DNA of 64,000 nt, taken from the NCBI GenBank assembly GCA_024638815.1, contig JAHEJM010000005.1:27040-91039 (forward strand). Reading direction: 5' to 3'. Below are positions 1 to 64,000 of the stretch, in pieces. The notes beneath the pieces are model-generated. The model was not told where the DNA came from. It did no database searches and saw only the letters and a program-made list of their open reading frames with translations. The position numbers and the translations under genes are program-made. The DNA is from Acidimicrobiales bacterium. Lineage in GTDB: Bacteria > Actinomycetota > Acidimicrobiia > Acidimicrobiales > SZUA-35. How positions within the stretch are numbered: position 1 is the stretch's first letter; the number at the start of each line of letters is the position of its first letter.

Positions 1-159
1 CCGTCACTGAGGGCTACGACCGAGGCGACGAACATGCTGTGCTCGGACCGTACGTGCTCGGCCGGCTCCGCTGCGGTGTAGCCGATCGTCGGATCCTCGA
101 CAGCGTTCGGTAGCCCAGGAATCGACGGTTGTCTCGAAAAGATCGGACTCGGAGTTCAT
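1..159 (-). CDS. partial CDS of unknown function; 5' end is inside the window and the gene runs off the left edge, with a possible frame disruption
   Basis: The ATG at 159 opens MNSESDLFETTVDSW, 19 nt after the stop of the upstream minus-strand gene. That frame stops at 4-6. High third-position G+C continues to position 1 in another phase (NAVEDPTIGYTAAEPAEHVRSEHSMFVASVVALSDG), so the phase changes near 105. No family recognised. Confidence 0.25.
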
Positions 160-177
160 CGAGCCACCAGTCCATCG

Positions 178-609
178 TCAGAAATAGCCGTCCCATTCGT
201 CTTCGGGCCCGCCCCGGTATTCGGGAAGCGGCTCGGTCGCGTCACGGGGCGGCGGTTCCGCTGCGACCGACGGCGGGACCTGACGTTCGGATCGGGGTGG
301 TCGGCCGGGCCTCTGGCCGCCGGCCTCGGCCGGGGCGACCTGCCGCGAGCGGGCATCTCCACCTGAAGATGCTGTCGACTGGGCATCGTCGTCGTCCTCG
401 GGGCCGTAGCCGTAGCACATCTGCACACCGTCGACGTCGAACGGCTTGCCCAGGGAGGCAACGGTGAAGGTCGACCAGTCGCCCGAGCGCTTCAGGACGT
501 CGATCTTGCCCCCTTCGGCCAGGGCCTTCTCCAGGTCCTCCACCGGGGCCATCACCGCCCATTTGTCGGTTTTCGTCTTGCGGAATCTGGGTGCTGGCTT
601 GTCCGACAT
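178..609 (-). CDS. hypothetical protein, 143 aa (compact N-terminal domain plus Pro/Arg-rich tail ending EDEWDGYF)
   Basis: This is the C-terminal part of the 429-aa track ORF. I chose the ATG at 609 (MSDKPAPRFRKTKTDKWAVMAPVEDLEKAL) because the upstream extension is Gly/Arg/His-rich and antisense to the TPP-enzyme gene. No family recognised. Confidence 0.5.
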   Translation of the reverse strand: MSDKPAPRFRKTKTDKWAVMAPVEDLEKALAEGGKIDVLKRSGDWSTFTVASLGKPFDVDGVQMCYGYGPEDDDDAQSTASSGGDARSRQVAPAEAGGQRPGRPPRSERQVPPSVAAEPPPRDATEPLPEYRGGPEDEWDGYF

Positions 610-675
610 GGCTTCACCGTAGCGGTCGAGCTTCCGGCTCACCAGGGTCTCCGGCCATGGGCCGGCAGCGCTACG

Positions 676-2334
676 GTGAGGCCCGTGACCAAGCCAACAT
701 CGACCAGTCCGACCGTGGCCGATCTGGTGATCGACGTGCTTCGCCGGAGCAACATCGACACGCTGTACTGCCTGCCCGGTGTGCAGAACGATGAGTTCTT
801 CGACGCCCTGGTCGATGCCCGCGACATTCGCCCGGTGGTGACGCGCCACGAGCAGGGCGCGGCCTACATGGCAATGGGGGCAGCCCAGGTCACCGGTCGA
901 CCGGCCGCCTTCTGTGTCGTGCCCGGACCAGGCATCCTGAATGCGTCCGGTGCCCTGACCAGTGCCTTCTGGGGGTATGCCCGGGTGCTCGGCGTGGTCG
1001 GCCAGATCGCCACCTGGCAGCAGGGTCGGAACTTCGGCGCCCTCCACGATCTCCGCGACCAGACCGCCATCCTGGAGCAGCTGACCAAGACGTCGGTGGC
1101 CATCACCGACCCGGCCGATGCCGTGACACTGGCCCAACGGGCTCTCGACGATCTCCACATCGGAGTACCCCGCCCCGTGACCATCGAGGTCCCGGTCAAC
1201 GTATGGGGCAAGCCGATCGACGGAGGGCTGGAGCCGGCCCCCGAACTCGATCCGGCCCTTCTCGATCCCTCCTCGGTCGATCGGGCGGCCCGCCTGCTGA
1301 TCGAGGCCGAGCGACCCCTGATCGTCGTCGGCTCCGGGGCCTATGGGGCCTCCGAACCCATCATCGAACTGGCCGAACGGCTCCAGGCCCCGGTCACCAC
1401 CCGGCGCCAGGGCCACGGTGTGGTTCCCACCGCCCACCAGTTGTTCGTGCCGATCACCGTGGGCCACGAACTATGGGCCGAGGCCGACGTGGTGCTCGGC
1501 ATCGGTACGAGAATGTCATGGCCCCTCTGTGACTGGGGATACGACGACGAGCTGACGCTGATCCAGCTCAACATCGATCCGGCCGAAGTGGATCGTCACG
1601 GCATCACCGCGGTGCCTCTGGTGGCCGATGCCGCCCGGGGGACCCGGGCGTTGCTTGCGACCATCGGCCCGCTCGACCGGAGTTCGGTGGCCGACGACCT
1701 GGCTCGCCGACGCAAGCGGTTCGACGAGGCCACGGCCCATCTCGAACCCCAACGCAGCTACACCGCCGCCCTGCGGGCCGCCATTCCCGACGACGGCGTG
1801 ATCGTCGAGGATGTGACCCAGATCGGCTTCGCCTGCCATCTGTTCTACGACCACCTCGCCTCTCGGACCTTCCTGACCTCGGGAGCGGCGGGAACCCTCG
1901 GGGCGGGGACCGCAGTGGCCATCGGGGCGGCCGACGCCACCGATCGGCCGGTGGTCGGTGTGATCGGCGACGGCGGGTTCCTGTTCACGGCCAACGAATT
2001 GGCCACCGCAGCCCAGTACGACATCCCGTGCAATCTGGTGGTCTTCTCCGACGGGGCCTACGGCAACGTGCAGCGCATCCAGAAATCCAGGTTCGGCCCC
2101 GACCGCACCATCGCCAGTACGTTGCAGAACCCCGACTTCGCCGCACTGGCCACGGCGTTCGGTGTTCGTTACCGGCGGGCCGAGTCACCGGAGCAGCTCG
2201 TGACCGTGCTGGCCGAGGCCGTCGATCACGACGGTCCGGACGTGATCGAGGTGCCGGTGGGTGAGATGCCGGACCCGTGGCCCTACTTCATGCTTCCGGC
2301 GGTTCGCGGGCCTCGGGCTCGAGTCAACCCCTGA
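676..2334 (+). CDS. thiamine-diphosphate-dependent enzyme (acetolactate synthase large-subunit-like family); substrate not assignable
   Basis: 552-aa ORF. It has an N-terminal TPP pyrimidine-binding region (RHEQGAAYMAMGAAQVTGRP, VPGPGILN) and the C-terminal ThDP/Mg motif GDGGFLFTANELATAAQYDIPCNLVVFSDGAYGNV. The first codon is GTG; GTG at 685 is an alternative start. Confidence 0.85.
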   Translation: MRPVTKPTSTSPTVADLVIDVLRRSNIDTLYCLPGVQNDEFFDALVDARDIRPVVTRHEQGAAYMAMGAAQVTGRPAAFCVVPGPGILNASGALTSAFWGYARVLGVVGQIATWQQGRNFGALHDLRDQTAILEQLTKTSVAITDPADAVTLAQRALDDLHIGVPRPVTIEVPVNVWGKPIDGGLEPAPELDPALLDPSSVDRAARLLIEAERPLIVVGSGAYGASEPIIELAERLQAPVTTRRQGHGVVPTAHQLFVPITVGHELWAEADVVLGIGTRMSWPLCDWGYDDELTLIQLNIDPAEVDRHGITAVPLVADAARGTRALLATIGPLDRSSVADDLARRRKRFDEATAHLEPQRSYTAALRAAIPDDGVIVEDVTQIGFACHLFYDHLASRTFLTSGAAGTLGAGTAVAIGAADATDRPVVGVIGDGGFLFTANELATAAQYDIPCNLVVFSDGAYGNVQRIQKSRFGPDRTIASTLQNPDFAALATAFGVRYRRAESPEQLVTVLAEAVDHDGPDVIEVPVGEMPDPWPYFMLPAVRGPRARVNP

Positions 2335-2358
2335 CACCCCCGAACTTCGAGCCTCGGC

Positions 2359-2376
2359 CGACCCCGAAACGGGTCG
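2359..2376. terminator. weak hairpin between convergent genes (candidate bidirectional terminator)
   Basis: CGACCC-CGAAAC-GGGTCG gives a 6-bp stem with a 6-nt loop. It lies between the TPP-enzyme stop (2334) and the nei stop (2385). There is no U-tract. Confidence 0.2.
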
Positions 2377-2384
2377 CCGGTCGC

Positions 2385-3248
2385 TCAAAGTTCCGAGGGG
2401 GGCTCCGGTTGGCATCGGGGGCACCAGTAGGTGCTGCGTCCGGTGGTGCCCCGGTAGGAGCGGCGGATCGGCGTCCCGCACCGTAGGCAGGGGCTCCGGT
2501 GGCGCTCATAGACAAAGTGTCGGTCTGGACGAACCAGCGGACCGTGGAGGTGGGGGGTGGTGGTGCGGGGACGGTGGCGTCGTCGTCCCGCGTCGCCCAC
2601 CGGCCGGGCCCGGGAGTTCTCCCACAGTGATCGGCTGGCTCGGCGATACAGCGATTCCAGGGTTCGGTCACCGATGCTGCTCACCGGCGTGAACGGCCAC
2701 ACCCCCTCCAGGAACAGCACCTCCGACCTGTAGACGTTTCCGATCCCGGCCGCCAGTCCCTGATCCAGCAGGGCGTCGACGATCAATGTCGTACCCGATG
2801 TCCCGGTCCGGGCCCGCCGGGCCGCCTCGGCCGCCACCCGGTCGGACTCTTCGGGCGGAACCAGGAGATCGGGACCGAGGTTGGACACGGGGGTCAGCTC
2901 GGCCGATCGCAGAAAGGTCTGCACGGTTGGAGACGAAAAGCACAGGGCATGACCCCGGTCGGTGCCCAGATGGACACGAAGCTGGGGATGGCGCAGGGTG
3001 CGGGTCAGATCGGCATCGGGGGGCCGAACCGACCACGAACCTGCCATGCCGAGATGAACCTGCAGCGTCAGATTCCGGTCGAAATCGACCAGCAGGTGCT
3101 TGCCGTGAACCCGCACCTGCTCGATCCGTTGACCGGGTCGGGGGCGATGGCCCCGTAGCTTGCGGGCCCAGAAACGGCGCACCACCTGACCGTCGAGCAC
3201 CGGCGCGATGCGCTGACGGGCGATTTCCAGGGTGTCACCCTCGGGCAT
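2385..3248 (-). CDS. nei: Fpg/Nei family DNA glycosylase (endonuclease VIII-like)
   Basis: It has the MPEGDTLE N-terminus (catalytic Pro2/Glu3), an H2TH segment LLDQGLAAGIGNVYRSEVLF and a C-terminal zinc finger CLRCG...CPRCQ. The 479-aa track ORF adds an Arg/Gly-rich extension that overlaps trkA, so I chose the ATG at 3248. Confidence 0.9.
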   Translation of the reverse strand: MPEGDTLEIARQRIAPVLDGQVVRRFWARKLRGHRPRPGQRIEQVRVHGKHLLVDFDRNLTLQVHLGMAGSWSVRPPDADLTRTLRHPQLRVHLGTDRGHALCFSSPTVQTFLRSAELTPVSNLGPDLLVPPEESDRVAAEAARRARTGTSGTTLIVDALLDQGLAAGIGNVYRSEVLFLEGVWPFTPVSSIGDRTLESLYRRASRSLWENSRARPVGDAGRRRHRPRTTTPHLHGPLVRPDRHFVYERHRSPCLRCGTPIRRSYRGTTGRSTYWCPRCQPEPPSEL

Positions 3249-3286
3249 CGACCGACCCCGGTTCACCCCCGGCCGCCGGCCGGATC

Positions 3287-4009
3287 TCAGCCCGCAGCAT
3301 GTTCGGCGAACCGTTGGGCGTCGTCCACCGTTCCGGCGATGACCAGCAGGTCGCCGGAACCGATGACCGTATTGGCGGTGGCGTAGGTGAACGAGCCACC
3401 TTCCGGTTTGATGCACACCACGGTCACCCGAAATCTGTCCCGCAGATGGCTGTCGGCCAGGCGGATGCCGATCAGGCTTTCCGGCGCCTGCAGCTCGGCC
3501 AGGACGAAACCTTCGTCGAGCTCGAAGTAGTCCACCACCTCGCCACTCACCATGTGGGCCACCCGCTCCCCCATCTGCTTCTCGGGGAACACCACGCGGT
3601 GAGCGCCGACCCGCTCCAGGATTCGCCCGTGTTCGGTGGTGATGGCCTTGGCCCAGATGTTGCCGACCCCAAGGTCGGCCAGGGCGGCCGTGGTCAGGAC
3701 GCTGGCCTCGATGTCGGAGCCGATGGCGACCACCGCGGCATCGAAGTCGACCGCTCCCAGCTGGGTGAGCGCCGATGCCGAGGTGGTGTCGGCCACCCGG
3801 ACATGGGCAATGCGGTCGGCCCACTCATCGACCAGGTCCTGACTGATGTCGACAGCCATGACCGCGACCCCCAGTTTGCCCAGCTCGGCGGCGAGGGCGG
3901 TACCGAACCGGCCCAACCCGATAACGAGAACCGAGTTGGTCTCGATCGAGCCGTCGGTCCTGGCGAACGACTCGTCGGCCCACTTCCTGAACCTCTCCAG
4001 ACTGGACAT
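3287..4009 (-). CDS. trkA: Trk/Ktr potassium uptake system, NAD-binding regulatory subunit (RCK_N + RCK_C)
   Basis: It has the Rossmann motif VLVIGLGRFGTALAAEL and a C-terminal TrkA_C-like segment (GIRLADSHLRDRFRVTVVCIKPEGG). SD-like GAGGTG sits about 8 nt before the ATG. The gene is directly downstream of trkH. Confidence 0.9.
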   Translation of the reverse strand: MSSLERFRKWADESFARTDGSIETNSVLVIGLGRFGTALAAELGKLGVAVMAVDISQDLVDEWADRIAHVRVADTTSASALTQLGAVDFDAAVVAIGSDIEASVLTTAALADLGVGNIWAKAITTEHGRILERVGAHRVVFPEKQMGERVAHMVSGEVVDYFELDEGFVLAELQAPESLIGIRLADSHLRDRFRVTVVCIKPEGGSFTYATANTVIGSGDLLVIAGTVDDAQRFAEHAAG

Positions 4010-4055
4010 CGGTTGTTCACCTCAACTTGCTCATGGCCTGGACACAAGGACCGGT

Positions 4056-5393
4056 TCAGCCAACGATAAGGGCCTCTTCGGCGAACCCGTACCGCTTCGG
4101 CTGGGCTCGAAGCAGGATGGCGGTGCCGAAGGTGATGGGGCCGACCCGGCCGAGAAACATCAGCCCGATGATCACCAGTCGTGCCGGCCCGCCCAGCTCG
4201 GTGGTGAGACCGGTCGACACGCCAACCGTCCCGAAAGCCGACGCCGTCTCGAACAGCAACTCGAGAGCGGGTAGATCCGGCTCCAGATAGGCCAGGGTGA
4301 AGGCTGCGGTCCCCACTCCTCCCAGAGCGGCCACGACCAGGGACAGAGCCTGGCGTTCGACCGAACGAGGGACCCGCCGGTTGAACAGGGTGGCCTGACG
4401 GTCGCCCCGAAACTCGGCCAGTGTGGAGCGGATGACCACGGCGAAGGTGGAGGTCTTGATGCCACCACCGGTCGACGCGCTGGAAGCCCCGACCACCATG
4501 AGCAGGATGAAGACCAGCAGACTGGCCGGCCGGAGCTCACCGATGGGCACGGTGTTGAAGCCCGCGGTCCGAGCGGTGGCCGACTGGAAGAAGGCGGCCA
4601 GCATCTTGTCAGGCGGGGAAAGCGAGCCCAGTGTGGCGTCATTGCTCCACTCCACCACGGCCAACATGGCGGTTCCGAACGTCAGCAGGGTGAACGTCAT
4701 GGCCAGGGTGACCTTGGTGTGCAGCGACCAGCGTTGAGGGGATCGCCACCGTTCGTAGAGTTCGAACACGACGGGGAAGCCGATGCCGCCCACAATGAAG
4801 GCGAAGGCCACGACGAGGCTGATGAACCAGTCGTCGGCGTAGCGCTCGAGACCACCGTCGAGGATGGAGAAGCCGGCGTTGTTGAAGGCCGAGATCGAGT
4901 GGAACACACCGAGGTAGGTTCCGTGGACCAGCCCTTCGCCCTCCACCAGCACGAAACTCGCACTGAGCAGAACAGCGAAGACGATCTCGGAGATGGCCAC
5001 GAATACCACCAGCTTCTGCAGCAGGTTGCGCACGGTGCCGAGGTCGGTGAAACCGATCTCGGCACCCACTCGCATACCGGTACGGAGGCCGAGACGTCGG
5101 GTGAAGATGATGCCGAGGAAGCCGGCCAGGGTCATGATGCCCAGGCCTCCGATCTGGATCAGCACCAAAATGACGAACTCGCCGAACCGGGACCAGGTTG
5201 GTGCGGTGTCGACCACGCCCAGTCCGGTCACGGTCACGGCCGACACCGCGGTGAAGAAGGCGTCCGACCAGGAAACCGGCTGCCGGTTCTCATGGGCGAT
5301 GGACAGCGACAGCAGCTCGGTGCCGACGAGGATCAGGGCGGCGAAGCCGGCAACGACCAGAACACCGGGATGGCGAATGCGCTGCTCGGACAC
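4056..5393 (-). CDS. trkH: TrkH/KtrB family potassium transporter membrane subunit
   Basis: 445-aa polytopic protein with repeated pore-loop motifs (TVTGLGV, IQIGGLGIM, FNNAGFS, TARTAGFNT, STGGGIKT, GTVGVSTG). Start codon is GTG. Confidence 0.9.
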   Translation of the reverse strand: MSEQRIRHPGVLVVAGFAALILVGTELLSLSIAHENRQPVSWSDAFFTAVSAVTVTGLGVVDTAPTWSRFGEFVILVLIQIGGLGIMTLAGFLGIIFTRRLGLRTGMRVGAEIGFTDLGTVRNLLQKLVVFVAISEIVFAVLLSASFVLVEGEGLVHGTYLGVFHSISAFNNAGFSILDGGLERYADDWFISLVVAFAFIVGGIGFPVVFELYERWRSPQRWSLHTKVTLAMTFTLLTFGTAMLAVVEWSNDATLGSLSPPDKMLAAFFQSATARTAGFNTVPIGELRPASLLVFILLMVVGASSASTGGGIKTSTFAVVIRSTLAEFRGDRQATLFNRRVPRSVERQALSLVVAALGGVGTAAFTLAYLEPDLPALELLFETASAFGTVGVSTGLTTELGGPARLVIIGLMFLGRVGPITFGTAILLRAQPKRYGFAEEALIVG

Positions 5394-5619
5394 CGGCCTA
5401 GTTTCGCTCGCTGGCTTGGATCTTCACAACTGAGTCAAATTTCGGCGACCGTTGGCCGGAGGCCAAACTCGGGTCGGTGAGCACCGTCTCGCCGTACTAG
5501 ACTATCGCCACCGGCGAACTCCGTCGTGGCGGCGGGACGACACCAACCGTCCGATTCCAATCGTCCGACAACGGCCGCCCTGCCGTACAAATCGGAAACC
5601 GGGCAACCATACTGGCTGG

Positions 5620-6579
5620 GTGCCCACTGCCGTCCGCTCCGAGCCTCTGGTCACCGCCCGCTCGCTGGTCAAGCGCTACGGGTCGGTTCCTGTGCTCGAC
5701 GACGTCAGCTTCACCGTGAACCCCGGCGTCACCGGGCTGCTGGGGGCCAACGGAGCGGGCAAGACCACCATCCTGGGCATGATCCTCGGCCTCCATCCGG
5801 CCGACGGCGGCGAACTCGACGTGCTCGGGCACAATCCGTGGAAAGCCGGTCGCCAGGTCCGGACCAGGATCGGCTACGCCCCCGAGCACCATACCCTTCC
5901 CCCCGACCTCCGGGCCGCCGAGTTCGTCAAACACGTGGCCGAACTCCACGGCCTCCCTCCCGACGAGGCCACCACGCGGGCCAGCGACGCGCTGTGGCTG
6001 GTCGACCTGGGGGAGGAACGGTTCCGGCCCATGGGCACGATGAGCACCGGGCAGCGGCAGCGGGTCAAGCTGGCCCAGGCCATTGCCCACGACCCCGAGT
6101 TCGTGCTGCTGGACGAACCCACCGACGGCCTCGACCCGACCCAGCGGGATGTCATGTTGGACCTGATCCGGCATATCTCGGAGGACTTCGGCATCACCGT
6201 GGTGCTGTCGTCGCACCTCATCGACGAGGTGGAACGGGTCTGTGACGGCGCCATCATCATCGGCGAAGGTCGAACACTGGCCTCCGGCACCATCGAGGAA
6301 CTCAAGGGTGGAGACGGTGTGGGGGTGGCGCTGGAGCTGGACGCCGGCGACGAGGCCATCGACCGATTCGTCACGGAACTTCAGCGGCTACCGGGGCTGA
6401 TGGTCGAAGGCGACAGCCGTCATCTTCATGTCAGCCGAAACGACGGCGTCGACTCCACGACCTCCTCCGACGTGCTTGTTGCGGTTCGGGACGGCTGTGC
6501 CGACCACGGAATCGGTATCGTCCGGCTCGAGCGGCGACGGTTGCGGCTGGAGGACGTCTTTCTCCGGAGCACGCAGTGA
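5620..6579 (+). CDS. ABC transporter ATP-binding protein (ABC-2 exporter type), module 1
   Basis: Motifs present: Walker A GANGAGKTT, signature MSTGQRQRV, Walker B FVLLDEPTDGLD and H-loop SSHL. The track ORF opens at TTG 5452. GTG at 5620 gives the usual short N-terminus before LVKRYG, so the start is uncertain. Confidence 0.85.
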   Translation: MPTAVRSEPLVTARSLVKRYGSVPVLDDVSFTVNPGVTGLLGANGAGKTTILGMILGLHPADGGELDVLGHNPWKAGRQVRTRIGYAPEHHTLPPDLRAAEFVKHVAELHGLPPDEATTRASDALWLVDLGEERFRPMGTMSTGQRQRVKLAQAIAHDPEFVLLDEPTDGLDPTQRDVMLDLIRHISEDFGITVVLSSHLIDEVERVCDGAIIIGEGRTLASGTIEELKGGDGVGVALELDAGDEAIDRFVTELQRLPGLMVEGDSRHLHVSRNDGVDSTTSSDVLVAVRDGCADHGIGIVRLERRRLRLEDVFLRSTQ

Positions 6580-7517
6580 CCACTGGGGAAACGACCGGCG
6601 ACATCTCGTCCCCCGGGTTCGAGCCCGGATCGGGGACGGTGCTTGAAGCCGGTTCCGACGCCCGCATCTATGATCAGGGCTTTCGTCGCTACGACGGCCC
6701 CCGAACCGGCCTGGACGGGGCCTTGAGATCCCTGGTCAAGCACAGTCTGCGGCAGGCCCTCGGCCTGGGCCGTTCGGCCCGCTACAAGCTGGTGCCGTTA
6801 CCCATTGTCGCCATGGCCTTCATTCCCGCCACGGGTATGATCGCCATGGCCGCCCTGATTCCGGTCGGAACCGAGCAGTTCCTGCCGACCTACGCCGAGT
6901 ACTACGGCACCGTGGCCGCCGCCATCTACCTGTTCGCCGGACTCATCGCCCCCGAACTGTTGTGCACTGATCAGCGCACCGGAATGCTCGGCGTCTACCT
7001 GGCATCGCCCATCGACCGACCCCGCTACCTGCTGGGCAAGGCCGTAGCCGTCTTCCTGCTGCTCCTGGTCATTACGCTGGGACCGCCACTGCTGATGCTC
7101 ATCGCCTTTACCCTCCAGAGCCAGGGCCCCGACGGACTGGTGCAATGGCTGGAGGTCCTGTTCCGCATCGTGGCCTCGTCGGCCGTGATCGGCGTGCTGT
7201 ACGGGGCGGTGGGTATGGCCATCAGCGCCACCACCGACCGCCGGGTGGTGGCCACCGCCGCCATCCTGTCCATGATCCCGGGCTCGGCCATCGTGACCGA
7301 CATCCTGGTCGGCGACGGCGGGCTGCCGGACTGGCTCCGGCTGTTCAATGTGATGTTCCTGCCCCGGGCCCTGGTGTTCCGCATCCATGAGGAGCGGGGT
7401 GGGTGGTCGGTTCTCGACAATCCGACCTGGACACTCTGGCTTGCCTTCGCCGCCTGGCTGGTGGTCTGCATCGGCTGGATCTGGTTCCGGTATCGCCGCT
7501 TGTTGGTGCGCCGATGA
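6576..7517 (+). CDS. ABC-2 type transporter permease, module 1
   Basis: 313 aa: a ~70-aa soluble N-terminus followed by about six hydrophobic segments. Its ATG overlaps the ATPase stop (ATGA). Confidence 0.7.
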   Translation: MTTGETTGDISSPGFEPGSGTVLEAGSDARIYDQGFRRYDGPRTGLDGALRSLVKHSLRQALGLGRSARYKLVPLPIVAMAFIPATGMIAMAALIPVGTEQFLPTYAEYYGTVAAAIYLFAGLIAPELLCTDQRTGMLGVYLASPIDRPRYLLGKAVAVFLLLLVITLGPPLLMLIAFTLQSQGPDGLVQWLEVLFRIVASSAVIGVLYGAVGMAISATTDRRVVATAAILSMIPGSAIVTDILVGDGGLPDWLRLFNVMFLPRALVFRIHEERGGWSVLDNPTWTLWLAFAAWLVVCIGWIWFRYRRLLVRR

Positions 7518-8596
7518 CCGGCCTCCATCCGGATACGGCGACACCACCGGCGCCGACGGTGGCCCCACCGCCATGGCCGCCGGCCGACGCCTCGGTGGTG
7601 CTCAAGGGTGTGTCCAAGTCGTTCTCAGGATTGGTCGCCGTATCCGACATCTTCCTTGCCCTGCAGCCGGGCGTCACTGCGTTGCTGGGACCGAACGGGG
7701 CGGGTAAGTCGACGCTGCTGCGGCTGATCTGCGGTCTCGCTCGACCGTCGACCGGTACGGTGTGGGTGGCCGGCGGCAACCCCCGCTTCGATGCCGATGT
7801 GCGGGCCCGGATCGGTCTCGTCCCCCAGCAGGATGGGGTGTTCGAATCATTGACGGCGCTCGAGACCGTGGAGTTGGCGGCCCGTCTCAGTCGGCTGGCC
7901 GAGCCCAGAGTCGAGGCCCGCCGGGCCTTGGCCCTGGTCGAACTCGACCCGACCATGACACGACCGGTCGGGACCTTCTCCAAGGGCATGCGGCAGCGGG
8001 TCAAAGTTGCCCAGGCCCTGGTTCACGATCCCGCCTTGTTGATCTTGGACGAGCCGCTCAACGGCCTCGATCCTCGCCAGCGGCACCACCTGATCGAGCT
8101 GTTCGCCGAGTTGGGCCACTCCGGCCGAACGGTGTTGGTTTCGAGCCATGTGTTGGAAGAGGTCGAACGGTTCGGCTCCCGGGTTGTGGTGGTGGCCAAA
8201 GGCCGACTGGTGGCTGAGGGCGACTACCGCCAGATCCGCAATCTGCTCAACCAGCAACCACACCGGATCCGCGTCGAGTGCGACCGGCCTCGGGCCATGG
8301 CCATCGGTCTCATGGCCCTTGAGCCCGTCATCAGTTGTACCGTGACGGACACGGGCGACCGCCGGCTCCCGCCCGACCGGGCCCCGGCCGGACCGTTGGC
8401 GGCACAGGCCGACTCGACGATGTCGGCTCCAGCAGTGGAGGTGACGACAAATGATGTGGCCGAGTTGCGGCGGGCCCTGCCGGTGGTGGCCAAACGCCTC
8501 GATCTGACGCTGAGCGGGGTCGTTCCCCTCGACGACGACCTCGAAAGTGTATTTCGGTATCTGGTCGGGGGGCCACCGGGGGGCGCTCAGCGATGA
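7514..8596 (+). CDS. ABC transporter ATP-binding protein (ABC-2 exporter type), module 2
   Basis: Motifs present: Walker A GPNGAGKST, signature FSKGMRQRV, Walker B LLILDEPLNGLD and H-loop SSHV. The ATG at 7514 overlaps the permease stop (ATGA). It has a Pro-rich ~35-aa leader and a ~120-aa C-terminal extension. Confidence 0.85.
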   Translation: MTGLHPDTATPPAPTVAPPPWPPADASVVLKGVSKSFSGLVAVSDIFLALQPGVTALLGPNGAGKSTLLRLICGLARPSTGTVWVAGGNPRFDADVRARIGLVPQQDGVFESLTALETVELAARLSRLAEPRVEARRALALVELDPTMTRPVGTFSKGMRQRVKVAQALVHDPALLILDEPLNGLDPRQRHHLIELFAELGHSGRTVLVSSHVLEEVERFGSRVVVVAKGRLVAEGDYRQIRNLLNQQPHRIRVECDRPRAMAIGLMALEPVISCTVTDTGDRRLPPDRAPAGPLAAQADSTMSAPAVEVTTNDVAELRRALPVVAKRLDLTLSGVVPLDDDLESVFRYLVGGPPGGAQR

Positions 8597-9300
8597 TGTT
8601 GTACCGCATGCTGCTGGGCCAGCAGCTCACCAAGGCCCGCATTCTGCTGATCACCGGCTTCTCGGTGCTGGCCATCGTGCTCGCTCTCTCCATCGGAGCC
8701 CAGGTCGATCCGGCCAACCGGATCGAATCCGTCATCGGTTTCCTCTCGGTCTACGGGCTGGGCTTCATGGTGCCCATCCTGTGCCTGCTGCTGGCCTCGT
8801 CCACGTTGGGGCAGCTGGTCGAGGACGAGACGCTGGTGTATCTCTGGCTGCGGCCCAATCCCCGATGGCAGCTGGCGTTGGCGTCGTGGGCCGCGGCGGC
8901 AACGATCGCGCTCCCGACCACGGTTCTCCCGCTGACCGCAGCGGCCGCCATCGGCACCGGCAGCCAGGCCGAAGCGGTGGGCGCCACCGCCCTGTCCATG
9001 GCCCTCGCCGCCGTGGGCTATACCGGCCTCTTCACCCTGATCGGCCTCGTGCTGCGCCGAGCCCTGCTGTGGGGCCTGGTCTACATCTTCATCTGGGAGC
9101 TGTTCGTGGCCCGGGCCGGCGCCGGGGCGGCCCGACTGTCGCTCAACACCTACCCTCATTCAGTGCTGGCCCGGTTGACCGACATCGAGTTGCCTCTGGC
9201 CGAACGGTCGATGACGGCGGCCTTGATCGTTCCGCCGGCGGTGGCCGCAGTGTCGGTGGCGCTCACCGCCTGGTGGCTGGACCGCACCGAGGTGGCGTAG
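8593..9300 (+). CDS. ABC-2 type transporter permease, module 2
   Basis: 235 aa with about six hydrophobic segments. Its ATG overlaps the ATPase stop (ATGA). Confidence 0.7.
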   Translation: MMLYRMLLGQQLTKARILLITGFSVLAIVLALSIGAQVDPANRIESVIGFLSVYGLGFMVPILCLLLASSTLGQLVEDETLVYLWLRPNPRWQLALASWAAAATIALPTTVLPLTAAAAIGTGSQAEAVGATALSMALAAVGYTGLFTLIGLVLRRALLWGLVYIFIWELFVARAGAGAARLSLNTYPHSVLARLTDIELPLAERSMTAALIVPPAVAAVSVALTAWWLDRTEVA

Positions 9301-9318
9301 GCAGGTACTCGCAGGGGG

Positions 9319-9996
9319 CTACGATCCGGTGCCGCCGGAGCCCCTTGACGACGCGTCGACCACGGCGTCGATGATTCCCAGCGCCATCGCTTCGCCCGAG
9401 TTGTGCCAACCTCCGGCTTCGAGTTCCCGGGCCAGGAACGTCTCGTCCTGACCCGTGGCCGCAGCCAGGGAGTTCAGATACTGCCTCCGGATCTCCGCCA
9501 GTTCCTCGGCCTGACGGACGATGTCGCTGGTCGTGCCCTCGATCCGCTGTTCTTGATCGCTTCGCAGTGAGAAGCGAGCGTGGGGAGCAGCCCGACGATG
9601 CCCGGTGCCGGCCGCAACCAGTGCCACGGCGGTGCCGGACGCGTTACCGATACACGTGACGTTGACCCGGGCCCGCATCAGATCGAGAACATCGAGCACG
9701 GCCAGGATGTCGCTCTGTCGGCCGCCGATACTGTTGACCACAAGCTCCACGTCCCGACTCGACAACCCGTCGAGAGCCATCAACTCGGCCGTCAATCGAG
9801 TCACAGTGTGGTGGTCGAGCGGTCCGCTGACGAGTATCCGACGCTGTTCGGCCAGCTGCTCCCGCACCGCGCCGGCCGCTGCATCGACCGTGGGAACGAC
9901 GACCGGTACAACCGGCGGGGTTCGCCCCGGCGGTTCCCGTGGCGGGAACAGCGGGGGAATCTCCGGGTAGTCGGGGGGTTGTCCAGGCACGTCCAT
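9319..9996 (-). CDS. ClpP-fold (peptidase S14-like) protein, predicted catalytically inactive
   Basis: It aligns by eye to ClpP over RILVSGPLD...VNSIGG...VTCIGNASGTAVALVAAGTGHRR...GIIDAVV. Gly/Ser-shifted, Arg and Gly occupy the Ser-His-Asp positions. The N-terminus is Pro-rich. The ATG immediately follows the XRE gene's TGA, with AAGGAG just upstream. Confidence 0.65.
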   Translation of the reverse strand: MDVPGQPPDYPEIPPLFPPREPPGRTPPVVPVVVPTVDAAAGAVREQLAEQRRILVSGPLDHHTVTRLTAELMALDGLSSRDVELVVNSIGGRQSDILAVLDVLDLMRARVNVTCIGNASGTAVALVAAGTGHRRAAPHARFSLRSDQEQRIEGTTSDIVRQAEELAEIRRQYLNSLAAATGQDETFLARELEAGGWHNSGEAMALGIIDAVVDASSRGSGGTGS

Positions 9997-10266
9997 TCAC
10001 TCCTTGGCGCGGTGACGAACGGCGAAACCGATGTCGGCGTCGATGGCTGCGGCATAGCGGGCCAAGGTCGAGAGCCGAACGTCGGTCCGACCCGATTCGA
10101 GGCGGGCCAACGCCGACTGCGACGTGCCCATACGAGCCGCCACCTCGGTCTGGGAAAGCCCGCGCGCCGCCCGTGCCGCCGTGAGCGCGGCGATGACGTC
10201 GGCGGTATTGCCGGTCATCGACTCGAAGCCGGGGAACACCGATCGTTCGTCGTTCTCGTCGGCCAT
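9997..10266 (-). CDS. XRE-family helix-turn-helix transcriptional regulator (antitoxin-like), 89 aa
   Basis: The HTH reads RGLSQTEVAARMGTSQSALARLESGRTDVRLSTLARYAAAIDADI. I chose the ATG at 10266 (MADENDER). The track ORF's upstream 27 codons run into an AT-rich operator-like region. Confidence 0.8.
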   Translation of the reverse strand: MADENDERSVFPGFESMTGNTADVIAALTAARAARGLSQTEVAARMGTSQSALARLESGRTDVRLSTLARYAAAIDADIGFAVRHRAKE

Positions 10267-10294
10267 ATCGACGACAATATCGCATATTCGATAT
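10265..10294. promoter_or_regulatory. candidate operator/promoter of the XRE gene
   Basis: There are three hexamer half-sites with 12-nt spacing: ATATCG (10265-10270, overlapping the start codon), ATATCG (10277-10282) and CGATAT (10289-10294). This patch is AT-rich in a GC-rich genome. On the minus strand, TATTGT lies about 7 nt before the ATG and no SD is present, which is consistent with a leaderless mRNA. Confidence 0.4.
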
Positions 10295-10395
10295 AACCCA
10301 ACACCGGTCCGTCCTGCTTGTAGTATTCGGCGATCACGGCGTGGCAACGGCCCGGTACCGAGGAGAGCGAGAGGACTGACGGCCGTCAGGGGGCT

Positions 10396-11244
10396 TCACG
10401 CCTTGATTCCGCTCGTAGCAAAGACTCGATGGGCAACGACAAGCTCGCCCGGAAACTCTCGAGCCAGCAGGTCGGCGAGCTCGGTGTCGAAGCGTTCGAC
10501 GTGCTCGACACCCAGGGCCGCCCCGACCCCGTTGCACGTCCGGATACGACCGCGCCAGCTCTCGTGACTGAAGGGGACATCGGCTACATAGCTGAAGCTC
10601 TCAACCTCCCGGAAACCCGACTCATCGAGAGCCCGCACCTGTTCGGGGTGTATGCCGCGCCAGCCTGCCTTGGTCCAACCGGGGTTGTGCTTCAGAATCA
10701 GCTCCTCGGTACGATCGGCCACATTGCCGACCATTGCGACGTAGCTGAAGTTGCAGATGAGCAAGCGCCCGCCGTTGACAAGAATGCGAATCGCTTCTCG
10801 TGTGGCAGCCTCGGCATCGAACCACCACCAGCATTGACCGGCGCTCACAAGGTCGAAACCGGCGTCATCCTGGCCCGTGGCCTCGGCCCGACCCTCAACG
10901 AAGCGCGCCGGCAGCCCGCGCTCGACAGCAACCCGGGTTGCGACCTCGAGAAGCTCGGGGGAGATATCAAGCCCCGTCGCCTCGAGCCCACGAGCAGCGA
11001 AGCCCAAAGCGAGCGATCCGGTACCCGTGCCGAGATCGAGAACGCGTTGCCCGGCGACAATCCACCCGATGGACAGCAGCCGGTCAAGAAAGCTGTCCGG
11101 GAACCCCGGGCGGTAACGCTCATAGTCGAAAACAGCGCGACCAAAATCGATCTCCCGACCCTCGTGGTCCCTCGGTGCCGTGCCTTCGCCTATCGGTACA
11201 GGCTATACCGCCGAGGAGCCGACGGCAGGGCGTACAACGCCCAT
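10396..11244 (-). pseudogene. class I SAM-dependent methyltransferase interrupted by an in-frame TAG at codon 14 (or using a non-canonical start)
   Basis: SAM motif I VLDLGTGTGS and the typical FDYERYRPGFP region lie upstream of the first canonical start (TTG 11007). An in-frame ATG at 11244, 3 nt after the upstream gene's stop, is followed by TAG at 11203-11205. No ATG, GTG or TTG occurs in the 65 codons between them. Confidence 0.55.
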
Positions 11245-11247
11245 GGA

Positions 11248-12006
11248 TCACAAACGGCGACCGGCCATTGCCAGGACGTTGTCGGGCAGAGGAATGCCGG
11301 CCTTCAACAGGGGGTCGGGTTCGGGCGTTCCCAGTGTGGTGGTGACCGGAATCACGCCGGCCCAGACATCGACGTCGTAGTCCTCCTCATCGTCGATTGG
11401 TGGGCCTGTGCGGACCTTGGCCGAGGCGTTGTTCAGCGACAGCTGCAGCACCGACGTGCCCTGAGCCTCCTTGGCCGTGGTCGGTCGCAGCTCGGCCTGA
11501 CGACCCGGCACCAGCCGCTCGGTGAAGTACTCGAGCGCGGCGGCCTTGGCTTCGGGTTCGACGATCGGTAGGGCTCGGCCGATGACCACCACCGACCGGT
11601 AGTTCATGGAGTGGTGAAACGACGATCGAGCCAGGACGAGGCCATCGAGCAGCGTCATGGTCACACAGACGTCGAATGGTTCGTCGGCCGGCGTCCGAGC
11701 CCGTCGGATCACTCCCGACGCCGGGGCGCCATGCATCAGCAGCCAGTCGTCTCGACGGACACAGAACATGGGGATGACGAGCGGTTCACCATCCCGCACC
11801 GTCCCGACATGACCGACGAGAGCAGCATCGATGATCTCGTCGATGACGGCTCGGTCGTAGCTGGCCCGATTGGCCGCCCGCCGGATCCGAACGGAGTCGG
11901 GAACGGACTCGTAGTGGGATGCTGTCTCTGGTTCGGTGCTCACCGGACCAGGGTACGAGCGGGCCCGGCGTGTCTCAAGCCCGTTTCCGTTGAGGCCGTC
12001 GTCCAC
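11248..12006 (-). CDS. pyridoxamine 5'-phosphate oxidase-like FMN-binding family protein
   Basis: The pattern VGHVGTVRDGEPLVIPMFCVRRDDWLLMHG...SMNYRSVVVIGRA...WAGVIPV matches PNPOx-like split-barrel proteins. GTG at 11943 is an alternative start. Confidence 0.6.
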   Translation of the reverse strand: MDDGLNGNGLETRRARSYPGPVSTEPETASHYESVPDSVRIRRAANRASYDRAVIDEIIDAALVGHVGTVRDGEPLVIPMFCVRRDDWLLMHGAPASGVIRRARTPADEPFDVCVTMTLLDGLVLARSSFHHSMNYRSVVVIGRALPIVEPEAKAAALEYFTERLVPGRQAELRPTTAKEAQGTSVLQLSLNNASAKVRTGPPIDDEEDYDVDVWAGVIPVTTTLGTPEPDPLLKAGIPLPDNVLAMAGRRL

Positions 12007-12102
12007 CTCGCACCGGAAATCCGGTCCTTGGTCACTCCTGGCTGCGATGTGCCACCGCCGGCGGCGCCGTCGTGCTGCTGACGTCGGCCGCCATGGCGCT
12101 GG

Positions 12103-13260
12103 CTACAGGGTGGCCAGACTCCGGGTCAGATCCCGGTGCAGGTCTTCGACGTCCTCCAGCCCGACCGAGACACGAACCAGGCCGTCGCCGATACCGACCT
12201 GGGCTCGAGCCTCGGGACCGAGACGACGGTGGGTGGTGGTGGCGGGATGGGTGACCAGGGTCTTCGAGTCACCGATGTTGTTGGAGATGTCGCACAACTC
12301 GAGCCCGTCGACAAAGGCGAACGCCGAGTCCTTGTCGCCGACGTCGATGGTGATGATGGTGCCACCGGCGGTCATCTGCTTGTGGGCCAGTTTGCTTTGG
12401 GGGTGGGAGTCGAGCCAGGGATACCGAATCGTATGGCCGTCGGCCTCCAGCCGCCGGGCCAGCTCCAAGGCCGCTGCCGACTGGGCGTCGACGCGAAGTC
12501 GTAAGGTTTCCATGCCCTTGGCCAAGACCCAGGCGTTGAACGGGCTCAGACTGGGTCCGGTGTGGCGCATGAACGGCACCACGAACTGTTTGATGTAGTC
12601 CTCGGTGCCGAGCACGGCTCCGCCCAACACGCGACCCTGGCCGTCGATGTGCTTGGTGGCCGAGTAGACGACGACATCGGCACCCAGCTCCAACGGCTTC
12701 TGCAACACCGGGGTGGCGAACACGTTGTCCACCACGAGTACGGCCCCGGCGTCGTGGGCCATCGAGGCCACGGCGGCCAGGTCGATCAGCTCCAGGCTGG
12801 GATTGGACGGCGTTTCCACGAAGACGGCCTTGGCCCCGGTGGCCAGAGCCCGATCCCAGGCGGCGGGATCGGTGCCGTCGACCAGCACGGTTTCGACACC
12901 GAACCGGGGCAGGATCTCGGTCAGGATGACGAAACAGGAGCCGAACAGGGCCCGGGACGCGACCACCCGATCACCGGCGCCGACCATGGAGGCCAGCGAG
13001 GCGAAGACGGCGGCCATTCCGCTGGCCATGGCCCGACACGACTCGGCCCCCTCGATCAACCGCAGCCGCTCCTCGAAGGTGGAGACGGTGGGATTTCCGT
13101 AGCGGGAGTAGATGTAGCGGTCGTGTTCGCCGGCAAAGGCCGCTTCGGCCTCGGCCGCCGACCCGTACACGTAGCCGGACGTCAGGAAAAGCCCTTCGGC
13201 CGTTTCATCGAAGTGGGTGCGATGCAGGCCACCCCGTACCAGATTCGTTGCTTCCGACAT
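12103..13260 (-). CDS. metZ: O-succinylhomoserine sulfhydrylase (Cys/Met-metabolism PLP enzyme family)
   Basis: 385 aa. The N-terminus reads VRGGLHRTHFDETAEGLFLTSGYVY, the PLP-lysine motif is YSATKHIDGQGR, and the C-terminus carries THPATTTH. Confidence 0.8.
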   Translation of the reverse strand: MSEATNLVRGGLHRTHFDETAEGLFLTSGYVYGSAAEAEAAFAGEHDRYIYSRYGNPTVSTFEERLRLIEGAESCRAMASGMAAVFASLASMVGAGDRVVASRALFGSCFVILTEILPRFGVETVLVDGTDPAAWDRALATGAKAVFVETPSNPSLELIDLAAVASMAHDAGAVLVVDNVFATPVLQKPLELGADVVVYSATKHIDGQGRVLGGAVLGTEDYIKQFVVPFMRHTGPSLSPFNAWVLAKGMETLRLRVDAQSAAALELARRLEADGHTIRYPWLDSHPQSKLAHKQMTAGGTIITIDVGDKDSAFAFVDGLELCDISNNIGDSKTLVTHPATTTHRRLGPEARAQVGIGDGLVRVSVGLEDVEDLHRDLTRSLATL

Positions 13261-13298
13261 AGTGCTCCGATCGCCGGCCCGGCGTTTCTCGCCGTCGC

Positions 13299-13721
13299 TC
13301 AGCCCTGAATCCAGGGAAGATGTTCCTTCCAGCCGCCGTGGCGATGACGATCAGGCCCGATATCACCCTCGAATCCGGCCGACACGTTGTGGGCGTTGGC
13401 ATAGCCGGCGGCTTTGAGCACCTCGGCCGCAGCCTGCGAACGGGCCCCTGATCGGCACAGCACCAGGATGTGCTGGTCGGGCCGGACGCCTCCGGTGGTT
13501 TGATCGATGAAGCCGGGATTGGGGGCGCCGGTCGGGTAGCTCGTCCACTCCACCAGTCTGACCTCCTTGCCGATGGAGCTCAGGTCGGGCACGCCGACGA
13601 AGTTCCACTCGGCCATGGTTCGGACATCGACCAGGACGGCGCCGGGGTCGTTGCTCAGCATGTCCCACGTCTCATCCAGGGTCAGCTGTCGTACCGGTTC
13701 GCTGCTGGTGGATTGGCTCAC
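13299..13721 (-). CDS. rhodanese-like sulfurtransferase domain protein
   Basis: 140 aa with the active-site loop CRSGARS in VLCRSGARSQAAAEVLKAAGY. Confidence 0.85.
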   Translation of the reverse strand: MSQSTSSEPVRQLTLDETWDMLSNDPGAVLVDVRTMAEWNFVGVPDLSSIGKEVRLVEWTSYPTGAPNPGFIDQTTGGVRPDQHILVLCRSGARSQAAAEVLKAAGYANAHNVSAGFEGDIGPDRHRHGGWKEHLPWIQG

Positions 13722-13757
13722 GCCCTCACCCTAGTAGTGCGTGAGGCCGAAAGTCGA

Positions 13758-14336
13758 TCAGTTTGGTAGGGAATTGAATCGGATTTCCACACCGAACTCC
13801 TCTCCGGCGTCGATCAGGCACTCCTCCAGGTATCGACCATACGATCGGCTGCACATGATCAGATAGCCGGGGGCGGAACCGCCCAGGTAGCCGTCGGCCC
13901 GGACGATGTCGCATGCCACCTTGGCCACGCCGGCCGACACCGCCGCCCCGTTCGGGGTCATGGCCTCCGACCAATCGAGGCTGCAGATCTTTTCCAGAAC
14001 CGAGCCGGCGTGCGGTCCGGCCAGGTGAAACGTGGCAATCCCGGGGTCCAGATGCACGGCGTGGACGTGTTCGAAGCCGGGAGCAGCCGACAACGACGAC
14101 CAGAGGGCCCGGACCCGGTCCCGGGTACCGATCAACCAGATCTCGTCCGGTCGGATCCCGGCCACCACCATGTGATCGCCCTTGGCCCTGGCCGTTTCCC
14201 CCTCACCGGGCTCGATCTCGACCAGTGCGGATCGGGCGAAGGCCACGCCGAGGCGGTCGAACACGTCCGAGCCCACCGCCTTCAAGGCCAGCGGGCCGAT
14301 ACCGGCCCGCACCGTCAGCACGGTCGGATCAGCCAC
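13758..14336 (-). CDS. soxG: sarcosine oxidase subunit gamma
   Basis: 192 aa. It occupies the terminal position in the soxBDAG order, and its GTG start overlaps the soxA stop by 8 nt. It has a GcvT-like small-subunit pattern (ATFHLAGPHAGSVLEKICSLD). Confidence 0.75.
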   Translation of the reverse strand: MADPTVLTVRAGIGPLALKAVGSDVFDRLGVAFARSALVEIEPGEGETARAKGDHMVVAGIRPDEIWLIGTRDRVRALWSSLSAAPGFEHVHAVHLDPGIATFHLAGPHAGSVLEKICSLDWSEAMTPNGAAVSAGVAKVACDIVRADGYLGGSAPGYLIMCSRSYGRYLEECLIDAGEEFGVEIRFNSLPN

Positions 14337-17298
14337 GAAGTCTGACTCCTTCGGGGTCGAAGTGGGCGTGGTGGGCCTGGATCTCGGCCGTCACCCGACG
14401 ACCATCGATCAGGAGCACGGTGACCGCCGTGCCGGCGGGGGCCAGGTCGGAGCGAACCTGCCCGAGGCAGATCGAGCGGCCCAGCGTCGGTGACATCCGA
14501 GACGAGGTGATCCGACCCACGATCTCGTTGGTTCCGGGACGAAGCAGTTGGCACGCCTCGTCGGGCACGATCTCGGGGTTGGTGGGCTGGAGGGCCACCA
14601 GACACGGCTCCGTCGGCGCCCGTTCATCGCCGGTGCCGTCCCAGACCAGTTCCGGCCGGCCCACAGAATCGGGCTTGTCGAGGGCGACCAGGCGACCCAG
14701 GCCGAGTGCTCCGGCCTTGGTCAGACCGTCGGTGTCCTGGCCCACGATGAAATGGCCCTTCTCCAGCCGCATGATGCGCTGGGCCTCGACCCCGAACGGG
14801 GCCAGCCCGAGATCATCGCCGTGATCGAGGGCGGCCTGCCACACCTCCAGCCCTCGATCGGCCGGCACGTGGACCTCGTACGACAGCTCGCCGGTGAACC
14901 CGATGCGCCACACCACACAGTCCTCGACACCGGCCACCGTGGCGATGCGAACCTGCATGTAGCCGAATCGTTCCGGCTCGAGATCGAGCTCCGGGGCCAG
15001 GCGACTCAGCAGCATCCGGCTCTTGGGCCCGGCCAGATTCATGCTGGCAAAGACGTCGGTCACCGGGGTGACCGACACCTGCCACTTCGGCCGCTCGGTC
15101 TGGAGCCAGTTCTCCATCCATTCACCCACTGCGGCCGCACCGGAACTGGTCGTGGTCAGGAGATACCGGTCGGTCGCCAACCGCCCGGTCACGCCGTCGT
15201 CAAAGACCACCCCGTCGTCGGTGCACATCACCCCGTAGCGAACCGCTCCCACCGCCAGCTTGGACCACCGATTCACGTACACGAGGTTCAACAGGTCGGT
15301 GACATTCGGGCCCCGCAGGTCGAACTTGCCCAGCGGGCTGACGTCGATGATGCCGACGTTGCTGCGGGTGTTGACCACCTCGGCCGCCGGATCGCCGTAA
15401 TGATCGGGCCGAATCCAAACTCCGGCCGACAACGGAACCGCCCCATTGGACTCATGCCAGTCGTGCATCGGGGAACGTCGGGTCGGTTCGAACACCCGCC
15501 CGGCCAGCGCTCCCAGACTGACGGGGGCAAAGGGCGGACGCCACACCGTGGTCCCGACCTGCTCGATGGTCTCGCCCCTGGCCTCGGCCAGCACGGCCAC
15601 GGTATTGACCGTCTCCAGCTTGCCCTGGGACGGGCCCATGGTGGCGGTGGTGAACCGCTTGAGCAGCTCGACCGAGTCATAGCCCTCGGCGGCGGCGGCC
15701 ACCAGGTCCTTGGACGACACATCCTCGGAGAAGTCGACCATGCCGTGGGTCGACGACCGGAACAGGGCGGGATGAGGATCGGGTGCGAAGTCGGGGCGGT
15801 CGTCGTCGGGCCATGGCGGCTCCGGCCCATCGACGGCCCGGGCCCGCGCCGTCGAGAACCGCAGCCGATGCGAGGTCAACGCGGCCCGACCGGCGGCCAA
15901 ACGGCCGGTGGCCCGGGCGTGGTCGAGCAGCTCGTCCAGTGACCCATCACCCACCAGCCCACCGGTTGCCAGCACCGTGTCCAGCGCCGCCCCGGGGACG
16001 AACCGCGCCCCGGCGTCGTGATAGACGGGTCGATCGCCGGCCATGTTGAGCAACGAGGTCGGTGCCGTCCAGCCGATGGCGATGACCAGCAGGTCGGCTT
16101 CGACTCGTGATCCGTCGTTGCGCTCCACCTCTTCCAGCCGCCGGGCCGGTCCGTGGGCGGCGACCACATCGCCACCGGCCCTGGCATCGACCACCGCCGC
16201 CACCTCGACCCCGGCCGACTCGAGGATCTCGACCGCACGGTCACCGTCGGCGTTGGCCGTCAACACCACGGCCCGTCGACCGGGCCGGACGGCATAGCCG
16301 TTGATCAGCCGTCGGACCGCCCCCGAGGTCATGACCCCGGGTTTGTCATTGCCGGCGAAGACATAGGGCCTCTCGATCAGGCCGGGGGCCACCACCAGGC
16401 TCTTGGCCCGAGCCTTGATCAGCCGCTCCACCACCCCGGGATGGCTGCGCTGATTGATGGCCAACCAGTTGTCTTCGTAGCGACCGGTCACGGTGGAGTC
16501 GACCAGCACCTCGACGCCCAGCCGATCGAGCTCACGGCCCAACCCGGCCACCACGGCCCGTTGGCCGGCGTCACCGAAACGCAGATGACCTCCGAGGGCC
16601 GGTTCGTGTTCGACCAGCATGACGCGGGCGCCGGCTTCGGCCGCGGCCACGGCAGCAGTCATGCCGGCCGGACCGGCTCCCGCCACCACCACGTCGGGGT
16701 GGCTGTACCGCTTGTCGTAGTAGCCGTGAGGGGTGTCGATGTCGACGGAGCCCCCGGGGGCAAAAGTGGCCAGTACCCGTTCATAGGCCGGCCATAGTCG
16801 CCGGGGGCGGACGAATGTCTTGTAATAGAAGCCGGCGGTGAGGAAACGGCCGACCAGCCCGTTGGCCGCCTTGATGTCATGCTCGACCGACGGCCAGACG
16901 TTCTGGGCCGACACCTCCATGCCCGGGGCCAGCAACCGGTGGGCGGAACGGACATTGGGTTCGTCGCCGACCTGGACCAGACTGTTGGGGTCCCAATAGT
17001 CGGCGGTCAGATAGGACCGGGGCCGGTGGTATTTCATGCTCCGGCTGATGAGCTGGACATCGTTGGCCAGCAGGGCCGAGGCGATGGTGTCACCCTCGAG
17101 ACCGACCAGATCGGTGCCGTTCCACCGAAACCGAATCGGGCGACGACGATCGACCACCTCTCCCGACCGGGCACCGAGCCTCCCGGTCAGTCTCCCGTCG
17201 TTCCCCTGTCCCGATTCCGTGGGCCCGAGCAGTGGTTTTCCTGGCGTGAGACGCACAGACCGGAGGGAGGGAAGGAAGGGCCGTGAGTCGGATGTCAT
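14329..17298 (-). CDS. soxA: sarcosine oxidase subunit alpha
   Basis: 989 aa from the ATG at 17298, which overlaps the soxD stop (ATGA). It has the dinucleotide fold DVVVAGAGPAGMTAAVAAAEAGARV and a C-terminal aminomethyltransferase-like folate domain. The track ORF's extra 138 N-terminal codons are Arg/Gly-rich and overlap soxD. Confidence 0.85.
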   Translation of the reverse strand: MTSDSRPFLPSLRSVRLTPGKPLLGPTESGQGNDGRLTGRLGARSGEVVDRRRPIRFRWNGTDLVGLEGDTIASALLANDVQLISRSMKYHRPRSYLTADYWDPNSLVQVGDEPNVRSAHRLLAPGMEVSAQNVWPSVEHDIKAANGLVGRFLTAGFYYKTFVRPRRLWPAYERVLATFAPGGSVDIDTPHGYYDKRYSHPDVVVAGAGPAGMTAAVAAAEAGARVMLVEHEPALGGHLRFGDAGQRAVVAGLGRELDRLGVEVLVDSTVTGRYEDNWLAINQRSHPGVVERLIKARAKSLVVAPGLIERPYVFAGNDKPGVMTSGAVRRLINGYAVRPGRRAVVLTANADGDRAVEILESAGVEVAAVVDARAGGDVVAAHGPARRLEEVERNDGSRVEADLLVIAIGWTAPTSLLNMAGDRPVYHDAGARFVPGAALDTVLATGGLVGDGSLDELLDHARATGRLAAGRAALTSHRLRFSTARARAVDGPEPPWPDDDRPDFAPDPHPALFRSSTHGMVDFSEDVSSKDLVAAAAEGYDSVELLKRFTTATMGPSQGKLETVNTVAVLAEARGETIEQVGTTVWRPPFAPVSLGALAGRVFEPTRRSPMHDWHESNGAVPLSAGVWIRPDHYGDPAAEVVNTRSNVGIIDVSPLGKFDLRGPNVTDLLNLVYVNRWSKLAVGAVRYGVMCTDDGVVFDDGVTGRLATDRYLLTTTSSGAAAVGEWMENWLQTERPKWQVSVTPVTDVFASMNLAGPKSRMLLSRLAPELDLEPERFGYMQVRIATVAGVEDCVVWRIGFTGELSYEVHVPADRGLEVWQAALDHGDDLGLAPFGVEAQRIMRLEKGHFIVGQDTDGLTKAGALGLGRLVALDKPDSVGRPELVWDGTGDERAPTEPCLVALQPTNPEIVPDEACQLLRPGTNEIVGRITSSRMSPTLGRSICLGQVRSDLAPAGTAVTVLLIDGRRVTAEIQAHHAHFDPEGVRLRG

Positions 17299-17567
17299 GC
17301 CTTGGCCTCCGGCTTGTCGCCCGGCACCACCGGCGTGCGGAACTGGTTGGAGGCGGTGTGGCGTTCCACCGTGAAAAACCGTCGACATCCGAGCCGGCAA
17401 TACCAGGTCTCCCGCAACCAGCCGGCGGGGTTGGACCGGGTGTAGAGATAGCGCCGCCAGTGCTCGGGCGTGGCCGACTCGGCGTCGGGGCGGGACACCG
17501 ATTCGCCGACGTAGCGCAGATCGGCCGAGTTGCGGGGCCCACAGTGAGGACAGGGAACCAGCAGCAT
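17295..17567 (-). CDS. soxD: sarcosine oxidase subunit delta
   Basis: 90 aa with Zn-type cysteines, MLLVPCPHCGPRN...WYCRLGCRRFF. It lies between soxB and soxA. Confidence 0.85.
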   Translation of the reverse strand: MLLVPCPHCGPRNSADLRYVGESVSRPDAESATPEHWRRYLYTRSNPAGWLRETWYCRLGCRRFFTVERHTASNQFRTPVVPGDKPEAKA

Positions 17568-17603
17568 GGTTACGACCCCTCCGGCGATGTGGATCGAACA
17601 CGG

Positions 17604-18890
17604 TCAGTGGCCAACGGCAGCCGCCCCCTTCTCCCCCACCAGACGACCATGGCCGAATCGGTCGAGACCGAAGGCCTGTATCAGCTCGGGGACCGACTTG
17701 GTGGCCACACATTCGGCCATGGTCTCACCCGAGACCGGGCCGGCCTTGAACCCGTAGGTTCCCCAGCCGACGTCGCACAGGAAGCCCTCGACCGGAGTGA
17801 AGCCCATGATCGGTGAGTAGTCGGGGGTCATGTCGCACAGTCCGGCCCACTGTCTCAGCAGGCGCATCTTGGAGATGCCGGGCATCAGCTCCAGGACGTG
17901 GCCGGCCAGTTCCTCGGTGAACTCCAGTGAACCTCTCACCGAGTAGTTGTTGTAGGGGTCGACCGAGGCCCCGAACACCAGCTCGCCACGATCGGTCTGG
18001 CTGACGTAGACGTGGAGGGAGCCCGACACCACCACCGTGGGCAGGAAGACTTTGACCGGCTCGGTGACCGCGGCCTGAAGCGGCCGGGTCGAGATAGGGA
18101 GTTCGACACCGGCCATGGCCGAGATCAGCGATGCCCAACCGGCGGTGGCGTTGACCACGATCGGGGCCGCGATGTCCCCCTGGCTGGTTCGGACCCCGGT
18201 AACCCGCCCCCCGGCGCCCTTGCCTTCGGGCCCTTCACCGCCCTCGACCAGGATGTCGAGGACCTCGGTCTTCTGGTGGATCTGCACCCCCATGGCGTCG
18301 GCGGCCCGGGCGTAACCCCAGACCACCGCATCATGGCGGATGATGCCGCCGGGCGGATGGTAGAGGGCACCGAGGATGGGGTAGCGGGTGTGATGGCTGA
18401 CATCGAGGCTGGGGGCCAGCTCCTTGACCTGAGCCGGGTCGATGACCGATGAATCGATGCCCTGGAGTTTGTTCACTTCGGCCCGCCACCGCATCGTCCG
18501 CAGCGCGGCGTCGGAATGGGCCAGGGTCAGGTGGCCCCGTCGGGAGAACATCACGTTGATGTTCAGCTCACCGGCCATGTCGTTGTAGAGCTGGAGCGAT
18601 CGGTCGTAGAAGGCCACCCCCTCCGGAGTCAGATAGTTCGACCGGACGATCGCCGTGTTCCGACCCGACCCACCGGAACCGATGTAGGACTTGTCGACCA
18701 CGGCCACCTTGGTGATGCCGTGGTTGCGAGCCAGGTAGTAGGCGGTGGCCAGACCGTGCACCCCGCCGCCGATGATGACCACGTCGTAGCTCGGCCGGAG
18801 CTCGACCTGCCGCCAGGCCCGGGGCCACGAGTCCCCGCTGATCCCTCTTCGGGCCAAACCCAGGGCCGAGTAGCGGGCCGGCGGCTTCAT
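17604..18890 (-). CDS. soxB: sarcosine oxidase subunit beta
   Basis: It has the FAD fold YDVVIIGGGVHGLATAYYLARNHG and GSGGSGRNTAIVRSNY. I prefer the ATG at 18890 (MKPPARYSAL) over the track start at 18962. This leaves a 122-nt divergent regulatory region. Confidence 0.85.
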   Translation of the reverse strand: MKPPARYSALGLARRGISGDSWPRAWRQVELRPSYDVVIIGGGVHGLATAYYLARNHGITKVAVVDKSYIGSGGSGRNTAIVRSNYLTPEGVAFYDRSLQLYNDMAGELNINVMFSRRGHLTLAHSDAALRTMRWRAEVNKLQGIDSSVIDPAQVKELAPSLDVSHHTRYPILGALYHPPGGIIRHDAVVWGYARAADAMGVQIHQKTEVLDILVEGGEGPEGKGAGGRVTGVRTSQGDIAAPIVVNATAGWASLISAMAGVELPISTRPLQAAVTEPVKVFLPTVVVSGSLHVYVSQTDRGELVFGASVDPYNNYSVRGSLEFTEELAGHVLELMPGISKMRLLRQWAGLCDMTPDYSPIMGFTPVEGFLCDVGWGTYGFKAGPVSGETMAECVATKSVPELIQAFGLDRFGHGRLVGEKGAAAVGH

Positions 18891-18972
18891 CCACCATCTC
18901 CGACGGACATCGGTGTCATCGACTCGATGGTAGAGAGCGGGGATTCGGTCGTGAAATATCAATTCATCTAGA

Positions 18973-18995
18973 ATTGATCCATGTCTGCTATCAAT
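18973..18995. promoter_or_regulatory. LysR-type binding box (interrupted dyad ATTGAT-N11-ATCAAT)
   Basis: This is a perfect 6-bp inverted repeat with an 11-bp spacer (T-N11-A architecture). It sits in the AT-rich region between divergent soxB and the LysR gene, 18 nt upstream of the lysR ATG. Confidence 0.55.
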
Positions 18996-19012
18996 ACCGG
19001 TGAGTAGTCACG

Positions 19013-19942
19013 ATGAACCTGCGCCGCCTGGAATACTTCTGCGCCGTGGCCGATGAGCTCCACTTCAGCCGGGCGGCGGAGCGGTTGCACATGGCCCAGC
19101 CACCGTTGAGCCAGCAGATCCGCCGACTCGAGTCCGAGCTGGGGTTCGAGTTGTTCGAGCGCACGACGAGACGGGTCGTTCTGACCCCCAGAGGGCGTGA
19201 CCTGTATGACGACGCCCGACGGCTGGTGGCCGAAGCCCGTCGCCTCGAAAATCGGGTGGAGGAACTCCGTACCGGCCAGGCCGGCACGCTGCGGCTGGGC
19301 TTTGTCGACTCGGCCTCCTACGAGATCATGCCCCGCCTGGTCAGAGCGCTCCGCAGCCGGTGGCCGGCCGTCGAGTATCAGCTCCGCACTCTGTCGTCGG
19401 ACAGCCAGATCAAGGCGTTGCAGACCGGCGAGATCGATCTCGGTTTGGCCCGCACCGGGCCACCGGCACTGTCGCCCCCGGCCGGCGGGCCCGACGCTCC
19501 CCATGCAGGTGCGGTGACGTCCCTGCTCCTCACCGGCGAGCCCCTGGTGCTGGCGGTGGACGCCGATCACCCCCTGGCCCGGACCGCCTCGGTGGAGCTC
19601 TCAGCGCTGTCCGAGCAGCCGTTTGTGGGGTTCGATCGCATGATCTCACCTCGCCTTCATTTCGAGCTGGTCGAGCTACTGGCGACCTCCGGCGTGGACT
19701 ACGACCCGATCATCGAAGCCACCGACTACACCACGGTCGTCGGCCTGGTGGCCTCCGGTCACGGTGTGGCCCTGGTCCCGGCCGGAGTGCGCTGCTTCCA
19801 GCCACCATCGGTGGTCTATCTCGACATCAGTGACGAGGCGGCGGCCGTCTCGTTGCTCCTCCTTCATCGATCGGATGAGGAGTCCCTTCTGGTCGAACGG
19901 GCCACCGCAGTGGCTGTGGCCATGTTTGCTGATCATGCCTGA
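19013..19942 (+). CDS. LysR family transcriptional regulator
   Basis: The N-terminal HTH reads LRRLEYFCAVADELHFSRAAERLHMAQPPLSQQIRRLE, followed by a LysR substrate-binding domain. The gene is divergent from the sox operon. Confidence 0.9.
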   Translation: MNLRRLEYFCAVADELHFSRAAERLHMAQPPLSQQIRRLESELGFELFERTTRRVVLTPRGRDLYDDARRLVAEARRLENRVEELRTGQAGTLRLGFVDSASYEIMPRLVRALRSRWPAVEYQLRTLSSDSQIKALQTGEIDLGLARTGPPALSPPAGGPDAPHAGAVTSLLLTGEPLVLAVDADHPLARTASVELSALSEQPFVGFDRMISPRLHFELVELLATSGVDYDPIIEATDYTTVVGLVASGHGVALVPAGVRCFQPPSVVYLDISDEAAAVSLLLLHRSDEESLLVERATAVAVAMFADHA

Positions 19943-20070
19943 TCGTCTGGCAACGACGTCCTGGCAGCGGCCGACTTGCCTTCTCCTGACCTTTGCCCCT
20001 ACCAGGGTCCGATAGAATCGGCGACAAAGCAACTGTGGACAAGGTGAGGCAGCGGAGAGGCGAGACGACG

Positions 20071-20433
20071 ATGGAAGATGTGCGGATCATCCTGGCCGGT
20101 CTGTGGGTGGCCCTGATGCTTACCTACCTGCTGGGTGACGTCATGCGGATATTCGCCGGCGACTTCACCCCCGGTGAAATCGACGGTCGGGAGGCGTCGT
20201 CTTGGATGTGGGTACTCGCCGCTGCCGTCATGGTGATCCCAATTGCCATGCTCGTGCTCTCGCTTGTGCTCGACTACCCCGCCATACGGTGGGCGGCCAT
20301 AGGGGCCTCGGCCTTTCTCGTTTTGTTCAACCTGGTTGGTCTGCCCTATCCCGGCCTCTACGACAACCTGCTCATCGGCGCCGGCTTTGTCATCAATGGC
20401 CTGATCATCTACTACGCCTGGACCTGGACGTGA
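20071..20433 (+). CDS. small integral membrane protein (about 4 TM helices), unknown function
   Basis: I chose the ATG at 20071 (MEDVRIILAGLWVALMLTYLLGDV), which is preceded by GGAGAGG. The sequence is hydrophobic throughout. Confidence 0.6.
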   Translation: MEDVRIILAGLWVALMLTYLLGDVMRIFAGDFTPGEIDGREASSWMWVLAAAVMVIPIAMLVLSLVLDYPAIRWAAIGASAFLVLFNLVGLPYPGLYDNLLIGAGFVINGLIIYYAWTWT

Positions 20434-20482
20434 TCGTCGCCGATGCAGTACCGCCCCGCCCGGTGGCGGGCTCGACGTGAGC

Positions 20483-21667
20483 TCAGGGCCGAGGTTCCCG
20501 GGGTAGGCCGAGCACCCGCTCACCCAGGATGTTTCGCATGATGTTGGAGGTGCCACCCATGATGGTGTAGCCCGGAGCGTAGAACAGGCCCCGGCCGACA
20601 TCGCCGCACAGCTGGCTCTCGGGTCCGAGCACACGGTGTACGAACTGGGACACCTGCCACTCGTGCTCGGTGCAGAAGCACTTGGTGGCGGCGCTGAATC
20701 CGGCCGGCGCCTGCTTCATGACCTCCCGGTACACCAGCAACCGGCCAATGCGATAGCCGGCTTCCAGCCGGGCGATCTCCTGCCGGATCAGAGGATCGGA
20801 CCTGTCGGCCCGCCGGATGGCCAGATCGTAAAGCGCCTTGTTCGACACCAGCCGGTCGATACCGCCCCGCTCGTGCTCCAGCTGGACCATGGTCTGGCGG
20901 AACGCATTGCCTTCGACCCCGACCAGGTTCGCCACCGGCACCCGGACGTCGGTGAAGAAGATCTCACAGAAGTGGCGGCTTGTGGTCATGTCGGTAATGG
21001 GCCGGACTTCGATGCCGTCGGCGTCCATCGGTACCACGATCTCCGAGATGCCTCGATGGGGAGGTCCCTGGCTGGAGGTCCGGCAGATCAGGTAGCAGTA
21101 GTCGGCCACGTCCCCGAAACTGGTCCAGATCTTCTGGCCGTTGATGATCCAGCGGTCGTCGTTTCGTACGGCCGAGGTCTTCAACGAGGCCAGATCGGAC
21201 CCGGCATCGGGCTCGCTCATGCCGATGCACCAGGTGGCGTCAGCCGACAGCATCGGTGGCAGATAGCGGGCCTTCTGCTCATCGGTCCCGTAGGCGATGA
21301 AGGTTGGGCCGAATTGACGGTCGGCGACCCACATGGCGGCGATGGGGGCGCCGGCGGCAATCATCTCCTCGGCCACGATGACCCGTTCCAGCGGCGGCCG
21401 CTCCCGCCCCCCGTACTGTCGAGGCCAGCCCATGCCGATCCAGCCTTCATCGGCCATTCTCCGGGCGAACTCCTTCGAAAAGCCGTTGATCCAGCTGTCG
21501 TTGAACCGCCCGTGCTCGGCCACACCCTCGGCGGCTACGGCACGGGCCTGCGCCCGTAGTGCCTCCTGGTCCGGGGTGAGGGCAAAGGACAACCCGCCGG
21601 TGGGCGAGCCATCACGAGAGCCTGACGTGGTCACGGCTCCATGATGCTGGTCGGCATCCACGGACAA
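20483..21667 (-). CDS. acyl-CoA dehydrogenase family protein
   Basis: Motifs include CIGMSEPDAGSDLASLKTSA and the C-terminal YTIMGGTSNIMRNILGERVLGLP. The start is uncertain. Candidates are TTG 21667, GTG 21634, or TTG 21592, the last giving MSFALTPDQE. Confidence 0.85.
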   Translation of the reverse strand: MSVDADQHHGAVTTSGSRDGSPTGGLSFALTPDQEALRAQARAVAAEGVAEHGRFNDSWINGFSKEFARRMADEGWIGMGWPRQYGGRERPPLERVIVAEEMIAAGAPIAAMWVADRQFGPTFIAYGTDEQKARYLPPMLSADATWCIGMSEPDAGSDLASLKTSAVRNDDRWIINGQKIWTSFGDVADYCYLICRTSSQGPPHRGISEIVVPMDADGIEVRPITDMTTSRHFCEIFFTDVRVPVANLVGVEGNAFRQTMVQLEHERGGIDRLVSNKALYDLAIRRADRSDPLIRQEIARLEAGYRIGRLLVYREVMKQAPAGFSAATKCFCTEHEWQVSQFVHRVLGPESQLCGDVGRGLFYAPGYTIMGGTSNIMRNILGERVLGLPREPRP

Positions 21668-21685
21668 GACACCGAAGCGGTCGGT

Positions 21686-22090
21686 TCAGCCGTTGGCCGG
21701 CCACGGCCGGCCGGGCCGAAAACCGATGTAGCGGGCCTTGGCCCGGAACCTCAGTGGTGTTTCCTCGTACTCCTCGAGCGCGTGGGCCAACCATCCCGGC
21801 GTTCGGGCCAGGGCGGAGATCAGCGTTCCGGCCTCGTTCCCCATGTCGGCCAGGTTGGTCAGGAGTCCGATGGCGAGGTCGATGGTGGGGTCCAGTCCCG
21901 ACCGCTGCGATGTCTGGTCGGTGATGATGTCAACCAGGGCCACACGACGATCGTCGGGCCACGCCCCACGCAATCGGGCCATCAGACACCGAAACCGGGG
22001 ATCGACACCCCGATACACCGAGTGCCCGAAACCGGGTAGTGATCCTGCGGTTCGCTGCCAGTCGGCGACGGCGGTCGGTGCAACTGCTCG
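21686..22090 (-). pseudogene. citrate synthase family, C-terminal fragment only (5'-truncated)
   Basis: The frame reads LPGFGHSVYRGVDPRF...ARTPGWLAHALEEYEE...RAKARYIG, which is the C-terminal third of citrate synthase. No canonical start precedes the GFGH motif, and homology is lost upstream of about 22090, where the opposite-strand paralog begins. Confidence 0.6.
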
Positions 22091-22790
22091 ATCAGCTCGA
22101 CCGGAACCTGCCGGGCCGAGCCGAAACCGGTGAACCCGCGGCCCGGGCGGTCGAGATCTATCTCGACCTCACCACCGATCATGGATTCAACGCCTCCACC
22201 TTCACCGCCCGCGTCATCACCAGTACCGGAGCCTCGGTCCCGTCGGCCCTGGCCGGGGCCACCGGTGCGCTGAGCGGGCACTCCATGGCGGTGCGCCGAG
22301 TCGAGTGCTGGACATGTTGGAACAGATCGGTTCCCCGGAGGCCACCGGGTCCTGGGCCCTTGATCGGCTGGCTCGGGGCCACAAGATCATGGGTTTCGGT
22401 GACGCCGTCTACCGGGCCGACGACCCGCGCTCAGCGGTTCTGAAGTCGGCAGCTCTGGACCTGGCCGCCGCCCTGCCGGCCCGGCCGACCACCACGGCGT
22501 CCGACGATGTCGATCCGGTCGGCCTGGTGGAGCGGGCCATGGAGGTCGAACATCGCATGCTGGCCGTGCTGCGGGCCCATCGACCCGATGCCGTGATCGT
22601 GACCAACGTGGAGTTCTACGCCGCCATCGTGCTCCACCTGGCCGGCCTGCCCCAGTCCATGTTCACCCCCACGTTCATGGTCAGTCGCATCGCCGGCTGG
22701 TCGGCCCACATCCTGGAACGGGCGACCGACAACAAGATCATGCGGCCCAGCGCCGCCTATGTCGGCCCGGAACCGGTTGTTACCGGCTGA
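22060..22790 (+). pseudogene. citrate synthase family (CitA-like), 5'-truncated and frameshifted
   Basis: The sequence reads LDLTTDHGFNASTFTARVITSTGASVPSALAGATGALSG, then a 1-nt loss at 22279-22280, then LHGGAPSRVLDMLEQIG...GFGDAVYRADDPR...TNVEFYAAIV...RIAGWSAHILE...RPSAAYVGP. The ~170-aa N-terminal domain is absent, and the catalytic GFGH histidine is replaced by Asp. Confidence 0.65.
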
Positions 22791-23785
22791 TCCCGATCGG
22801 CCGAGCCGGCGCCGGAACGGCCCCGAGGAAGTTGATCGAGCTCAACGTTGCCCCCCGACACGACGGCAACGACCGAGCGACCGGCGAACCGCTCCCGGTC
22901 GGCCGGCACGGCGGCCAGGGCAACGGCCCCCGACGGCTCGGCCACCAGCTTGGCCCCGGTCCACAGCAGTCGCATGGCCTCGACGATCTGTTCATCGGAC
23001 ACGGTCACGATGTCGTCCACCAGGCGCCGGATCAGCCGGAAGTTCTGATGTCCCAATGAGGTGAGCAGGCCGTCGGCGAGGGTGTCGGGGTCGGTCTGGG
23101 GCTGCCATCGCCCGGCGTGGAAGCTGCGGAAGGCGTCATCGGCGCCGGCCGGTTCGACACCGATGACCTCGGTATCGGACCAGAGGGAGCTGACAGCCAC
23201 CGCGACGCCGGCCAACAGGCCGCCACCGCCCACCGGGACGAGTACGACGTCGGGGCGCTCATCGAGTTGCCGGCTCAATTCCAGGCCGACCGTGCCCTGG
23301 CCGGCGATGACGGCGCGGTCGTCGTAGGGATGGATGAGCACGGCGCCGGTGTCGGCCTGGATTGCGGCCACCGTGGTCTCTCGTGCCTCCAGGGTTGGCT
23401 CGCATTCCACGATCGCCGCACCGTAGCCGGCCATGGCCGCCTTTTTCACCGCCGGGGCATTGGCCGGGACCACCACCCGGGCCGAGATACCTCGAGTACG
23501 GGCCGCCAGGGCCAGCGCAGCCCCGTGGTTTCCCGACGAGTGGGTGATGACGCCTCGGGCCGCCTGGTCGGCCTCGAGCAAAAACACTGCGTTGTGGGCT
23601 CCTCGTGCCTTGAATGCGCCGCCCTTCTGCAGGTTCTCGCATTTGAACCACAGCCTGCAGCCCAGCAACTCCGACAGCACATCGCACTCGATCAGCGGGG
23701 TTCGATGAACGAAGGGGGCGATCCGTTCGGCCGCGGCCAAGATGTCGGACATCGTGACCTCACCGATCGGACCGTGATCCGCCAT
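22757..23785 (-). CDS. PLP-dependent threonine/serine dehydratase (serine racemase-like, fold type II) family
   Basis: It has the PLP-lysine motif FKCENLQKGGAFKARGA, SSGNHG and the glycine loop VPVGGGGLLAG. The ATG at 23785 overlaps the upstream stop by 1 nt. The ATG at 23752 (MSDILAAAERI, with GAGGT upstream) is an equally good start. Confidence 0.8.
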   Translation of the reverse strand: MADHGPIGEVTMSDILAAAERIAPFVHRTPLIECDVLSELLGCRLWFKCENLQKGGAFKARGAHNAVFLLEADQAARGVITHSSGNHGAALALAARTRGISARVVVPANAPAVKKAAMAGYGAAIVECEPTLEARETTVAAIQADTGAVLIHPYDDRAVIAGQGTVGLELSRQLDERPDVVLVPVGGGGLLAGVAVAVSSLWSDTEVIGVEPAGADDAFRSFHAGRWQPQTDPDTLADGLLTSLGHQNFRLIRRLVDDIVTVSDEQIVEAMRLLWTGAKLVAEPSGAVALAAVPADRERFAGRSVVAVVSGGNVELDQLPRGRSGAGSADRDQPVTTGSGPT

Positions 23786-24900
23786 CAGGACCGATCTCCA
23801 ATGGGTACCTGAGCGCCTCCGGCCGCGGCGCTGGCCAGGGCGGCGTCCAGCACCCGTTGCACGGCCAGGCCTTCGGCGAAATCCGGCTGGACCGGGGTTC
23901 CGGCGGCGATGGCGTCGATCCATCCTCGGGTCATGGCACCGGTACGGCGGAATATGTGACGGTAGGTGTCATGGACCGAGCGCCGGGGTGACCCGTTCCA
24001 GATGTCGTCGGGAATGGGAAGCTCCACCATCGGCTCCTGCCCCCATTTGGCCCCGCTCACCCGCTGTACCGTCTGCCAATCACACAGTCCGTGCAGGGTT
24101 CCGTCGTCGCCGTGAACCTCGATCTGATGGCTTTGGCCGAACGTCCCAGGTTCCCAGGCCACGGCGGTCACCTGGAAGACACCATAGGCTCCCGATCGGT
24201 AGTCGACGGTGAACACCGCACTGTCCTCGCCCCGCTCGTAGTCCCTGCCGTCGGGCCGATCGGCTCGGGGAACCTGCCGGCGGGTTGTGGCCGAGACCGC
24301 CACCTCGTCGTCGTCGAGCAACCACCGGGCGATGTGGATCCAATGGGAGCCGAGGTCACCGAGTACGCCCGAGCCGGCCACGGCGTTGTCAAAGCGCCAG
24401 ACGTACTCCCCACCGTGGGCGAATCCGGTGTAATACCGCAGGTTCACGTGACGCACCGACCCGACGTAGCCCTCGGCGATGAGGCGCTTGATCCACCGGA
24501 ACATGGGCATGTAGCGGTAGGTGAACGGAACCATGGTGACCACACCAGCCACCCGGGCTCTGGTCACCAGGTCGGCGGCCTGGGCCACGTCGAGGCCCAG
24601 CGGTTTTTCGCACAGCACGTGAAGGCCGGCGTCGAGGGCGGCGGCACTCAGCGGGTGATGGCTGTCATTGGCCGAGGCCACGATGACGGCATCGACCTCG
24701 CCGGAGTCGATCATGGCCGCCGGGTCGGTGTAGGACCGGTCGATGCCCCAGCGCCGAGCGAAGTCCTCGGTCCGGGACGGGCTTCGGCCAACCACGGCAT
24801 CGACCACACAATGGTCGTGATCGACCAGGGCGGGAAGATACATACTGTCGGCCCACCAGCTGGTACCGACGACGCCGACCCGAACCGTCGGCGCCGTCAT
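23785..24900 (-). CDS. Gfo/Idh/MocA family oxidoreductase
   Basis: It has the N-terminal Rossmann fold VRVGVVGTSWWADSMYLPAL and the LCEKPLG motif. Confidence 0.85.
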   Translation of the reverse strand: MTAPTVRVGVVGTSWWADSMYLPALVDHDHCVVDAVVGRSPSRTEDFARRWGIDRSYTDPAAMIDSGEVDAVIVASANDSHHPLSAAALDAGLHVLCEKPLGLDVAQAADLVTRARVAGVVTMVPFTYRYMPMFRWIKRLIAEGYVGSVRHVNLRYYTGFAHGGEYVWRFDNAVAGSGVLGDLGSHWIHIARWLLDDDEVAVSATTRRQVPRADRPDGRDYERGEDSAVFTVDYRSGAYGVFQVTAVAWEPGTFGQSHQIEVHGDDGTLHGLCDWQTVQRVSGAKWGQEPMVELPIPDDIWNGSPRRSVHDTYRHIFRRTGAMTRGWIDAIAAGTPVQPDFAEGLAVQRVLDAALASAAAGGAQVPIGDRS

Positions 24901-24953
24901 CGGACGCCCCGGCGATAGCGGGGCAGGGGGATCATGTCGCGCCTGTCGCCCAC

Positions 24954-25970
24954 TCAGGCCTCGATCCGGGTGATGGCCACCGGTACCCAGCGAAGCACGT
25001 TGGTCACCTCCTCGTCGCCTTCGCCGTCCGGAGCCGGCCGATGGGCGTATCCGATGGTCTCATAGGCCCGTACCGTGGCGCCGTCGGCGTTGCGATGCTC
25101 GGCCAGCAGCCGGTGCTCGAACGACAGCAGATCACCCTCGAAGGCCGGGGCCAGGTGGCTGCAGGCATGCCAGGCGACGAAGCTGGCCAGCCTCGGCTCC
25201 ACCCGGGTCAACGAGGCCTGGGCCAGGGCCTGGACGTGGCCGCCATAGACCAGGCGCTGTCCGTACATCGTGGCCTGGGCATCCCGGTGGACGATGGCGC
25301 GGTTGTGGGTGAGCCGGACCAGCCCGGTGGCCTCGTCGATCACATCTCGCGTGACGTCGGAGCGGATCTCGGCCTCCCCCCATGGACCGGACATGGGGAG
25401 TGCATCGGCCTGCCACGACGACGGGATCAGGTCGACGTAGTCGGCGATGTCGGGATCTTCGGGAGCCGAGCCGGTGTCGCCGTCGTGGCCGGGCATCGTG
25501 TCGCCCCGGACCGGCAACAGCGCGCAGCGCTGGTAGTCCATCACCAGCTCGTCATCGGCCGTGGTCTGCATCCCGAGCAGAACCTTGCCCCGGTTCGGCC
25601 GATCCGGCCTCGGGGTGGCATCGGCCATGGCCAGGATGTGGATCCGGGTATGCAGGGTCTCGCCGAGGTGGACCGGACGCAGGATGCGCATGTTGCGGTA
25701 AAAGAGGTTGGCGATGGCCCGTCGAGTGGCGACCGTGGACTGGCCGACCGACAGGTTGGCCACCAGCCCGGGCGAGGCCAGGGGAGCCGATGCGCCGGTG
25801 ACGGCCGACGACAGTCGATGGTCGAGGCACACCGGCAGCACCTCGCCCACGATGGACTGGTACCAGGCGGCCAACCCCACATCCATTGTCACCGCCGGCT
25901 GGGGCTCCAGCTCCATGCCGGGGGCGAGATCATCGTAGAACGGACCATCAGCGGGAACGGGTGTACTCAT
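24954..25970 (-). CDS. MaoC-like double hotdog-fold acyl-CoA hydratase/dehydratase family (mesaconyl/itaconyl-CoA hydratase-like)
   Basis: 338 aa. The N-terminus FYDDLAPGMEL...AAWYQSIVGEVLPVCLD and two hotdog-like halves resemble two-domain MaoC hydratases. The specific reaction cannot be assigned. Confidence 0.5.
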   Translation of the reverse strand: MSTPVPADGPFYDDLAPGMELEPQPAVTMDVGLAAWYQSIVGEVLPVCLDHRLSSAVTGASAPLASPGLVANLSVGQSTVATRRAIANLFYRNMRILRPVHLGETLHTRIHILAMADATPRPDRPNRGKVLLGMQTTADDELVMDYQRCALLPVRGDTMPGHDGDTGSAPEDPDIADYVDLIPSSWQADALPMSGPWGEAEIRSDVTRDVIDEATGLVRLTHNRAIVHRDAQATMYGQRLVYGGHVQALAQASLTRVEPRLASFVAWHACSHLAPAFEGDLLSFEHRLLAEHRNADGATVRAYETIGYAHRPAPDGEGDEEVTNVLRWVPVAITRIEA

Positions 25971-26068
25971 AGGCTCCGAAGGGTAGTCGTGGCCCGGCGA
26001 TCGGTAGCGAATCGGACGCGACAGGCCCGATGGCGGATCCCGGCGATTCCCGGCCTCCGGCCCATCGA

Positions 26069-27520
26069 CTACCGGTCGGCGCCTACCGCAGACCAGGTGG
26101 CAAGCACGGCGTCCACGGCCCGATCGGCGTCGTCGAGGGTGGTGGCAACGTCACTGACGCTGATCCTCATGGCCCGCCGAGCGCGCCATGTCGTGGTTCC
26201 GAACCACGCCTCGCCACCCCCCTGGACCCCGGCGATCACGGCATCGGTCACCGAGTCGTCACCGAAGGCCACGAGGGCCTGGTTGAGCACGACCGGGGCC
26301 AGCAGCTCGGCCCCGCCTTCCGCCAGCCGCCGGGCCATATGGTGGGCCAGCCAACAGCAACGATCGACCAGAGCGGCCATGCCGTCGCGACCGAGCGTGG
26401 CGAAGGTGGCCAACAGGGGAACAGAGCGAGCCCGTTGCGACATCTGGGGACCCAGTTGCATGGGTTCCCGGCGGACGGCTGATCCGCCGGCCTCGCCGAC
26501 GCCGGGGATCCGGGCGTAGGCGGCATCGATTGCCATGGTGGACTCCAGCGGAGCGGGGTCGGCCACGATCAAGACCCCACAGTCGTAGGGGCTGTTGGGC
26601 CACTTGTGCCCGTCGGTGGCCCACGAATCGGCCCGATCGACCCCGACCACCTGATCCCGATACCGGGGCGAGACCGCGGCCCAGAGACCAAAGGCCCCAT
26701 CGACATGGATCCATGACCGATCCCGCAGACCCCGGGTCCGCAACACCTTGTCGATCTGGCCCACCGGGTCGCTGTGACCGGTGTTGACGTTTCCGCATTG
26801 GGCGATCACGAGAACCGGAGGCTGGATATGGGGAAGGCGGGCCGGATCGATCGCCCCGGCCCCGTCCACCGGGGCCCTGACGATCCGATCGGTCCCCAGC
26901 CCGGCCAGTCGCACCGCCTTGTCCACCGAGAGGTGGGCTTCAGCCGAGGTGACGACGGTTATCGGTGGCGCCCCCATCAGGCCGCTGCGGTCCACATCCC
27001 AGCCGTCGAGTCGAAGGAGATGATCTCGGGCGACGGTCACGGCATTCCAATTGGCCACGCTGGCCCCGCTGCACAACACGGCCGTCGCCCCGGCCGGCAG
27101 GCCGAGCAGCTCGACCAGCCACCGAGCCACCTGGGCATCGATACGGTGGGCCAGAGGCGACATCGTCGACATGGCGGCGTTCTGGTCCCAAGCCTGGGCC
27201 AGAACGGAGGCGGCCAATGCCGCCGGCTCCGTCCCACCGGTCACGAACCCGAAGTATCGCCCTCCGGTGGAACGGACCGCGGTGCGACGTCCGAGATCGG
27301 CCAGCAGGTCGAGCAGCTCCGATGGGGACATGGGCCGGTCGAGCGACAGATCGTCCAATCGTGCCAGCTCCTCGTGGAGTTCGGCGCCGGGATGCACCGG
27401 TGACGAACGCTCGATGGCCAGGTAGTCGGCCGCATGGTTGGCCGCCTGGCCGAACAGAGCAACCTTCTTCTCCGCGGAGGCCGTGGAGGACGCCTCCTGC
27501 GATGAGAAGGCCTTCTCCAA
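26069..27520 (-). CDS. pyridoxal-dependent (group II) amino-acid decarboxylase family
   Basis: 483 aa with SGASVANWNAVTVAR, HVDGAFGLWAAV and the PLP-lysine motif SWATDGHKW. Start codon is TTG. Confidence 0.8.
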   Translation of the reverse strand: MEKAFSSQEASSTASAEKKVALFGQAANHAADYLAIERSSPVHPGAELHEELARLDDLSLDRPMSPSELLDLLADLGRRTAVRSTGGRYFGFVTGGTEPAALAASVLAQAWDQNAAMSTMSPLAHRIDAQVARWLVELLGLPAGATAVLCSGASVANWNAVTVARDHLLRLDGWDVDRSGLMGAPPITVVTSAEAHLSVDKAVRLAGLGTDRIVRAPVDGAGAIDPARLPHIQPPVLVIAQCGNVNTGHSDPVGQIDKVLRTRGLRDRSWIHVDGAFGLWAAVSPRYRDQVVGVDRADSWATDGHKWPNSPYDCGVLIVADPAPLESTMAIDAAYARIPGVGEAGGSAVRREPMQLGPQMSQRARSVPLLATFATLGRDGMAALVDRCCWLAHHMARRLAEGGAELLAPVVLNQALVAFGDDSVTDAVIAGVQGGGEAWFGTTTWRARRAMRISVSDVATTLDDADRAVDAVLATWSAVGADR

Positions 27521-27546
27521 TGAGAGGGGGGCGGGACGGTCGATGA

Positions 27547-27744
27547 CTACTCCTCCACTACTTCAATGGCATATTCGGGGCAGTTGTCGATGGCAAGACG
27601 GGCCTTGTCGTACAGATCGGCCGGCACCACTCCCCCAAGACGTTCGAAGGCGTTGCCAAGATCGTCGACATCGAACAACTCCGGGGCGATGGTGTAACAC
27701 CGGTTGTGGCCCTGACACTTCCCGCCGACAACCCGGATTCTCAT
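27547..27744 (-). CDS. small [3Fe-4S]-type ferredoxin
   Basis: 65 aa from the ATG at 27744: MRIRVVGGKCQGHNRCYTIAPELF...AIDNCPEYAIEVVEE. The CxxHxxC...CP pattern is that of actinobacterial P450-type ferredoxins. The track ORF's upstream 38 codons are Arg-rich. Confidence 0.8.
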   Translation of the reverse strand: MRIRVVGGKCQGHNRCYTIAPELFDVDDLGNAFERLGGVVPADLYDKARLAIDNCPEYAIEVVEE

Positions 27745-27769
27745 GGTTCGACCTCCTCGTCGGGCACAC

Positions 27770-30409
27770 TCACCGTTGCGGCACCGGCTGTCTCGCCGTC
27801 GTCGCCGGCCGGCGTGTCCTCGGGCGCGCCGAGGTTGCGGAGTATCGATCCAGAACATCGACCATGACCTCGGGAAGGGGCTGAGAATGGGCCACGACCA
27901 GGCGCTGGGTCGGCCGGGTCACCGCCACATACAGCAGTCCGAGACCGCCGGCCTGGGCCACAATCAATGCCGGCTCCACCACCACCACCACGTCGAATTC
28001 CAGCCCTTTGACCGCAGTCGGTGTCATGGCATGGACACCGGGAACCCGGTCGGCGACCTGGGCGTTCAGCTCGGGATCGGCGGCAATCAGGCACACCCGG
28101 CCTCGGGGCAACCGGTCGAGCTCCCGCTTCAGCACCCCCGTCACCGAGGCTGCGACATCGATTCCGCCGTCGAGCCGCTCGACCACCACCTCGTGGCCCG
28201 ACGGCCGAATGGATCGGGCCGGCGTCAATCCCGGGGCCAGTTCGGCCAGCAGGCGGTGGGCCAGGGGATCGAGTTCACGGGGCGAGCGGTAGTTGATGGT
28301 CAGCTCCCGAAATGAGATGTCGGCAAGCATGGGTGGCAGCAGCTCATCCCAGCCGTTGACCGTTCCGGCCTTCCGCTGGGCCAGGTCGCCGACGATGGTG
28401 ATGCCGGCCTCGGCCCGCCGGGCCACCATCCGCCACTGCATGGCGGTCAGGTCCTGGGCTTCGTCGACGATCACGTGCCCGAACTGCCAGCTCCGCTCCA
28501 GCGCCGCCAGCTCCTGCACGGTGGCCGACACCTCCTGAGCGGCGTCGACCGCCTCCAGGGTCAGATCCTCGGCCGGGGAACCGTCCGACTCCGGCGCCGC
28601 CCGGCCGTCCTCGGTGGCCGGCCCGACCTCTTCGGTGTCGGCAAAGGCAACCTCGTAGGGCACTTCGATGTCATGGTGGACGATGGCGACCGGACCGGAT
28701 CGGGATCTCGCACCATCGGACACGTACTCGTCGTCATCGTCGATGTAGGGATCGTCCAATTGATAGAGGAACGGTGTGTCGTCGGCATCGTCGGGCCGTT
28801 GAAAGGGCTCGATCGAAGGTTCAGACCGGAGCCGTGGTCGGGTCGACACCCCACCGTCGAGGCCGCCGTCGTGGACGGCCGAGCCCCCGTCGATGAGTGA
28901 CACGTCATCGTCCTCGTGGCGGTCGAGCGACGGCTCCTCAGCGGGCAACCCGTCGACCGATCCGGACCCGAAGCCCACAGGGCCGAGGAGAGCCAGGAAC
29001 TCGTCAAGCAGAGCGGCATCGGCCTCGCTCCATATCCTCCGATCCAGCTCCCGCTCCGGCGTCCGCCGGCGGAACAGCAGACGGACCCACGACGGGGGAT
29101 GACCGGCCGCGACCAACGCCGATCGGAGCAGGGACTTGCTTCCCAGTACATCGTTCAGGGCCTGCTCCGGTGACAACGGCGGGAAGTGGGCCAGAAGGAA
29201 CTCCTGCACATCGGGGTTGGCGGCGAATGACCGTCGAGCCTCCTCCAGATCATGGAACGACCGGTCATGGACCTCGCCGGCCAGCGTGTCGATCAGCAGG
29301 CGGCGGAACTCGGCAGCGCCGTCGTTGTGATGGCGATGGCGGCCGGCCCGCCGAAACAACCGCTGTAGCCGGTCGAGGTCGACGACGACACGGCGCGACC
29401 CGTACCAGCACACCAATCGTTCGTTGGGTGGACGTTGTCGCTGGTCGACCGCCGCCGCCACCAGGGAGGCCATGGCGGCCGAGCCCTTCACGTCGGCCAC
29501 CTCCGATGGTTCGTCGAGACCAGGCCGGATCCCCCGGTAGAGACGGGGTAATGTCACCGCAACCACGCCACTCTCCCCCAGCGACGGCAGAACCTGGGAG
29601 ATGTAGTGCAGGAACTGCTGACTGGGACCCACGATGAGCACACCGGTCTCGGCCAGCTCCACCCGCTTGTCATAGAGCAGGTAGGCGGCGCGATGGAGGG
29701 CAACCACCGTCTTTCCCGTACCCGGCCCACCCTGGACAACCAGGGTCTTGTCGGCCGGGGCCCGGATGACCGCGTCCTGCTCGGCCTGGATCGTGGCCAC
29801 CACCGTGTGCATCTGCTCCCGGGTGGGGGCATCCAGGCTGGCCAGGAGCGCCGCCTCGCCCCGCAACTGGTCCCGTCCGCTGATCATGCGGGCGGGATCG
29901 AAAACCTCGTCGGAGTAGTCGATCAGAGCAGAGGGGGTCTCCGGTCGAGGATCGTCATAGAGCAGGTGCCGCCGTCGGTCGAGGCCCATGGGCTCCAGGG
30001 GCGTGGCCCGGTAGAACGGCACGGCGGCCCGAGCCCGCCAGTCGACCAGTAGCACGTCGTCGCCGTCGAGCACCGTCCGGCGTCCGATGTAGAGTTCGTC
30101 TCCTCCGTCCTCAACCACCTTGCCGAAGGCCAGGGCATCCCCCTGGGCCTCCAGGTCGGCCACCCGACGAGCGGCGTACATGGCCCGCTCCGACATCTGC
30201 CGGACCAGAACCGCCTGAACGGCGGCGTCGGCTTCGGCATCCTCGTCAACGATGTCCCGGATGCCGTCATCGACCGCTTCCGCCGCTTCGGCCGCCAGAC
30301 CTCGGGCCACGCTGCGATTGCGCTCCAGGTAGCGCAGATGGGCCTCACGAATGCGGTCCAGAGCCTGTCGCTCCAACTCGAGCTGCGGCGTACGGCCGAA
30401 ACGGTTCAC
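27770..30409 (-). CDS. helD: HelD-like UvrD/REP superfamily 1 helicase (RNA-polymerase-associated type)
   Basis: Motifs present: Walker A QGGPGTGKTVVALHRAAYLLY, VIVDEAQDLTAMQW, ITIVGDLAQR, NYRSPRE and VKGLEFDVVVV. It has a HelD-type N-terminal coiled region (LVDWRARAAVPFY). An acidic ~150-aa insert lies between motifs I and II. Start codon is GTG. Confidence 0.8.
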   Translation of the reverse strand: MNRFGRTPQLELERQALDRIREAHLRYLERNRSVARGLAAEAAEAVDDGIRDIVDEDAEADAAVQAVLVRQMSERAMYAARRVADLEAQGDALAFGKVVEDGGDELYIGRRTVLDGDDVLLVDWRARAAVPFYRATPLEPMGLDRRRHLLYDDPRPETPSALIDYSDEVFDPARMISGRDQLRGEAALLASLDAPTREQMHTVVATIQAEQDAVIRAPADKTLVVQGGPGTGKTVVALHRAAYLLYDKRVELAETGVLIVGPSQQFLHYISQVLPSLGESGVVAVTLPRLYRGIRPGLDEPSEVADVKGSAAMASLVAAAVDQRQRPPNERLVCWYGSRRVVVDLDRLQRLFRRAGRHRHHNDGAAEFRRLLIDTLAGEVHDRSFHDLEEARRSFAANPDVQEFLLAHFPPLSPEQALNDVLGSKSLLRSALVAAGHPPSWVRLLFRRRTPERELDRRIWSEADAALLDEFLALLGPVGFGSGSVDGLPAEEPSLDRHEDDDVSLIDGGSAVHDGGLDGGVSTRPRLRSEPSIEPFQRPDDADDTPFLYQLDDPYIDDDDEYVSDGARSRSGPVAIVHHDIEVPYEVAFADTEEVGPATEDGRAAPESDGSPAEDLTLEAVDAAQEVSATVQELAALERSWQFGHVIVDEAQDLTAMQWRMVARRAEAGITIVGDLAQRKAGTVNGWDELLPPMLADISFRELTINYRSPRELDPLAHRLLAELAPGLTPARSIRPSGHEVVVERLDGGIDVAASVTGVLKRELDRLPRGRVCLIAADPELNAQVADRVPGVHAMTPTAVKGLEFDVVVVVEPALIVAQAGGLGLLYVAVTRPTQRLVVAHSQPLPEVMVDVLDRYSATSARPRTRRPATTARQPVPQR

Positions 30410-30565
30410 TTGGTCAACCTAGTCGAGTACGGCGAAAAGCCGACAGCCGGTTGCATCCCCTACCGATGCCGCATCGTTCTGCGGGCTTCCCCGGCCATCA
30501 TCTTCACCGCTCGGCGGGTGACGGCTACCATCGTCGCTCAGGCTACACAACGGGGAGATCAGACA

Positions 30566-31387
30566 TTGGGCAGCGACACCATCCATGTTGGCAGGGTTCG
30601 ATCCGATGTACTGGCCGAGCAGGATTCGTTGGATGACATCGTGTCCGGGCTGAACGACGAGCAGTGGTACGCCCCCACTCCCAGCAAGGGCTGGCGTGTG
30701 GTTGAACAGATCGCCCACCTCGCCTATTTCGACGATGCCGCAGCCGTCGCCATCACCGACCCGGCACGGTTCGTCGAGCTGAGGGGAGCGCTACAGTCCG
30801 CCCTCGCCGGCGGCGATCCCGAAGCGGCCGACACCCTGACTCTCGAACCCCTACGGTCGCTAGATCCCGCCGGCCTGCTGGAAGCGTGGCGGGCCAACCG
30901 CCGATTGCTGGCCGACGCCGCAGCCGGCCTGGCCGACGACGACCGCATCGAGTGGTACGGGCCGTCGATGGGCTCCAAGTCGTTTCTGACCGCCCGGCTG
31001 ATGGAGGCGTGGGCCCATGGTCAGGACGTGGCCGACGCCGTCGGCGTGGACCGGGCGGCGACCGACCGGCTGACCCACATCGCTCGGCTCGGGTTCATCA
31101 CCCGGGGCTGGTCCTATGCCGTTCGAGGACTGGCGGTGCCAGCCGATCAGGTGCGGGTCGAGCTGGTCGCGCCGTCCGGCGCTCACTGGCGGTTCGGACC
31201 AGAGGACGCCGCCCAGTCGATCGGAGGGTCGGCCGAGGACTTCTGCCTGGTTGTGACCCAGCGCCGCCATGTCGACGACACCGACCTGGTGGTGGAGGGT
31301 GATGCCGCCCGTGACTGGATGCTGCAGGCTCAGGCCTTTGCCGGCGGGCCGACCGAGGGGCCGGCCGCCGCCGGTTTGCCAACCTGA
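30566..31387 (+). CDS. DinB-like / mycothiol-dependent maleylpyruvate isomerase family metal-binding protein (TIGR03084-like)
   Basis: The sequence reads DSLDDIVSGLNDEQWYAPTPSKGWRVVEQIAHLAYFD...FLTARLMEAWAHGQDV. I chose TTG at 30566, preceded by GGGGAG about 8 nt upstream. The track ORF start at 30338 overlaps helD. Confidence 0.7.
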   Translation: MGSDTIHVGRVRSDVLAEQDSLDDIVSGLNDEQWYAPTPSKGWRVVEQIAHLAYFDDAAAVAITDPARFVELRGALQSALAGGDPEAADTLTLEPLRSLDPAGLLEAWRANRRLLADAAAGLADDDRIEWYGPSMGSKSFLTARLMEAWAHGQDVADAVGVDRAATDRLTHIARLGFITRGWSYAVRGLAVPADQVRVELVAPSGAHWRFGPEDAAQSIGGSAEDFCLVVTQRRHVDDTDLVVEGDAARDWMLQAQAFAGGPTEGPAAAGLPT

Positions 31388-31418
31388 GGCCGCCCGACAC
31401 ATCGGACCGGGGAGGCGG

Positions 31419-31964
31419 TCAGGACGGTGCCGGATCCGGCGAAGGACGGCGCAGCATCAAAGCCTGACGAACGGCCCGGCAGCACAGGTCCCCATGCTGG
31501 TTGTGGCCGCGGTGTTCGAGTGTGACGATCCCCTGATTCGGTCGCGATCGTGACGGTCGAGCTTCGATGACCTCGGTCTCCACCCGTAGCGTGTCACCGT
31601 GGAACATGGGGGCCGGGAACACGACCTCACTGAAGCCGAGGTTGGCCACCGTGGTGCCCAGAGTGGTTTCGTGCACGCTGATGCCGACCACCATGGCGAC
31701 CGTCAGCATGGAGTTGACCAGGGGTCGGCCGAACTCTGTCTCCCGTTCGGCGTAGTCGAAATCGAGATGGAGCCATGCCGGGTTCATGGTCATGGAGGTG
31801 AACATGACGTTGTCGGACTCGGTGATGGTGCGACGGATGGCGTGGTGGATGATCAACCCGGGGGTCAGCTCCTCGAACCACCGCCCGCTGTGAGGGCGCC
31901 GGACCGGACCCGACATGGTCTCGTCATCACCGCTTGTGTCGTCACTGTCCGCACCGCTGGTCAT
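31419..31964 (-). CDS. MaoC family (R)-specific enoyl-CoA hydratase/dehydratase
   Basis: It has the single hotdog pattern [26 protein letters not shown]...[16 protein letters not shown]. Its ATG overlaps the CitE-like stop (ATGA). Confidence 0.8.
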
Positions 31965-32830
31965 GGATGTGCCACTCCTCGGACTCGCTCCAGCAGGCGC
32001 CGGGCCTGCACCGCCAGGGGTTCGTCCACCATCTGACCCTCGAAGTCGATGGCGGCGAGACCCCGGTCCTGGGCCTCGGCGTAGGCGGTAAGCAGCCGGC
32101 GGGCCCGATCCACCTCCTCCGGTCCGGGGGTGAAGGCGGCGTTCGCCGGCTCCACCTGGCCGGGATGGATGCAGAGCTTGCCGGCATAGCCCATGTTGCG
32201 GGCCTGTCGGGCTTCACGCGTGAACCGAGCCTCGTTGCGAAAATCGGTGACGACCTGATCGACGATCGGGACCTCGGCCACCCGGGCGGACAGGGCCACC
32301 GACGATCGGGCGTTGGCCACCTCATGGTTCGACTCGGTTCGCACCCCGCCGAGGTCGGCGATCAGATCCTCGGCTCCGAAGTAGGCGGCCGACACCCTGG
32401 GGTGGCTCAGCAGGATCCGGGCGTCAATCACACCCAAGGCAGTCTCGATGCCCACCAACACCCCGACGTTGTCCAACCCGGCCCGGTCCAGCGTGGTGGC
32501 AACATGATCCAGCTGCTCCACGGTCTCGATCTTGGGCACGACGACGGCGGCTGCCTCCGGCGCCACACCTTCCCTGATGTCGGCATCGAACCATGGGCCG
32601 GTCACCGCATTGACCCGAACCACCACGGTTTCACCCTGGGCCACCAGTTGTGGCACCCAGCGACGGGCCAGCAACCGACCCTGTTCCTTGGCGTTGGCCG
32701 GCACCGCATCCTCACAATCGAGGAACACCACATCGGCGCCACGTCCCGGTAGCTTCCGGATGAAGTCCTCCCGGACCGACGGAGCGATGAGCACCGAACG
32801 AAGGACTTCCAGCGGGGTGACACCGGTCAT
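31961..32830 (-). CDS. HpcH/HpaI aldolase / citrate lyase beta (CitE)-like acyl-CoA lyase
   Basis: 289 aa with [19 protein letters not shown] and [12 protein letters not shown], typical of CitE/malyl-CoA/citramalyl-CoA lyases. Confidence 0.85.
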
Positions 32831-32949
32831 GGGCCCGAAACGGTGCCGTTCACGGCCCCGTGCATTGCCTCGATCACGGAGCCGGTCATGGCCCCGAGCA
32901 TTGCCTCGATCACGGAGCGGTTCATGGCCCGATTGATGGCCCGATTCAT
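32827..32949 (-). CDS. 40-codon intercistronic small ORF built from a minisatellite ([40 protein letters not shown])
   Basis: Its ATG (32949-32947) overlaps the TGA of the upstream PepSY gene as ATGA. Its TGA (32829-32827) overlaps the ATG of the CitE-like gene as ATGA. The repeat unit is 36 nt (12 codons), which preserves the frame. Confidence 0.4.
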   Translation of the reverse strand: MNRAINRAMNRSVIEAMLGAMTGSVIEAMHGAVNGTVSGP

Positions 32950-32952
32950 GGC
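32838..32952. repeat. degenerate tandem minisatellite (36-nt unit)
   Basis: The two full units (32860-32895 and 32896-32931) are 32/36 identical by hand count. There is a partial unit at 32838-32859 and two 12-nt sub-repeats ATT(G/C)ATGGC at 32932-32952. Confidence 0.85.
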
Positions 32953-33647
32953 ATGGCCAACACGATGGCGATGATGGCGATCACGGCTCCGGCCAGTGAC
33001 AGCGACAGAGCCCGAAGCCGGCGCTTGCGCATGAGGAACTGGATGCCGAGGCCGCTCAGGGCGATGATGACCAGCAGGGCGCCGCTGATGTCGATGATCC
33101 AACGCCACGCCGACGTGGCATCCCGTCCCTTGTGCAGCTCGTTCATGATCCCGAGCAGGCCCTGGCGACTGGTCGTCAATTCGTATCGGCCGGACCTTGT
33201 GTCGAAGAAGAGGTCGGCTCCATAGCCCGGAGCCCGGTAGCTGATCGAGCCCTCATCTCCCTCGACTCCGAAGTCCGTCACCTCGCCCGATACCCCATGG
33301 CGCTCCCTGACCAGCTGGCTGACGGCCAAGAACCTGGTTCCGTCCGCTTCAGCCTCGGCGCCGCCGGCCGGTACCACCAGGTCGGTCGGCAGCGAACCGG
33401 TCACGGTTTCGGTCGTCGTGTCGGCACCGAGGAATGTCCACTCCGGATGGTTGAGCGTGATACCGGTTAGACCGAAGAACAACATCAGCAGCAGGCTGAT
33501 CATGCTGGTGTAGACATGGGCCCACCGCAACCAGAAGCTGGTTCGCCGGTTCAGCTCACCGGGCGGGGGCGGCGTCCGGCGAACCGGTGACCGGCGATGG
33601 GATGGAGCCGGAGGAGCCGGACGACGATCAGGGGTGAGCAGGCTCAC
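32946..33647 (-). CDS. PepSY-associated TM-helix domain membrane protein
   Basis: The sequence reads FWLRWAHVYTSMISLLLMLFFGLTGITLNHPEW...GIMNELHKGRD...WRWIIDISGALLVIIALSGLGIQF. I chose GTG at 33647 (VSLLTPDRR), preceded by GGAGG. The track start at 33809 would run through the 90-nt repeat. Confidence 0.7.
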   Translation of the reverse strand: MSLLTPDRRPAPPAPSHRRSPVRRTPPPPGELNRRTSFWLRWAHVYTSMISLLLMLFFGLTGITLNHPEWTFLGADTTTETVTGSLPTDLVVPAGGAEAEADGTRFLAVSQLVRERHGVSGEVTDFGVEGDEGSISYRAPGYGADLFFDTRSGRYELTTSRQGLLGIMNELHKGRDATSAWRWIIDISGALLVIIALSGLGIQFLMRKRRLRALSLSLAGAVIAIIAIVLAMP

Positions 33648-33715
33648 GGCCTCCAACGGTACCGCAAAACGCCGACCGCCGGCACGGCGCCGATCCTGCC
33701 GGTGACCTGGGCCTA

Positions 33716-33805
33716 GATTTCCTTGGTGGTAGGAAACTTGAACATTGCGGCAAGTCGTCTGCACCAAGGAATCTTGAGTTACCGGCCGAGGGCGGGGATA
33801 CCTAG
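33716..33805. repeat. 90-nt conserved intergenic element, copy 1 (second copy at 58272-58361)
   Basis: Ungapped hand alignment to copy 2 gives 72/90 identities. An inverted repeat GATTTCCTTGGTG...CACCAAGGAATC encloses about 33 nt, followed by a CCGGCC-N3-GGCGGG hairpin. The terminal CCTAG supplies the TAG stop (33802-33804) of the upstream minus-strand gene. Confidence 0.8.
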
Positions 33806-34431
33806 ACAATCAGCGCAAAGGCGTCAGGGATTGCCGACAGGGCAATCCGCCGGTATGAACCGATGAGGTGTCCGTCGACGCGGATCGGGATCGGGCGATC
33901 GAACCCGTGTTGCCACTCCGAGACACGGACCGTTCGTAGATCGGGGTGGGGCAGGTGGGAGCCGGTGCGGGCGCGCCGCACCGCCTCGACCCGCTGACGC
34001 CAATCCAGAGCGCCGACGGTGATGTCGAGAACCCCGTCGTTGGGATGGGCCCTCGGACCGAGACGAAGCGGTCCCAGCCAACGCGCTGACAGGAGGGGCG
34101 CATTCATCACCACGGCCCCCTCGCCGCGCCCGAGACCACGACGAGCGACCAGATGGGCCACAAACGGGACCTCCTGGTCGGCCCCGGTCCCGTCGGTGGC
34201 GTGAAGCAGTGCGAGATCGACCGGGAACCGCCATCGTTGCCCTACGGGTCGGGGTCTGTCGAGTCCCACCGTGGCCAGTAGATCACCGGTGGCGACCGAT
34301 GCCGTCAGTTGTTCATGGTGCCGCCACCGGTCGTGGGCCAGCAGTGCCAACTCCCGGTCGTTGTCGGCCGTCGGCACCTCACCCGTCGATGGGCTCGGCG
34401 CACCCCACGCCTCACCCTTGCGAATCGTCAT
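33802..34431 (-). CDS. hypothetical protein (weak resemblance to the C-terminal beta-domain of DAGK/YegS-type lipid kinases)
   Basis: I chose the ATG at 34431 (MTIRKGEAWG), which overlaps the helY 3' end by 20 nt. The C-terminal pattern is PNDGVLDITVGAL...IRVDGHLIG. The upstream part of the track ORF is Ser/Pro-rich. Confidence 0.4.
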   Translation of the reverse strand: MTIRKGEAWGAPSPSTGEVPTADNDRELALLAHDRWRHHEQLTASVATGDLLATVGLDRPRPVGQRWRFPVDLALLHATDGTGADQEVPFVAHLVARRGLGRGEGAVVMNAPLLSARWLGPLRLGPRAHPNDGVLDITVGALDWRQRVEAVRRARTGSHLPHPDLRTVRVSEWQHGFDRPIPIRVDGHLIGSYRRIALSAIPDAFALIV

Positions 34432-37192
34432 CCGACTCCGACCGGGCGGCGGCCGATCCGCGCCGGTCCCCTGATCCACCCCCGTCCCCCGATCCGTCAC
34501 CACGCCCGGACTGCTCGTCGCCGTCGAGGAGCTTCGACGAGGCTGCCACGAGATCCCGATTGACGGCATCGGCCGCCGCCCGGGCCTGACGAGCAGTGCG
34601 TCGATCAACGGCGAGCTGCCCGAGCTGGCGCAGCAGGTCGATGAGCTGCTTGGTGGTGCGGACGAAGTCGCCGGCGGTGAACTCCTCGTCGGCCAGGACA
34701 TCGTCCAGGCTGCCTCCAGCGGCCCAGCCGTGAGCCACGGCCACGAAGCCGGCGTCGGGGGCCCTGGTCAGCGGGAGTCGGTGCTCCTGCTCGGTCTGGT
34801 TCAAATCCAGGTGCATGGCCTGAATCCGGCGGAACCGGCGCCGAAGGTCGGCCGACGGGTACCAGGGCTGACCGGCGGGGCCGTTGCTGCGACGCTCCTC
34901 GTAGACGAACACCGACGCCAATCCGGCAATCTCGGCCGGGTTGAGTCCATCGAACATCCCGGCCTCCATGGCCTCGACCACCAGGAGATCGCATTCGTGA
35001 TAGAGCCGGGCCATGCACTGGCCGCTGGGGGTGAGCGACCAGTCTTCGAGGTGGCCTCGCTCCGTCATCAACTCGATGACCCGGTCGAACTGGGCGGCCA
35101 ACGACTCGGCCTTGGCCGCCGTAACCTCTCGGATTCGGGCCAGCTCGGATTCGATGCGGTTCAGCCGTTTCAGGCCCTTGACCGCGCCCGCCGGCAGCTC
35201 GTCCCGGGACTGCAACCCGATCGACAACGCCTCCTCATCCGGAGCCGAAGGCCCGCCCCGGTTCTGCTTGTCCCTGGAACGCCGGCGGGAGCGGGATTTG
35301 GAACCACCGGCCACCCGGGTCCGCGCCAACGATTGGGACACCTCATAGGCGAAGCTGACGCTGTTTGGCAGGTAGGGCTCGGGAAGTTCGACCTGGCCGA
35401 CCGCAACCGGTGCCGCCAGGAGTTCGGAAGGTGCGACCTCGAAGCTCTGACCGCTTCGATCGACCACACTGACCCGGATTCGTCCCCGTTTGCGAAAGGC
35501 CACGCTGAGTACGGCGACCATCCGGGGATCCTGCCCGGGGCCGAGGTCTATCACGTCGCCCGGCTTGAAATGGGCCAAAGCGAACGAGATGGCTTGCTCG
35601 TCACGATCAGCCGAGGTCGCGGTGATCGACGCCGCCCGCAGATGCTCGATCGGACCGAAATCCCGCTCGAGCTGGTTGGTGATCTTGGTTCGCCGCTGGA
35701 GCAGCTTTTCGATCTGCTGCTCCGACTCGACCACACCGGCATCGACCCGGTATTGGCCGAACGACAGATTGAGCAGCTGACGGGCCCGTTGCGGCGAGTG
35801 GCCGCGAACCAGGTTGGCCGCCATGTTGTAAGTCGGTCGGAACGACGAGGTCAGCACGAACCGTCTGCTGAGCGCCAGGTTGGCCACCTGGTCGAACGTT
35901 ACGTACGGCGACCACAGCACCACGGCCTGACCGTGGGTGTCGATGCCCCGTCGCCCGGCCCGACCGGTGAGCTGGGTGTACTGGCCCGGAGTGAGAAACT
36001 CGTGGGTCTCACCGCTGAACTTGCTGAGCTTTTCGATGACGACGGTTCGAGCCGGCATGTTGATTCCCAGGGCCAAGGTCTCGGTGGCGAAGACGACCTT
36101 GACCAACCCGGCCACGAAGCACGCCTCGACCGCTTCCTTCATCGGCGGGACCATGCCGGCATGATGGGGCGCCACCCCGGCTTCCAATCCCTGAAGGAAC
36201 AGGTCGAATCCCAGGACCTCGAGATCGGAAGGATCCAGGTCGGCCAGGTGCTCGTTCACGATCTTGGCGATCTGGCGACGCTCGTCCTCGCTGGTCAGCT
36301 GCATCCCGGTGCCGGCCACCGCTCGAGCCGCATCATCACAGGCGGCCCGGCTGAAGATGAAGTAGATGACGGGAAGGAGATCCCGGCGGCGAAGCTCATG
36401 GACCACATCGATTCGCCGGGGCGTTCGCCACGGTGCCCGAGGCCGCCGTGGCCGCCGTCGATCGCCACCCTGGCTCCGCCGGGTGCGCGATCTCGTCTCC
36501 GGGTCGTACCGATGGCCCTTTGGGTTGGGTTGGGAGCCGCGCAGGGTCTTCATGACATGAAGATGACTGCCCGACCTCTCCCCCACCATGTAGAGGTTGG
36601 TCAGCTCGACCGGTCGCTCCTGTTCCACCACCAGTGTCGTCGGACCCCGTACCGTCTCGATCCAGCCCGCCAGCTCGTCGGCATTCGACACCGTGGCCGA
36701 CAAGCAGACCAGACGGATGGGCGGGGGCAGATTGATGATGATCTCCTCCCACACCAGGCCCCGGTAGGCGTCCTGGAGATAATGGACCTCGTCCAGCACC
36801 ACGGTCTGCAACCGATCGAGGTTGTTACCGGCATAGAGCATGTTGCGCAGTACCTCGGTGGTCATGACCACCACCGGGGCATCGCCGTTGACGTTGTTGT
36901 CCCCGGTGAGCAGCCCGACGGAGGAGCGTCCGTGAGCGGCCACCAGATCGTGGTATTTCTGATTGGACAGTGCCTTGATCGGGGTCGTGTAGAAGATGCG
37001 CCGCCGGCCCGCCAGCGCCCGGGCCACGGCGTAGTCGGCGACCAGGGTCTTTCCGGCGCCGGTGGGAGCGGCCACGACCACGTGGTTACCCCGGTCGATC
37101 CCGTCAAACGACTTGATCTGGAAGTCGTCGGGGGCGAAACCGAGTCGTTCGATGAAAGCCTGGCGCCGGCTCGTACTGTCGGCGTCCATCAC
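34412..37192 (-). CDS. helY: Ski2-like DEAD/DEAH-box RNA helicase HelY
   Basis: 926 aa with motif I AAPTGAGKT, motif II LDEVHYL, SATV and a C-terminal DSHCT-like region. It holds the conserved position downstream of tatC. Confidence 0.9.
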   Translation of the reverse strand: MMDADSTSRRQAFIERLGFAPDDFQIKSFDGIDRGNHVVVAAPTGAGKTLVADYAVARALAGRRRIFYTTPIKALSNQKYHDLVAAHGRSSVGLLTGDNNVNGDAPVVVMTTEVLRNMLYAGNNLDRLQTVVLDEVHYLQDAYRGLVWEEIIINLPPPIRLVCLSATVSNADELAGWIETVRGPTTLVVEQERPVELTNLYMVGERSGSHLHVMKTLRGSQPNPKGHRYDPETRSRTRRSQGGDRRRPRRPRAPWRTPRRIDVVHELRRRDLLPVIYFIFSRAACDDAARAVAGTGMQLTSEDERRQIAKIVNEHLADLDPSDLEVLGFDLFLQGLEAGVAPHHAGMVPPMKEAVEACFVAGLVKVVFATETLALGINMPARTVVIEKLSKFSGETHEFLTPGQYTQLTGRAGRRGIDTHGQAVVLWSPYVTFDQVANLALSRRFVLTSSFRPTYNMAANLVRGHSPQRARQLLNLSFGQYRVDAGVVESEQQIEKLLQRRTKITNQLERDFGPIEHLRAASITATSADRDEQAISFALAHFKPGDVIDLGPGQDPRMVAVLSVAFRKRGRIRVSVVDRSGQSFEVAPSELLAAPVAVGQVELPEPYLPNSVSFAYEVSQSLARTRVAGGSKSRSRRRSRDKQNRGGPSAPDEEALSIGLQSRDELPAGAVKGLKRLNRIESELARIREVTAAKAESLAAQFDRVIELMTERGHLEDWSLTPSGQCMARLYHECDLLVVEAMEAGMFDGLNPAEIAGLASVFVYEERRSNGPAGQPWYPSADLRRRFRRIQAMHLDLNQTEQEHRLPLTRAPDAGFVAVAHGWAAGGSLDDVLADEEFTAGDFVRTTKQLIDLLRQLGQLAVDRRTARQARAAADAVNRDLVAASSKLLDGDEQSGRGDGSGDGGGSGDRRGSAAARSESDDDSQG

Positions 37193-37998
37193 CCGGCCAC
37201 GCCGGACGCCGTCGACCCGGCAATCGAACGTCGCTTGACCATGCGTTTGCCGATGACAATGGCGATCTCGTACGACAGGTACATCGGCACCGAGATCACC
37301 GACAGCATGAATGGATCACCGGTGGGGGTCACGATGGCCCCGAGAATGACCACCCCTACGATGGCGAAGCGCCGGTTGGAGCTGAGCGTCTGCGGCTCGA
37401 CGATGCCGATCAACTGGAGGAAGACCAGTATGAGGGGGAACTGGGCGGCAAAGCCGAAGGCAAACAGCATCTTGATGAAGAAGCCGAGGTATTCGCTCGG
37501 CCGGTAGAAAGGCTCGAAGCTGTCGAGACCGAAGCCCAACAGCACATCGAGGGCCTTGGGCAGAAGGAGGTAGGCGCTGACCAGTCCAATGGCGAGAAGG
37601 ATGGCCGAGATCACCACGAACGGAGCCAGCATCTTCTTCTCATGGGGATACAGGCCGGGCAGAACGAAACGGCCGATCTGGTAGAGCACGACCGGCGTGG
37701 CCAGCAGCAGTCCCCCATAGCCGGCAAAGGTCAGCACGACCGAGAAGGACTCCATGGGATTGGTCAACAAGAACACGCAGGTCTCTTGATCCGGTATCGC
37801 CTCCAGCTGGAACTGACAGTACGGCTCGACCACGAAGCCGAGTAGGCGATCCTTGAAGATGTAGACCACGATGGCGCCGATCGCGATGGCCAGAATGGAG
37901 CGAATCAGCCGCTTGCGGAGCTCGGTCAAGTGCTCGAGCAGCGACATCTCACCGGCGGGCGTGGCCGGCTCTTTGTCCCGTTTGAACGGATTTTTCAT
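37189..37998 (-). CDS. tatC: twin-arginine translocase subunit TatC
   Basis: 269 aa with six hydrophobic helices and the N-terminal MSLLEHLTELRKRL motif. Its ATG overlaps the upstream stop (ATGA). Confidence 0.9.
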   Translation of the reverse strand: MKNPFKRDKEPATPAGEMSLLEHLTELRKRLIRSILAIAIGAIVVYIFKDRLLGFVVEPYCQFQLEAIPDQETCVFLLTNPMESFSVVLTFAGYGGLLLATPVVLYQIGRFVLPGLYPHEKKMLAPFVVISAILLAIGLVSAYLLLPKALDVLLGFGLDSFEPFYRPSEYLGFFIKMLFAFGFAAQFPLILVFLQLIGIVEPQTLSSNRRFAIVGVVILGAIVTPTGDPFMLSVISVPMYLSYEIAIVIGKRMVKRRSIAGSTASGVAG

Positions 37999-38549
37999 TC
38001 CCGCTCCCCGGCCATCGGATCAGGGGCTTCATCGGCCCGGTTGGGATCGCTGTGACCGTTGGTCGACGTCGCCGGCTCGGCGGCCGGAGGCTTCAGGCTC
38101 TCGGGTCGGTCCGGGCCGGTTGTTTCGGTCGCAGGCTCCAGTTCGTCGTCGCCGGCTGCCTCGGCCTCCGGCCCGGGTTCGACCTGCTCGGGCCCGTCGC
38201 CATCGGGCCCGGCACCGTCGTCGTCGCCATCATCGGAGTCGCCCGAGTCGTCGGACTCGGCCCGCCTGGCCGTGAACGGTGGGTCGATGTTCTGGGCCCA
38301 CGAGGAGTTGTCGATCGGGTCGGCCCACGGGGTCTCGAGCTTGTCGGCCCACGACTTGACGTCGGTGGCCTCCTCGATCTGGTTCATACCGTCCATGAAG
38401 TCGTCGCGTAGACGGTCGCTCATCGACTTCAGCTGGCCCATCGTCCGCCCGACCTTGCGGATCAGTCCGGGCAGCTGCTCCGGCCCTACTGCGATCAGGA
38501 GAACGATGGCGATGAGCATCATCTCGCCGGCGCCGATATTGAAGAACAC
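37995..38549 (-). CDS. Sec-independent translocase TatA/TatB family protein (TatB-like) with long acidic tail
   Basis: It reads MFFNIGAGEMMLIAIVLLIAVGPEQLPGLIRKVGRTMGQL, a single TM helix followed by GP..LP and an amphipathic helix, as in TatB. The C-terminal tail of ~120 aa is Asp/Glu/Pro-rich. Confidence 0.8.
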   Translation of the reverse strand: MFFNIGAGEMMLIAIVLLIAVGPEQLPGLIRKVGRTMGQLKSMSDRLRDDFMDGMNQIEEATDVKSWADKLETPWADPIDNSSWAQNIDPPFTARRAESDDSGDSDDGDDDGAGPDGDGPEQVEPGPEAEAAGDDELEPATETTGPDRPESLKPPAAEPATSTNGHSDPNRADEAPDPMAGERE

Positions 38550-38623
38550 AACCCAAGGCTACCGTGCGACGGGACAGCGCCCGTCGCGTCGCACCACCTT
38601 GGAACCGACCAGCGGAAACGAGT

Positions 38624-38650
38624 GCGGCCACGTCGATTCGACGTGGCCGC
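38624..38650. terminator. strong hairpin, candidate terminator after the zinc-ribbon gene
   Basis: GCGGCCACGTCG-ATT-CGACGTGGCCGC is a perfect 12-bp stem. It lies 28 nt downstream of the minus-strand stop at 38679 and upstream of the tat gene. There is no clean U-tract. Confidence 0.5.
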
Positions 38651-38678
38651 TTGAACCTGAATTGACCGGGTTGTAGGT

Positions 38679-39011
38679 TCAGCCCGTGGTCAGCTCCGCC
38701 AGCGCCGCGCTGAGCCGGGTGTCGTCCTGGAGTAGATGGTGGAAGTCCAGGAGATCGTCGTGGTTGATGGGCTCACCGGAGTGGTTCTCATGGAGCTCGG
38801 CCGGCAAGCGCCATGTGGTGAAGGAGACACCGGATGCAACCAGAAGATCGATGGTGCGGGGTTCGGCCGGCTTGACCACCATCATGGAGCAGTGAGGGCA
38901 ACGGAACGAATAGGTTCCCATGTTGTTGTCGTCACAGATTCGAACGTGCACATCGGCCGTCGTCAGCTCAACATCTCCGCAATCTGAACAGCTAGCACGA
39001 ATGGTTGCCAT
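38679..39011 (-). CDS. zinc-ribbon hypothetical protein, 110 aa
   Basis: From the ATG at 39011: MATIRASCSDCGDVELTT...FRCPHCSMMVV, a CxxC...CPxC pattern. The track ORF's upstream 131 codons lack coding character. Confidence 0.55.
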   Translation of the reverse strand: MATIRASCSDCGDVELTTADVHVRICDDNNMGTYSFRCPHCSMMVVKPAEPRTIDLLVASGVSFTTWRLPAELHENHSGEPINHDDLLDFHHLLQDDTRLSAALAELTTG

Positions 39012-39234
39012 GGAAGGTAGTCCTCTCACCCGGTCTTGTGAGTTTGTCCTCCATAGGTTCGGCAACACACGAGCCACCCTTAAGCCATGGATGGAACAGA
39101 TGGCAAAATCGCCCACTTCGTGTGACCAACGAACCACCACTCCCCACGCTTCGTGATCGGCGCCCACCGAGTGCGCTGGACAGGGGCACGGAACGGGCTG
39201 TGCGATCCATGCCGTCCACCGGCAAGATGAATCG

Positions 39235-39975
39235 ATGACTTCCCGCCTACCCTCGTTGCACGACAAGGTGCGGACCTTCCGCCAGCACGGCTTCTCCGAC
39301 AGGAGTTTCGGGAACAACCTGGCCGACGTGGATACCGAGACGGGTCCGTTGGATACCGCCGGCGCCGGTGGCCTGGCGTCGAGCGTCTGGTTGACGGCCG
39401 ACAACCAGCCCGTGGTCCACGCCCGGTCCTCGCTCGGAGGCCGGCTGCGGCGACAGCGAATCTCGTCGTTGACGCTGGATCAGCTACCGGAATCGGTGGT
39501 GGCTCTTTCGGCCTTGATGAGCCGCCTGGGCCGGACCGGGGGTCCGGCCTCGGTCCTGCTCACGATGGCCGAGGACATCATGTTCGAGCCGGTCCAGGCC
39601 GTGCTCGACGCGGCCCCACCGCCGGTGGAGGGCGAGATCTGGCTCTCCCACAGCGATCCCGGGGTGCTGCAACGATGGCGACCACGAACCGGAGCCAGGC
39701 TGGTCAACGTGCTGAGCACGGTTCGGACGGCCAAGGGTTTGGAGAAGGAGGTGGCCCGACTGCACGAACTCGGCATCGACGCCGTGGCCGCCTTCCACAA
39801 GGAGTGGTCGGGGGGATCGGTGGCCATGGCTCATCGCTTCGGGGTGATGGCCTTCGCCACCGGGGCTGAGCACGAACGGGAACTCGCCGCCCTGGTCGAC
39901 GCCGGGATCGACGGTCTGGTCTGTGCCCACGTCGACCGCATGCTGGCCGTCGTGGCCCAGTACTACCCGTCATGA
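39235..39975 (+). CDS. glycerophosphodiester phosphodiesterase (GDPD)-fold protein with degenerate catalytic motifs
   Basis: The C-terminal pattern LHELGIDAVAAFHKEW...RFGVMAFATGAEHERELAALVDAGIDGLVCAHVDRM fits the GDPD TIM barrel. The N-terminal HRG, ENT, E.D and HD positions read QHG, NNL, SSV and HA. Confidence 0.5.
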   Translation: MTSRLPSLHDKVRTFRQHGFSDRSFGNNLADVDTETGPLDTAGAGGLASSVWLTADNQPVVHARSSLGGRLRRQRISSLTLDQLPESVVALSALMSRLGRTGGPASVLLTMAEDIMFEPVQAVLDAAPPPVEGEIWLSHSDPGVLQRWRPRTGARLVNVLSTVRTAKGLEKEVARLHELGIDAVAAFHKEWSGGSVAMAHRFGVMAFATGAEHERELAALVDAGIDGLVCAHVDRMLAVVAQYYPS

Positions 39976-40433
39976 GCCGGCGGGCCCTGGTTGTGCTGGT
40001 CGTGGTGCTGGCGGCGGCCGTCGTCGGCACCATCAGGACCACAGGCGACCCCGATGAGTCCCCCACGTCGAATTCCGAAAACGGCGTTGAGCTGGATATC
40101 GGCCGTCCGGTGTCCAATTCCCTCGACCCGACGTCAGGGCTACCCGTGGTCGACGTCGACCGGTTGCCATCGGAGGCGGCCGACACCGTGACCGTGATCC
40201 GCTGGGGCGGGCCCTATCCGTACGATCGCGACGGCACGGTGTTCCAGAACCGGGAGGGGTTGCTGCCCGATCGACCCACCGGGTACTACCGGGAGTACAC
40301 CGTGCTCACACCGGGAGAGGACGATCGGGGGGCGCGACGAATTGTGGCCGGTGGGAACGGCGAGCTCTACTACACCGCTGACCACTACTCGTCATTCGTG
40401 GTCATCTCCGGCGGAGAGGACCCGCCGTCATGA
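39972..40433 (+). CDS. secreted guanyl-specific ribonuclease (RNase Sa / N1-T1 family)
   Basis: It has an N-terminal signal/TM segment MSRRALVVLVVVLAAAVVG. The RNase Sa core reads GGPYPYDRDGTVFQNREGLLP...GYYREYTVLTPGEDDRGARRIV...YYTADHYSSF, with the catalytic Glu, Arg and His retained. Its ATG overlaps the upstream stop (ATGA). Confidence 0.9.
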   Translation: MSRRALVVLVVVLAAAVVGTIRTTGDPDESPTSNSENGVELDIGRPVSNSLDPTSGLPVVDVDRLPSEAADTVTVIRWGGPYPYDRDGTVFQNREGLLPDRPTGYYREYTVLTPGEDDRGARRIVAGGNGELYYTADHYSSFVVISGGEDPPS

Positions 40434-40858
40434 CCCCACTGCTGGGACTTCTGCTGCAGGGCGATCGAGGCCGCGTCGCGGCCTTGGCCCGGTTCGAGAC
40501 GTGGCATCCTGAACTCCTTGCCGAGTTCGGCTTCGGGATCGACGTGGTGGATTTCGCAGGAATCGCCGACAAGGAGTCGACGATGGGGCGGATTGCGGAA
40601 GCTCTGGAACTGCCGGAGTGGTTCGGACGAAACTGGGATGCCCTGGACGAGACCCTGGGCGACCGCTGCTGCCGATCGCCCCGTGTTCTGGTGCTGAACC
40701 ACCTGGAAGCCCTGGTAAGAGCCGATCACCGCACCGCCGCCACCCTGGTACAGGTGGCGGGCGATGCCGTGGTCGGAACCGAGTCACTCGTGCTCGCCGT
40801 CGGAGTTCCATCCGGCAGCGAACCGGGAACGGACCCGGGCGGGCGGGCACTGGAGTAG
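40430..40858 (+). CDS. barstar-family ribonuclease inhibitor
   Basis: It carries the barstar signature LELPEWFGRNWDALDETLGD. Its ATG overlaps the RNase stop (ATGA). Confidence 0.85.
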   Translation: MTPLLGLLLQGDRGRVAALARFETWHPELLAEFGFGIDVVDFAGIADKESTMGRIAEALELPEWFGRNWDALDETLGDRCCRSPRVLVLNHLEALVRADHRTAATLVQVAGDAVVGTESLVLAVGVPSGSEPGTDPGGRALE

Positions 40859-40907
40859 ATCGGCCGGCCCGACCGGTCGAAGGGCCGTTCGGCCGTACGC
40901 ACCGTGA

Positions 40908-42152
40908 CTAGAGCAGAGACAGCCGATCGAGGGGCCAGAACAGGAAAAAGGCCCGACCCACAACCCTGTCGGTCTCGATCGTTCCCAGTTCGCCCCGCGA
41001 ATCCGAAGACAGGTTGCGATTGTCACCCATGACGAAGATCTGATCCTCGGGGACCACCTCGGGGCCGAAGTCGGGCATCGCCGTGGACTCGTTCAGATAA
41101 GGCTCGACTAGGAGCCGGCCGTCGATCAACACCTGATTGTCGCGGATCTCGATGGTCTCGCCCGGTAGGGCGATCACACGCTTGATCACGTCCTTGGGCT
41201 CGTCCGGACCAGCCAACTCCAGCTCGGCGGCGGTGCGGCGGAAGACCACGATGTCTCCCCGATTGATGTCGTGTAACCGATAGCTCAGCTTGTTGACCAG
41301 GACCCGGTCTCTGATCAAGAGGGTGTCCTCCATCGATGGAGACGGGATGTAGAAGGCCTGAAGCAGGACGGCCCGCAGTACGAGGGCCAGCAAGGTGGCC
41401 GCCACCAGGACCACGGCCCACTCGATGGCGTTGCGGCGGGCTGCGGCTCCGGACTCCAGTTCCTCCTCGTCAAAGGAACGACCGTCCGTTCCGAAATCCT
41501 CCAGTCCGACGTCAACGTCGGCATGGCCGTAGTCCGGTTCCGTGCTTCGGGACACACCGCGACCCCCGAACGATGGGTCACCACCGGCTCGTTCCACCCA
41601 CTCCCGAGACCACGACTCCTCGATCGGCTCATGGTCGACCTCATTCCAAGCGCCGTTGTGGGCTGGATCGGGTCGCCATCCAGGATCCACACTCGGACCG
41701 ATCGGGCCTCGGATCGGAGCCGTGGGTCCGGGCGTGGCCTCGCCCTCGGTTCGTTGCAGAGGAAACGTCGTGTCGTTGATCACACGACTGGAGGGTGGGT
41801 CGAATCTGTCCATCACCTCCGCATCGGGCTCCTGCTGCGGTGGAGCCGACAGCCCACCCGGCGGCATGGGCGCGTCATGACCATTGGACTTCGATTCGTG
41901 CCGGTCGGCCCACGACTGGCCGAATGGGCTGGTCGGGTTGACGGGGTCGGCGTCAGCGACGATCGCCGGTACCGACTCCACCGACGGCCCTTCGATCCAC
42001 CGGCCCTGGTCATTTCGCCGGAGCCGTTGTTGGAGGCGCAGTTGCGGTGAGGTGGTACCGGACGAGGAAGCCGGCCCATGCTGATTGAAATCGGTCATGT
42101 TGTTTGCCGTCGCCTCCGGGTGTGGTTCGCCCCACTTTACCCGAGACGACAC
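40908..42152 (-). CDS. lepB: signal peptidase I with ~230-aa low-complexity cytoplasmic N-terminal extension
   Basis: It has a TM helix, catalytic Ser (IPSPSMEDTL), Lys box (VIKRVIALPGETIE) and GDNRNLSSDSR. The start is uncertain: either GTG 42152, just after the AT-rich TTTATATTCTT, or ATG 42098. Confidence 0.8.
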   Translation of the reverse strand: MSSRVKWGEPHPEATANNMTDFNQHGPASSSGTTSPQLRLQQRLRRNDQGRWIEGPSVESVPAIVADADPVNPTSPFGQSWADRHESKSNGHDAPMPPGGLSAPPQQEPDAEVMDRFDPPSSRVINDTTFPLQRTEGEATPGPTAPIRGPIGPSVDPGWRPDPAHNGAWNEVDHEPIEESWSREWVERAGGDPSFGGRGVSRSTEPDYGHADVDVGLEDFGTDGRSFDEEELESGAAARRNAIEWAVVLVAATLLALVLRAVLLQAFYIPSPSMEDTLLIRDRVLVNKLSYRLHDINRGDIVVFRRTAAELELAGPDEPKDVIKRVIALPGETIEIRDNQVLIDGRLLVEPYLNESTAMPDFGPEVVPEDQIFVMGDNRNLSSDSRGELGTIETDRVVGRAFFLFWPLDRLSLL

Positions 42153-42215
42153 AAGAATATAAAGAACTGGTTACAGCCGCTGCTCGGCCGGGTCGACCGA
42201 TTGACCACCGGTGGA

Positions 42216-43184
42216 TCACTCCGACTTGGGCTCGTATCTCAGCAGAATACGACTCGCTGCATCGGCGGCCAGGGTCGGCGCCTCGGGCAGACCAGCTTGG
42301 CCGACGACGGTCACCTGAAGTCCGAGTCGTACCAGCAACCGCTCGATCCAGGGGATCGCCCCCACCGGGAGCGTGACCGTGATCGAGCCATCGTCGTGCA
42401 GATCCAGCTGCTCGCACGGGTAGCTGTCCACCACCCATGCCGCCTCCGGTTTCAAGCACAACGTGATCCGGGGCTGGCCGGCTCGAGCATGGAACACCCC
42501 GTCATAGTCGAGTCCCTTCGGTGGTGGTCGATACCTCGACCCGTCCAGCAAGGAGAGTTCGTTGATTCGGTCGACCCGGAAGATCCGCTCACCTTCGGCC
42601 AGATCGCACCAACCGACCACGTACCAACTCCCCTCGTCGGCAAACACCCGCCATGGACTGATCCGCCGTCGGGTTTGGGCATCGCGACCGTAGGAGTAGT
42701 AGTCGACTTCGACCTGGCATCCGACGGTGGCCGCCTGGCGAAGCCGGCCCAGGAGTTCGGCCTCGGCCGAGCCCAGGTGCACGTCCACCGGGTCCCGGTC
42801 GACGGTTCCCAGCACCTTGGCCAGCTTCTCCAGCGCTCGAGACAGGGCACCGTCGGGGTCGGTCCCGGGGATGGAGAGAAGTCCATCGGAGGAGGCCAGC
42901 AGGGCCAGACCCTGACCGGCGGTCAGCTTCAGTGGACGGGAGAAGAAGTCGGCCAGCATGATCGAGACCCGGCCCTCATCGTCGATCTGAACATCGACCA
43001 GCGCATCGGGGGAGTAGGGAGGCAGACCGACCATGTAGACGACGGCGAGATCGGCCAGCAACTCCCCCTCGGTCAGCTCGAATCGGGTGGCCACGTCGGC
43101 CACCCGCTCACCGGGATTGGCCACGATGTACGGCACGATGGCCAGCACTCGGCGCATGCGGTCGGCGGCCGTGGTGCGACTCAT
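42216..43184 (-). CDS. pafC: WYL-domain HTH transcriptional regulator PafC
   Basis: It reads MSRTTAADRMRRVLAIVPYIVANPGERVADVATRF (HTH) and has the WYL motif EGSWYVVGWCD. It is the second regulator after pafA, as in pafABC. An alternative start is at 43238. Confidence 0.8.
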   Translation of the reverse strand: MSRTTAADRMRRVLAIVPYIVANPGERVADVATRFELTEGELLADLAVVYMVGLPPYSPDALVDVQIDDEGRVSIMLADFFSRPLKLTAGQGLALLASSDGLLSIPGTDPDGALSRALEKLAKVLGTVDRDPVDVHLGSAEAELLGRLRQAATVGCQVEVDYYSYGRDAQTRRRISPWRVFADEGSWYVVGWCDLAEGERIFRVDRINELSLLDGSRYRPPPKGLDYDGVFHARAGQPRITLCLKPEAAWVVDSYPCEQLDLHDDGSITVTLPVGAIPWIERLLVRLGLQVTVVGQAGLPEAPTLAADAASRILLRYEPKSE

Positions 43185-43260
43185 TTCTCCCTGGTCACTT
43201 TCTCGACGAACCGTTCCACCCAACGACCACCCGACCACGGCGCCGACTCGAATCGGGCGG

Positions 43261-44238
43261 TCATGAGCCGCTCTCGGACGTGGCCACGATGGAGCCCAGC
43301 CAGTTCATGATGTCGGCCCGCCACTCGGCCGGCGACAGCAATTCAGCGTGATCGAGAAAGCCGAGAATGAACGTCCGGAAGGCGTCGCGATTGGCGACGG
43401 GAATGGCGAACACCTCGGAGCCGTCGGATTCGATCCGGGATTCGACCTCGGGACCGAGCTGACGTCGGGCGGTGGCCACATGGTCGGCATCGATTCGGAG
43501 CTCGGCAATCAGCGGTTCGTCCTGCCCGATCTCCCATGCCTGCCGGGGGCCTGGACTGCGATAGTCACCGTCGGGGATGTCGGCGTCGTCACCGGTGCGG
43601 GCCACCTCGCCCTCGATGCGATCGAGACGGAAGTTCCGCTCGCCGGAACGGACCCGATCGAAGCCGGTCAGGTACCAGCGGCCGCGGTGGAAATCGAGGC
43701 GCCACGGATCGACCACTCGCACCTCGCCTCGGTACCCGAAGGTGATGACCTGTCGCTCGGTGATGGCCTGGAAGATGGGAATGAGAGCGGGGTCGGCGGG
43801 CAGGCTGGCCACGACATCCTGGGTCAGGCCGACATCGGTTGCCGTGGACGGCGAGTCTCCCGGTCCGGCCGGATCGAGTCCCCCCAGCTTCCACAGGGCC
43901 TCTCGGTCGCCCAAGCCGTCCAGCCGCACCGTCAGCGACGCCAGGTGAAGGGCCGCCAACTCGTCGGGAGCCAGGCCGGGGTCGGGCAGGTAGTACTCGT
44001 CGGGATCGATCCGGTAGCCGTCGACCGGGGGATCGGAGGCCTTGACCTTCTCGACCTTGAGCGGGATGCCGAGGACTCTGAGGTCGTCCTTGTCCCGCTC
44101 GAAGGCCCGGTGAAATGCCGACCCGGCCGGCGGATAGCCCTCCACCTTGCGCCGGATTTCCTCGGCCGTCAAGGGACGGCGGGTGTCGAGCAGCACGGCA
44201 GTCAGGTTCAGTAGTCGTTCCAGTTTGTTCACCGACAT
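43261..44238 (-). CDS. pafB: WYL-domain HTH transcriptional regulator PafB
   Basis: It reads KLERLLNLTAVLLDTRRPLTAEEIRRKV (HTH) and has the WYL motif HRGRWYLTGFD. It lies directly downstream of pafA. Confidence 0.85.
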   Translation of the reverse strand: MSVNKLERLLNLTAVLLDTRRPLTAEEIRRKVEGYPPAGSAFHRAFERDKDDLRVLGIPLKVEKVKASDPPVDGYRIDPDEYYLPDPGLAPDELAALHLASLTVRLDGLGDREALWKLGGLDPAGPGDSPSTATDVGLTQDVVASLPADPALIPIFQAITERQVITFGYRGEVRVVDPWRLDFHRGRWYLTGFDRVRSGERNFRLDRIEGEVARTGDDADIPDGDYRSPGPRQAWEIGQDEPLIAELRIDADHVATARRQLGPEVESRIESDGSEVFAIPVANRDAFRTFILGFLDHAELLSPAEWRADIMNWLGSIVATSESGS

Positions 44239-44295
44239 GGCTCGCCGTCCTGATCAAGGTTTCGGAGGCCGGAGGCGATCACGACCCTCCCTGGC

Positions 44296-45657
44296 TTACA
44301 AGCTATCGATGAGCTTGGCCACCCGTTCGTCCTCGCTCCGGAACGGGTCCTTGCACAGCACGGTTCGTTGAGCCTGATCGTTGAGCTTGAGGTGGACCCA
44401 GTCGACGGTGTAATCCCGCTTCTTGTCCTTGGCCCGGCGAATGAAATCGCCTCGTAGCTTGGCCCGGGTGGTCTGCGGCGGCTGATCGATGGCCTCCATC
44501 ATCTCACCGTCGGTGAGGGTGCGCTCCACCAGACCACGATGCTGCAACCGGTAGAACAAACCACGGTCTCGGCGGATGTCGTGATACTGAAGATCGATGA
44601 GAGCCACCTTGGGGTGACCGAGGGTCAGATCGTGCTTGGCCCGATACGACTCGATCAGGTTGTGCTTGATGACCCAATCCAGCTCGGCGCCCAGCGACAA
44701 TGGGTCACGCTCGAGGCTGATCAGGACATGCTCCCACATGTCGAGTGCCCGCTGCTCGTCTTGGGGTAGACCCTTGTTGTCGGCATACTTCAGAGCCCGG
44801 GATAGAAACTCGGCCTGCATCTCCAGCGCTGAGATCTCCCGACCGTCGGCCAACCGTACCCGTCGGGTCAGGGACAGATCGTGGCTGATCTCGCGTATGG
44901 CCCGGATCGGGTTCTCCAAGGTCATGTCGGGCAGCACGCAGGTCGGATCCTCGACCATGCGCAACAGCACGGCCATGACCCCCACCTTGAGATACGTGGT
45001 GTATTCGCTCATGTTGGAGTCGCCGACGATCACGTGCAGACGCCGGTGGTGCTCGGCGTCGGCGTGGGGCTCGTCTCGGGTGTTGATGATGGGCCGCGAC
45101 CGGGTGGTTGCCGAGGACACACCTTCCCAGATGTGTTCCGCCCTCTGGCTGAGGGCGAACATCGGGCCACGGGCCGTCTGCAGAACCTTGCCTGCTCCAG
45201 CGTAGATCTGACGACTGACCAGAAAAGGAATCAGGATCTCGTCGTAGTGGTTGAGGTCCTCGGTTCGGTTCGTCAGATAATTCTCATGGCAGCCATAGGA
45301 GTTGCCGGCCGAATCGGTGTTGTTCTTGAACAGATGCACGGTGCCCCGAATGCCTTCATCCAGCAATCGGTCCTCGGCCGAGCCCAGCAGCTCCTCGAGG
45401 ATGCGCTCTCCGGCCTTGTCATGGACAACGACCTGGCCGATCGAGTCACACTCCGCCGTGGCGTACTCGGGATGGGAGCCGACATCGAGATACAGCCGGG
45501 CCCCGTTGACCAGGAACACATTGGATGACCGGCCCCACGACACCACCCGCCGGAACAGGTAGCGGGCAACCTCGTCCGGGCTGAGGCGACGTTGGCCCCG
45601 AAGGGTACAGGTCACCCCGTATTCCGTTTCCAGACCGTAGATTCGACGAGAGAACAC
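44296..45657 (-). CDS. pafA: Pup--protein ligase PafA
   Basis: 453 aa reading [13 protein letters not shown]...[20 protein letters not shown]. It is paralogous to Dop but lacks the Dop loop. Start codon is GTG. Confidence 0.9.
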
Positions 45658-45679
45658 GTGCTACCCGGAGCTGCTAGGG

Positions 45680-46354
45680 CTACAGCAGCCCATCGATCTC
45701 GCCGCTCTCGAGCCGGCGGAAACACCGACCCTTGTCGAGACGGTCGAGCACCGCCACTTCGAGCTCGCCACTGCCCAGGGTTCGCTCGTCACCGGCCAGA
45801 GCGGCGACGGCCGCTTTCAGACCCCCACTGAGCGACAGTTCGTCCTCATAGGACCGCCCCAGCCGCTCCCGGATCGCCTCAGCCTCGCCTCCGAGCACGG
45901 CGAAGCCGTGTTCGTCGCTGACCGAACCGTCGTAGCGGATATGGAACATGCGATCGCCGTCCGGCCGGTAGCCGACCGACGCCACCAGGATCTCGACCTC
46001 GAGTGGCTTTGTCTCGTGGGTGAAGATCTGACCCAGCATCTGGGCGTACTGGTTGGCCAGGGCCTGGGGATCGACATCGTCGCGCGAGTAGGTGTAGCCC
46101 TTCAGGTCGGCGTGGCGGATTCCGGCGATACGGAGCTGGTCGTATTCGTTGTAGCGGCCGACCCCGGCGAAGGCGATACGGTCGTAGATCTCGGAGATCT
46201 TGCGCAGGTTGCGGGACGGGTTCTCGGCGCACAGCAAGACGCCGGCGTCGAACTCGATGGCGGCCAGACTACGACCCCGGGCGATGCCCTTCTGGGCGAA
46301 ATCGGCCCGATCCTTCATCAGCTGTTCGGGAGCAACGTAGAACGGCATGTTCAT
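45680..46354 (-). CDS. prcA: proteasome subunit alpha
   Basis: 224 aa reading MNMPFYVAPEQLMKDRADFAQKGIARGRS...ISEIYDRIAFAGVG. Its ATG overlaps the prcB stop (ATGA). Confidence 0.9.
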   Translation of the reverse strand: MNMPFYVAPEQLMKDRADFAQKGIARGRSLAAIEFDAGVLLCAENPSRNLRKISEIYDRIAFAGVGRYNEYDQLRIAGIRHADLKGYTYSRDDVDPQALANQYAQMLGQIFTHETKPLEVEILVASVGYRPDGDRMFHIRYDGSVSDEHGFAVLGGEAEAIRERLGRSYEDELSLSGGLKAAVAALAGDERTLGSGELEVAVLDRLDKGRCFRRLESGEIDGLL

Positions 46355-47181
46355 GATCGATCACCTCCGTGCTGCTCGGTGAACTCATCCAGCAACCGCT
46401 CGAACCGTCCCGCGATCTCCGACTCGCCCAGTTCTCGGTAGCCGTCGACGGTGATGGTGGCCACGATGGGGTAGATGCCCCTCATGCTGTCGGGGCCGCC
46501 GGTGGCCGAATCCTCATCGGCCGCGGCGAACAGGGCTTGGATCATCAGATCGATCGCCTGATCCTCGGTGTTCGAGTCCCGATGGCCCATCTTGATGACG
46601 GTCCGGGCGAAGAGGCTCCCCGAGCCCGAAGCCACGAAGTCCTCCTCTTCATAACGACCGCCGGTCACGTCATAGGCGAACAAACGACCGTAGCCCCGGC
46701 GACGATCGAATCCGGCGAAAAGGGGAACGACGACAAAACCCTGCATCGCCGCCGGGAGGTGACCACGGACCATCTGCGACAGCTGGTTGGCCTTGCCCTC
46801 GAGGGACAAGGGATGACCCTCCACCTTCTCGTAGTGCTCCAGCTGAAGCTGGAACATCTTCACCATCTCCACAGCCGGCCCGGCGGCCCCGGCGATTGCC
46901 ACACCCGACCACTTGTCGGCCGGGAACACTTTCGTCAGGTTACGGTGGCTGATGAGGTTGCCGGCCGTGGCCCGACGGTCACCGGCGATCACCACGCCAT
47001 TGCCGTATTTTGACGCCACCACGGTGGTGCCATGGGCGATCTCGGGGAGACGATCGGCCCCACCGGCCACCATCCCGCTTCCGGCGTCGGCGAGCGGCAC
47101 CATGCGGTGATCCAGGTGACCAAGCAAACCGGCAAAGTTCGGGCCCGGGTCGTCCCAGGGTTTGAACACAGGGAGGGTCAT
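46351..47181 (-). CDS. prcB: proteasome subunit beta (with propeptide)
   Basis: The propeptide is followed by HG/TTVVASKYGNGVVIAGDRRAT, which carries the catalytic Thr1. Confidence 0.9.
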   Translation of the reverse strand: MTLPVFKPWDDPGPNFAGLLGHLDHRMVPLADAGSGMVAGGADRLPEIAHGTTVVASKYGNGVVIAGDRRATAGNLISHRNLTKVFPADKWSGVAIAGAAGPAVEMVKMFQLQLEHYEKVEGHPLSLEGKANQLSQMVRGHLPAAMQGFVVVPLFAGFDRRRGYGRLFAYDVTGGRYEEEDFVASGSGSLFARTVIKMGHRDSNTEDQAIDLMIQALFAAADEDSATGGPDSMRGIYPIVATITVDGYRELGESEIAGRFERLLDEFTEQHGGDRS

Positions 47182-47241
47182 ACGCCGGTCAGCCTACAGG
47201 ACGTCGCAGCACTCGACCGCGGCTTTGATGGTAGGCAACGC

Positions 47242-47436
47242 CTACTGCCCGCCCTTTTGGATGTAGCTCTTGACGAAGTCCTCGGCGTTGGTCTCCAACA
47301 CGTCGTCGATCTCGTCGAGCAGGTCGTCGAGTTCGGCCTTGAGGGCCTCGCCGGACTCGGAGCCGGCCGGGACCTCGTCGACCTCCTGGTCCTGTTCCTT
47401 GGGGCTTGTTTTCTTGATCTGCTCTCGCTCGGCCAT
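47242..47436 (-). CDS. pup: prokaryotic ubiquitin-like protein Pup
   Basis: 64 aa from the ATG at 47436 (AAGGAGGA upstream). The protein is acidic and ends [12 protein letters not shown], the C-terminal GGQ motif. Confidence 0.9.
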
Positions 47437-47600
47437 TATCGTCCTCCTTGCGTGCGGCGAACTCGCCGGGGGGGAATCGGCGACCACCGCCTGTCGGTCC
47501 CGGGCAAGCCCATCAGCTGGGTCTAACGCGGGGCCGTATGGGGTTTGTCGTAGTCGGCTTGGTTCTCGGTCTTTGGTGCGATCGTACTACCTGAGTGTAA

Positions 47601-49115
47601 TTATGCTCCAAGCTTGTCGAGCAATTCGGACACCGTTTCACTTTCATCCAGAATAGCTCCGACGTGGTGCTCGGTGCCTCGCGTCGGCTCCAGCATGGGC
47701 ACTCGGCGCAGCGGGTCGGCGCCGACATCGAACACGATCGAATCCCAGTTGGCAGCTATTACGCTGTCGGCGAACTTCTGGAGGCATCGGCCCCGAAAGT
47801 AGGCCCGGGTATCGGGAGGAGGCTCGGTCACGGCCCGGGCGGCGTCATCATCGGCGACCACAGCCTCCAGGCCGGCGCGGGCGGCCAGAGACTTTGAAGG
47901 CCGGAGATCGTGGTACTGCAAGTCAAGAGCCCGGAGCCGATGATCGTCCCAGTCGCAATCGTGGCGATCCATGAAACCGGTCAGCAGCCGATGCTTGGCC
48001 ACCCAATCGACCCAGTGGGCAATCGAGGACGGATCGGTCTCCAACCCGTTGAGCACCTGCTCCCATCGCTCCAGGACCAGTTTCCCGCACTCCTCCCCCA
48101 CCGACTCCAGGCCATGGCGATCGGCCCAACTCCGGGCCTGCTGAAGCAGGCTCCATTGGATCTCCAGCGAGGTCGCCGTCCTGCCGTCGTCCAGTGTCAG
48201 AGGCTCGGCCAGGGACAGATCGTGGCTGACGGCATGCATGGCCTGAACCGGGTTACGGATCAGGATCTGCTCGTCGTAGGCACCGTCCTCCAACATGGCG
48301 AACACGATGGCCGTGGTGCCCACCTTCAACAGGGTCGCCATCTGCGCCATGTTGGCATCGCCGGCGATGACGTGGAGTCGACGGTACTTCTGGCTGTCGG
48401 CGTGGGGCTCGTCCCGAGTGTTGACGATGGGACGCTTGAGCGTGGTCTCCAGCCCCACCTCCTCCTCGAAGTGTTCGGCCCGCTGAGTCAGCTGGTAGGG
48501 GATCTCGGCCGAGGTCATTCCCGGCAGCTCGCTGCCCACCTTGCCCGAGCCAGTGAACACCTGACGGGTCACGAAATGGGTGGTGGCGGTGTGGATTATC
48601 TGACCGAATGGCAGATTACGATCAAGCAGGTAGTTCTCGTGGCAACCGTAGGCGTTGCCCTTGCGGTCGCTGTTGTCCTTGTAGATCACGATCTCCTGCC
48701 CCGGGGGCAGGGCGGCGGCGGCCGCCTTCATCGAATCGACCAGGATCATCTCGGCCGCCCGGTCGTAGAGCACTACCGAGAGCGCGTCTCGGCACTCGGG
48801 GGTGGACAGCTCGGGATGGGCATGGTCGACGTAGTACCGGGCGCCATTGGTCAGCACGGCATTGACCAGATGGGTCTCCACCTCCGGCGGCATGGCGTAG
48901 TCCGGTGCCAGCATGTCACGGGCATCAACTCCCGGGGTCTCGTCGATGAAGTCCCAGGCGATCGGCGCGGTTCGGTCGTCGAGGCCGCCCACCTCGGAAC
49001 CGACATAGGCGTTGATCAGCAACGACGAGGCGGAAACCGGGTTCCATTCATTGGTCCCGCGGACCATGATGCCAAACTCGGTCTCGATTCCTACTACTTT
49101 CGGTATTGCCATCAT
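47601..49115 (-). CDS. dop: Pup deamidase/depupylase Dop
   Basis: It reads MMAIPKVVGIETEFG...GARYYVDHAHPELSTPEC. The gene lies between arc and pup. The second ATG at 49112 is equally possible. Confidence 0.9.
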   Translation of the reverse strand: MMAIPKVVGIETEFGIMVRGTNEWNPVSASSLLINAYVGSEVGGLDDRTAPIAWDFIDETPGVDARDMLAPDYAMPPEVETHLVNAVLTNGARYYVDHAHPELSTPECRDALSVVLYDRAAEMILVDSMKAAAAALPPGQEIVIYKDNSDRKGNAYGCHENYLLDRNLPFGQIIHTATTHFVTRQVFTGSGKVGSELPGMTSAEIPYQLTQRAEHFEEEVGLETTLKRPIVNTRDEPHADSQKYRRLHVIAGDANMAQMATLLKVGTTAIVFAMLEDGAYDEQILIRNPVQAMHAVSHDLSLAEPLTLDDGRTATSLEIQWSLLQQARSWADRHGLESVGEECGKLVLERWEQVLNGLETDPSSIAHWVDWVAKHRLLTGFMDRHDCDWDDHRLRALDLQYHDLRPSKSLAARAGLEAVVADDDAARAVTEPPPDTRAYFRGRCLQKFADSVIAANWDSIVFDVGADPLRRVPMLEPTRGTEHHVGAILDESETVSELLDKLGA

Positions 49116-49221
49116 TCCCCCGAGGCACGCAGCGGCGCGTGGTTGGTGAGTTCGCGAACCCACAGGTTACGGCAGGCGGGGAAACGTTTCGAGGTCATTG
49201 GACGAGGGTCGGCTCCGACGG

Positions 49222-51000
49222 TCACAGGTATTGACCGGTGGCGACCTGTTCGATGGCACGACCTCCGGTCTTGTCCTGACCGGCCGGCCCGACAAGGGTA
49301 CGGACGTAGACGATCCGTTCGCCCTTCTTGCCCGAGATCTTGGCCCAATCGTCGGGGTTGGTGGTGTTGGGCAGGTCCTCGTGCTCCTTGTACTCCTGGG
49401 TCACCGAAGTCAGCAGATCCTCGGTCTTGATGCCCTTTTCGTCACTGTCAAGGAACCGTTTGATGGCCAGCTTCTTGGCCCGGCGGACGATGTTCTCGAT
49501 CATGGCCCCCGAGGCGAAGTCCCGGAAGTACAGGATCTCCTTGTCGCCGTTCTGGTAGGTGACCTCGAGGAATCGGGTGTCGTCGTCGGCCCGATACATG
49601 AACTCCACGGTCTTGTCGATCATCATGGCCAGCGCCGCCTCCAACTCCACGTTGTTGCGGACCTCCTCCTCATGAATCGGCAAGTCCTTGGTCAGGTAGT
49701 TGGCGAAGATGGAGTGGGCGGCCTCCGGATCGGGACGTTCGATCTTGATCTTCACGTCCAGGCGGCCCGGACGGAGAATGGCGGGATCGATCAGGTCTTC
49801 CCGGTTGGAGGCACCGATGACAATGACGTTCTTGAGCGTCTCCACCCCGTCGATCTCGGCCAGGAGCTGGGGCACGATCGTGCTCTCGATGTCGGAACTG
49901 ATGCCGCTGCCTCGAGTCCGGAACAGCGACTCCATTTCGTCGAAGAAGATGATGACCGGCCACCCCTCCTCCGACTTCTCCCGGGCTCGTTGGAAGATGA
50001 GGCGGATCTGGCGCTCGGTTTCGCCCACGTACTTGTTGAGAAGTTCCGGGCCCTTGATGTTGAGGAAGAAACTGCGACGCTCATGGTCGCCGGAGAGCTC
50101 GCTGACCTTCTTGGCCAGCGAGTTGGCAACCGCCTTGGCGATCAGGGTCTTCCCGCAGCCCGGTGGACCGTAGAGCAGGATGCCCTTGGGCGCCGGCAGC
50201 TGGTGTTCGGCAAACAGGTCGGCATGAAGGAACGGCAGCTCAACCGCATCGACAATGGTCTCGATCTGGTCGTCGAGGCCGCCGATGTCTTCATAGCTGA
50301 CATCGGGAACCTCCTCCAGAACCAGATCCTCCACCTCGGCCTTCGGCAGCTTCTCCACCAGCACCGAGGAGCGCCCGTCCAGGAGCATCGAGTCGCCGGC
50401 CCTGACACCGGTGCCGATGAGGTATTCGGCCAGCTCGACCACCCGCTCCTCGTCGGCTCGGCCAACGATGAAGGCCCGAGTGCCGTCGTGGAACATCTCC
50501 TTGACCGTCACCACCTCACCCGAACGTTCGGGTGAACGAACCATGACCACGTTCAGCGACTCGTTGAGCACCACTTCGGCACCGCGAACGAGTTCGTCAT
50601 CCTCGATGGAGGGATGGATCTCGACCCGCATCTTGCGCCCACTGGAATAGACGTCGGCGGTGCCGTCATCGTTGCCGCCGAGGAAGGTGCCATAGGCGCT
50701 GGGCGGCTGGGTGAGTTTGTCGACCTCCTCCCGCAGGGCGGCGATCTGGTCCCGAGCCTCCCTCAAGGTATAGGTCAGCTTCTCGTTCTGGCTCACGGCT
50801 TGAGCCAACTGGCCTTTGGTATCGAGCAGTCGTTCCTCGAGGGTACGGACCCGCTTCGGTGCATCTTGAAGGCGGCGACGAAGGGTTACGACCTCCTCTT
50901 CCATCGCCGTGAGCTGCGTTTGCAGCTCAGCCATCCCGGTCTGGTATTCGTTCAGGCGCCGTTCGTAGTCGGAAGTCTCGACGACAACCACCTCCTGCAA
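49222..51000 (-). CDS. arc: proteasome-associated AAA ATPase (Mpa/ARC)
   Basis: It has an N-terminal coiled coil, Walker A GPPGCGKT, Walker [11 protein letters not shown] and the C-terminal GQYL proteasome-docking motif. Start is uncertain (TTG 51000 or GTG 50991). Confidence 0.9.
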
Positions 51001-51141
51001 GAACTGTCTAAGCCGGACCCTACACCCACCATCGGCCGAATGCCGAATGCATCAAGCGGACTTGTCGGCACGACGCCATCGCGATGGGTGGCGGTCGAGC
51101 GGAGGCAGGCGCAGCAGAGGTGGGGGCGACGGTCCATGGTT

Positions 51142-53376
51142 CTACGTTGATAAACCAACAACCTGAGCGATGTATGCCATGATTCTGGCCTCCTCCCGCC
51201 AGGCGTCGTAGCGCCCGGAGGGCCCGCCGTGCCCCGAGTCGAGGTCGGTCCACAGCAGGATAGGTGCGTCCGAGGTGGTGTGGCGCCGGAGTTCCTGGAC
51301 CCACTTCGCCGCTTCCCAGTAGCTGACCCTGGTGTCGTTGAGCCCGGCCGTGGCCAACACCGACGGATAGGGTTGCTCGGTCACGTTGTCGATCGGCGAG
51401 TAGGCCCTCATCACCCGGTACGCCTCGGGGTCGTTGGCTGGATTCCCCCACTCCTCCCACTCGGTGACCGTCAGGGGCAGGTTCGCATTGAGCATCGTGG
51501 TCAGCATGTCGACGAACGGCACTTGGGCCACGATCCCGGAGAACATGCCCGGTTGCCGGTTCACAACCGCACCGGCCATCAGCCCACCGGCCGATCCACC
51601 TCGGAGCACCAGCTGGTCGGGCGAGGTCAGGCCGGCATCGATCAGTGTCCGGGCGGCGGCGATCACATCGGTGAAGGTATTCGGCTTGTTGGTCAGCTTC
51701 CCGTCCAGATACCAGCGCCGTCCCATCTCGCCGCCTCCCCGAGCGTGGGCGATGGCGAACCCGCAGCCTCGATCCAGAATCGACAGACGGGCGGCCGAGA
51801 ACACGGGGTCGCTCGAGGCCTCGTAGGCGCCATAGGCGTAGAGCACATAGGGCCCCGGTCGACCAATGGGTCGATCGCGGCGATGAACGATGCTGACCGG
51901 CACCGCCACACCGTCGGAGTCGGCCCACAGCCGCCGGGTCTCGTACCGCTCGGGGTCGAAGTCGCCCAAGACCTCCTGTTGCTTGATCAGGTGGCGTTGG
52001 CCGGTATCGGGGTCGAAGAGGAACACCGACGGTGGGGTCACCATCGACGAGTAGCCATAACGCATCAGCGTCGAGTCGTAGTCGGGATTGGCCCCGGGCC
52101 AGCTGGTCGAGACCTCCTCCGGTTGTTCGACGGTCATCCAACGCCCGGTCTCCCACAATCGAAGCCGGATCCGAGTCGACCCGCCGGAACGTTCGAACAC
52201 CGCCAGCTGATGTCGGGAGACATCGAGGCCCGAGATCGTGACGTCATCGGATCCGGGAACGAGCTCCCGCCAGTTGTCGGGGCCGGGATCGTTCTCCGGG
52301 GCGATGACCACTCGGAAGTTCTCCGCCCCGTCGTTCGTGTGGATGACGAACTGGTCACCATGATGGGCCACCGAGTACTCGATGCCCTGGTGGCGGGGGC
52401 GGATCACTCGGGGCTCGGCCAACGGTTCATCGGCTGGAAAAATCCAGACCTCGTCGGTGATCTTGGACGATGCCGAGATCTGGATGTACGAGTCGTCCTT
52501 GTCCCTGCCCACGGCAACGAAGAACCGCTCGTCGGGCTCGTCGAAAACCAAGACATCGTCACCGGCCCGGGTTCCCACCTGATGTCGCCATACCTGGTGG
52601 GGTCGGTTGGCCTCGTCGTTGCGGACGTAGAAGAAATGCTGGTTGTCCATGGCCCAGGCCGAGCCGTAGCCGACGTCATCGATGCCCTCATGGTGGTCCT
52701 GGCCCCGCTCCAGGTCCCGGACCACGATGGTGAACCGTTCGTCCCCGGTCCGGTCGTAGGCCCACAGCAGCCGACGATGATCGGGCGAGATCTCGAACAC
52801 CCCGACGTCGAAGAACGGCCCGTCACCGGCCTCGATGTTCTCGTCCAGCAGCACCTGCTCAGCTACGTGGCCGGCGTCGAAACGATCGGTGTCGCCCAAC
52901 ACTTGGGCCAATGATTCGGCGTCGACTCCGACACCCACAACATCGCCGATCGACGACAATGGTCGACGGCAGCTGATGGCGTAGTCCAGGCCCTCCACAC
53001 TCCGGGAGTAGTAGATCCACTCGTCCTTGATCACCGGCACCGACATGTCGGTTTCCTTCACCCGGCTCTTGATCTCGTGGAACAGTCGGTCCTGGAGTTC
53101 GACCACCGGGGTCATGACCTGCTCGGTGTATCGATTCTCGGCCCTCAGGTGCTCGAGCACAGCCTGCGACTGACGATCCTCCAGCCACCGATAGCTGTCG
53201 ACCACGGTGTCGGACCACACCGTTCGCTCCACCGGAACACGTTCGGCCATGGGAGGCTTGCTCGGAGAGCCCTGATCACGGGTCGTCTCCTGAGGGGCCG
53301 GGGCGGACACGGATTTCGATGCAGGGTTCGACACTGGATTGAGCTTAGACTCCGAAACCCGGCTTCTACGTCGCAT
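51142..53376 (-). CDS. ptrB: S9 family serine peptidase, oligopeptidase B-like
   Basis: The N-terminus reads PPMAERVPVERTVWSDTVVDSYRWLED. The catalytic Ser is in GGSAGGLMAG, and the Asp/His region is DLDSGHGG. I chose the ATG at 53376. The track ORF (1036 aa) extends antisense through the phosphatase gene. Confidence 0.8.
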   Translation of the reverse strand: MRRRSRVSESKLNPVSNPASKSVSAPAPQETTRDQGSPSKPPMAERVPVERTVWSDTVVDSYRWLEDRQSQAVLEHLRAENRYTEQVMTPVVELQDRLFHEIKSRVKETDMSVPVIKDEWIYYSRSVEGLDYAISCRRPLSSIGDVVGVGVDAESLAQVLGDTDRFDAGHVAEQVLLDENIEAGDGPFFDVGVFEISPDHRRLLWAYDRTGDERFTIVVRDLERGQDHHEGIDDVGYGSAWAMDNQHFFYVRNDEANRPHQVWRHQVGTRAGDDVLVFDEPDERFFVAVGRDKDDSYIQISASSKITDEVWIFPADEPLAEPRVIRPRHQGIEYSVAHHGDQFVIHTNDGAENFRVVIAPENDPGPDNWRELVPGSDDVTISGLDVSRHQLAVFERSGGSTRIRLRLWETGRWMTVEQPEEVSTSWPGANPDYDSTLMRYGYSSMVTPPSVFLFDPDTGQRHLIKQQEVLGDFDPERYETRRLWADSDGVAVPVSIVHRRDRPIGRPGPYVLYAYGAYEASSDPVFSAARLSILDRGCGFAIAHARGGGEMGRRWYLDGKLTNKPNTFTDVIAAARTLIDAGLTSPDQLVLRGGSAGGLMAGAVVNRQPGMFSGIVAQVPFVDMLTTMLNANLPLTVTEWEEWGNPANDPEAYRVMRAYSPIDNVTEQPYPSVLATAGLNDTRVSYWEAAKWVQELRRHTTSDAPILLWTDLDSGHGGPSGRYDAWREEARIMAYIAQVVGLST

Positions 53377-53439
53377 TCGTACTCGATCTCCATCCTCGGC
53401 AGTCCAGGTGCGTTCTGACCGAGCGCACCTGCGGAAGCC

Positions 53440-54231
53440 TTGGCCGATCGACATGACCACTCCATAAACTCTGATCACGACAATCCGGTGTCCGACGGAA
53501 CTCCATTGACCAGCTATCCCCAGGGCTTCTTCGTACCCAACGCCGGGTCGTGCCAGGTTCTGCTGATCCGGCACGGCCAGAGCGAGGCCTACGTCTCCGG
53601 TAACCCCTTTCCCCTGATCGACGGTCACGGCAACCCCCGGCTGACCGAGCTGGGCCGGGCTCAGGCCCGCTGGGTGGGTGAGCGACTGCGGACCGAGCCC
53701 ATCGAAGCCATCTACATGTCGTCGTTGACCAGGACCCACGAGACGGCGGCTCCGCTGGCCCGTCATCTCGGCCTTACCCCCACGATCGTGCCCGATCTGC
53801 GTGAAGTGTTCCTGGGTGTGGCCGAGGGTGGCAGATTCCGGGAAATGGCGGCCACCAACCATCCGGCCGTGCAGCGGCTTCGACAGACCGGGGACTGGTC
53901 GGCCATACCCGGCGCCGAGTCCAATCAGCAATTTGCGGCCCGCACAGTGGCCGCCGTCCGATCGATCGCCGACAATCACCCCGACCAGATGGTGGCGGCA
54001 TTCTGCCACGGTGGCGTGATCAACGCCATCCTCAGTCACGCCATCGGCAGTGCTCGCCTGGCGTTCCACGGAGCCCGTCACACCTCGATCAACCACCTCG
54101 TGATCGAGCCGTCGGCCACAACCGAAATCGATGGGCCGGGCGATTCGGGACGGCATTCGGGCTGGATCGTGCGATCGTTCAACGACGGCGCCCACGCCGG
54201 AACCCTGGCCGGCGACCGCCCGATCGGATAA
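53440..54231 (+). CDS. histidine phosphatase (phosphoglycerate mutase-like) family protein
   Basis: It has the RHG motif in VLLIRHGQSE and the second His in AFCHGGVINA. The start is TTG 53440 or GTG 53488. Confidence 0.8.
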   Translation: MADRHDHSINSDHDNPVSDGTPLTSYPQGFFVPNAGSCQVLLIRHGQSEAYVSGNPFPLIDGHGNPRLTELGRAQARWVGERLRTEPIEAIYMSSLTRTHETAAPLARHLGLTPTIVPDLREVFLGVAEGGRFREMAATNHPAVQRLRQTGDWSAIPGAESNQQFAARTVAAVRSIADNHPDQMVAAFCHGGVINAILSHAIGSARLAFHGARHTSINHLVIEPSATTEIDGPGDSGRHSGWIVRSFNDGAHAGTLAGDRPIG

Positions 54232-54241
54232 TCCACCCAAC

Positions 54242-54286
54242 GGCCACCGCAATCAGAGGATTGCCACTAACCTTGGCCTGGTGGCC
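54242..54286 (+). terminator. nested hairpin 11 nt after the phosphatase stop (candidate terminator or structured element)
   Basis: The outer stem is GGCCACC...GGTGGCC (7 bp). It encloses the inner hairpin GCAATC-AGAG-GATTGC (6 bp). The downstream sequence has scattered T residues but no U-run. Confidence 0.3.
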
Positions 54287-54423
54287 ACGTAGGGTATTGT
54301 TAGCGGCACGCCTGGTGGTCAAACCGTCGTCGGCGGCCGACGGTTGCCCCTGGACAATCCAATCGCTCCGCCGCTGAACTGGACAACGACACCCAACGAT
54401 CGACAAAGGACCGGCTGGCCTCC

Positions 54424-55857
54424 GTGTTGTGGCGAGAACGATACAAGATGGCATCGGGGGCACTCTTATTCAGCGCGGCTCTGCTCGCCGTCCTGGACTA
54501 CGTGGCCCGGGAACCGTCGGAGCGAGGCCTCTCCATCCTGTATCTGGCCCTGGCGTTGGTGTTTGCCGGCATCTATGCCTACTTCACCGATTGGGACCGG
54601 CTGCCGGCGCTGTTTCGCCTCGCGCCTGCCCTCGCCTTTCTCGGAGCGATCGTCGCCTCCATCTTCTGGGCCAATACGGCCGGGACGCCTCACGCCGTCG
54701 TTGGCTTCGCCGCTGCCTCGGTCCTCATCCTGTCCTATGTCGGATTCGTGTTGCCACCGGGATCGGCCCTTCTGTTCAGCCCGTTCGTGATCGGCGTGGT
54801 CCTCCTGGCCAACCAGGTCGACGAGTTCCGGGTCGGCCTGGCTGTGCCCCTGATCGGGGTACCGGTCGCCGCCGCCATCGGCGAACTGGTTTCGGCCCTC
54901 GTCGACCGAAGCCTGCGAACGGCCCGGTGGTTCTCGTCCCGCACCGAACGGTTGGCCCGGCTCGATGACGTGTTGCGACGGTTCCGGCGACCGTCCTCGC
55001 TCCACGAGGCGGCCCATGAAGTGGCCCAGGCCGCTCAGGAGATCTTCCAGGCCGACCGAGCCACCGTGGTGCTTCGGGATGTGGTCGGAGGTCTGATTCC
55101 GGTCACTCTCGGCCCATACAGCAACGAGGACCCCGATCCGGAGACCGCCATGCTGGTGGCCGAGGCCATCGGCGGCGACGAGCCCCGACTGGTGCCCAAC
55201 GGTCGCCAGACCATGCTGGTCCTGCCCCTGCCGGCCGCCGACGTTCCCGCCGGCGCCGTCGTAGTCCATCCGGTCCCCAGCGAGGACCCGGCGTTCACCG
55301 TCGACCTGGCCCGCCTGTTCGGTACTCAGGTCGGCATCGCCATCGAACATCTATTCGTGATCAACCAGCTGGAGCGGGCCACGACCCGGGACGAGCTGAC
55401 CGGAATCGGTAACCGCCGCCACGCCGATGCCCTGATCAACTCGCTGGAGGATGGCGACGCTCTCATCCTCCTTGACCTCGACGGGTTCAAGGAGGTCAAC
55501 GACACCATGGGCCACGCCGCCGGTGACCAGGTGCTCCAGGACCTCAGCAACCATCTGCAGGAATGCCTGAGGGACTCCGACACCTCGGCCCGACTGGGAG
55601 GCGACGAGTTCCTGGTGGTGGCCCGCAGAGCCTTCGCCGATCCGGTTGCCGTGGCCCAGCGCATACTTCGAGGGTGGGCCCAGGCCGGCCGATCGACCAC
55701 GCTCAGCGCCGGTGTCGCCCTCCACGAATCGACGGTGGATGTGGCCGAGACCTTTGATCGGGCCGACCAGGCGCTCTACAGCGCCAAGTCGGCGGGCAAG
55801 AACCGGGCCCAGATGTGGGTGAACCCTCAGCGAGGCGCCGATCAGAGTCGCCGCTGA
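54424..55857 (+). CDS. membrane-anchored GAF-GGDEF diguanylate cyclase
   Basis: It has ~5 N-terminal TM segments and a central GAF-like region. The GGDEF domain carries the active motif RLGGDEFLVV and the I-site RDSD five residues upstream. An alternative start is the ATG at 54448. Confidence 0.85.
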   Translation: MLWRERYKMASGALLFSAALLAVLDYVAREPSERGLSILYLALALVFAGIYAYFTDWDRLPALFRLAPALAFLGAIVASIFWANTAGTPHAVVGFAAASVLILSYVGFVLPPGSALLFSPFVIGVVLLANQVDEFRVGLAVPLIGVPVAAAIGELVSALVDRSLRTARWFSSRTERLARLDDVLRRFRRPSSLHEAAHEVAQAAQEIFQADRATVVLRDVVGGLIPVTLGPYSNEDPDPETAMLVAEAIGGDEPRLVPNGRQTMLVLPLPAADVPAGAVVVHPVPSEDPAFTVDLARLFGTQVGIAIEHLFVINQLERATTRDELTGIGNRRHADALINSLEDGDALILLDLDGFKEVNDTMGHAAGDQVLQDLSNHLQECLRDSDTSARLGGDEFLVVARRAFADPVAVAQRILRGWAQAGRSTTLSAGVALHESTVDVAETFDRADQALYSAKSAGKNRAQMWVNPQRGADQSRR

Positions 55858-55917
55858 ACGGCTCGGCCCCCTGGGCACCGGCGGATGACCCTCGGAAAGG
55901 AACCGCGGCGACCCGAG

Positions 55918-56388
55918 CTAGGGGGTGTGCACGGCGATGTCGTCGTTCTCGTCCCGATCTCGAGTCTTGGGGTCCAGTTCGACGATCCTGGCGTCGACCT
56001 CATCCTTGAGGCCGGCCAGCGGCAGCACGTTCAGTACTCCTTGACCCTTGCGGACGAGGTCGATCAGTTCCTCGCCGCTCCGGGTCAGGACCGACGTCGA
56101 GCCGTGAATAACCAGGTTGGCCGATGCGATGTCCTCGCCCAGCTGCTCCCGCAGGTAGCTGAAGACTTCGCGAACCGACTCCAACTTGATACCGGCGTCC
56201 AGCAGGGTCTTGATGACCTTCAGCTCGAGCAGGTCCTTGTAGGAATAGCGCCGGCGTGATCCGGAACCGTGGGCGTCCGACACAGAGGGACGAAGCAGGT
56301 CGGTCCGTGCCCAATAGTCCAGCTGACGGTAGGTGATTCCGACGATCTCCGCCGTTCGCTTCCCGGAAAAACTCTCTTCTACCGACAT
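55918..56388 (-). CDS. MerR family transcriptional regulator
   Basis: The ATG at 56388 is preceded by GAGGAG at 7 nt. The HTH reads KRTAEIVGITYRQLDYWARTDLLRP. The track ORF's upstream 86 codons are the antisense reading of a tandem repeat (MMQCL repeats). Confidence 0.85.
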   Translation of the reverse strand: MSVEESFSGKRTAEIVGITYRQLDYWARTDLLRPSVSDAHGSGSRRRYSYKDLLELKVIKTLLDAGIKLESVREVFSYLREQLGEDIASANLVIHGSTSVLTRSGEELIDLVRKGQGVLNVLPLAGLKDEVDARIVELDPKTRDRDENDDIAVHTP

Positions 56389-56429
56389 GGTGGTGCTCCT
56401 CACGTCCTGACCTCGCCGTACCACGCTCT

Positions 56430-56455
56430 CGTAATTACGCGAGAACGTAATTACG
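56430..56455. promoter_or_regulatory. two copies of the 10-bp palindrome CGTAATTACG, 16 bp centre to centre (candidate operator)
   Basis: The copies lie at 56430-56439 and 56446-56455, 42-67 nt upstream of the MerR-family start in the divergent intergenic region. The AT-rich core stands out in a GC-rich background. GCGCGCGTAG / CGCGCGTAGCGCGCG repeats follow at 56492-56528. Confidence 0.4.
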
Positions 56456-56543
56456 GGCGAGGCATTTACTTGGGACCGATAGTAGTAAGATGCGCGCGTA
56501 GAGTCAACGAATTCGCGCGTAGCGCGCGGTTCGCTCACCGGGC

Positions 56544-57698
56544 ATGATTGGGCGGTCCATGAATCCGCACCACGACCATTCATCAGACACCGCGTCATCG
56601 AATACTGCATCATCAAACACTGCATCATCAAACACTGCATCATCAAACACTGCGGCCGAACTTGTCGATGACCACGAGCGCAGAGTCCTTGCCGAACTCG
56701 TCCTGGCGGCGTTCGCCGACAGCGACGAGAGGGACGCGCCGGGCCGAACCCCGGCTCCTATCGAGGTGTCGACCATCGCCGATGCCAATCGGGGCGGCGG
56801 AGTGTTCAGTCGGGTCTTCCGGCTGGAACTGGTCACGGCCGAAACCCGCCGCCGCTCCGTACCCCCTTCGGCGGTGGCCAAGTTGCCGGCCCGCGGTACC
56901 AATCGAGAGGCGGCGGCCCGCAGCGGTGCCTATCGGCGGGAGGCCCACTGCTATCGAAGCCTGCTGGTCGACGACGACCTCCCCACGGCCGAGGCCTACG
57001 CCGTGATCGAACACGATGACGGCACGGCGTCGGTCTTGTTGCAGGACCTGACGTCGCTACGCTGGCCCGAGCAGCTGTCGGGACTGGAACCGAAGGATGC
57101 GAGGGCCGTCGTCGGTGCGCTGGCTCGCTTCCACCGCCGCTGGGACCACGACATCGATCGACCGGGGCAACGGCTCGCAGCCCTGGCCGAGGTTCGGGCC
57201 AACACCGTCGCCGGACTCGATCACGGTTCACTCGTCACCGGCCTGCGGGCCGTGGAGCAGCGCTGGGCCAACCACCTGTCCCGACGGCAGCTGTCGGCGC
57301 TCGACATGATGGTGGCGCGCCATGATGACGTGGCCGCCGCCTTCGGGTCCCACCGCTCCGTCACCCTGTGTCACGGCGACCCCCGGGCCGCCAACCTCGC
57401 ATTCGCCCACGACGGCTCGGCCCTACTGGTCGACTGGCAGCAGGTCGCCCGCCAGTTCGGCGAAACCGACGTGGCGTGGCTGTGCGCCACCAGTCTCACC
57501 CCGGACGATCGACGGGCGCTCGAGTATGATCTGGTCGAGGACTACGGGGGCGACGTCGAGCGCTACCGGCTTGGGCTCGCTGTTCCCGCCATGGCCGTCA
57601 TGCTGCTGGCTCAGCGAGACGTGGACTCGGGGCGGACCGCCGAGTTGATCGCCACCAGTCTCCGCCGTATCGCGGCGGCGGTGGTCGACAACTGGTGA
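56544..57698 (+). CDS. phosphotransferase (aminoglycoside phosphotransferase / choline-kinase-like) family protein
   Basis: It has the Brenner motif LCHGDPRAANLAF followed by LLVDWQQV. The only in-frame starts are ATG 56544 and ATG 56559, so the TASSN repeat is inside the CDS. Its stop abuts the convergent DUF151 stop (TGATCA). Confidence 0.75.
   Translation: MIGRSMNPHHDHSSDTASSNTASSNTASSNTASSNTAAELVDDHERRVLAELVLAAFADSDERDAPGRTPAPIEVSTIADANRGGGVFSRVFRLELVTAETRRRSVPPSAVAKLPARGTNREAAARSGAYRREAHCYRSLLVDDDLPTAEAYAVIEHDDGTASVLLQDLTSLRWPEQLSGLEPKDARAVVGALARFHRRWDHDIDRPGQRLAALAEVRANTVAGLDHGSLVTGLRAVEQRWANHLSRRQLSALDMMVARHDDVAAAFGSHRSVTLCHGDPRAANLAFAHDGSALLVDWQQVARQFGETDVAWLCATSLTPDDRRALEYDLVEDYGGDVERYRLGLAVPAMAVMLLAQRDVDSGRTAELIATSLRRIAAAVVDNW
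56589..56648 (+). repeat. 15-nt in-frame tandem repeat encoding (TASSN)x4
   Basis: ACTGCATCATCAAAC occurs three times perfectly (56604-56648), preceded by one degenerate unit ACCGCGTCATCGAAT. Confidence 0.9.
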
Positions 57699-58199
57699 TC
57701 ACTCGGGCAGGAAGTCTTCGGGATTGACCTCGTCCAGGAAGCGCCGCAGTTCCTCGACCATCTCCTCCTCGTCACCCTGATCGTCGGTCTCGACCTCTTC
57801 GATCCCGGCCTGCTCGATCAGATCCTCTTCAGCGAAGATCGGGCTGCCGGTTCGTGCCGCCAGAGCGATGGCGTCCGAAGGGCGGGAGGAAATGACGAGG
57901 GAGCCGCCCTGGGCGTCTCGGATATGGAGCTCGGCGAAGAATGTACCTCGCCGCAGCTCGGTGATGACCACTCGATCAAGAGCGGCCCCCAGACCGTCGA
58001 CGACCTCGGCGAACAGGTCGTGGGTCATGGGACGAGGGGTGGGCTCGCCCTGAAGGGCGAGATCGATGGCGTGGGCCTCGGGCCCACCGATGTAGATGGG
58101 AACGACGCGGCGGGGGCCCGTGGATTCCCGCAACAACAAGATCGGCGCATTGGTCGGCATCTGCACTCTCACGCCGACCAACTCCATTTCGACCGTCAT
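57699..58199 (-). CDS. bifunctional nuclease (DUF151) family protein
   Basis: 166 aa reading MELVGVRVQMPTNAPILLLRE...VPIYIGGPEAHAIDLALQG...RPMTHDL. It occupies the conserved actinobacterial position after the GarA-like FHA gene. Confidence 0.8.
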   Translation of the reverse strand: MTVEMELVGVRVQMPTNAPILLLRESTGPRRVVPIYIGGPEAHAIDLALQGEPTPRPMTHDLFAEVVDGLGAALDRVVITELRRGTFFAELHIRDAQGGSLVISSRPSDAIALAARTGSPIFAEEDLIEQAGIEEVETDDQGDEEEMVEELRRFLDEVNPEDFLPE

Positions 58200-58271
58200 A
58201 GCACCACCGTAGTCGAGAATCTCCTGTCCGTCCTACCGGCGATCGTCATGTCACGACGCCTCGATCGGCAA

Positions 58272-58361
58272 GATTTTCTTGGTGGTCGAAGAGTTGAACG
58301 TCGCGGCAAGTCTTTCCACCCAGGAAATCTTGAGATACCGGCCGAAGGCCGGGATACCTAG
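58272..58361. repeat. 90-nt conserved intergenic element, copy 2 (first copy at 33716-33805)
   Basis: It has the same length, orientation and architecture as copy 1 (72/90 identities). The terminal CCTAG supplies the TAG stop (58358-58360) of the FHA gene. Confidence 0.8.
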
Positions 58362-58840
58362 TCGACAACTCGCCGACTGAGGGCGAGGTAGACCAGCTTG
58401 AACTTGCCGATCTGGACCTCGTCGCCATCGACCAGCTCGGCAGATTCGACCCGGGACTGATTGACGTAGGTGCCGTTCAGGCTGCCGGCGTCGGACACCT
58501 CGTAGCCGCCGCCGAGCCGGCGGACAACTGCGTGGCGCCGGGACACCGTGACGTCATCGAGGAAGATATCGCTGTCGGGATGGCGGCCGATGGTGATCTC
58601 GTCCTTGTCGAGGGCGATCCGGCTCCCTCGCTTCGGACCCTGGCGCACCACGAACATGCCCACCGTCCCCTCCGGGAACTCCACGTCGAGATCGACATCA
58701 GGATCGTCGACATCGGCCGGAGGGACGAAGGCAATGGTCTGGTCGTTCGGCACCCGGGCCTCCAGCGGCGTGCCGCAAGAACTACAGAAGCGAGCCGCAA
58801 CCGGGTTCACATACCCGCACGATGGGCATCCGTCGGCCAT
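58358..58840 (-). CDS. FHA-domain protein (GarA/OdhI position) with N-terminal double zinc ribbon
   Basis: The N-terminus reads CPSCG...CSSCG. The FHA core reads ITIGRHPDSDIFLDDVTVSRRHAVV...SLNGTYVN...GDEVQIGKFKLVY. The gene is directly downstream of gcvH. Confidence 0.85.
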   Translation of the reverse strand: MADGCPSCGYVNPVAARFCSSCGTPLEARVPNDQTIAFVPPADVDDPDVDLDVEFPEGTVGMFVVRQGPKRGSRIALDKDEITIGRHPDSDIFLDDVTVSRRHAVVRRLGGGYEVSDAGSLNGTYVNQSRVESAELVDGDEVQIGKFKLVYLALSRRVVD

Positions 58841-58843
58841 CTC

Positions 58844-59233
58844 TCAGCCCTTCGTCAGCTCGCCGTAGCCGGCAGCGTCCATCAAGTCGTCCAGGGTGCC
58901 CGCGTCGCCGAGTTCGATCACGAACATCCAACCCTCGCCGTAAGGGTCGGCGTTGAGGCGCTCCGGCTCATCGTTGAGGTCCTCGTTGACCTGAACCACG
59001 GTCCCCTTGACCGGGGCGTAGATGTCGGACACCGACTTCGTCGACTCAACCTCGCTGATCGACTGCCCCACGGTCACCTCGGAGCCCACGGCGGGGAGAT
59101 CGACATAGACGATGTCGCCCAGCGCATCCTGGGCATAGTCGGTGATGCCGACGCGCACACGGTTGTCATCCTCGACCCTAACCCACTCGTGATCGGCCGA
59201 GTACCGGAGATCCTCTGGAATCAACATACCCAT
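58844..59233 (-). CDS. gcvH: glycine cleavage system protein H
   Basis: 129 aa with the lipoyl-lysine motif EVESTKSVSDIYAPV. Confidence 0.9.
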   Translation of the reverse strand: MGMLIPEDLRYSADHEWVRVEDDNRVRVGITDYAQDALGDIVYVDLPAVGSEVTVGQSISEVESTKSVSDIYAPVKGTVVQVNEDLNDEPERLNADPYGEGWMFVIELGDAGTLDDLMDAAGYGELTKG

Positions 59234-59368
59234 ACGCTAGCGTGTCCGACCCTTCCCCGGCATGTGCTCCGAGCACGACCGGAGATTTGCCCGGCTCGAC
59301 TCATCGTGGGCCGCGAGACCTGGATCATTCTGCTACACCGGTGGGGCAATCGAATGACGGCTCGCCGG

Positions 59369-59962
59369 TCAGGTGGTGGCCAATTCCCGGCGCACGACAG
59401 GCAGATACTGAAACATCGTGGCATACCAGCCGTAGGCCAGGCCGGGGACGGCGAACAGCCAGGCCAGCCACGCCAGAACCGGGGCATACGACAAGCTGCT
59501 GACCGAACCCAGGAACATGGGGACGGCGACCATCAGCAGGAACGTGCCGGTCTTCCCCTCCCACGTCACTTGCAGCCGTTCGGCCCCCCGGGCGGTGATG
59601 ATCATGGCGAAGAGTGCGGTCAGTACCTCCCGGGACAGGGCAACCACGGCCACCGTCAGCGGAATGGACTGATCGACGATGAGAGCGGGCACGGCAACCG
59701 CAAACAACAGGCGATCGACAACCGGGTCGAACATCGCCCCGAACTCGCTGCCCTGATCCAGTCGGCGGGCCAGCCAACCGTCGACCCAGTCGGTGGCACC
59801 GAGACCACCGAGCAGCCAGGCGGCGGCCGCCCGATTCTCCCGGGCGAACAACAACCACAGGAAGAGGGGAATGCACAGCAGCCTGATCAGGGTGAAAAGG
59901 TTGGGCCAGGTCAGAAATGGGCCGAGTTCCTGCCGCCGACTCGTCGCATCGGCATCGGTCAC
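59369..59962 (-). CDS. CDP-alcohol phosphatidyltransferase family protein (PgsA-like)
   Basis: It has the motif DWVDGWLARRLDQGSEFGAMFDPVVDR, matching D(x)2DG(x)2AR...G(x)3D(x)3D. The protein is polytopic. Confidence 0.85.
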   Translation of the reverse strand: MTDADATSRRQELGPFLTWPNLFTLIRLLCIPLFLWLLFARENRAAAAWLLGGLGATDWVDGWLARRLDQGSEFGAMFDPVVDRLLFAVAVPALIVDQSIPLTVAVVALSREVLTALFAMIITARGAERLQVTWEGKTGTFLLMVAVPMFLGSVSSLSYAPVLAWLAWLFAVPGLAYGWYATMFQYLPVVRRELATT

Positions 59963-60031
59963 GCTCCAGCCACCTCCGGTGCGGCCGGTTCACAGTCGCC
60001 ATCCCTTGGCCCGGCGCACATCTCCCGCACC

Positions 60032-61516
60032 TCAGCCGCGCTCATAGAGGGCAACACCGTTGTCCCGATCGTCGTAGGTGAGCACGAAGCCGTAGAAGAT
60101 CATGAGGCTGTCGAACGTCTCCCGTTCGTCCTCGGTTCGTTCGGGGATGTCACGATCCACCACCAACACCGCCCGGGTGAACGAGGGGAAGCCCATGTTG
60201 ACCGGCTGGGGAGGGGAGTCGCGGGCCAGGGCGTACAACCATGGCCGGTTGGACAACTCGACCAGCGCCGAGGGCGAGGCCCGGATGGGGGTATCACGAT
60301 CGACCATGGCCACGGCCTTGATGATCGATTCGTCGGTGGCGTCCCGTTCCGACCAGTTCCATGGTGTGTTGTAGGGCGACGACGGCGAGCTGCTGACGAA
60401 CAACAGCGAGGCTGCCGCCACCAACGTGGTGAGCAGCCGGACATCGAGAAACACCCGATCCACACCCATGTTGCCCAACCGATTCAGGGCGAAGACCGCA
60501 GCCACCATCATGAAGGCCAGGAGCATGGCCGACTTTTCGGCGAACGGGGTCTGATCCGAGCCGGTGAACAACAGCAGTCCGGTCAGAGGAGCGGCGGGAA
60601 GAAGATGGCGCAGGGCCAGCAGCGGCAGGAAGATCAAGGGCGTCAGCAATGACACCACGAGCAGAAGGTTGTCCTGGGTGAACAGGCTGTCGAGCGAGGC
60701 AACGGGATCGCGAAGCGAACCGAGCACCACATCGCCCAGGGGTCGTCCGTCGTACCCGGTCCAGGCTCCGGCGCCACCGGGTTGGGCGATGATGGGTTGG
60801 GCCACCAGCAGCAGAGCCAGCGACCAGATGAACCCGACCCCCATCGTCCACAGTCCGGCCCGACGCTCGCCGTCACCCAGCAGGACAAACCCCCACATGC
60901 CGAGAGCCAGGCCGAGATCGGCGCGGCACAGCAGGGCGGCGACGATGCAGACCCAATACCAGACCCAGCGCTTGCTGGCCCCGAAATACACCGCGCCGAT
61001 GATTGCGGGGATGGCAAGAGCGATGGGGTGGAACTCCTCGACACCGATGCGATGGGTGGCCGGATGGAGCACGTAGGCGGTGGAGATGGCGGTGGCGGCC
61101 CCAACCCGGAGCTTGGCGATCCGCCGGCCCAGCGACCACAAGGGAAACACCACGGCCCCGAGAGCCAGCGACTGCACCACCACCAACAGCCGGGCCGGAT
61201 CCACAACTGTGGCCACCAGCCCCAGCGGGTACATGACGAACGACCACCGAAGCTCGAGCAGGTGGACGTCGGTGCCGAACAGTGACGCCCGTGGCACATT
61301 GCCCTGGGTCAGCAACCACAGCGCCTGGCTGTACCCGGCCAGGTCGACGCCGGTCTCCAGGCCGTCGATGCGGGACAATCCCATCCACATCAGTCCGACG
61401 GTGAGGGCCAGGGCCAGAAGCGACGGAATCCAACGGTCACCGGGACCGGCCTCGAGTCGGGCCTGGAACCGCACGACGGCCCGCTCCAGGCGACGTTGAA
61501 TTGGAAGCTGACTCAC
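60032..61516 (-). CDS. DUF2079-type polytopic membrane protein (glycosyltransferase-C-like topology)
   Basis: 494 aa with more than 10 hydrophobic segments. The N-terminal pattern is DLAGYSQALWLLTQGNVPRASLFGTDVHLLELRWSF. Confidence 0.65.
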   Translation of the reverse strand: MSQLPIQRRLERAVVRFQARLEAGPGDRWIPSLLALALTVGLMWMGLSRIDGLETGVDLAGYSQALWLLTQGNVPRASLFGTDVHLLELRWSFVMYPLGLVATVVDPARLLVVVQSLALGAVVFPLWSLGRRIAKLRVGAATAISTAYVLHPATHRIGVEEFHPIALAIPAIIGAVYFGASKRWVWYWVCIVAALLCRADLGLALGMWGFVLLGDGERRAGLWTMGVGFIWSLALLLVAQPIIAQPGGAGAWTGYDGRPLGDVVLGSLRDPVASLDSLFTQDNLLLVVSLLTPLIFLPLLALRHLLPAAPLTGLLLFTGSDQTPFAEKSAMLLAFMMVAAVFALNRLGNMGVDRVFLDVRLLTTLVAAASLLFVSSSPSSPYNTPWNWSERDATDESIIKAVAMVDRDTPIRASPSALVELSNRPWLYALARDSPPQPVNMGFPSFTRAVLVVDRDIPERTEDERETFDSLMIFYGFVLTYDDRDNGVALYERG

Positions 61517-62265
61517 CGCTCGTGACCCCCGTCGCCCCCGGAGTGCTTGCCGCCGGCCGAGCCGATCGGTTGGACCTCGTCCAGAAGCTGCGGGCCGTTG
61601 TTGCGGACGTTGTTGACCTCGGTCGAAATCGGTCGAAGCACGAGGAAGTCGTCGGGTGGAGGGACGAGCAGGCCGGCGACCGCCTCAACATCGGTCCCGG
61701 GGTCGAGCCAGTCGTCCCAGGACGCCGCCGGGATCATCACCGGCATGCGATCATGAATGGCAGTCATTTCCTTGTTCGGGTCACCGGTCAAGATGGTGAA
61801 GGTCTCGATCGGATCGGCCGACTCGTCCCGCTCCTCGCTGTCGGCGAGCCGGGGCCGCCACCGCTCCCACAGTCCGGCGAAGACGACCGGCTCGCCGTCG
61901 GCCCGGTAGATGTAGTACGGCTGCTTGCGTTTCTCCCCCGGGGTCTTGGCCCACTCGTAGAACCCGTCGGCCGGAACCAGGCAGCGTCGGGACCGGTAGG
62001 CCTTGCGGAAGGCCGGTTTGTCGGCAGCCGTCTCGACCCGGGCATTGATCATGCGGGAGCCGATCTTCAGGTCCTTGGCCCAAAACGGGACAAGCCCCCA
62101 TCGCATGGTACTGAGCCGGCGATGACCGTCGCCGGCCCGGACAACGTACACCTCCTTGGTCGGAGCCACGTTGTAGTCGCGGTCCAACTCCTCATCGGGT
62201 GCCACCGCACCGAAGTAGTTGGCCAACTCGTCGGGCGAGGACGCGGTGACAAAACGGCCGCACAC
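61513..62265 (-). CDS. SOS response-associated peptidase (SRAP / YedK-HMCES family)
   Basis: It has the GTG start followed by catalytic Cys2 (MCGRF). It also has NVAPT, MRWGLVPFWAKD and CLVPADGFYEW. Its stop overlaps the next gene's start (ATGA). Confidence 0.9.
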   Translation of the reverse strand: MCGRFVTASSPDELANYFGAVAPDEELDRDYNVAPTKEVYVVRAGDGHRRLSTMRWGLVPFWAKDLKIGSRMINARVETAADKPAFRKAYRSRRCLVPADGFYEWAKTPGEKRKQPYYIYRADGEPVVFAGLWERWRPRLADSEERDESADPIETFTILTGDPNKEMTAIHDRMPVMIPAASWDDWLDPGTDVEAVAGLLVPPPDDFLVLRPISTEVNNVRNNGPQLLDEVQPIGSAGGKHSGGDGGHER

Positions 62266-62328
62266 GACCCAAACTGTAGTGCCTGGGGCCGGAACTCCGC
62301 GGCAAGGTGGAGCCTCGTAACCAGGCCG

Positions 62329-62670
62329 CTACCGAACACCGTGGCGCTGACGGTCCAAAACTCGGGCAGCCCGGGGGATGCGAGGTGCTCGGCTTCCTCC
62401 TCCTCGATCATCGTCCACGCCGGCCTCGTCCAACTGCTTGAACGACCGATCTCGGGCCTCGAATCCGAAGAATACGGACCCGGCTTCGACCTTGCGGACA
62501 ACAACACCGGGATCGAACCCGGCGTTGACCGCAAGGGTCCGTCCAGTGTTCTCGGACAGCACTGTCGGCGCGAAGCCCGGCCGTGGCCAACACCGACGGT
62601 CACCGAATCTGGCAATGGTCGCGCCAGCGTCGTGGACGATGGGCTCGCCGTGCTTCTTCCCGATGACCAT
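62329..62670 (-). CDS. hypothetical protein; reading phase appears to switch near 62411 (possible frameshifted gene)
   Basis: From the ATG at 62670 (MVIGKKHGEPIVHD...) there is a coding-type G+C pattern to about 62412. After that, the coding-type pattern moves to another minus-strand frame (MIEEEEAEHLASPGLPEFW...). No family recognised. Confidence 0.3.
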   Translation of the reverse strand: MVIGKKHGEPIVHDAGATIARFGDRRCWPRPGFAPTVLSENTGRTLAVNAGFDPGVVVRKVEAGSVFFGFEARDRSFKQLDEAGVDDDRGGGSRAPRIPRAARVLDRQRHGVR

Positions 62671-62778
62671 CGAGCGTGGGCCGGACGGTTGAAAGCCACT
62701 CTCACAGCCCCGGCCGATACGACTTTTTCCATGACCTTGGGCCCTTCCACCGGGGCCGGTAGCAGTGGGAGACTCACG

Positions 62779-63375
62779 ATGATGGACGCTGCCTCCCACC
62801 GGTGCGAATCGATGCCGACACCAACGGCCATCGCCGCCGTGACGCGCTGCATGCTGCACACCAACCGGTTGCTGGCCGGTGGCGTTCTGCGGCTCCCCTC
62901 CGCCCATGTGGGACGCCGGTTGCGGTTCGCCGACGGCTCGACGGCCGGCATCTACCGGGAGACCCGGGTCATCGGCCGGGAGCCGTCCGACCCGGCCGTC
63001 CTGATCGTGGGTTTCACCCTCCGAGTGGTTCACACTGCATGGGCCCACGCCGCCTTCAGAGCCGAAAGCGTGCTCAACACCGTGTTCTTCGCCGGCTTTC
63101 CCGGCTTCGAGTCGAAGCTGTGGCTCCGCCATGACGAGCGCGGTCGCTATCGAGGCCTGTATCAGTGGGACGGAACGGATCAGGCGGAGTACTACGTGGC
63201 CGCACTGCACCATGTGCTGGGACCGGTGAGCGAGACCGGCTCGGTCGACTACAAGATACTTCCCGACCGCCGGCGGGAGGAGCTGCTACGCCGACCCGAG
63301 CAACTCGTGAACAGTGCTTCGGGATGGTCACAAGCATGGTGGCGAGTCGTCGACGTCTGCCCGCCGTGGCCATGA
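62779..63375 (+). CDS. hypothetical protein, 198 aa, translationally coupled to the downstream FAD monooxygenase
   Basis: The ATG at 62779 is preceded by GGGAGA at 6 nt. Third-position G+C is high. The sequence reads LRFADGSTAGIYRETRVIG...ESKLWLRHDERGRYRGLYQWDG. It is the only credible part of the 624-aa track ORF. Confidence 0.5.
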   Translation: MMDAASHRCESMPTPTAIAAVTRCMLHTNRLLAGGVLRLPSAHVGRRLRFADGSTAGIYRETRVIGREPSDPAVLIVGFTLRVVHTAWAHAAFRAESVLNTVFFAGFPGFESKLWLRHDERGRYRGLYQWDGTDQAEYYVAALHHVLGPVSETGSVDYKILPDRRREELLRRPEQLVNSASGWSQAWWRVVDVCPPWP

Positions 63376-64000
63376 CCACCAGTGATGTCCTCGTCGCCGG
63401 GGCCGGCCCGAGCGGACTCGCCCTGGCTCTTCAGGCCGCAAGTCTCGGCGCCGAGGTTCGCATCATCGAACGACGCCACCATGCGTTCCGACCGTCCCGG
63501 GCCATCATCATCCATCCCCGGACGCTCGAACTGCTGCGTCCCCTGGGGATCACGAAGGCCATCCTCGCCGAAGGACGACCGGCCCCGGCCGTGAACCTTC
63601 GTCTCGGCCGCCGTCGGGTGGTGACCACGCTGGGCCCGTTCGCCGTGCACGACACGGCCTTTCCCTACCTCGCTTTCGTTCCTCAGGCCGTGGTCGAGCG
63701 TCAGCTGACCGCCGCGCTCGCCGACCGTGGTGTCGAAGTGGAGTGGGGTGCGGAACTGGTGGACCTCGAGCAACGGGCGGCAGGGGCCACCACCTTCGTC
63801 ACCCGACCCGACGGGAAGATGGAGACCATCGACAGCCGATTCCTGATCGGCTGTGACGGCGCTGACAGCACGGTTCGGGCCGCAGCCGGAATCCCGTGGC
63901 CGGGAACCACCTATCGGCACGAAATCGTCCTCGCCGACCTCGAGCTGGACGGCCGTCTCGACGAGGCCGTGGCCCACGCCTCGGCCGGTCCGGAGGGGAT
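63372..64000 (+). CDS. FAD-dependent aromatic-ring monooxygenase family, 3'-partial (runs off the window)
   Basis: The ATG at 63372 overlaps the upstream stop (ATGA). It reads MTTSDVLVAGAGPSGLALALQAASLGAEVRIIER and FLIGCDGADSTVR. The frame stays open to position 64000 and is not in the ORF track because no stop is reached. Confidence 0.8.
   Translation, partial: MTTSDVLVAGAGPSGLALALQAASLGAEVRIIERRHHAFRPSRAIIIHPRTLELLRPLGITKAILAEGRPAPAVNLRLGRRRVVTTLGPFAVHDTAFPYLAFVPQAVVERQLTAALADRGVEVEWGAELVDLEQRAAGATTFVTRPDGKMETIDSRFLIGCDGADSTVRAAAGIPWPGTTYRHEIVLADLELDGRLDEAVAHASAGPEG

Follow-up and report, generated by a model that had tools for sequence, protein, structure and literature searches.

Two adjoining genes are found on the minus strand of the 64-kb window (the window is the whole stretch of DNA that was analysed, 64,000 nt in length). 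The first encodes a small XRE-family helix-turn-helix (HTH) protein and the second a protein with the fold of the ClpP protease:

9997–10266, minus strand: XRE-family HTH gene, 89 aa, stop included (open reading frame with a Pfam match; predicted HTH domain at residues 21–74)
9319–9996, minus strand: ClpP-fold pseudo-protease gene, 225 aa, stop included (Pfam, AF2 model and Foldseek)

The XRE open reading frame runs from position 10266 to 9997 on the minus strand and its TGA stop (9999–9997) abuts the ATG (9996–9994) of the 225 aa open reading frame, giving a TGA-ATG junction; the latter frame ends with TAG at 9321–9319. The module is present as a single copy in the window. A 238 aa open reading frame on the opposite strand (9580–10296, plus strand) was treated as a by-product of high G+C content; both minus-strand genes have family matches. 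Rfam shows no match in the region 9000–10700.

The XRE protein sequence matches the Pfam families HTH_3 (6e-13) and HTH_31 (4e-11). Its AF2 model has a mean pLDDT of 81, and the nearest solved structures are HigA antitoxins, the 434 repressor and HipB. Residues 1–20 display low pLDDT and no secondary structure in the model. A longer form of the protein (116 aa, from a TTG start at 10347) was ruled out: sequence conservation starts at the ATG, and the apparent codons upstream of it are those of the operator described below. XRE orthologs found upstream of ClpP-like genes in related loci share 57–71% identity.

The N-terminal tail of the XRE protein carries a short linear motif:

10225–10236, minus strand: codons of the FPGF motif (XRE residues 11–14), invariant among orthologs

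FPGF is present in 13/13 XRE sequences derived from the related loci, is invariant also in an alignment of 45 sequences, and is found in 117 of the 120 best database homologs. In one XRE lineage (P0171) the FPGF segment is deleted and there is no ClpP-like neighbour, while the operator is kept; the association of FPGF loss with partner loss comes from this single lineage. At locus L020, FPGF is retained although the ClpP-like gene is truncated.

The sole Pfam match of the 225 aa protein is CLP_protease (PF00574; 1.7e-30), which covers 172 residues (positions 43–214). NCBIfam ClpP models score below their curated cut-offs, with 111 vs. 228 bits for the best one (NF009205) and 72 vs. 308.6 bits for TIGR00493. 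The AF2 model has a pLDDT of 88.5, and its best Foldseek matches are Mycobacterium tuberculosis ClpP2 chains with an rmsd of 1.3–1.9 Å and approximately 31% identity. Relatives of the protein number 76 at 90% clustering and 274 representatives at E ≤ 1e-30, and all named sources are Acidimicrobiia or Actinomycetota.

Positions of the catalytic triad were assigned by phmmer alignments to solved ClpPs together with a MAFFT alignment with E. coli ClpP. None of the three catalytic residues is found:

9634–9636, minus strand: Gly121 codon at the catalytic Ser position (Gly in 76/76 relatives)
9562–9564, minus strand: Arg145 codon at the catalytic His position (Arg in 69/76 relatives, within an SLRxD motif that reads SLRSD here)
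9412–9414, minus strand: Gly195 codon at the catalytic Asp position (Gly in 72/76 relatives; EAGGWH here)

The position of Gly121 is followed by Thr in 73 of the 76 relatives and then by Ala in 75. The residue before it is Ser120, which was considered as a shifted nucleophile and ruled out, Ser being found there in merely 24/76 relatives. The oxyanion-loop glycine (Gly92) is invariant (76/76) and the handle glycine nearly so (71/76), which shows the ClpP scaffold to be under selection. Thus the protein is a complete ClpP fold that is unable to act as a Ser-His-Asp protease, because the triad is replaced by conserved Gly, Arg and Gly. These results bear out a preliminary description made from the sequence, which had reported an 89 aa XRE gene with its TGA next to the ATG of a 225 aa frame, an AAGGAG within the XRE 3′ end, ClpP core peptides (VNSIGG, CIGNASGTAVALVAAG and GIIDAVV), and loss of the triad with a Ser one residue before the catalytic position. 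All of these are present, on the minus strand, and the profile and structure-based alignments place Gly121, Arg145 and Gly195 as that description had proposed.

Ser-Lys peptidases and enzymes with chemistries other than proteolysis also belong to the wider ClpP/crotonase superfamily. The protein might accordingly still be an enzyme that keeps the ClpP/crotonase oxyanion hole and performs another chemistry through conserved Thr122, Arg145, Asp147 and Glu84. The invariance of Gly92 and the fact that the triad replacements are conserved rather than drifting agree with this. However, no conserved Ser, Lys or Cys nucleophile is found near the site, and the wider family accepts many different residues at the His position (R, S, T, C, A, V), which fits a structural role over a catalytic one. 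A retained enzymatic activity appears very improbable.

A decaying clpP pseudogene, or the remnant of a phage ClpP-like head-maturation protease, lying beside an unrelated regulator is scarcely credible. Weak matches to phage head-maturation proteases do exist (7.7e-10 in NCBIfam, 4e-12 in PHROGs), but the match to the cellular ClpP model is far better. The frame is uninterrupted, and the substitutions are shared across a conserved family of 76 or more clusters. A phage prohead protease or prophage remnant was ruled out on the weaker phage matches, on the neighbouring genes, which are metabolic and transport genes with no phage genes among them, and on the absence of matches in viral contigs (IMG/VR). 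Plasmid and phage collections likewise yield no family member.

The ATPase-docking pocket and the axial hairpin are altered as well. The aromatic residues of the pocket that docks the IGF/LGF loops of Clp ATPases, which we take from E. coli ClpP, are lost: Y60 is replaced by E (66/76), Y62 by V, L or I, F49 by A, and F112 by R (62/76); L114 is also replaced, by A. The axial N-terminal hairpin turn is 6 residues shorter than that of E. coli ClpP, and ahead of this shortened segment is an added sequence:

9886–9996, minus strand: proline-rich N-terminal extension (residues 1–37), consensus PE(I/F)PxPFPPxRxPP...PVxVPxVD, pLDDT 56–77

A P[ED]xPxP..P motif is found in 41/76 relatives. An FPGF motif that mimicked an IGF/LGF loop should dock in the hydrophobic pocket, and the loss of the pocket aromatics counts against such mimicry.

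The intergenic region upstream of the XRE gene and the gene junction contain the following signals:

10277–10294, strand not applicable: perfect inverted repeat ATATCG-N6-CGATAT (ATATC-N8-GATAT), putative XRE operator, unique in the 64-kb window
10274–10279, minus strand: TATTGT, a −10-like TANNNT hexamer at −13 to −8 from the A of the ATG, overlapping the right operator arm
10265–10270, minus strand: third half-site CGATAT, the last two bases of which are the AT of the XRE ATG
10000–10005, minus strand: AAGGAG within the coding end of XRE, Shine-Dalgarno sequence of the ClpP-like gene

The three half-sites (10289–10294, 10277–10282 and 10265–10270) are 12 nt apart. The two strands of the 64-kb window together contain only 7 copies of CGATAT, and 3 of these are within this 30-bp stretch. 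A 5-N8-5 palindrome, perfect or one base off, is situated at about −28/−29 from the XRE start in 9/17 loci, and lies further upstream in two others (L006 and L019). Roughly half of the loci have (C/T)GATATG at the start codon, the counterpart of the third half-site. No fetched locus has more than one perfect palindrome, and where there is one it lies at the XRE promoter; a search for further copies that would point to a wider regulon found none in the window or in any locus.

The TANNNT hexamer is found in exactly the same register, 7 bases before the ATG, in 14/17 loci. A sigma-70 consensus scan showed no full promoter, and there is no purine-rich Shine-Dalgarno sequence before the XRE ATG. 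The XRE promoter is thus conserved and looks leaderless; from the conserved spacing and the absence of a Shine-Dalgarno sequence, we infer a leaderless transcript. The three half-sites at 12-nt spacing, one of them over the start codon, and the lack of a Shine-Dalgarno sequence had all been reported in the preliminary description and were found again here. The autoregulation and leaderless mRNA that it had suggested are putative features that gain comparative support from the operator and from the TANNNT register in those 14 loci.

At the other end of the XRE gene, the stop and start codons overlap by 4 nt (ATGA/TTGA) or by 1 nt, or lie no more than 3 nt apart, in 12/13 loci; the exception is L013, where the XRE frame reads through. 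In most related loci the ClpP-like start is preceded, at a distance of 5–15 nt, by a GGAG/GAGG-type motif.

A genome scan gave 2 related loci and a metagenome scan 6, and most of the genomic context was obtained from exact-protein look-ups. Starting from the ClpP-like protein, 12 of 14 distinct non-window loci have an XRE ortholog immediately upstream, and the flanking genes are unrelated between loci. Starting from XRE, a CLP_protease gene overlaps or lies 3 nt downstream in 3/3 chosen contigs. The two proteins also show correlated pairwise identities (r = 0.68). Thus nearly every ClpP-like gene is joined at the stop and start codons, by overlap or abutment, to a single dedicated XRE gene, and the pair recurs across uncultured Acidimicrobiia; the pairing seen in the one sequence is conserved in related genomes. 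Literature searches found no description of this pair of an XRE protein and a triad-less ClpP, in agreement with the earlier statement that no system of such composition had been described.

Several loci depart from the paired arrangement. L005 carries an intact ClpP-like gene with its own Shine-Dalgarno sequence and no XRE gene nearby; thus the ClpP-like protein is not strictly dependent on XRE. L022 carries a solo XRE, and L020 keeps XRE next to its truncated partner. In L002, a syntenic close relative, both genes are degraded, which shows the module to be dispensable. L006 has a canonical clpP with the Ser-His-Asp triad, divergent from the same operator-bearing intergenic region. This is the only locus where a canonical clpP adjoins the module, and there is none within the 64-kb window. 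P0215 is a tandem protein consisting of one dead and one active ClpP domain.

The reading preferred here, with a probability of roughly 45% and thus tentative, is that of a self-contained, self-repressing two-gene module made of a repressor and a non-catalytic ClpP-like binding protein. Judging from the conserved sequence, an XRE dimer would bind the ATATC-N8-GATAT palindrome. The palindrome overlaps the −10-like hexamer and, through the third half-site, the start codon of XRE's own, putatively leaderless mRNA, and because of this overlap XRE would shut off both genes. The ClpP-like gene would be translated by coupling and from its own AAGGAG. Less firmly, the two proteins may bind each other, with the invariant FPGF in the disordered N-terminal tail of XRE docking on the ClpP-like protein. 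XRE would then have the layout of HigA-type antitoxins, i.e. a partner-binding N-terminus followed by the HTH. The ClpP-like protein may work by binding and not by cutting, probably as a ring-shaped scaffold which tunes repression and to which XRE in turn holds on. Outside the module, the housekeeping Clp machinery would be its most plausible target.

Counted in favour of the module were the loss of the triad with conserved replacements, the fold, the pairing, the co-variation of identities, the operator register, the invariance of FPGF and its deletion in the lone-XRE lineage P0171, and the HigA antitoxins as closest solved relatives of XRE. Counted against it were the orphan gene of L005, the origin of the FPGF link in one lineage, the retention of FPGF in L020, and, for an FPGF that acts like an IGF/LGF loop, the loss of the pocket aromatics.

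A more elaborate scheme, which we consider quite unlikely, is a regulator-effector (or toxin-antitoxin-like) system that acts by protease mimicry. Here a dead ClpP ring would be held by the repressor, whose FPGF tail would copy the IGF/LGF docking loop, and release would link the state of Clp or a pocket-binding molecule to gene expression or to Clp poisoning.

Inactive ClpP paralogs have been studied mainly as ClpR, found in cyanobacteria, plastids and apicoplasts (PMC7966870), where they are permanent components of the core protease. The protein described here resembles ClpR in having a ClpP fold, having lost Ser-His-Asp, and being kept under selection in a non-catalytic form. It might be a structural subunit of this type, which joins mixed rings with the housekeeping ClpP1/ClpP2 and alters their activity or partner choice, as does ClpR or ClpP-ADEP, with XRE as a local transcription factor only that makes no contact with it. 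The assembly of inactive ClpP paralogs with active ones is known (PMC7966870), and an accessory actinobacterial ClpP interferes with ClpP1P2 assembly (PMC12607617). The fold is nearest to actinobacterial ClpP2, with core and handle kept, and both the divergent clpP of L006 and the tandem protein P0215 are in keeping with such a subunit. However, this leaves the invariant, partner-linked FPGF tail without a role. The ATPase-docking pocket and axial hairpin are remodelled, and a canonical clpP is adjacent in L006 only. Moreover the module is dispensable in the close relative L002, whereas ClpR in its host systems is not. A ClpR-like subunit is somewhat unlikely. Further differences from ClpR are the proline-rich N-terminal extension, the conserved Gly/Arg/Gly replacements at the triad positions, and a gene partner that is an XRE regulator instead of a clpP gene. 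The named sources (Acidimicrobiia or Actinomycetota) and the best structural matches to actinobacterial ClpP2 suggest that the dead ClpP-like family has an origin independent of ClpR.

ClpP-ADEP of the ADEP producer Streptomyces hawaiiensis is similar in being an accessory actinobacterial ClpP paralog. It is situated near an antibiotic gene cluster, displaces ClpP1, and forms a functional proteolytic complex with ClpP2; it changes the composition of the Clp core through binding and is not merely extra protease capacity (PMC12607617). In contrast to ClpP-ADEP, the protein described here has no triad and its gene adjoins a repressor gene.

XRE also resembles the HigA, HipB and MqsA antitoxins, and the arrangement of the two genes resembles that of their systems. 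XRE is an approximately 90 aa HTH protein with an N-terminal extension and best solved matches to HigA, and its gene comes first in an operon of two, whose stop and start codons overlap and whose promoter is covered by a palindromic operator. If the pair were a genuine type II toxin-antitoxin system, the dead ClpP would be a growth-inhibiting toxin, e.g. a dominant-negative subunit that poisons the Clp protease, and XRE would be the antitoxin, neutralising it and repressing the operon. The flanking genes vary between genomes, and the decay seen in L020, L022 and L002 is typical of such loci. However, the partner falls outside the known toxin families and no activity is predicted for it, and the intact orphan of L005 lacks any XRE nearby. 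In addition XRE is better conserved than the supposed toxin (64% vs. 52%), whereas it is usually the antitoxin that diverges more quickly. The window contains one copy only, and no link to mobile elements was found in the plasmid, phage and IMG/VR collections. PADLOC matched no toxin or defence model to the ClpP-like protein and gave generic HTH matches alone (capH, RmrA HTH) for XRE; a known defence system was ruled out on these grounds. A toxin-antitoxin pair in the strict sense is unlikely. For both functional labels offered in the preliminary description, a toxin-antitoxin module and a ClpR-like modulator of the Clp machinery, the observations thus point in both directions.

The preferred module, of repressor and binding protein, can also be compared with ClgR and PopR, which are likewise small XRE-family HTH regulators of actinobacteria linked to the expression of ClpP-family genes. 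These activate the clpP1P2 and clpP3P4 genes of Streptomyces and other Actinobacteria (PMC9765437, PMC9775585), with the operators GTTCGC-N5-GCG for ClgR and TCTGCC-N3-GGC repeats for PopR (PMC9775585). In contrast, the operator here is the A/T-rich ATATC-N8-GATAT and overlaps the −10 hexamer and start codon, which indicates repression rather than activation. The C-terminal Ala-Ala degron (for ClpXP1P2) is found in 0/120 XRE homologs, the C-termini of which are variable and charged; an FPGF tail is present, and the regulated gene is a dead ClpP. Membership in the ClgR/PopR group was ruled out by the operator and the degron, and none of the XRE homologs carries the name ClgR in the source records.

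The sequences described here represent a large family of dead ClpPs from uncultured Acidimicrobiia that probably evolved separately, with at least 76 clusters at 90% and 274 representatives. Unlike the fixed ClpR subunits, members of this family are not obligatory and go together with a repressor of their own, which carries an invariant motif seemingly made for docking. The promoter is a clean, conserved example of a leaderless-looking start overlapped by an operator, and may be used to study leaderless regulation in a poorly known class. Should the two proteins prove to bind each other, they would provide a clear example of how a protease scaffold can be turned into a regulatory binding protein. 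Clp is an antibiotic target, and in those Actinobacteria where this has been tested (Streptomyces) the protease is essential; such binding, if true, could reveal a new way to sense or alter the Clp system.

The gene pair is situated on the minus strand of the window and consists of the following features.

10266 to 9997 (ATG 10266, TGA 9999–9997), minus strand: XRE gene, an 89 aa helix-turn-helix (HTH) open reading frame
10005 to 10000, minus strand: AAGGAG, within the coding end of XRE
9996 to 9319 (ATG 9996–9994, TAG 9321–9319), minus strand: ClpP-like gene, a 225 aa open reading frame whose ATG begins at the base right after the XRE TGA

The abutting TGA and ATG and the AAGGAG in the 3′ end of XRE, reported in the preliminary description, are all present in the sequence. 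XRE shows the Pfam HTH_3 domain (6e-13) and also HTH_31, and residues 43–214 of the ClpP-like protein match CLP_protease (1.7e-30). The NCBIfam ClpP models match as well, but far under their curated cut-offs, the best giving 111 bits vs a cut-off of 228. Neither a canonical clpP nor a second copy of either gene is found within the 64-kb window. A 99% identical locus is present in the public MAG GCA_947258395.1 with the same neighbors: a sarcosine-oxidase-like cluster, a Cys/Met-metabolism (Cys_Met_Meta_PP) enzyme and an ABC transporter. Relatives with a named source are assigned to Ilumatobacteraceae, Acidimicrobiales, Acidimicrobiia or Actinomycetota. The ends of the ClpP-like gene and a convergent ABC-2 permease-like gene (8593–9300, plus strand) are 18 bp apart (window 9300–9319), and no terminator-like hairpin was found between them. 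A 238 aa antisense open reading frame (9580–10296, plus strand) spans both genes of the pair; it is not backed by any family match and seems to result from the high G+C content.

Catalytic positions of the ClpP-like protein were read from phmmer alignments to solved ClpPs and from a MAFFT alignment of 76 relatives (90% clustering) with E. coli ClpP, and the two agree. The Ser position is Gly121, which is Gly in 76/76 relatives and is followed by Thr in 73/76 and then Ala in 75/76. The His position is Arg145, part of an SLRxD motif (Arg in 69/76), and the Asp position is Gly195 (Gly in 72/76). Replacement of Ser, His and Asp, as claimed earlier, is thus borne out by alignment to profiles and structural references, and the protein is a catalytically dead ClpP fold. 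The Ser one residue before Gly121 is ruled out as a shifted nucleophile because it is present in only 24/76 relatives.

An exhaustive HMMER search gave 274 ClpP-like representatives at 50% clustering (E ≤ 1e-30). Among the best 150 of these, Gly takes the place of Ser in approximately 135. The three positions most often read Gly/Arg/Gly (60), and Ser/His/Asp is found in only 6. Non-catalytic ClpP paralogs of this kind therefore make up a family of considerable size, and the gene is not a one-off pseudogene. Family-wide conservation likewise excludes the ClpP-like gene as a remnant or artefact. In the same 150 the Asp position is mostly Gly, and the His position varies freely (R in 60, then S, T, C, A, V and others). 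Two database homologues carry tandem ClpP domains: P0215 (470 aa) has a triad-less domain and a Ser/His/Asp domain, and in P0217 (363 aa) both domains are without the Ser. These could be real fusions, hinting at association of dead and active ClpP, or merged gene calls.

An AlphaFold model of the ClpP-like protein, built on an alignment of 30 relatives, has a mean pLDDT of 88.5. In Foldseek it matches M. tuberculosis ClpP2 chains best (rmsd 1.3–1.9 Å, about 172–181 aligned columns, about 31% identity). The family keeps the long handle helix and two Gly residues, one in the oxyanion loop (76/76) and one in the handle (71/76). The pocket for Clp-ATPase and ADEP docking, which we take to be formed in E. 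coli ClpP by Y60, Y62, F49, F112 and L114, is remodelled: in the alignment of 76 relatives Y60 corresponds to E, Y62 to V/L/I, F49 to A, F112 to R and L114 to A, such that aromatic residues are exchanged for conserved non-aromatic, partly charged ones. In alignment with E. coli ClpP the N-terminal hairpin is 6 residues shorter, and most members add a Pro-rich extension. As read from these alignments, the altered pocket and hairpin argue against ordinary Clp-ATPase docking on this protein. The N-terminal extension (window 9886–9996, minus strand; also homologue P0033 and related loci L011, L001 and L009) contains short repeats such as PEHPEHPEIPYPFPP, the copy number of which varies among relatives; the shortest members (183–191 aa) do not have it.

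Conservation of the pairing was found from both sides. In gene tables of long contigs, the ClpP-like gene comes directly after an HTH_3/HTH_31 gene in loci where all other neighbors differ. With tblastn of both window proteins against the related loci, an XRE ortholog (61–71% identity) immediately precedes a ClpP-like gene (41–60% identity) in 12 distinct loci outside the window. Starting from XRE, a CLP_protease gene overlaps it or lies 3 nt downstream in 3/3 chosen contigs. The junction is a 4-nt (ATGA/TTGA) or 1-nt overlap, or a gap of ≤3 nt, in 12 of 13 locus pairs, and a GGAG/GAGG motif is present ahead of most ClpP-like starts in these pairs. Pairwise identities of the two proteins are correlated (r = 0.68). 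The ClpP-like gene and its dedicated XRE thus form an operon that looks obligate.

There are exceptions. In L005 an intact ClpP-like gene carries its own AAGGAG, and XRE and operator are absent; L020 retains XRE, with the ClpP-like gene reduced to its C-terminal half. In L002, from a closely related uncultured Acidimicrobiales MAG, positions 3657–4207 are syntenic to window 9319–10400, and the flanking genes, for a methyltransferase and an ABC permease, are the same. Here the operator and ATG remain, XRE is mostly deleted, and the ClpP-like remnant is a 70 aa fragment joining residues ~93–112 to 178–225. The module is therefore optional. The operon sometimes has more than two genes, since a third one (L015 4573–5634, L019 3911–4948, L018 3340–4056) is joined to the ClpP-like stop codon through a 4-nt overlap in three loci; its product belongs to the NAD-dependent epimerase family in two loci and has a metallo-beta-lactamase fold in one. 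In L021 (927–1991), a 354 aa protein encoded two genes upstream of XRE shows Clp_N and weak ClpX zinc-finger matches, which may be coincidence.

The operon is laid out like a type II toxin-antitoxin system; the partner, however, fits no toxin model (PADLOC, Pfam). A true toxin-antitoxin pair is improbable: the orphan ClpP-like gene of L005 exists, XRE is the more conserved partner (mean identity 64% vs 52%), and no family members were found in plasmid, phage and viral sequence collections.

CGATAT occurs 7 times in the whole window and 3 of these are within 30 bp at the start of XRE; the three ATATCG/CGATAT half-sites described earlier are real. The perfect ATATC-N8-GATAT palindrome, the putative operator, occurs once in the window. 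No Shine-Dalgarno sequence precedes the XRE ATG, again as described. Gap-free alignment of 17 loci on the XRE start codon shows a common layout, an inverted repeat with a right arm that continues into a TANNNT hexamer, situated at −13 to −8 in 14/17 loci (15/17 with a one-base shift allowed). A third (C/T)GATATG containing the start codon is often present. Operator and promoter geometry are thus conserved. In mycobacteria, leaderless transcripts are recognised by a −10 hexamer placed about 7 nt ahead of a leader-free ATG or GTG. From the conserved register, the XRE transcript is likely leaderless, and an operator that covers both the −10 hexamer and the start codon points to self-repression. 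The suggested autoregulation and leaderless mRNA thus gain from the conserved layout, but a generic sigma-70 scan did not find a full promoter. The perfect palindrome is present at most once per related locus, always at the XRE promoter, and by this search no wider regulon is visible in the window and related loci. Rfam gave no match in 9000–10700. This is not a ClgR/PopR system because the operator differs and the Ala-Ala degron is carried by 0/120 XRE homologues. In L006 a canonical 209 aa ClpP gene (4001–4630, minus strand; Ser, His and Asp intact) is divergent from the pair, and both share an intergenic region of ~100 bp (4631–4734) with the palindrome TATCT-N8-AGATA.

The sequence FPGF (XRE residues 11–14), about 10 residues ahead of the HTH, is invariant in 13/13 locus-derived XREs, in 45/45 rows of a diverse alignment, and is found in 117/120 best database homologues. 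In the AlphaFold model residues 1–20 are of low confidence and without secondary structure, and the HTH domain (21–74) is confident. An invariant FPGF in a tail predicted as disordered looks like a docking motif. The XRE homologue P0171 has lost FPGF and the N-terminal segment, keeps the operator and leaderless layout, and its downstream neighbor is an FAD oxidoreductase gene rather than a ClpP-like gene. Loss of FPGF with the partner is seen in this one lineage only, and L020 partly speaks against it. Among solved structures, HigA antitoxins, the 434 repressor and HipB are nearest to XRE; in HigA the matching HTH lies behind an N-terminal extension of ~30 residues. This extension holds the HigA toxin.

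We propose that XRE represses its own leaderless promoter, that the ClpP-like gene would be co-translated with it, and that the FPGF tail may hold the two proteins together in a complex. The ClpP-like protein would then act by binding; an alternative enzymatic chemistry is very improbable. It is natural to guess at a link to the Clp system because of the ClpP fold, the divergent clpP of L006, and two precedents, ClpR as a Clp-linked dead ClpP (PMC7966870) and ClpP-ADEP, an accessory ClpP that disrupts ClpP1P2 assembly (PMC12607617). The likeness to ClpR that is seen is the dead ClpP feature, and a purely ClpR-like subunit making no contact with XRE is conceivable, if rather unlikely. The observation of the preliminary description is confirmed and its interpretation partly supported.

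The pair is classed as a dead ClpP paralog with an XRE autoregulator in a toxin-antitoxin-like operon. In agreement with the earlier statement that no such system is described, a full-text literature search found no paper on an XRE and dead-ClpP pair. The finding is of moderate interest, as it concerns a large, conserved but so far uncharacterised family and provides a docking hypothesis that is specific and can be tested.

Follow-up and report, generated by a model that had tools for sequence, protein, structure and literature searches.

The window (the whole 64-kb stretch of DNA that was analysed) contains two copies of a small, folded element, and at both of these unlinked loci the extra DNA begins on the TA of an existing C-TAG stop codon. 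With a probability of about 0.7, we consider the element to be a non-coding and non-autonomous MITE-like insertion that targeted CTAG/TA and is now decaying roughly neutrally. Comparison of filled and empty orthologous sites establishes a discrete insertion, together with its boundaries and its CTAG flanks, and the element shows no RNA-type constraint. Its mobility would have been transposase-mediated. We would class the element as a new member, restricted to its lineage, of the small non-autonomous bacterial insertion elements, a known class.

Position, sequence and fold of the two copies

A repeat search of the 64-kb window aligned positions 33715-33805 with positions 58271-58361 at 80% identity over 91 nt; the alignment is free of gaps, both copies lie on one strand, and they are the sole non-coding repeat family of the window. 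The ungapped pair in the same orientation that the initial annotation had described is thus borne out. At up to three mismatches, the 35-nt stop-proximal (3') block was found twice in the window as against 0.00 occurrences expected from shuffles, and the hairpin arm AGATTTCCTTGGTG was found in a window search at the two copies only. Coordinates of all features are collected in Table 1.

Each copy had also been said to supply the stop codon of the gene upstream, and it does so: in both cases the codon is a minus-strand TAG within the palindromic CTAG. The next gene, on the other hand, had been placed 70-160 nt farther on; the actual distance from copy to gene start is 72 nt for copy 2 (start at 58199) and 212 nt for copy 1 (start at 33503). 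The two copies have the same orientation relative to their upstream genes, which is uninformative at n = 2. In relatives, the neighbours kept at locus 1 are tatC, helY, YegS_C, and PepSY, and those kept at locus 2 are gcvH, FHA, BFN, and MerR, with genes of the Pup-proteasome further on.

Each copy folds into two hairpins, a long imperfect one and, after it, a short one with the sequence CCGGCC-N3-GGCCGG, an architecture that had been recognised at the outset from the letters alone. The folding energy of the hairpins beats that of shuffled sequence on both strands, with z-scores from -1.5 to -3.9, the best of which (-3.9) belongs to the plus-strand fold of copy 2. The element body is 85-86 nt and the length of the insertion is ~88 nt; read in the mRNA sense, copy 1 is C-TA-G/GTATCC...GGAAATC/TA-G, and the element termini are GGTATCCCGG... 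and GATTTCCTTGG.... As terminal inverted repeats, these ends are weak: GGTATCC and GATTTCC, the latter being the reverse complement of the opposite end, match at 5/7 positions, or at 6/12 when extended. The 14-bp inverted repeat that forms the long palindrome is internal and subterminal, and the two ends of the element take no part in it.

The best-preserved pairing is found in the related locus L161, where the 94-nt unit at copy 1 is CTAGGTATCCCGGCCTTCGGCCGGTATCTCAAGATTTCCTTGGTGCAAAAGACTTGCCGCAATGTTCAAGTTTTCTACCACCAAGGAAATCTAG. That copy is fully paired, with 27 Watson-Crick pairs plus one G-U; in its long hairpin, the outer stem pairs perfectly over 14 bp, and the one G-U falls in the inner stem of 8 bp. 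All other copies have 2-9 non-Watson-Crick positions each, and in L037 the outer stem is mostly broken. This accumulation of non-pairs is the pattern of a decaying palindrome.

The claim that neither strand holds a conserved open frame stands only in part. Open frames do exist, several of them, yet six-frame translations of the element had no match at E<=10 among 5.8 billion proteins, and no frame looks like a protein. A hidden small protein, or gene calls spanning other copies, was accordingly rejected for lack of a protein match in all six frames. An integron attC site was considered as well. Such a site is an imperfect palindrome that follows a cassette ORF and is bounded by RYYYAAC ... GTTRRRY core sites; core sites were found on neither strand of the element, and the flanking genes form a conserved syntenic operon and are not cassettes.

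Table 1. Features of the two element copies and of the genes downstream of them. Positions are those of the window; the strand is left empty for features read without strand.
Feature	Position	Strand	Description and evidence
PepSY_TM-like gene, 185 aa	32946..33503	-	Downstream at locus 1; outside the element
Copy 1, distal CTAG	33713..33716		Would be the duplicated target (TA or CTAG); direct reading; kept in L161 and in MAG contig L166
Copy 1, long imperfect hairpin	33715..33774		Arms AGATTTCCTTGGTG / CACCAAGGAATCT; inner stem ACTTG/CAAGT
Copy 1, body	33717..33801	-	85 nt, mRNA sense GTATCC...GGAAAT; covariance model 90 bits; missing from the L163 orthologous site
Copy 1, short GC hairpin	33782..33796		CCGGCC GAG GGCGGG, one mismatch; MAG copy perfect there
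Copy 1, proximal CTAG	33802..33805	-	Holds stop TAG 33802-33804 of the YegS_C-like gene 33802-34431; empty L163 site GTC TAG AGTCC; MAG contig end
Bifunctional nuclease (BFN) domain gene, 166 aa	57699..58199	-	Downstream at locus 2; outside the element
Copy 2, distal site	58269..58272		Probable decayed target, CAAG (plus strand) or CTTG (mRNA sense); L033/L037 CCAG (mRNA sense); each one substitution off CTAG
Copy 2, long imperfect hairpin	58271..58330		
Copy 2, body	58273..58357	-	85 nt; covariance model 116 bits; in L032, L033, L037, L038; not in L034, L035, L036
Copy 2, short GC hairpin	58338..58352		CCGGCC GAA GGCCGG, 6 perfect pairs
Copy 2, proximal CTAG	58358..58361	-	Holds stop TAG 58358-58360 of the zinc-ribbon/FHA gene 58358-58840; empty L034 site GAC TAG AGGG

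Filled sites, empty sites and the proposed CTAG target

Homologues bear names such as Acidimicrobiia or Acidimicrobiales bacterium. The exact FHA protein of the window is encoded in the NCBI MAG GCA_947258395.1; where its stretches L032 and L165 overlap the window, identity is 99.2-99.3%. Locus 2 (FHA to BFN) is filled in the window and in L032, L033, L037, and L038, whose FHA proteins are 96-100% identical, and is empty in L034 (FHA 90% identical) and in L035/L036 (76%). In L034, GCCGGTAGGACGG lies 29 nt beyond GAC-TAG, and the distance from the element to this motif in the window is 28 nt. Locus 1 (YegS_C to PepSY) is filled in the window, in L039, L161, and L162, and in L166-L168, of which L039, L167, and L168 are the window's own population and L166 is the MAG; the YegS_C of the L161/L162 lineage is 90% identical to that of the window. 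It is empty in L163, where YegS_C is 71% identical. At both loci, the filled/empty comparison places the insertion boundaries at the CTAG of the stop codon, within 1 nt. Both insertions would be older than the split of the sampled strains. In L037/L038, the stop at copy 2 is now TGA (CTGAGTATCC).

On the far side, copy 1 is again bordered by CTAG; the window shares this two-sided CTAG with the L161 lineage and with the MAG contig L166. Read in the mRNA sense, the window and L032 have CTTG as the distal tetranucleotide of copy 2, and L033 and L037 have CCAG. Because CTTG and CCAG are each one substitution from CTAG, the latter is the most parsimonious ancestor of the copy 2 distal site. IS630 itself targets CTAG and duplicates TA. 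CTAG or TA on both sides of an insertion is the classic signature of IS630-/IS5-type DDE transposition (PMC3189936; PMC2229807). Candidate enzymes would be of the IS630 type, with duplication of TA within CTAG, or of the IS5 type, with a 4-nt duplication of CTAG; the target is palindromic, and for that reason the two duplicated lengths, 2 nt and 4 nt, cannot be told apart. Insertion of a restriction fragment cut at CTAG (C^TAG), considered as another source of the CTAG...CTAG flanks, found no support.

The overlap of the element with stop codons can be viewed in the light of how rare its target is. The 64 kb contain 15 CTAG sites as against 201 expected from base composition, a ~13-fold under-representation (a second-order model predicts 53 in the window), and three of the 15 are edges of the element. 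At least four of the sites are genuine gene stops (YegS_C, S26 peptidase, MerR, and FHA). In the mechanism that we propose, CTAG is avoided in a genome of 66% GC, and several of the surviving sites would be a TAG stop preceded by C. An element of ~85-86 nt would have integrated twice into this palindrome, with a target duplication of 2-4 nt. Insertion at a C-TAG stop would spare the gene, as duplication of TA (or of CTAG) would rebuild C-TAG at the gene-proximal edge, and the upstream frame would end as before. Each copy would then seem to 'provide' the stop because of the choice of target and its duplication and not because of any function, and we infer that integration into CTAG with duplication of TA/CTAG is a sufficient cause of the overlap.

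The MAG assembly breaks at the element. The edge of its contig CAMYIH010000021.1 coincides with the C of the stop-codon CTAG of copy 1, and L166 starts CTAGGTATCCCGGCCC. The end of contig CAMYIH010000043.1 was computed to lie at about window position 33707, ~6 nt past the other CTAG, on the assumption that its 5.5 kb are free of indels (the end of L165 corresponds to window position 39222 and record position 5516). Two contigs that each include the element and break off on its far side hint indirectly at further near-identical copies, or at filled/empty polymorphism, either of which would make the element a repeated or polymorphic node in the assembly graph; strain heterogeneity could also be the cause of the break, in place of extra copies. 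Together, the filled and empty sites, the CTAG flanks, and the MAG break support, in the form of a small mobile insertion, the dispersed REP/MIRU-like intergenic repeat that was among the explanations first offered.

Copies have been seen at two insertion sites, both in the 64-kb window. A covariance model built from five copies and run against the window and ~700 kb of related loci found the known copies and their reverse-strand echoes only. In a scan of a genome collection for the loop block TTGAACNNNGCGGCAAGTC...TTGAG, all 31 matches were to the LELGGKS motif of aldehyde dehydrogenases. The 21-base stop-proximal block had no match in a metagenome scan, and a 17-base block had 120, all by chance and none scoring beyond the pattern itself; viral contigs gave one chance match to the 17-base pattern and nothing else, and blastn against plasmids and phages gave no match. 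No transposase gene is present in the window or in ~90 kb of the related loci.

Divergence, pairing and tests for an RNA function

Between orthologs at locus 2, the element differs by 16-19% compared to 14-15% for third codon positions of FHA; between orthologs at locus 1, the values are 7% for the element and 18% for third codon positions. Variation is unevenly spread within the locus 2 element. The arms of the long hairpin are variable in 19/44 columns compared to 31/179 four-fold sites of the flanking genes (p = 0.0005), and the hairpin loop varies less than the arms. Variable columns number 3/17 in the unpaired part of the 3' module and 2/31 in the stop-proximal GC-rich 31 nt, a value that is not significantly below that of the four-fold sites (p = 0.18). 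The low variation of the 31-nt block and of the loop could reflect some constraint at locus 2.

Direction of change was obtained by polarising substitutions with copy 1 as the outgroup: 13 were AT>GC and 4 were GC>AT. The GC content of the 3' module is 0.42 in L161, whose copy is pristine, and climbs to 0.66 in L037, where decay is most advanced; the genome value is also 0.66. The simplest reading is that an AT-richer insert has been ameliorating toward host composition. Amelioration would account both for the fast AT-rich arms and for the slow block, which is already at host GC, and it favours a foreign or mobile origin over a conserved RNA. After insertion, the element would have drifted at a roughly neutral rate, from an AT-richer and near-perfect hairpin toward the GC content of its host.

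A cis-regulatory RNA of the 3' UTR or intercistronic region had been another of the early candidates. In its fullest form, this explanation holds that the element is a selected cis-acting module of the operon mRNA (minus-strand sense), perhaps once mobile, whose GC hairpin behind the stop and long hairpin jointly serve as a 3'-end protector, a processing site, or a cistron uncoupler, and we regard it as unlikely. At both loci, where the paired genes run in one direction, the element follows the stop codon directly; this agrees with such a role, as do the folds that beat shuffled sequence on both strands and, at locus 2, the contrast between the stop-proximal and unpaired 3' columns and the arms. 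However, the element is missing from close relatives that have the same gene pair, its divergence is about neutral with a direction from AT to GC, and composition accounts for the slow GC-rich block. Covariation was assessed in an alignment of six distinct copies to a three-helix structure, which has low power: 88% of the cells are paired, and two pairs are compensatory (both U-A to C-G), but about 15 disruptions are uncompensated. The covariation score of 0.090 compares with a mean of 0.085 for shuffled alignments and was reached by 164/500 of them. The mismatch in the short hairpin of window copy 1 and the largely broken outer stem of L037 also speak against selection on the fold.

Searches for known RNA categories agree with this. 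Rfam had no match at the gathering threshold in the whole window, and at E<=10 gave only noise, the best being flavi_FSE with 14.8 bits versus a gathering score of 43; ARAGORN found no tRNA or tmRNA. Inside the copies, there is neither a sigma-70-like promoter nor, on either strand, a terminator composed of a hairpin plus T-tract. The GC hairpin itself is present, but it is followed by a T-run on neither strand, so that an intrinsic terminator was rejected, as was an outward promoter given the absence of a promoter-like consensus inside the copies. An effect of the hairpins on the operon mRNA is possible.

The strand of any transcript was addressed through G-U pairs. The initial annotation took one stem difference that became a wobble only in a plus-strand transcript as a weak hint of an antisense RNA; over six copies, seven G-U pairs are specific to the mRNA sense and nine to the other strand, and the hint dissolves into symmetry. 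This lack of strand bias is equally unhelpful to a module of the operon mRNA. That the element is a plus-strand gene for a small RNA, antisense to the 3' ends of the upstream genes, is thus highly improbable: the plus-strand fold of copy 2 does have the best z-score of any, but neither strand has a promoter- or terminator-like consensus, Rfam offers no match, divergence is about neutral, and close relatives are missing the element.

The pattern of variation at locus 2 bears on one further scheme. The element might belong to an undescribed, TIR-poor, two-hairpin mobile family of uncultured Acidimicrobiia, one that homes specifically to C-TAG stops as 'safe harbours' in a genome with almost no CTAG and brings a portable GC hairpin to the position behind the stop, where the host would keep it for mRNA 3'-end formation or processing; its enzyme may not be a classical IS630 or IS5 transposase. 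Such a family would be expected to leave a near-invariant stop-proximal 31 nt and loop beside decaying arms, as at locus 2, and we entertain it as an outside chance.

Comparison with known small mobile elements

REP and BIME sequences are extragenic palindromes that sit just after operon stop codons and can stabilise the upstream mRNA. The element resembles them, and the RAYT-mobilised REPs in particular, in being an extragenic palindrome directly behind a stop codon in an operon. However, REPs span 20-40 nt, share a conserved GTAG head, and do not duplicate their target, whereas the element is ~86 nt, has two hairpins unrelated to each other, lacks a GTAG head, and has CTAG/TA on both flanks; we do not count it as a REP/BIME.

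Another candidate is a hairpin-guided single-stranded DNA element, of the REP/RAYT kind or of the kind derived from IS200/IS605 (PATE), which would insert beside CTAG and end in CTAG with no true target duplication. The ends of the element do suit this idea, since convincing terminal inverted repeats are lacking and yet there are two subterminal hairpins, with a defined tetranucleotide flank; in addition, both copies are on one strand of a window along which the cumulative GC skew falls throughout. Both ends of an IS200/IS605 element are recognised by the same TnpA, however, and the two hairpins here are unrelated in sequence. The REP hallmark is absent, no Y1 transposase gene lies in the window or flanks, and CTAG/TA on both sides is the DDE signature described above. 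On balance, we find such a single-stranded DNA origin, by an HUH-type element that targets CTAG, doubtful, and a MITE-like insertion is the reading carried forward.

Another comparison is with the MIRUs (mycobacterial interspersed repetitive units), which are reportedly actinobacterial sequences of 40-100 bp, intergenic within operons and in one orientation relative to the genes, and which are said to overlap the stop codon of the upstream gene. MIRUs are tandem units of 40-100 bp whose small ORFs overlap the upstream stop and the downstream start. By that definition, the element is unlike a MIRU: its copies are single with no tandem structure, and copy 2 and copy 1 stop 72 and 212 nt short of the downstream gene start, respectively. 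It was therefore not assigned to this family.

Several of the properties by which a MITE is judged are present. The element is small (85-86 nt, where a MITE is under about 400 bp) and has no coding capacity, there being no protein, Pfam, or Rfam match; it is a discrete insertion at two loci, as judged from filled and empty orthologous sites; and it is bordered by what would be a target-site duplication, with CTAG on both sides of copy 1 and the distal site of copy 2 one substitution off. One close parallel is MITEPsy1 from Pseudomonas syringae pv. phaseolicola, a 100-nt MITE related to the IS5 family whose insertion at CTAG or YTAA duplicates 4 nt (PMC3189936). Both are ~100 nt and non-coding, and an end of MITEPsy1 starts GTATCC, as does the stop-proximal end of the element, but this six-base match may be due to chance, and there is no sequence similarity beyond it. 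Unlike MITEPsy1, the element has a terminal match of only 5/7 and no identified parent IS, and its host belongs to another phylum.

Some accepted families of bacterial MITE-like repeats with TA termini have contiguous TIRs of just 4-9 bp (PMC2229807). The TA-flanked repeats include RUP of S. pneumoniae, which is related to IS630-Spn1, Correia/NEMIS of Neisseria, and ERIC/RU (PMC2229807). Like the element, these are intergenic and non-coding and have long stem-loops, their size being ~100-150 nt; they also share with it 5'-TA-3' termini, a target duplication, and boundaries that were defined from filled versus empty sites. They differ from it in three respects. They occur in tens to hundreds of copies per genome, whereas two copies of the element have been seen; their stem is built from the two ends of the element, whereas the long palindrome here is internal to one half; and the TIRs of RUP match a known IS630 transposase gene, whereas no such partner is known here.

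If the MITE-like reading is correct, the element overturns nothing in current understanding, being of an ordinary kind rather than a new regulatory RNA; its annotation as a riboswitch or sRNA would be unwarranted, and its overlap with stop codons is no evidence of translational coupling or recoding. Elements of this sort fragment MAG assemblies, of which GCA_947258395.1 is an example, and the AT>GC amelioration seen when orthologous copies are compared provides a modest natural clock for drift in composition. The element would be a first small mobile repeat described in a lineage of uncultured Acidimicrobiia, and it would illustrate cleanly how elements that target TA/CTAG come to sit on the stop codons of high-GC genomes, which they only seem to 'donate'.

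Divergence at locus 2 and the FHA stop codon

The long-hairpin arms of the locus 2 element were compared among window 58271-58330 and two orthologs that also carry the element, L033:8013-8072 and L037:10419-10478 (approximate); 19/44 arm sites were variable, a higher proportion than the 31/179 seen at four-fold degenerate positions in the genes on either side (p = 0.0005). Substitutions within the element were biased, 13 being AT>GC versus 4 GC>AT, and the GC content of its 3' module ranged from 0.42 to 0.66 among copies. In the lineage of L037 and a further such ortholog, L038, TGA replaces TAG as the FHA stop (CTGAGTATCC versus CTAGGTATCC); two adjacent substitutions destroyed CTAG while the stop was retained. 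One relative of the FHA protein, P0242 (a cluster member at ≥90% identity), is encoded on a 2,036,092-nt contig, that is, in a near-complete relative genome.

Sequence context in the window

CTAG is strongly avoided across the whole window: base composition predicts 201 sites and a second-order model 53, and 15 are present. There is a single TTAA, and TATA is found five times. A near-perfect palindrome, ATCAATTCATCTAGAATTGAT, has one of the few CTAGs at its centre; it lies between divergent genes and looks like a LysR-type operator. The loop block of the element, TTGAACnnnGCGGCAAGTC (33738-33756 and 58294-58312), termed invariant in the initial annotation, matches, base for base, the codons that specify LELGGKS, a motif of aldehyde dehydrogenases. 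Used as a search pattern, the block is a trap, since it returns aldehyde-dehydrogenase genes of many phyla (loci L001-L031). Direct repeats D1 and D6 do not form a non-coding repeat; they are the paralogous Pup-ligase-family genes (PafA, Dop). A secreted-ribonuclease and barstar gene pair is flanked by the signal peptidase gene on one side and by tatC/helY on the other.

Coordinates of features in the window and in homologous loci of relatives
Feature	Position	Strand	Remark
FHA stop ortholog	L037:10394-10400; L038:2024-2030		Matches window 58355-58361
Palindrome	18953-18985		
DAO/sarcosine-oxidase-like gene	17604-18962	minus	One side of palindrome
LysR-family regulator gene	19013-19942	plus	Divergent; other side of palindrome
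Ribonuclease/barstar pair	Window about 39235-40433; L165:20134-21757	plus (window)	PF00545, PF01337
Direct repeats D1, D6	44866-45147, 48207-48485		73-79% identity, 3.3 kb apart

An assembly break at copy 1

In the public MAG GCA_947258395.1, the source of L165 (record positions 5516-27285 of CAMYIH010000043.1) and L166, an assembly break falls exactly on element copy 1 (window 33713-33805; L166:1-96). The C of the stop-codon CTAG is the terminal base of contig 21, and contig 43 ends, by arithmetic, ~6 nt beyond the other CTAG. This break suggests either that more near-identical copies exist or that the site was polymorphic, filled and empty, in the MAG sample.
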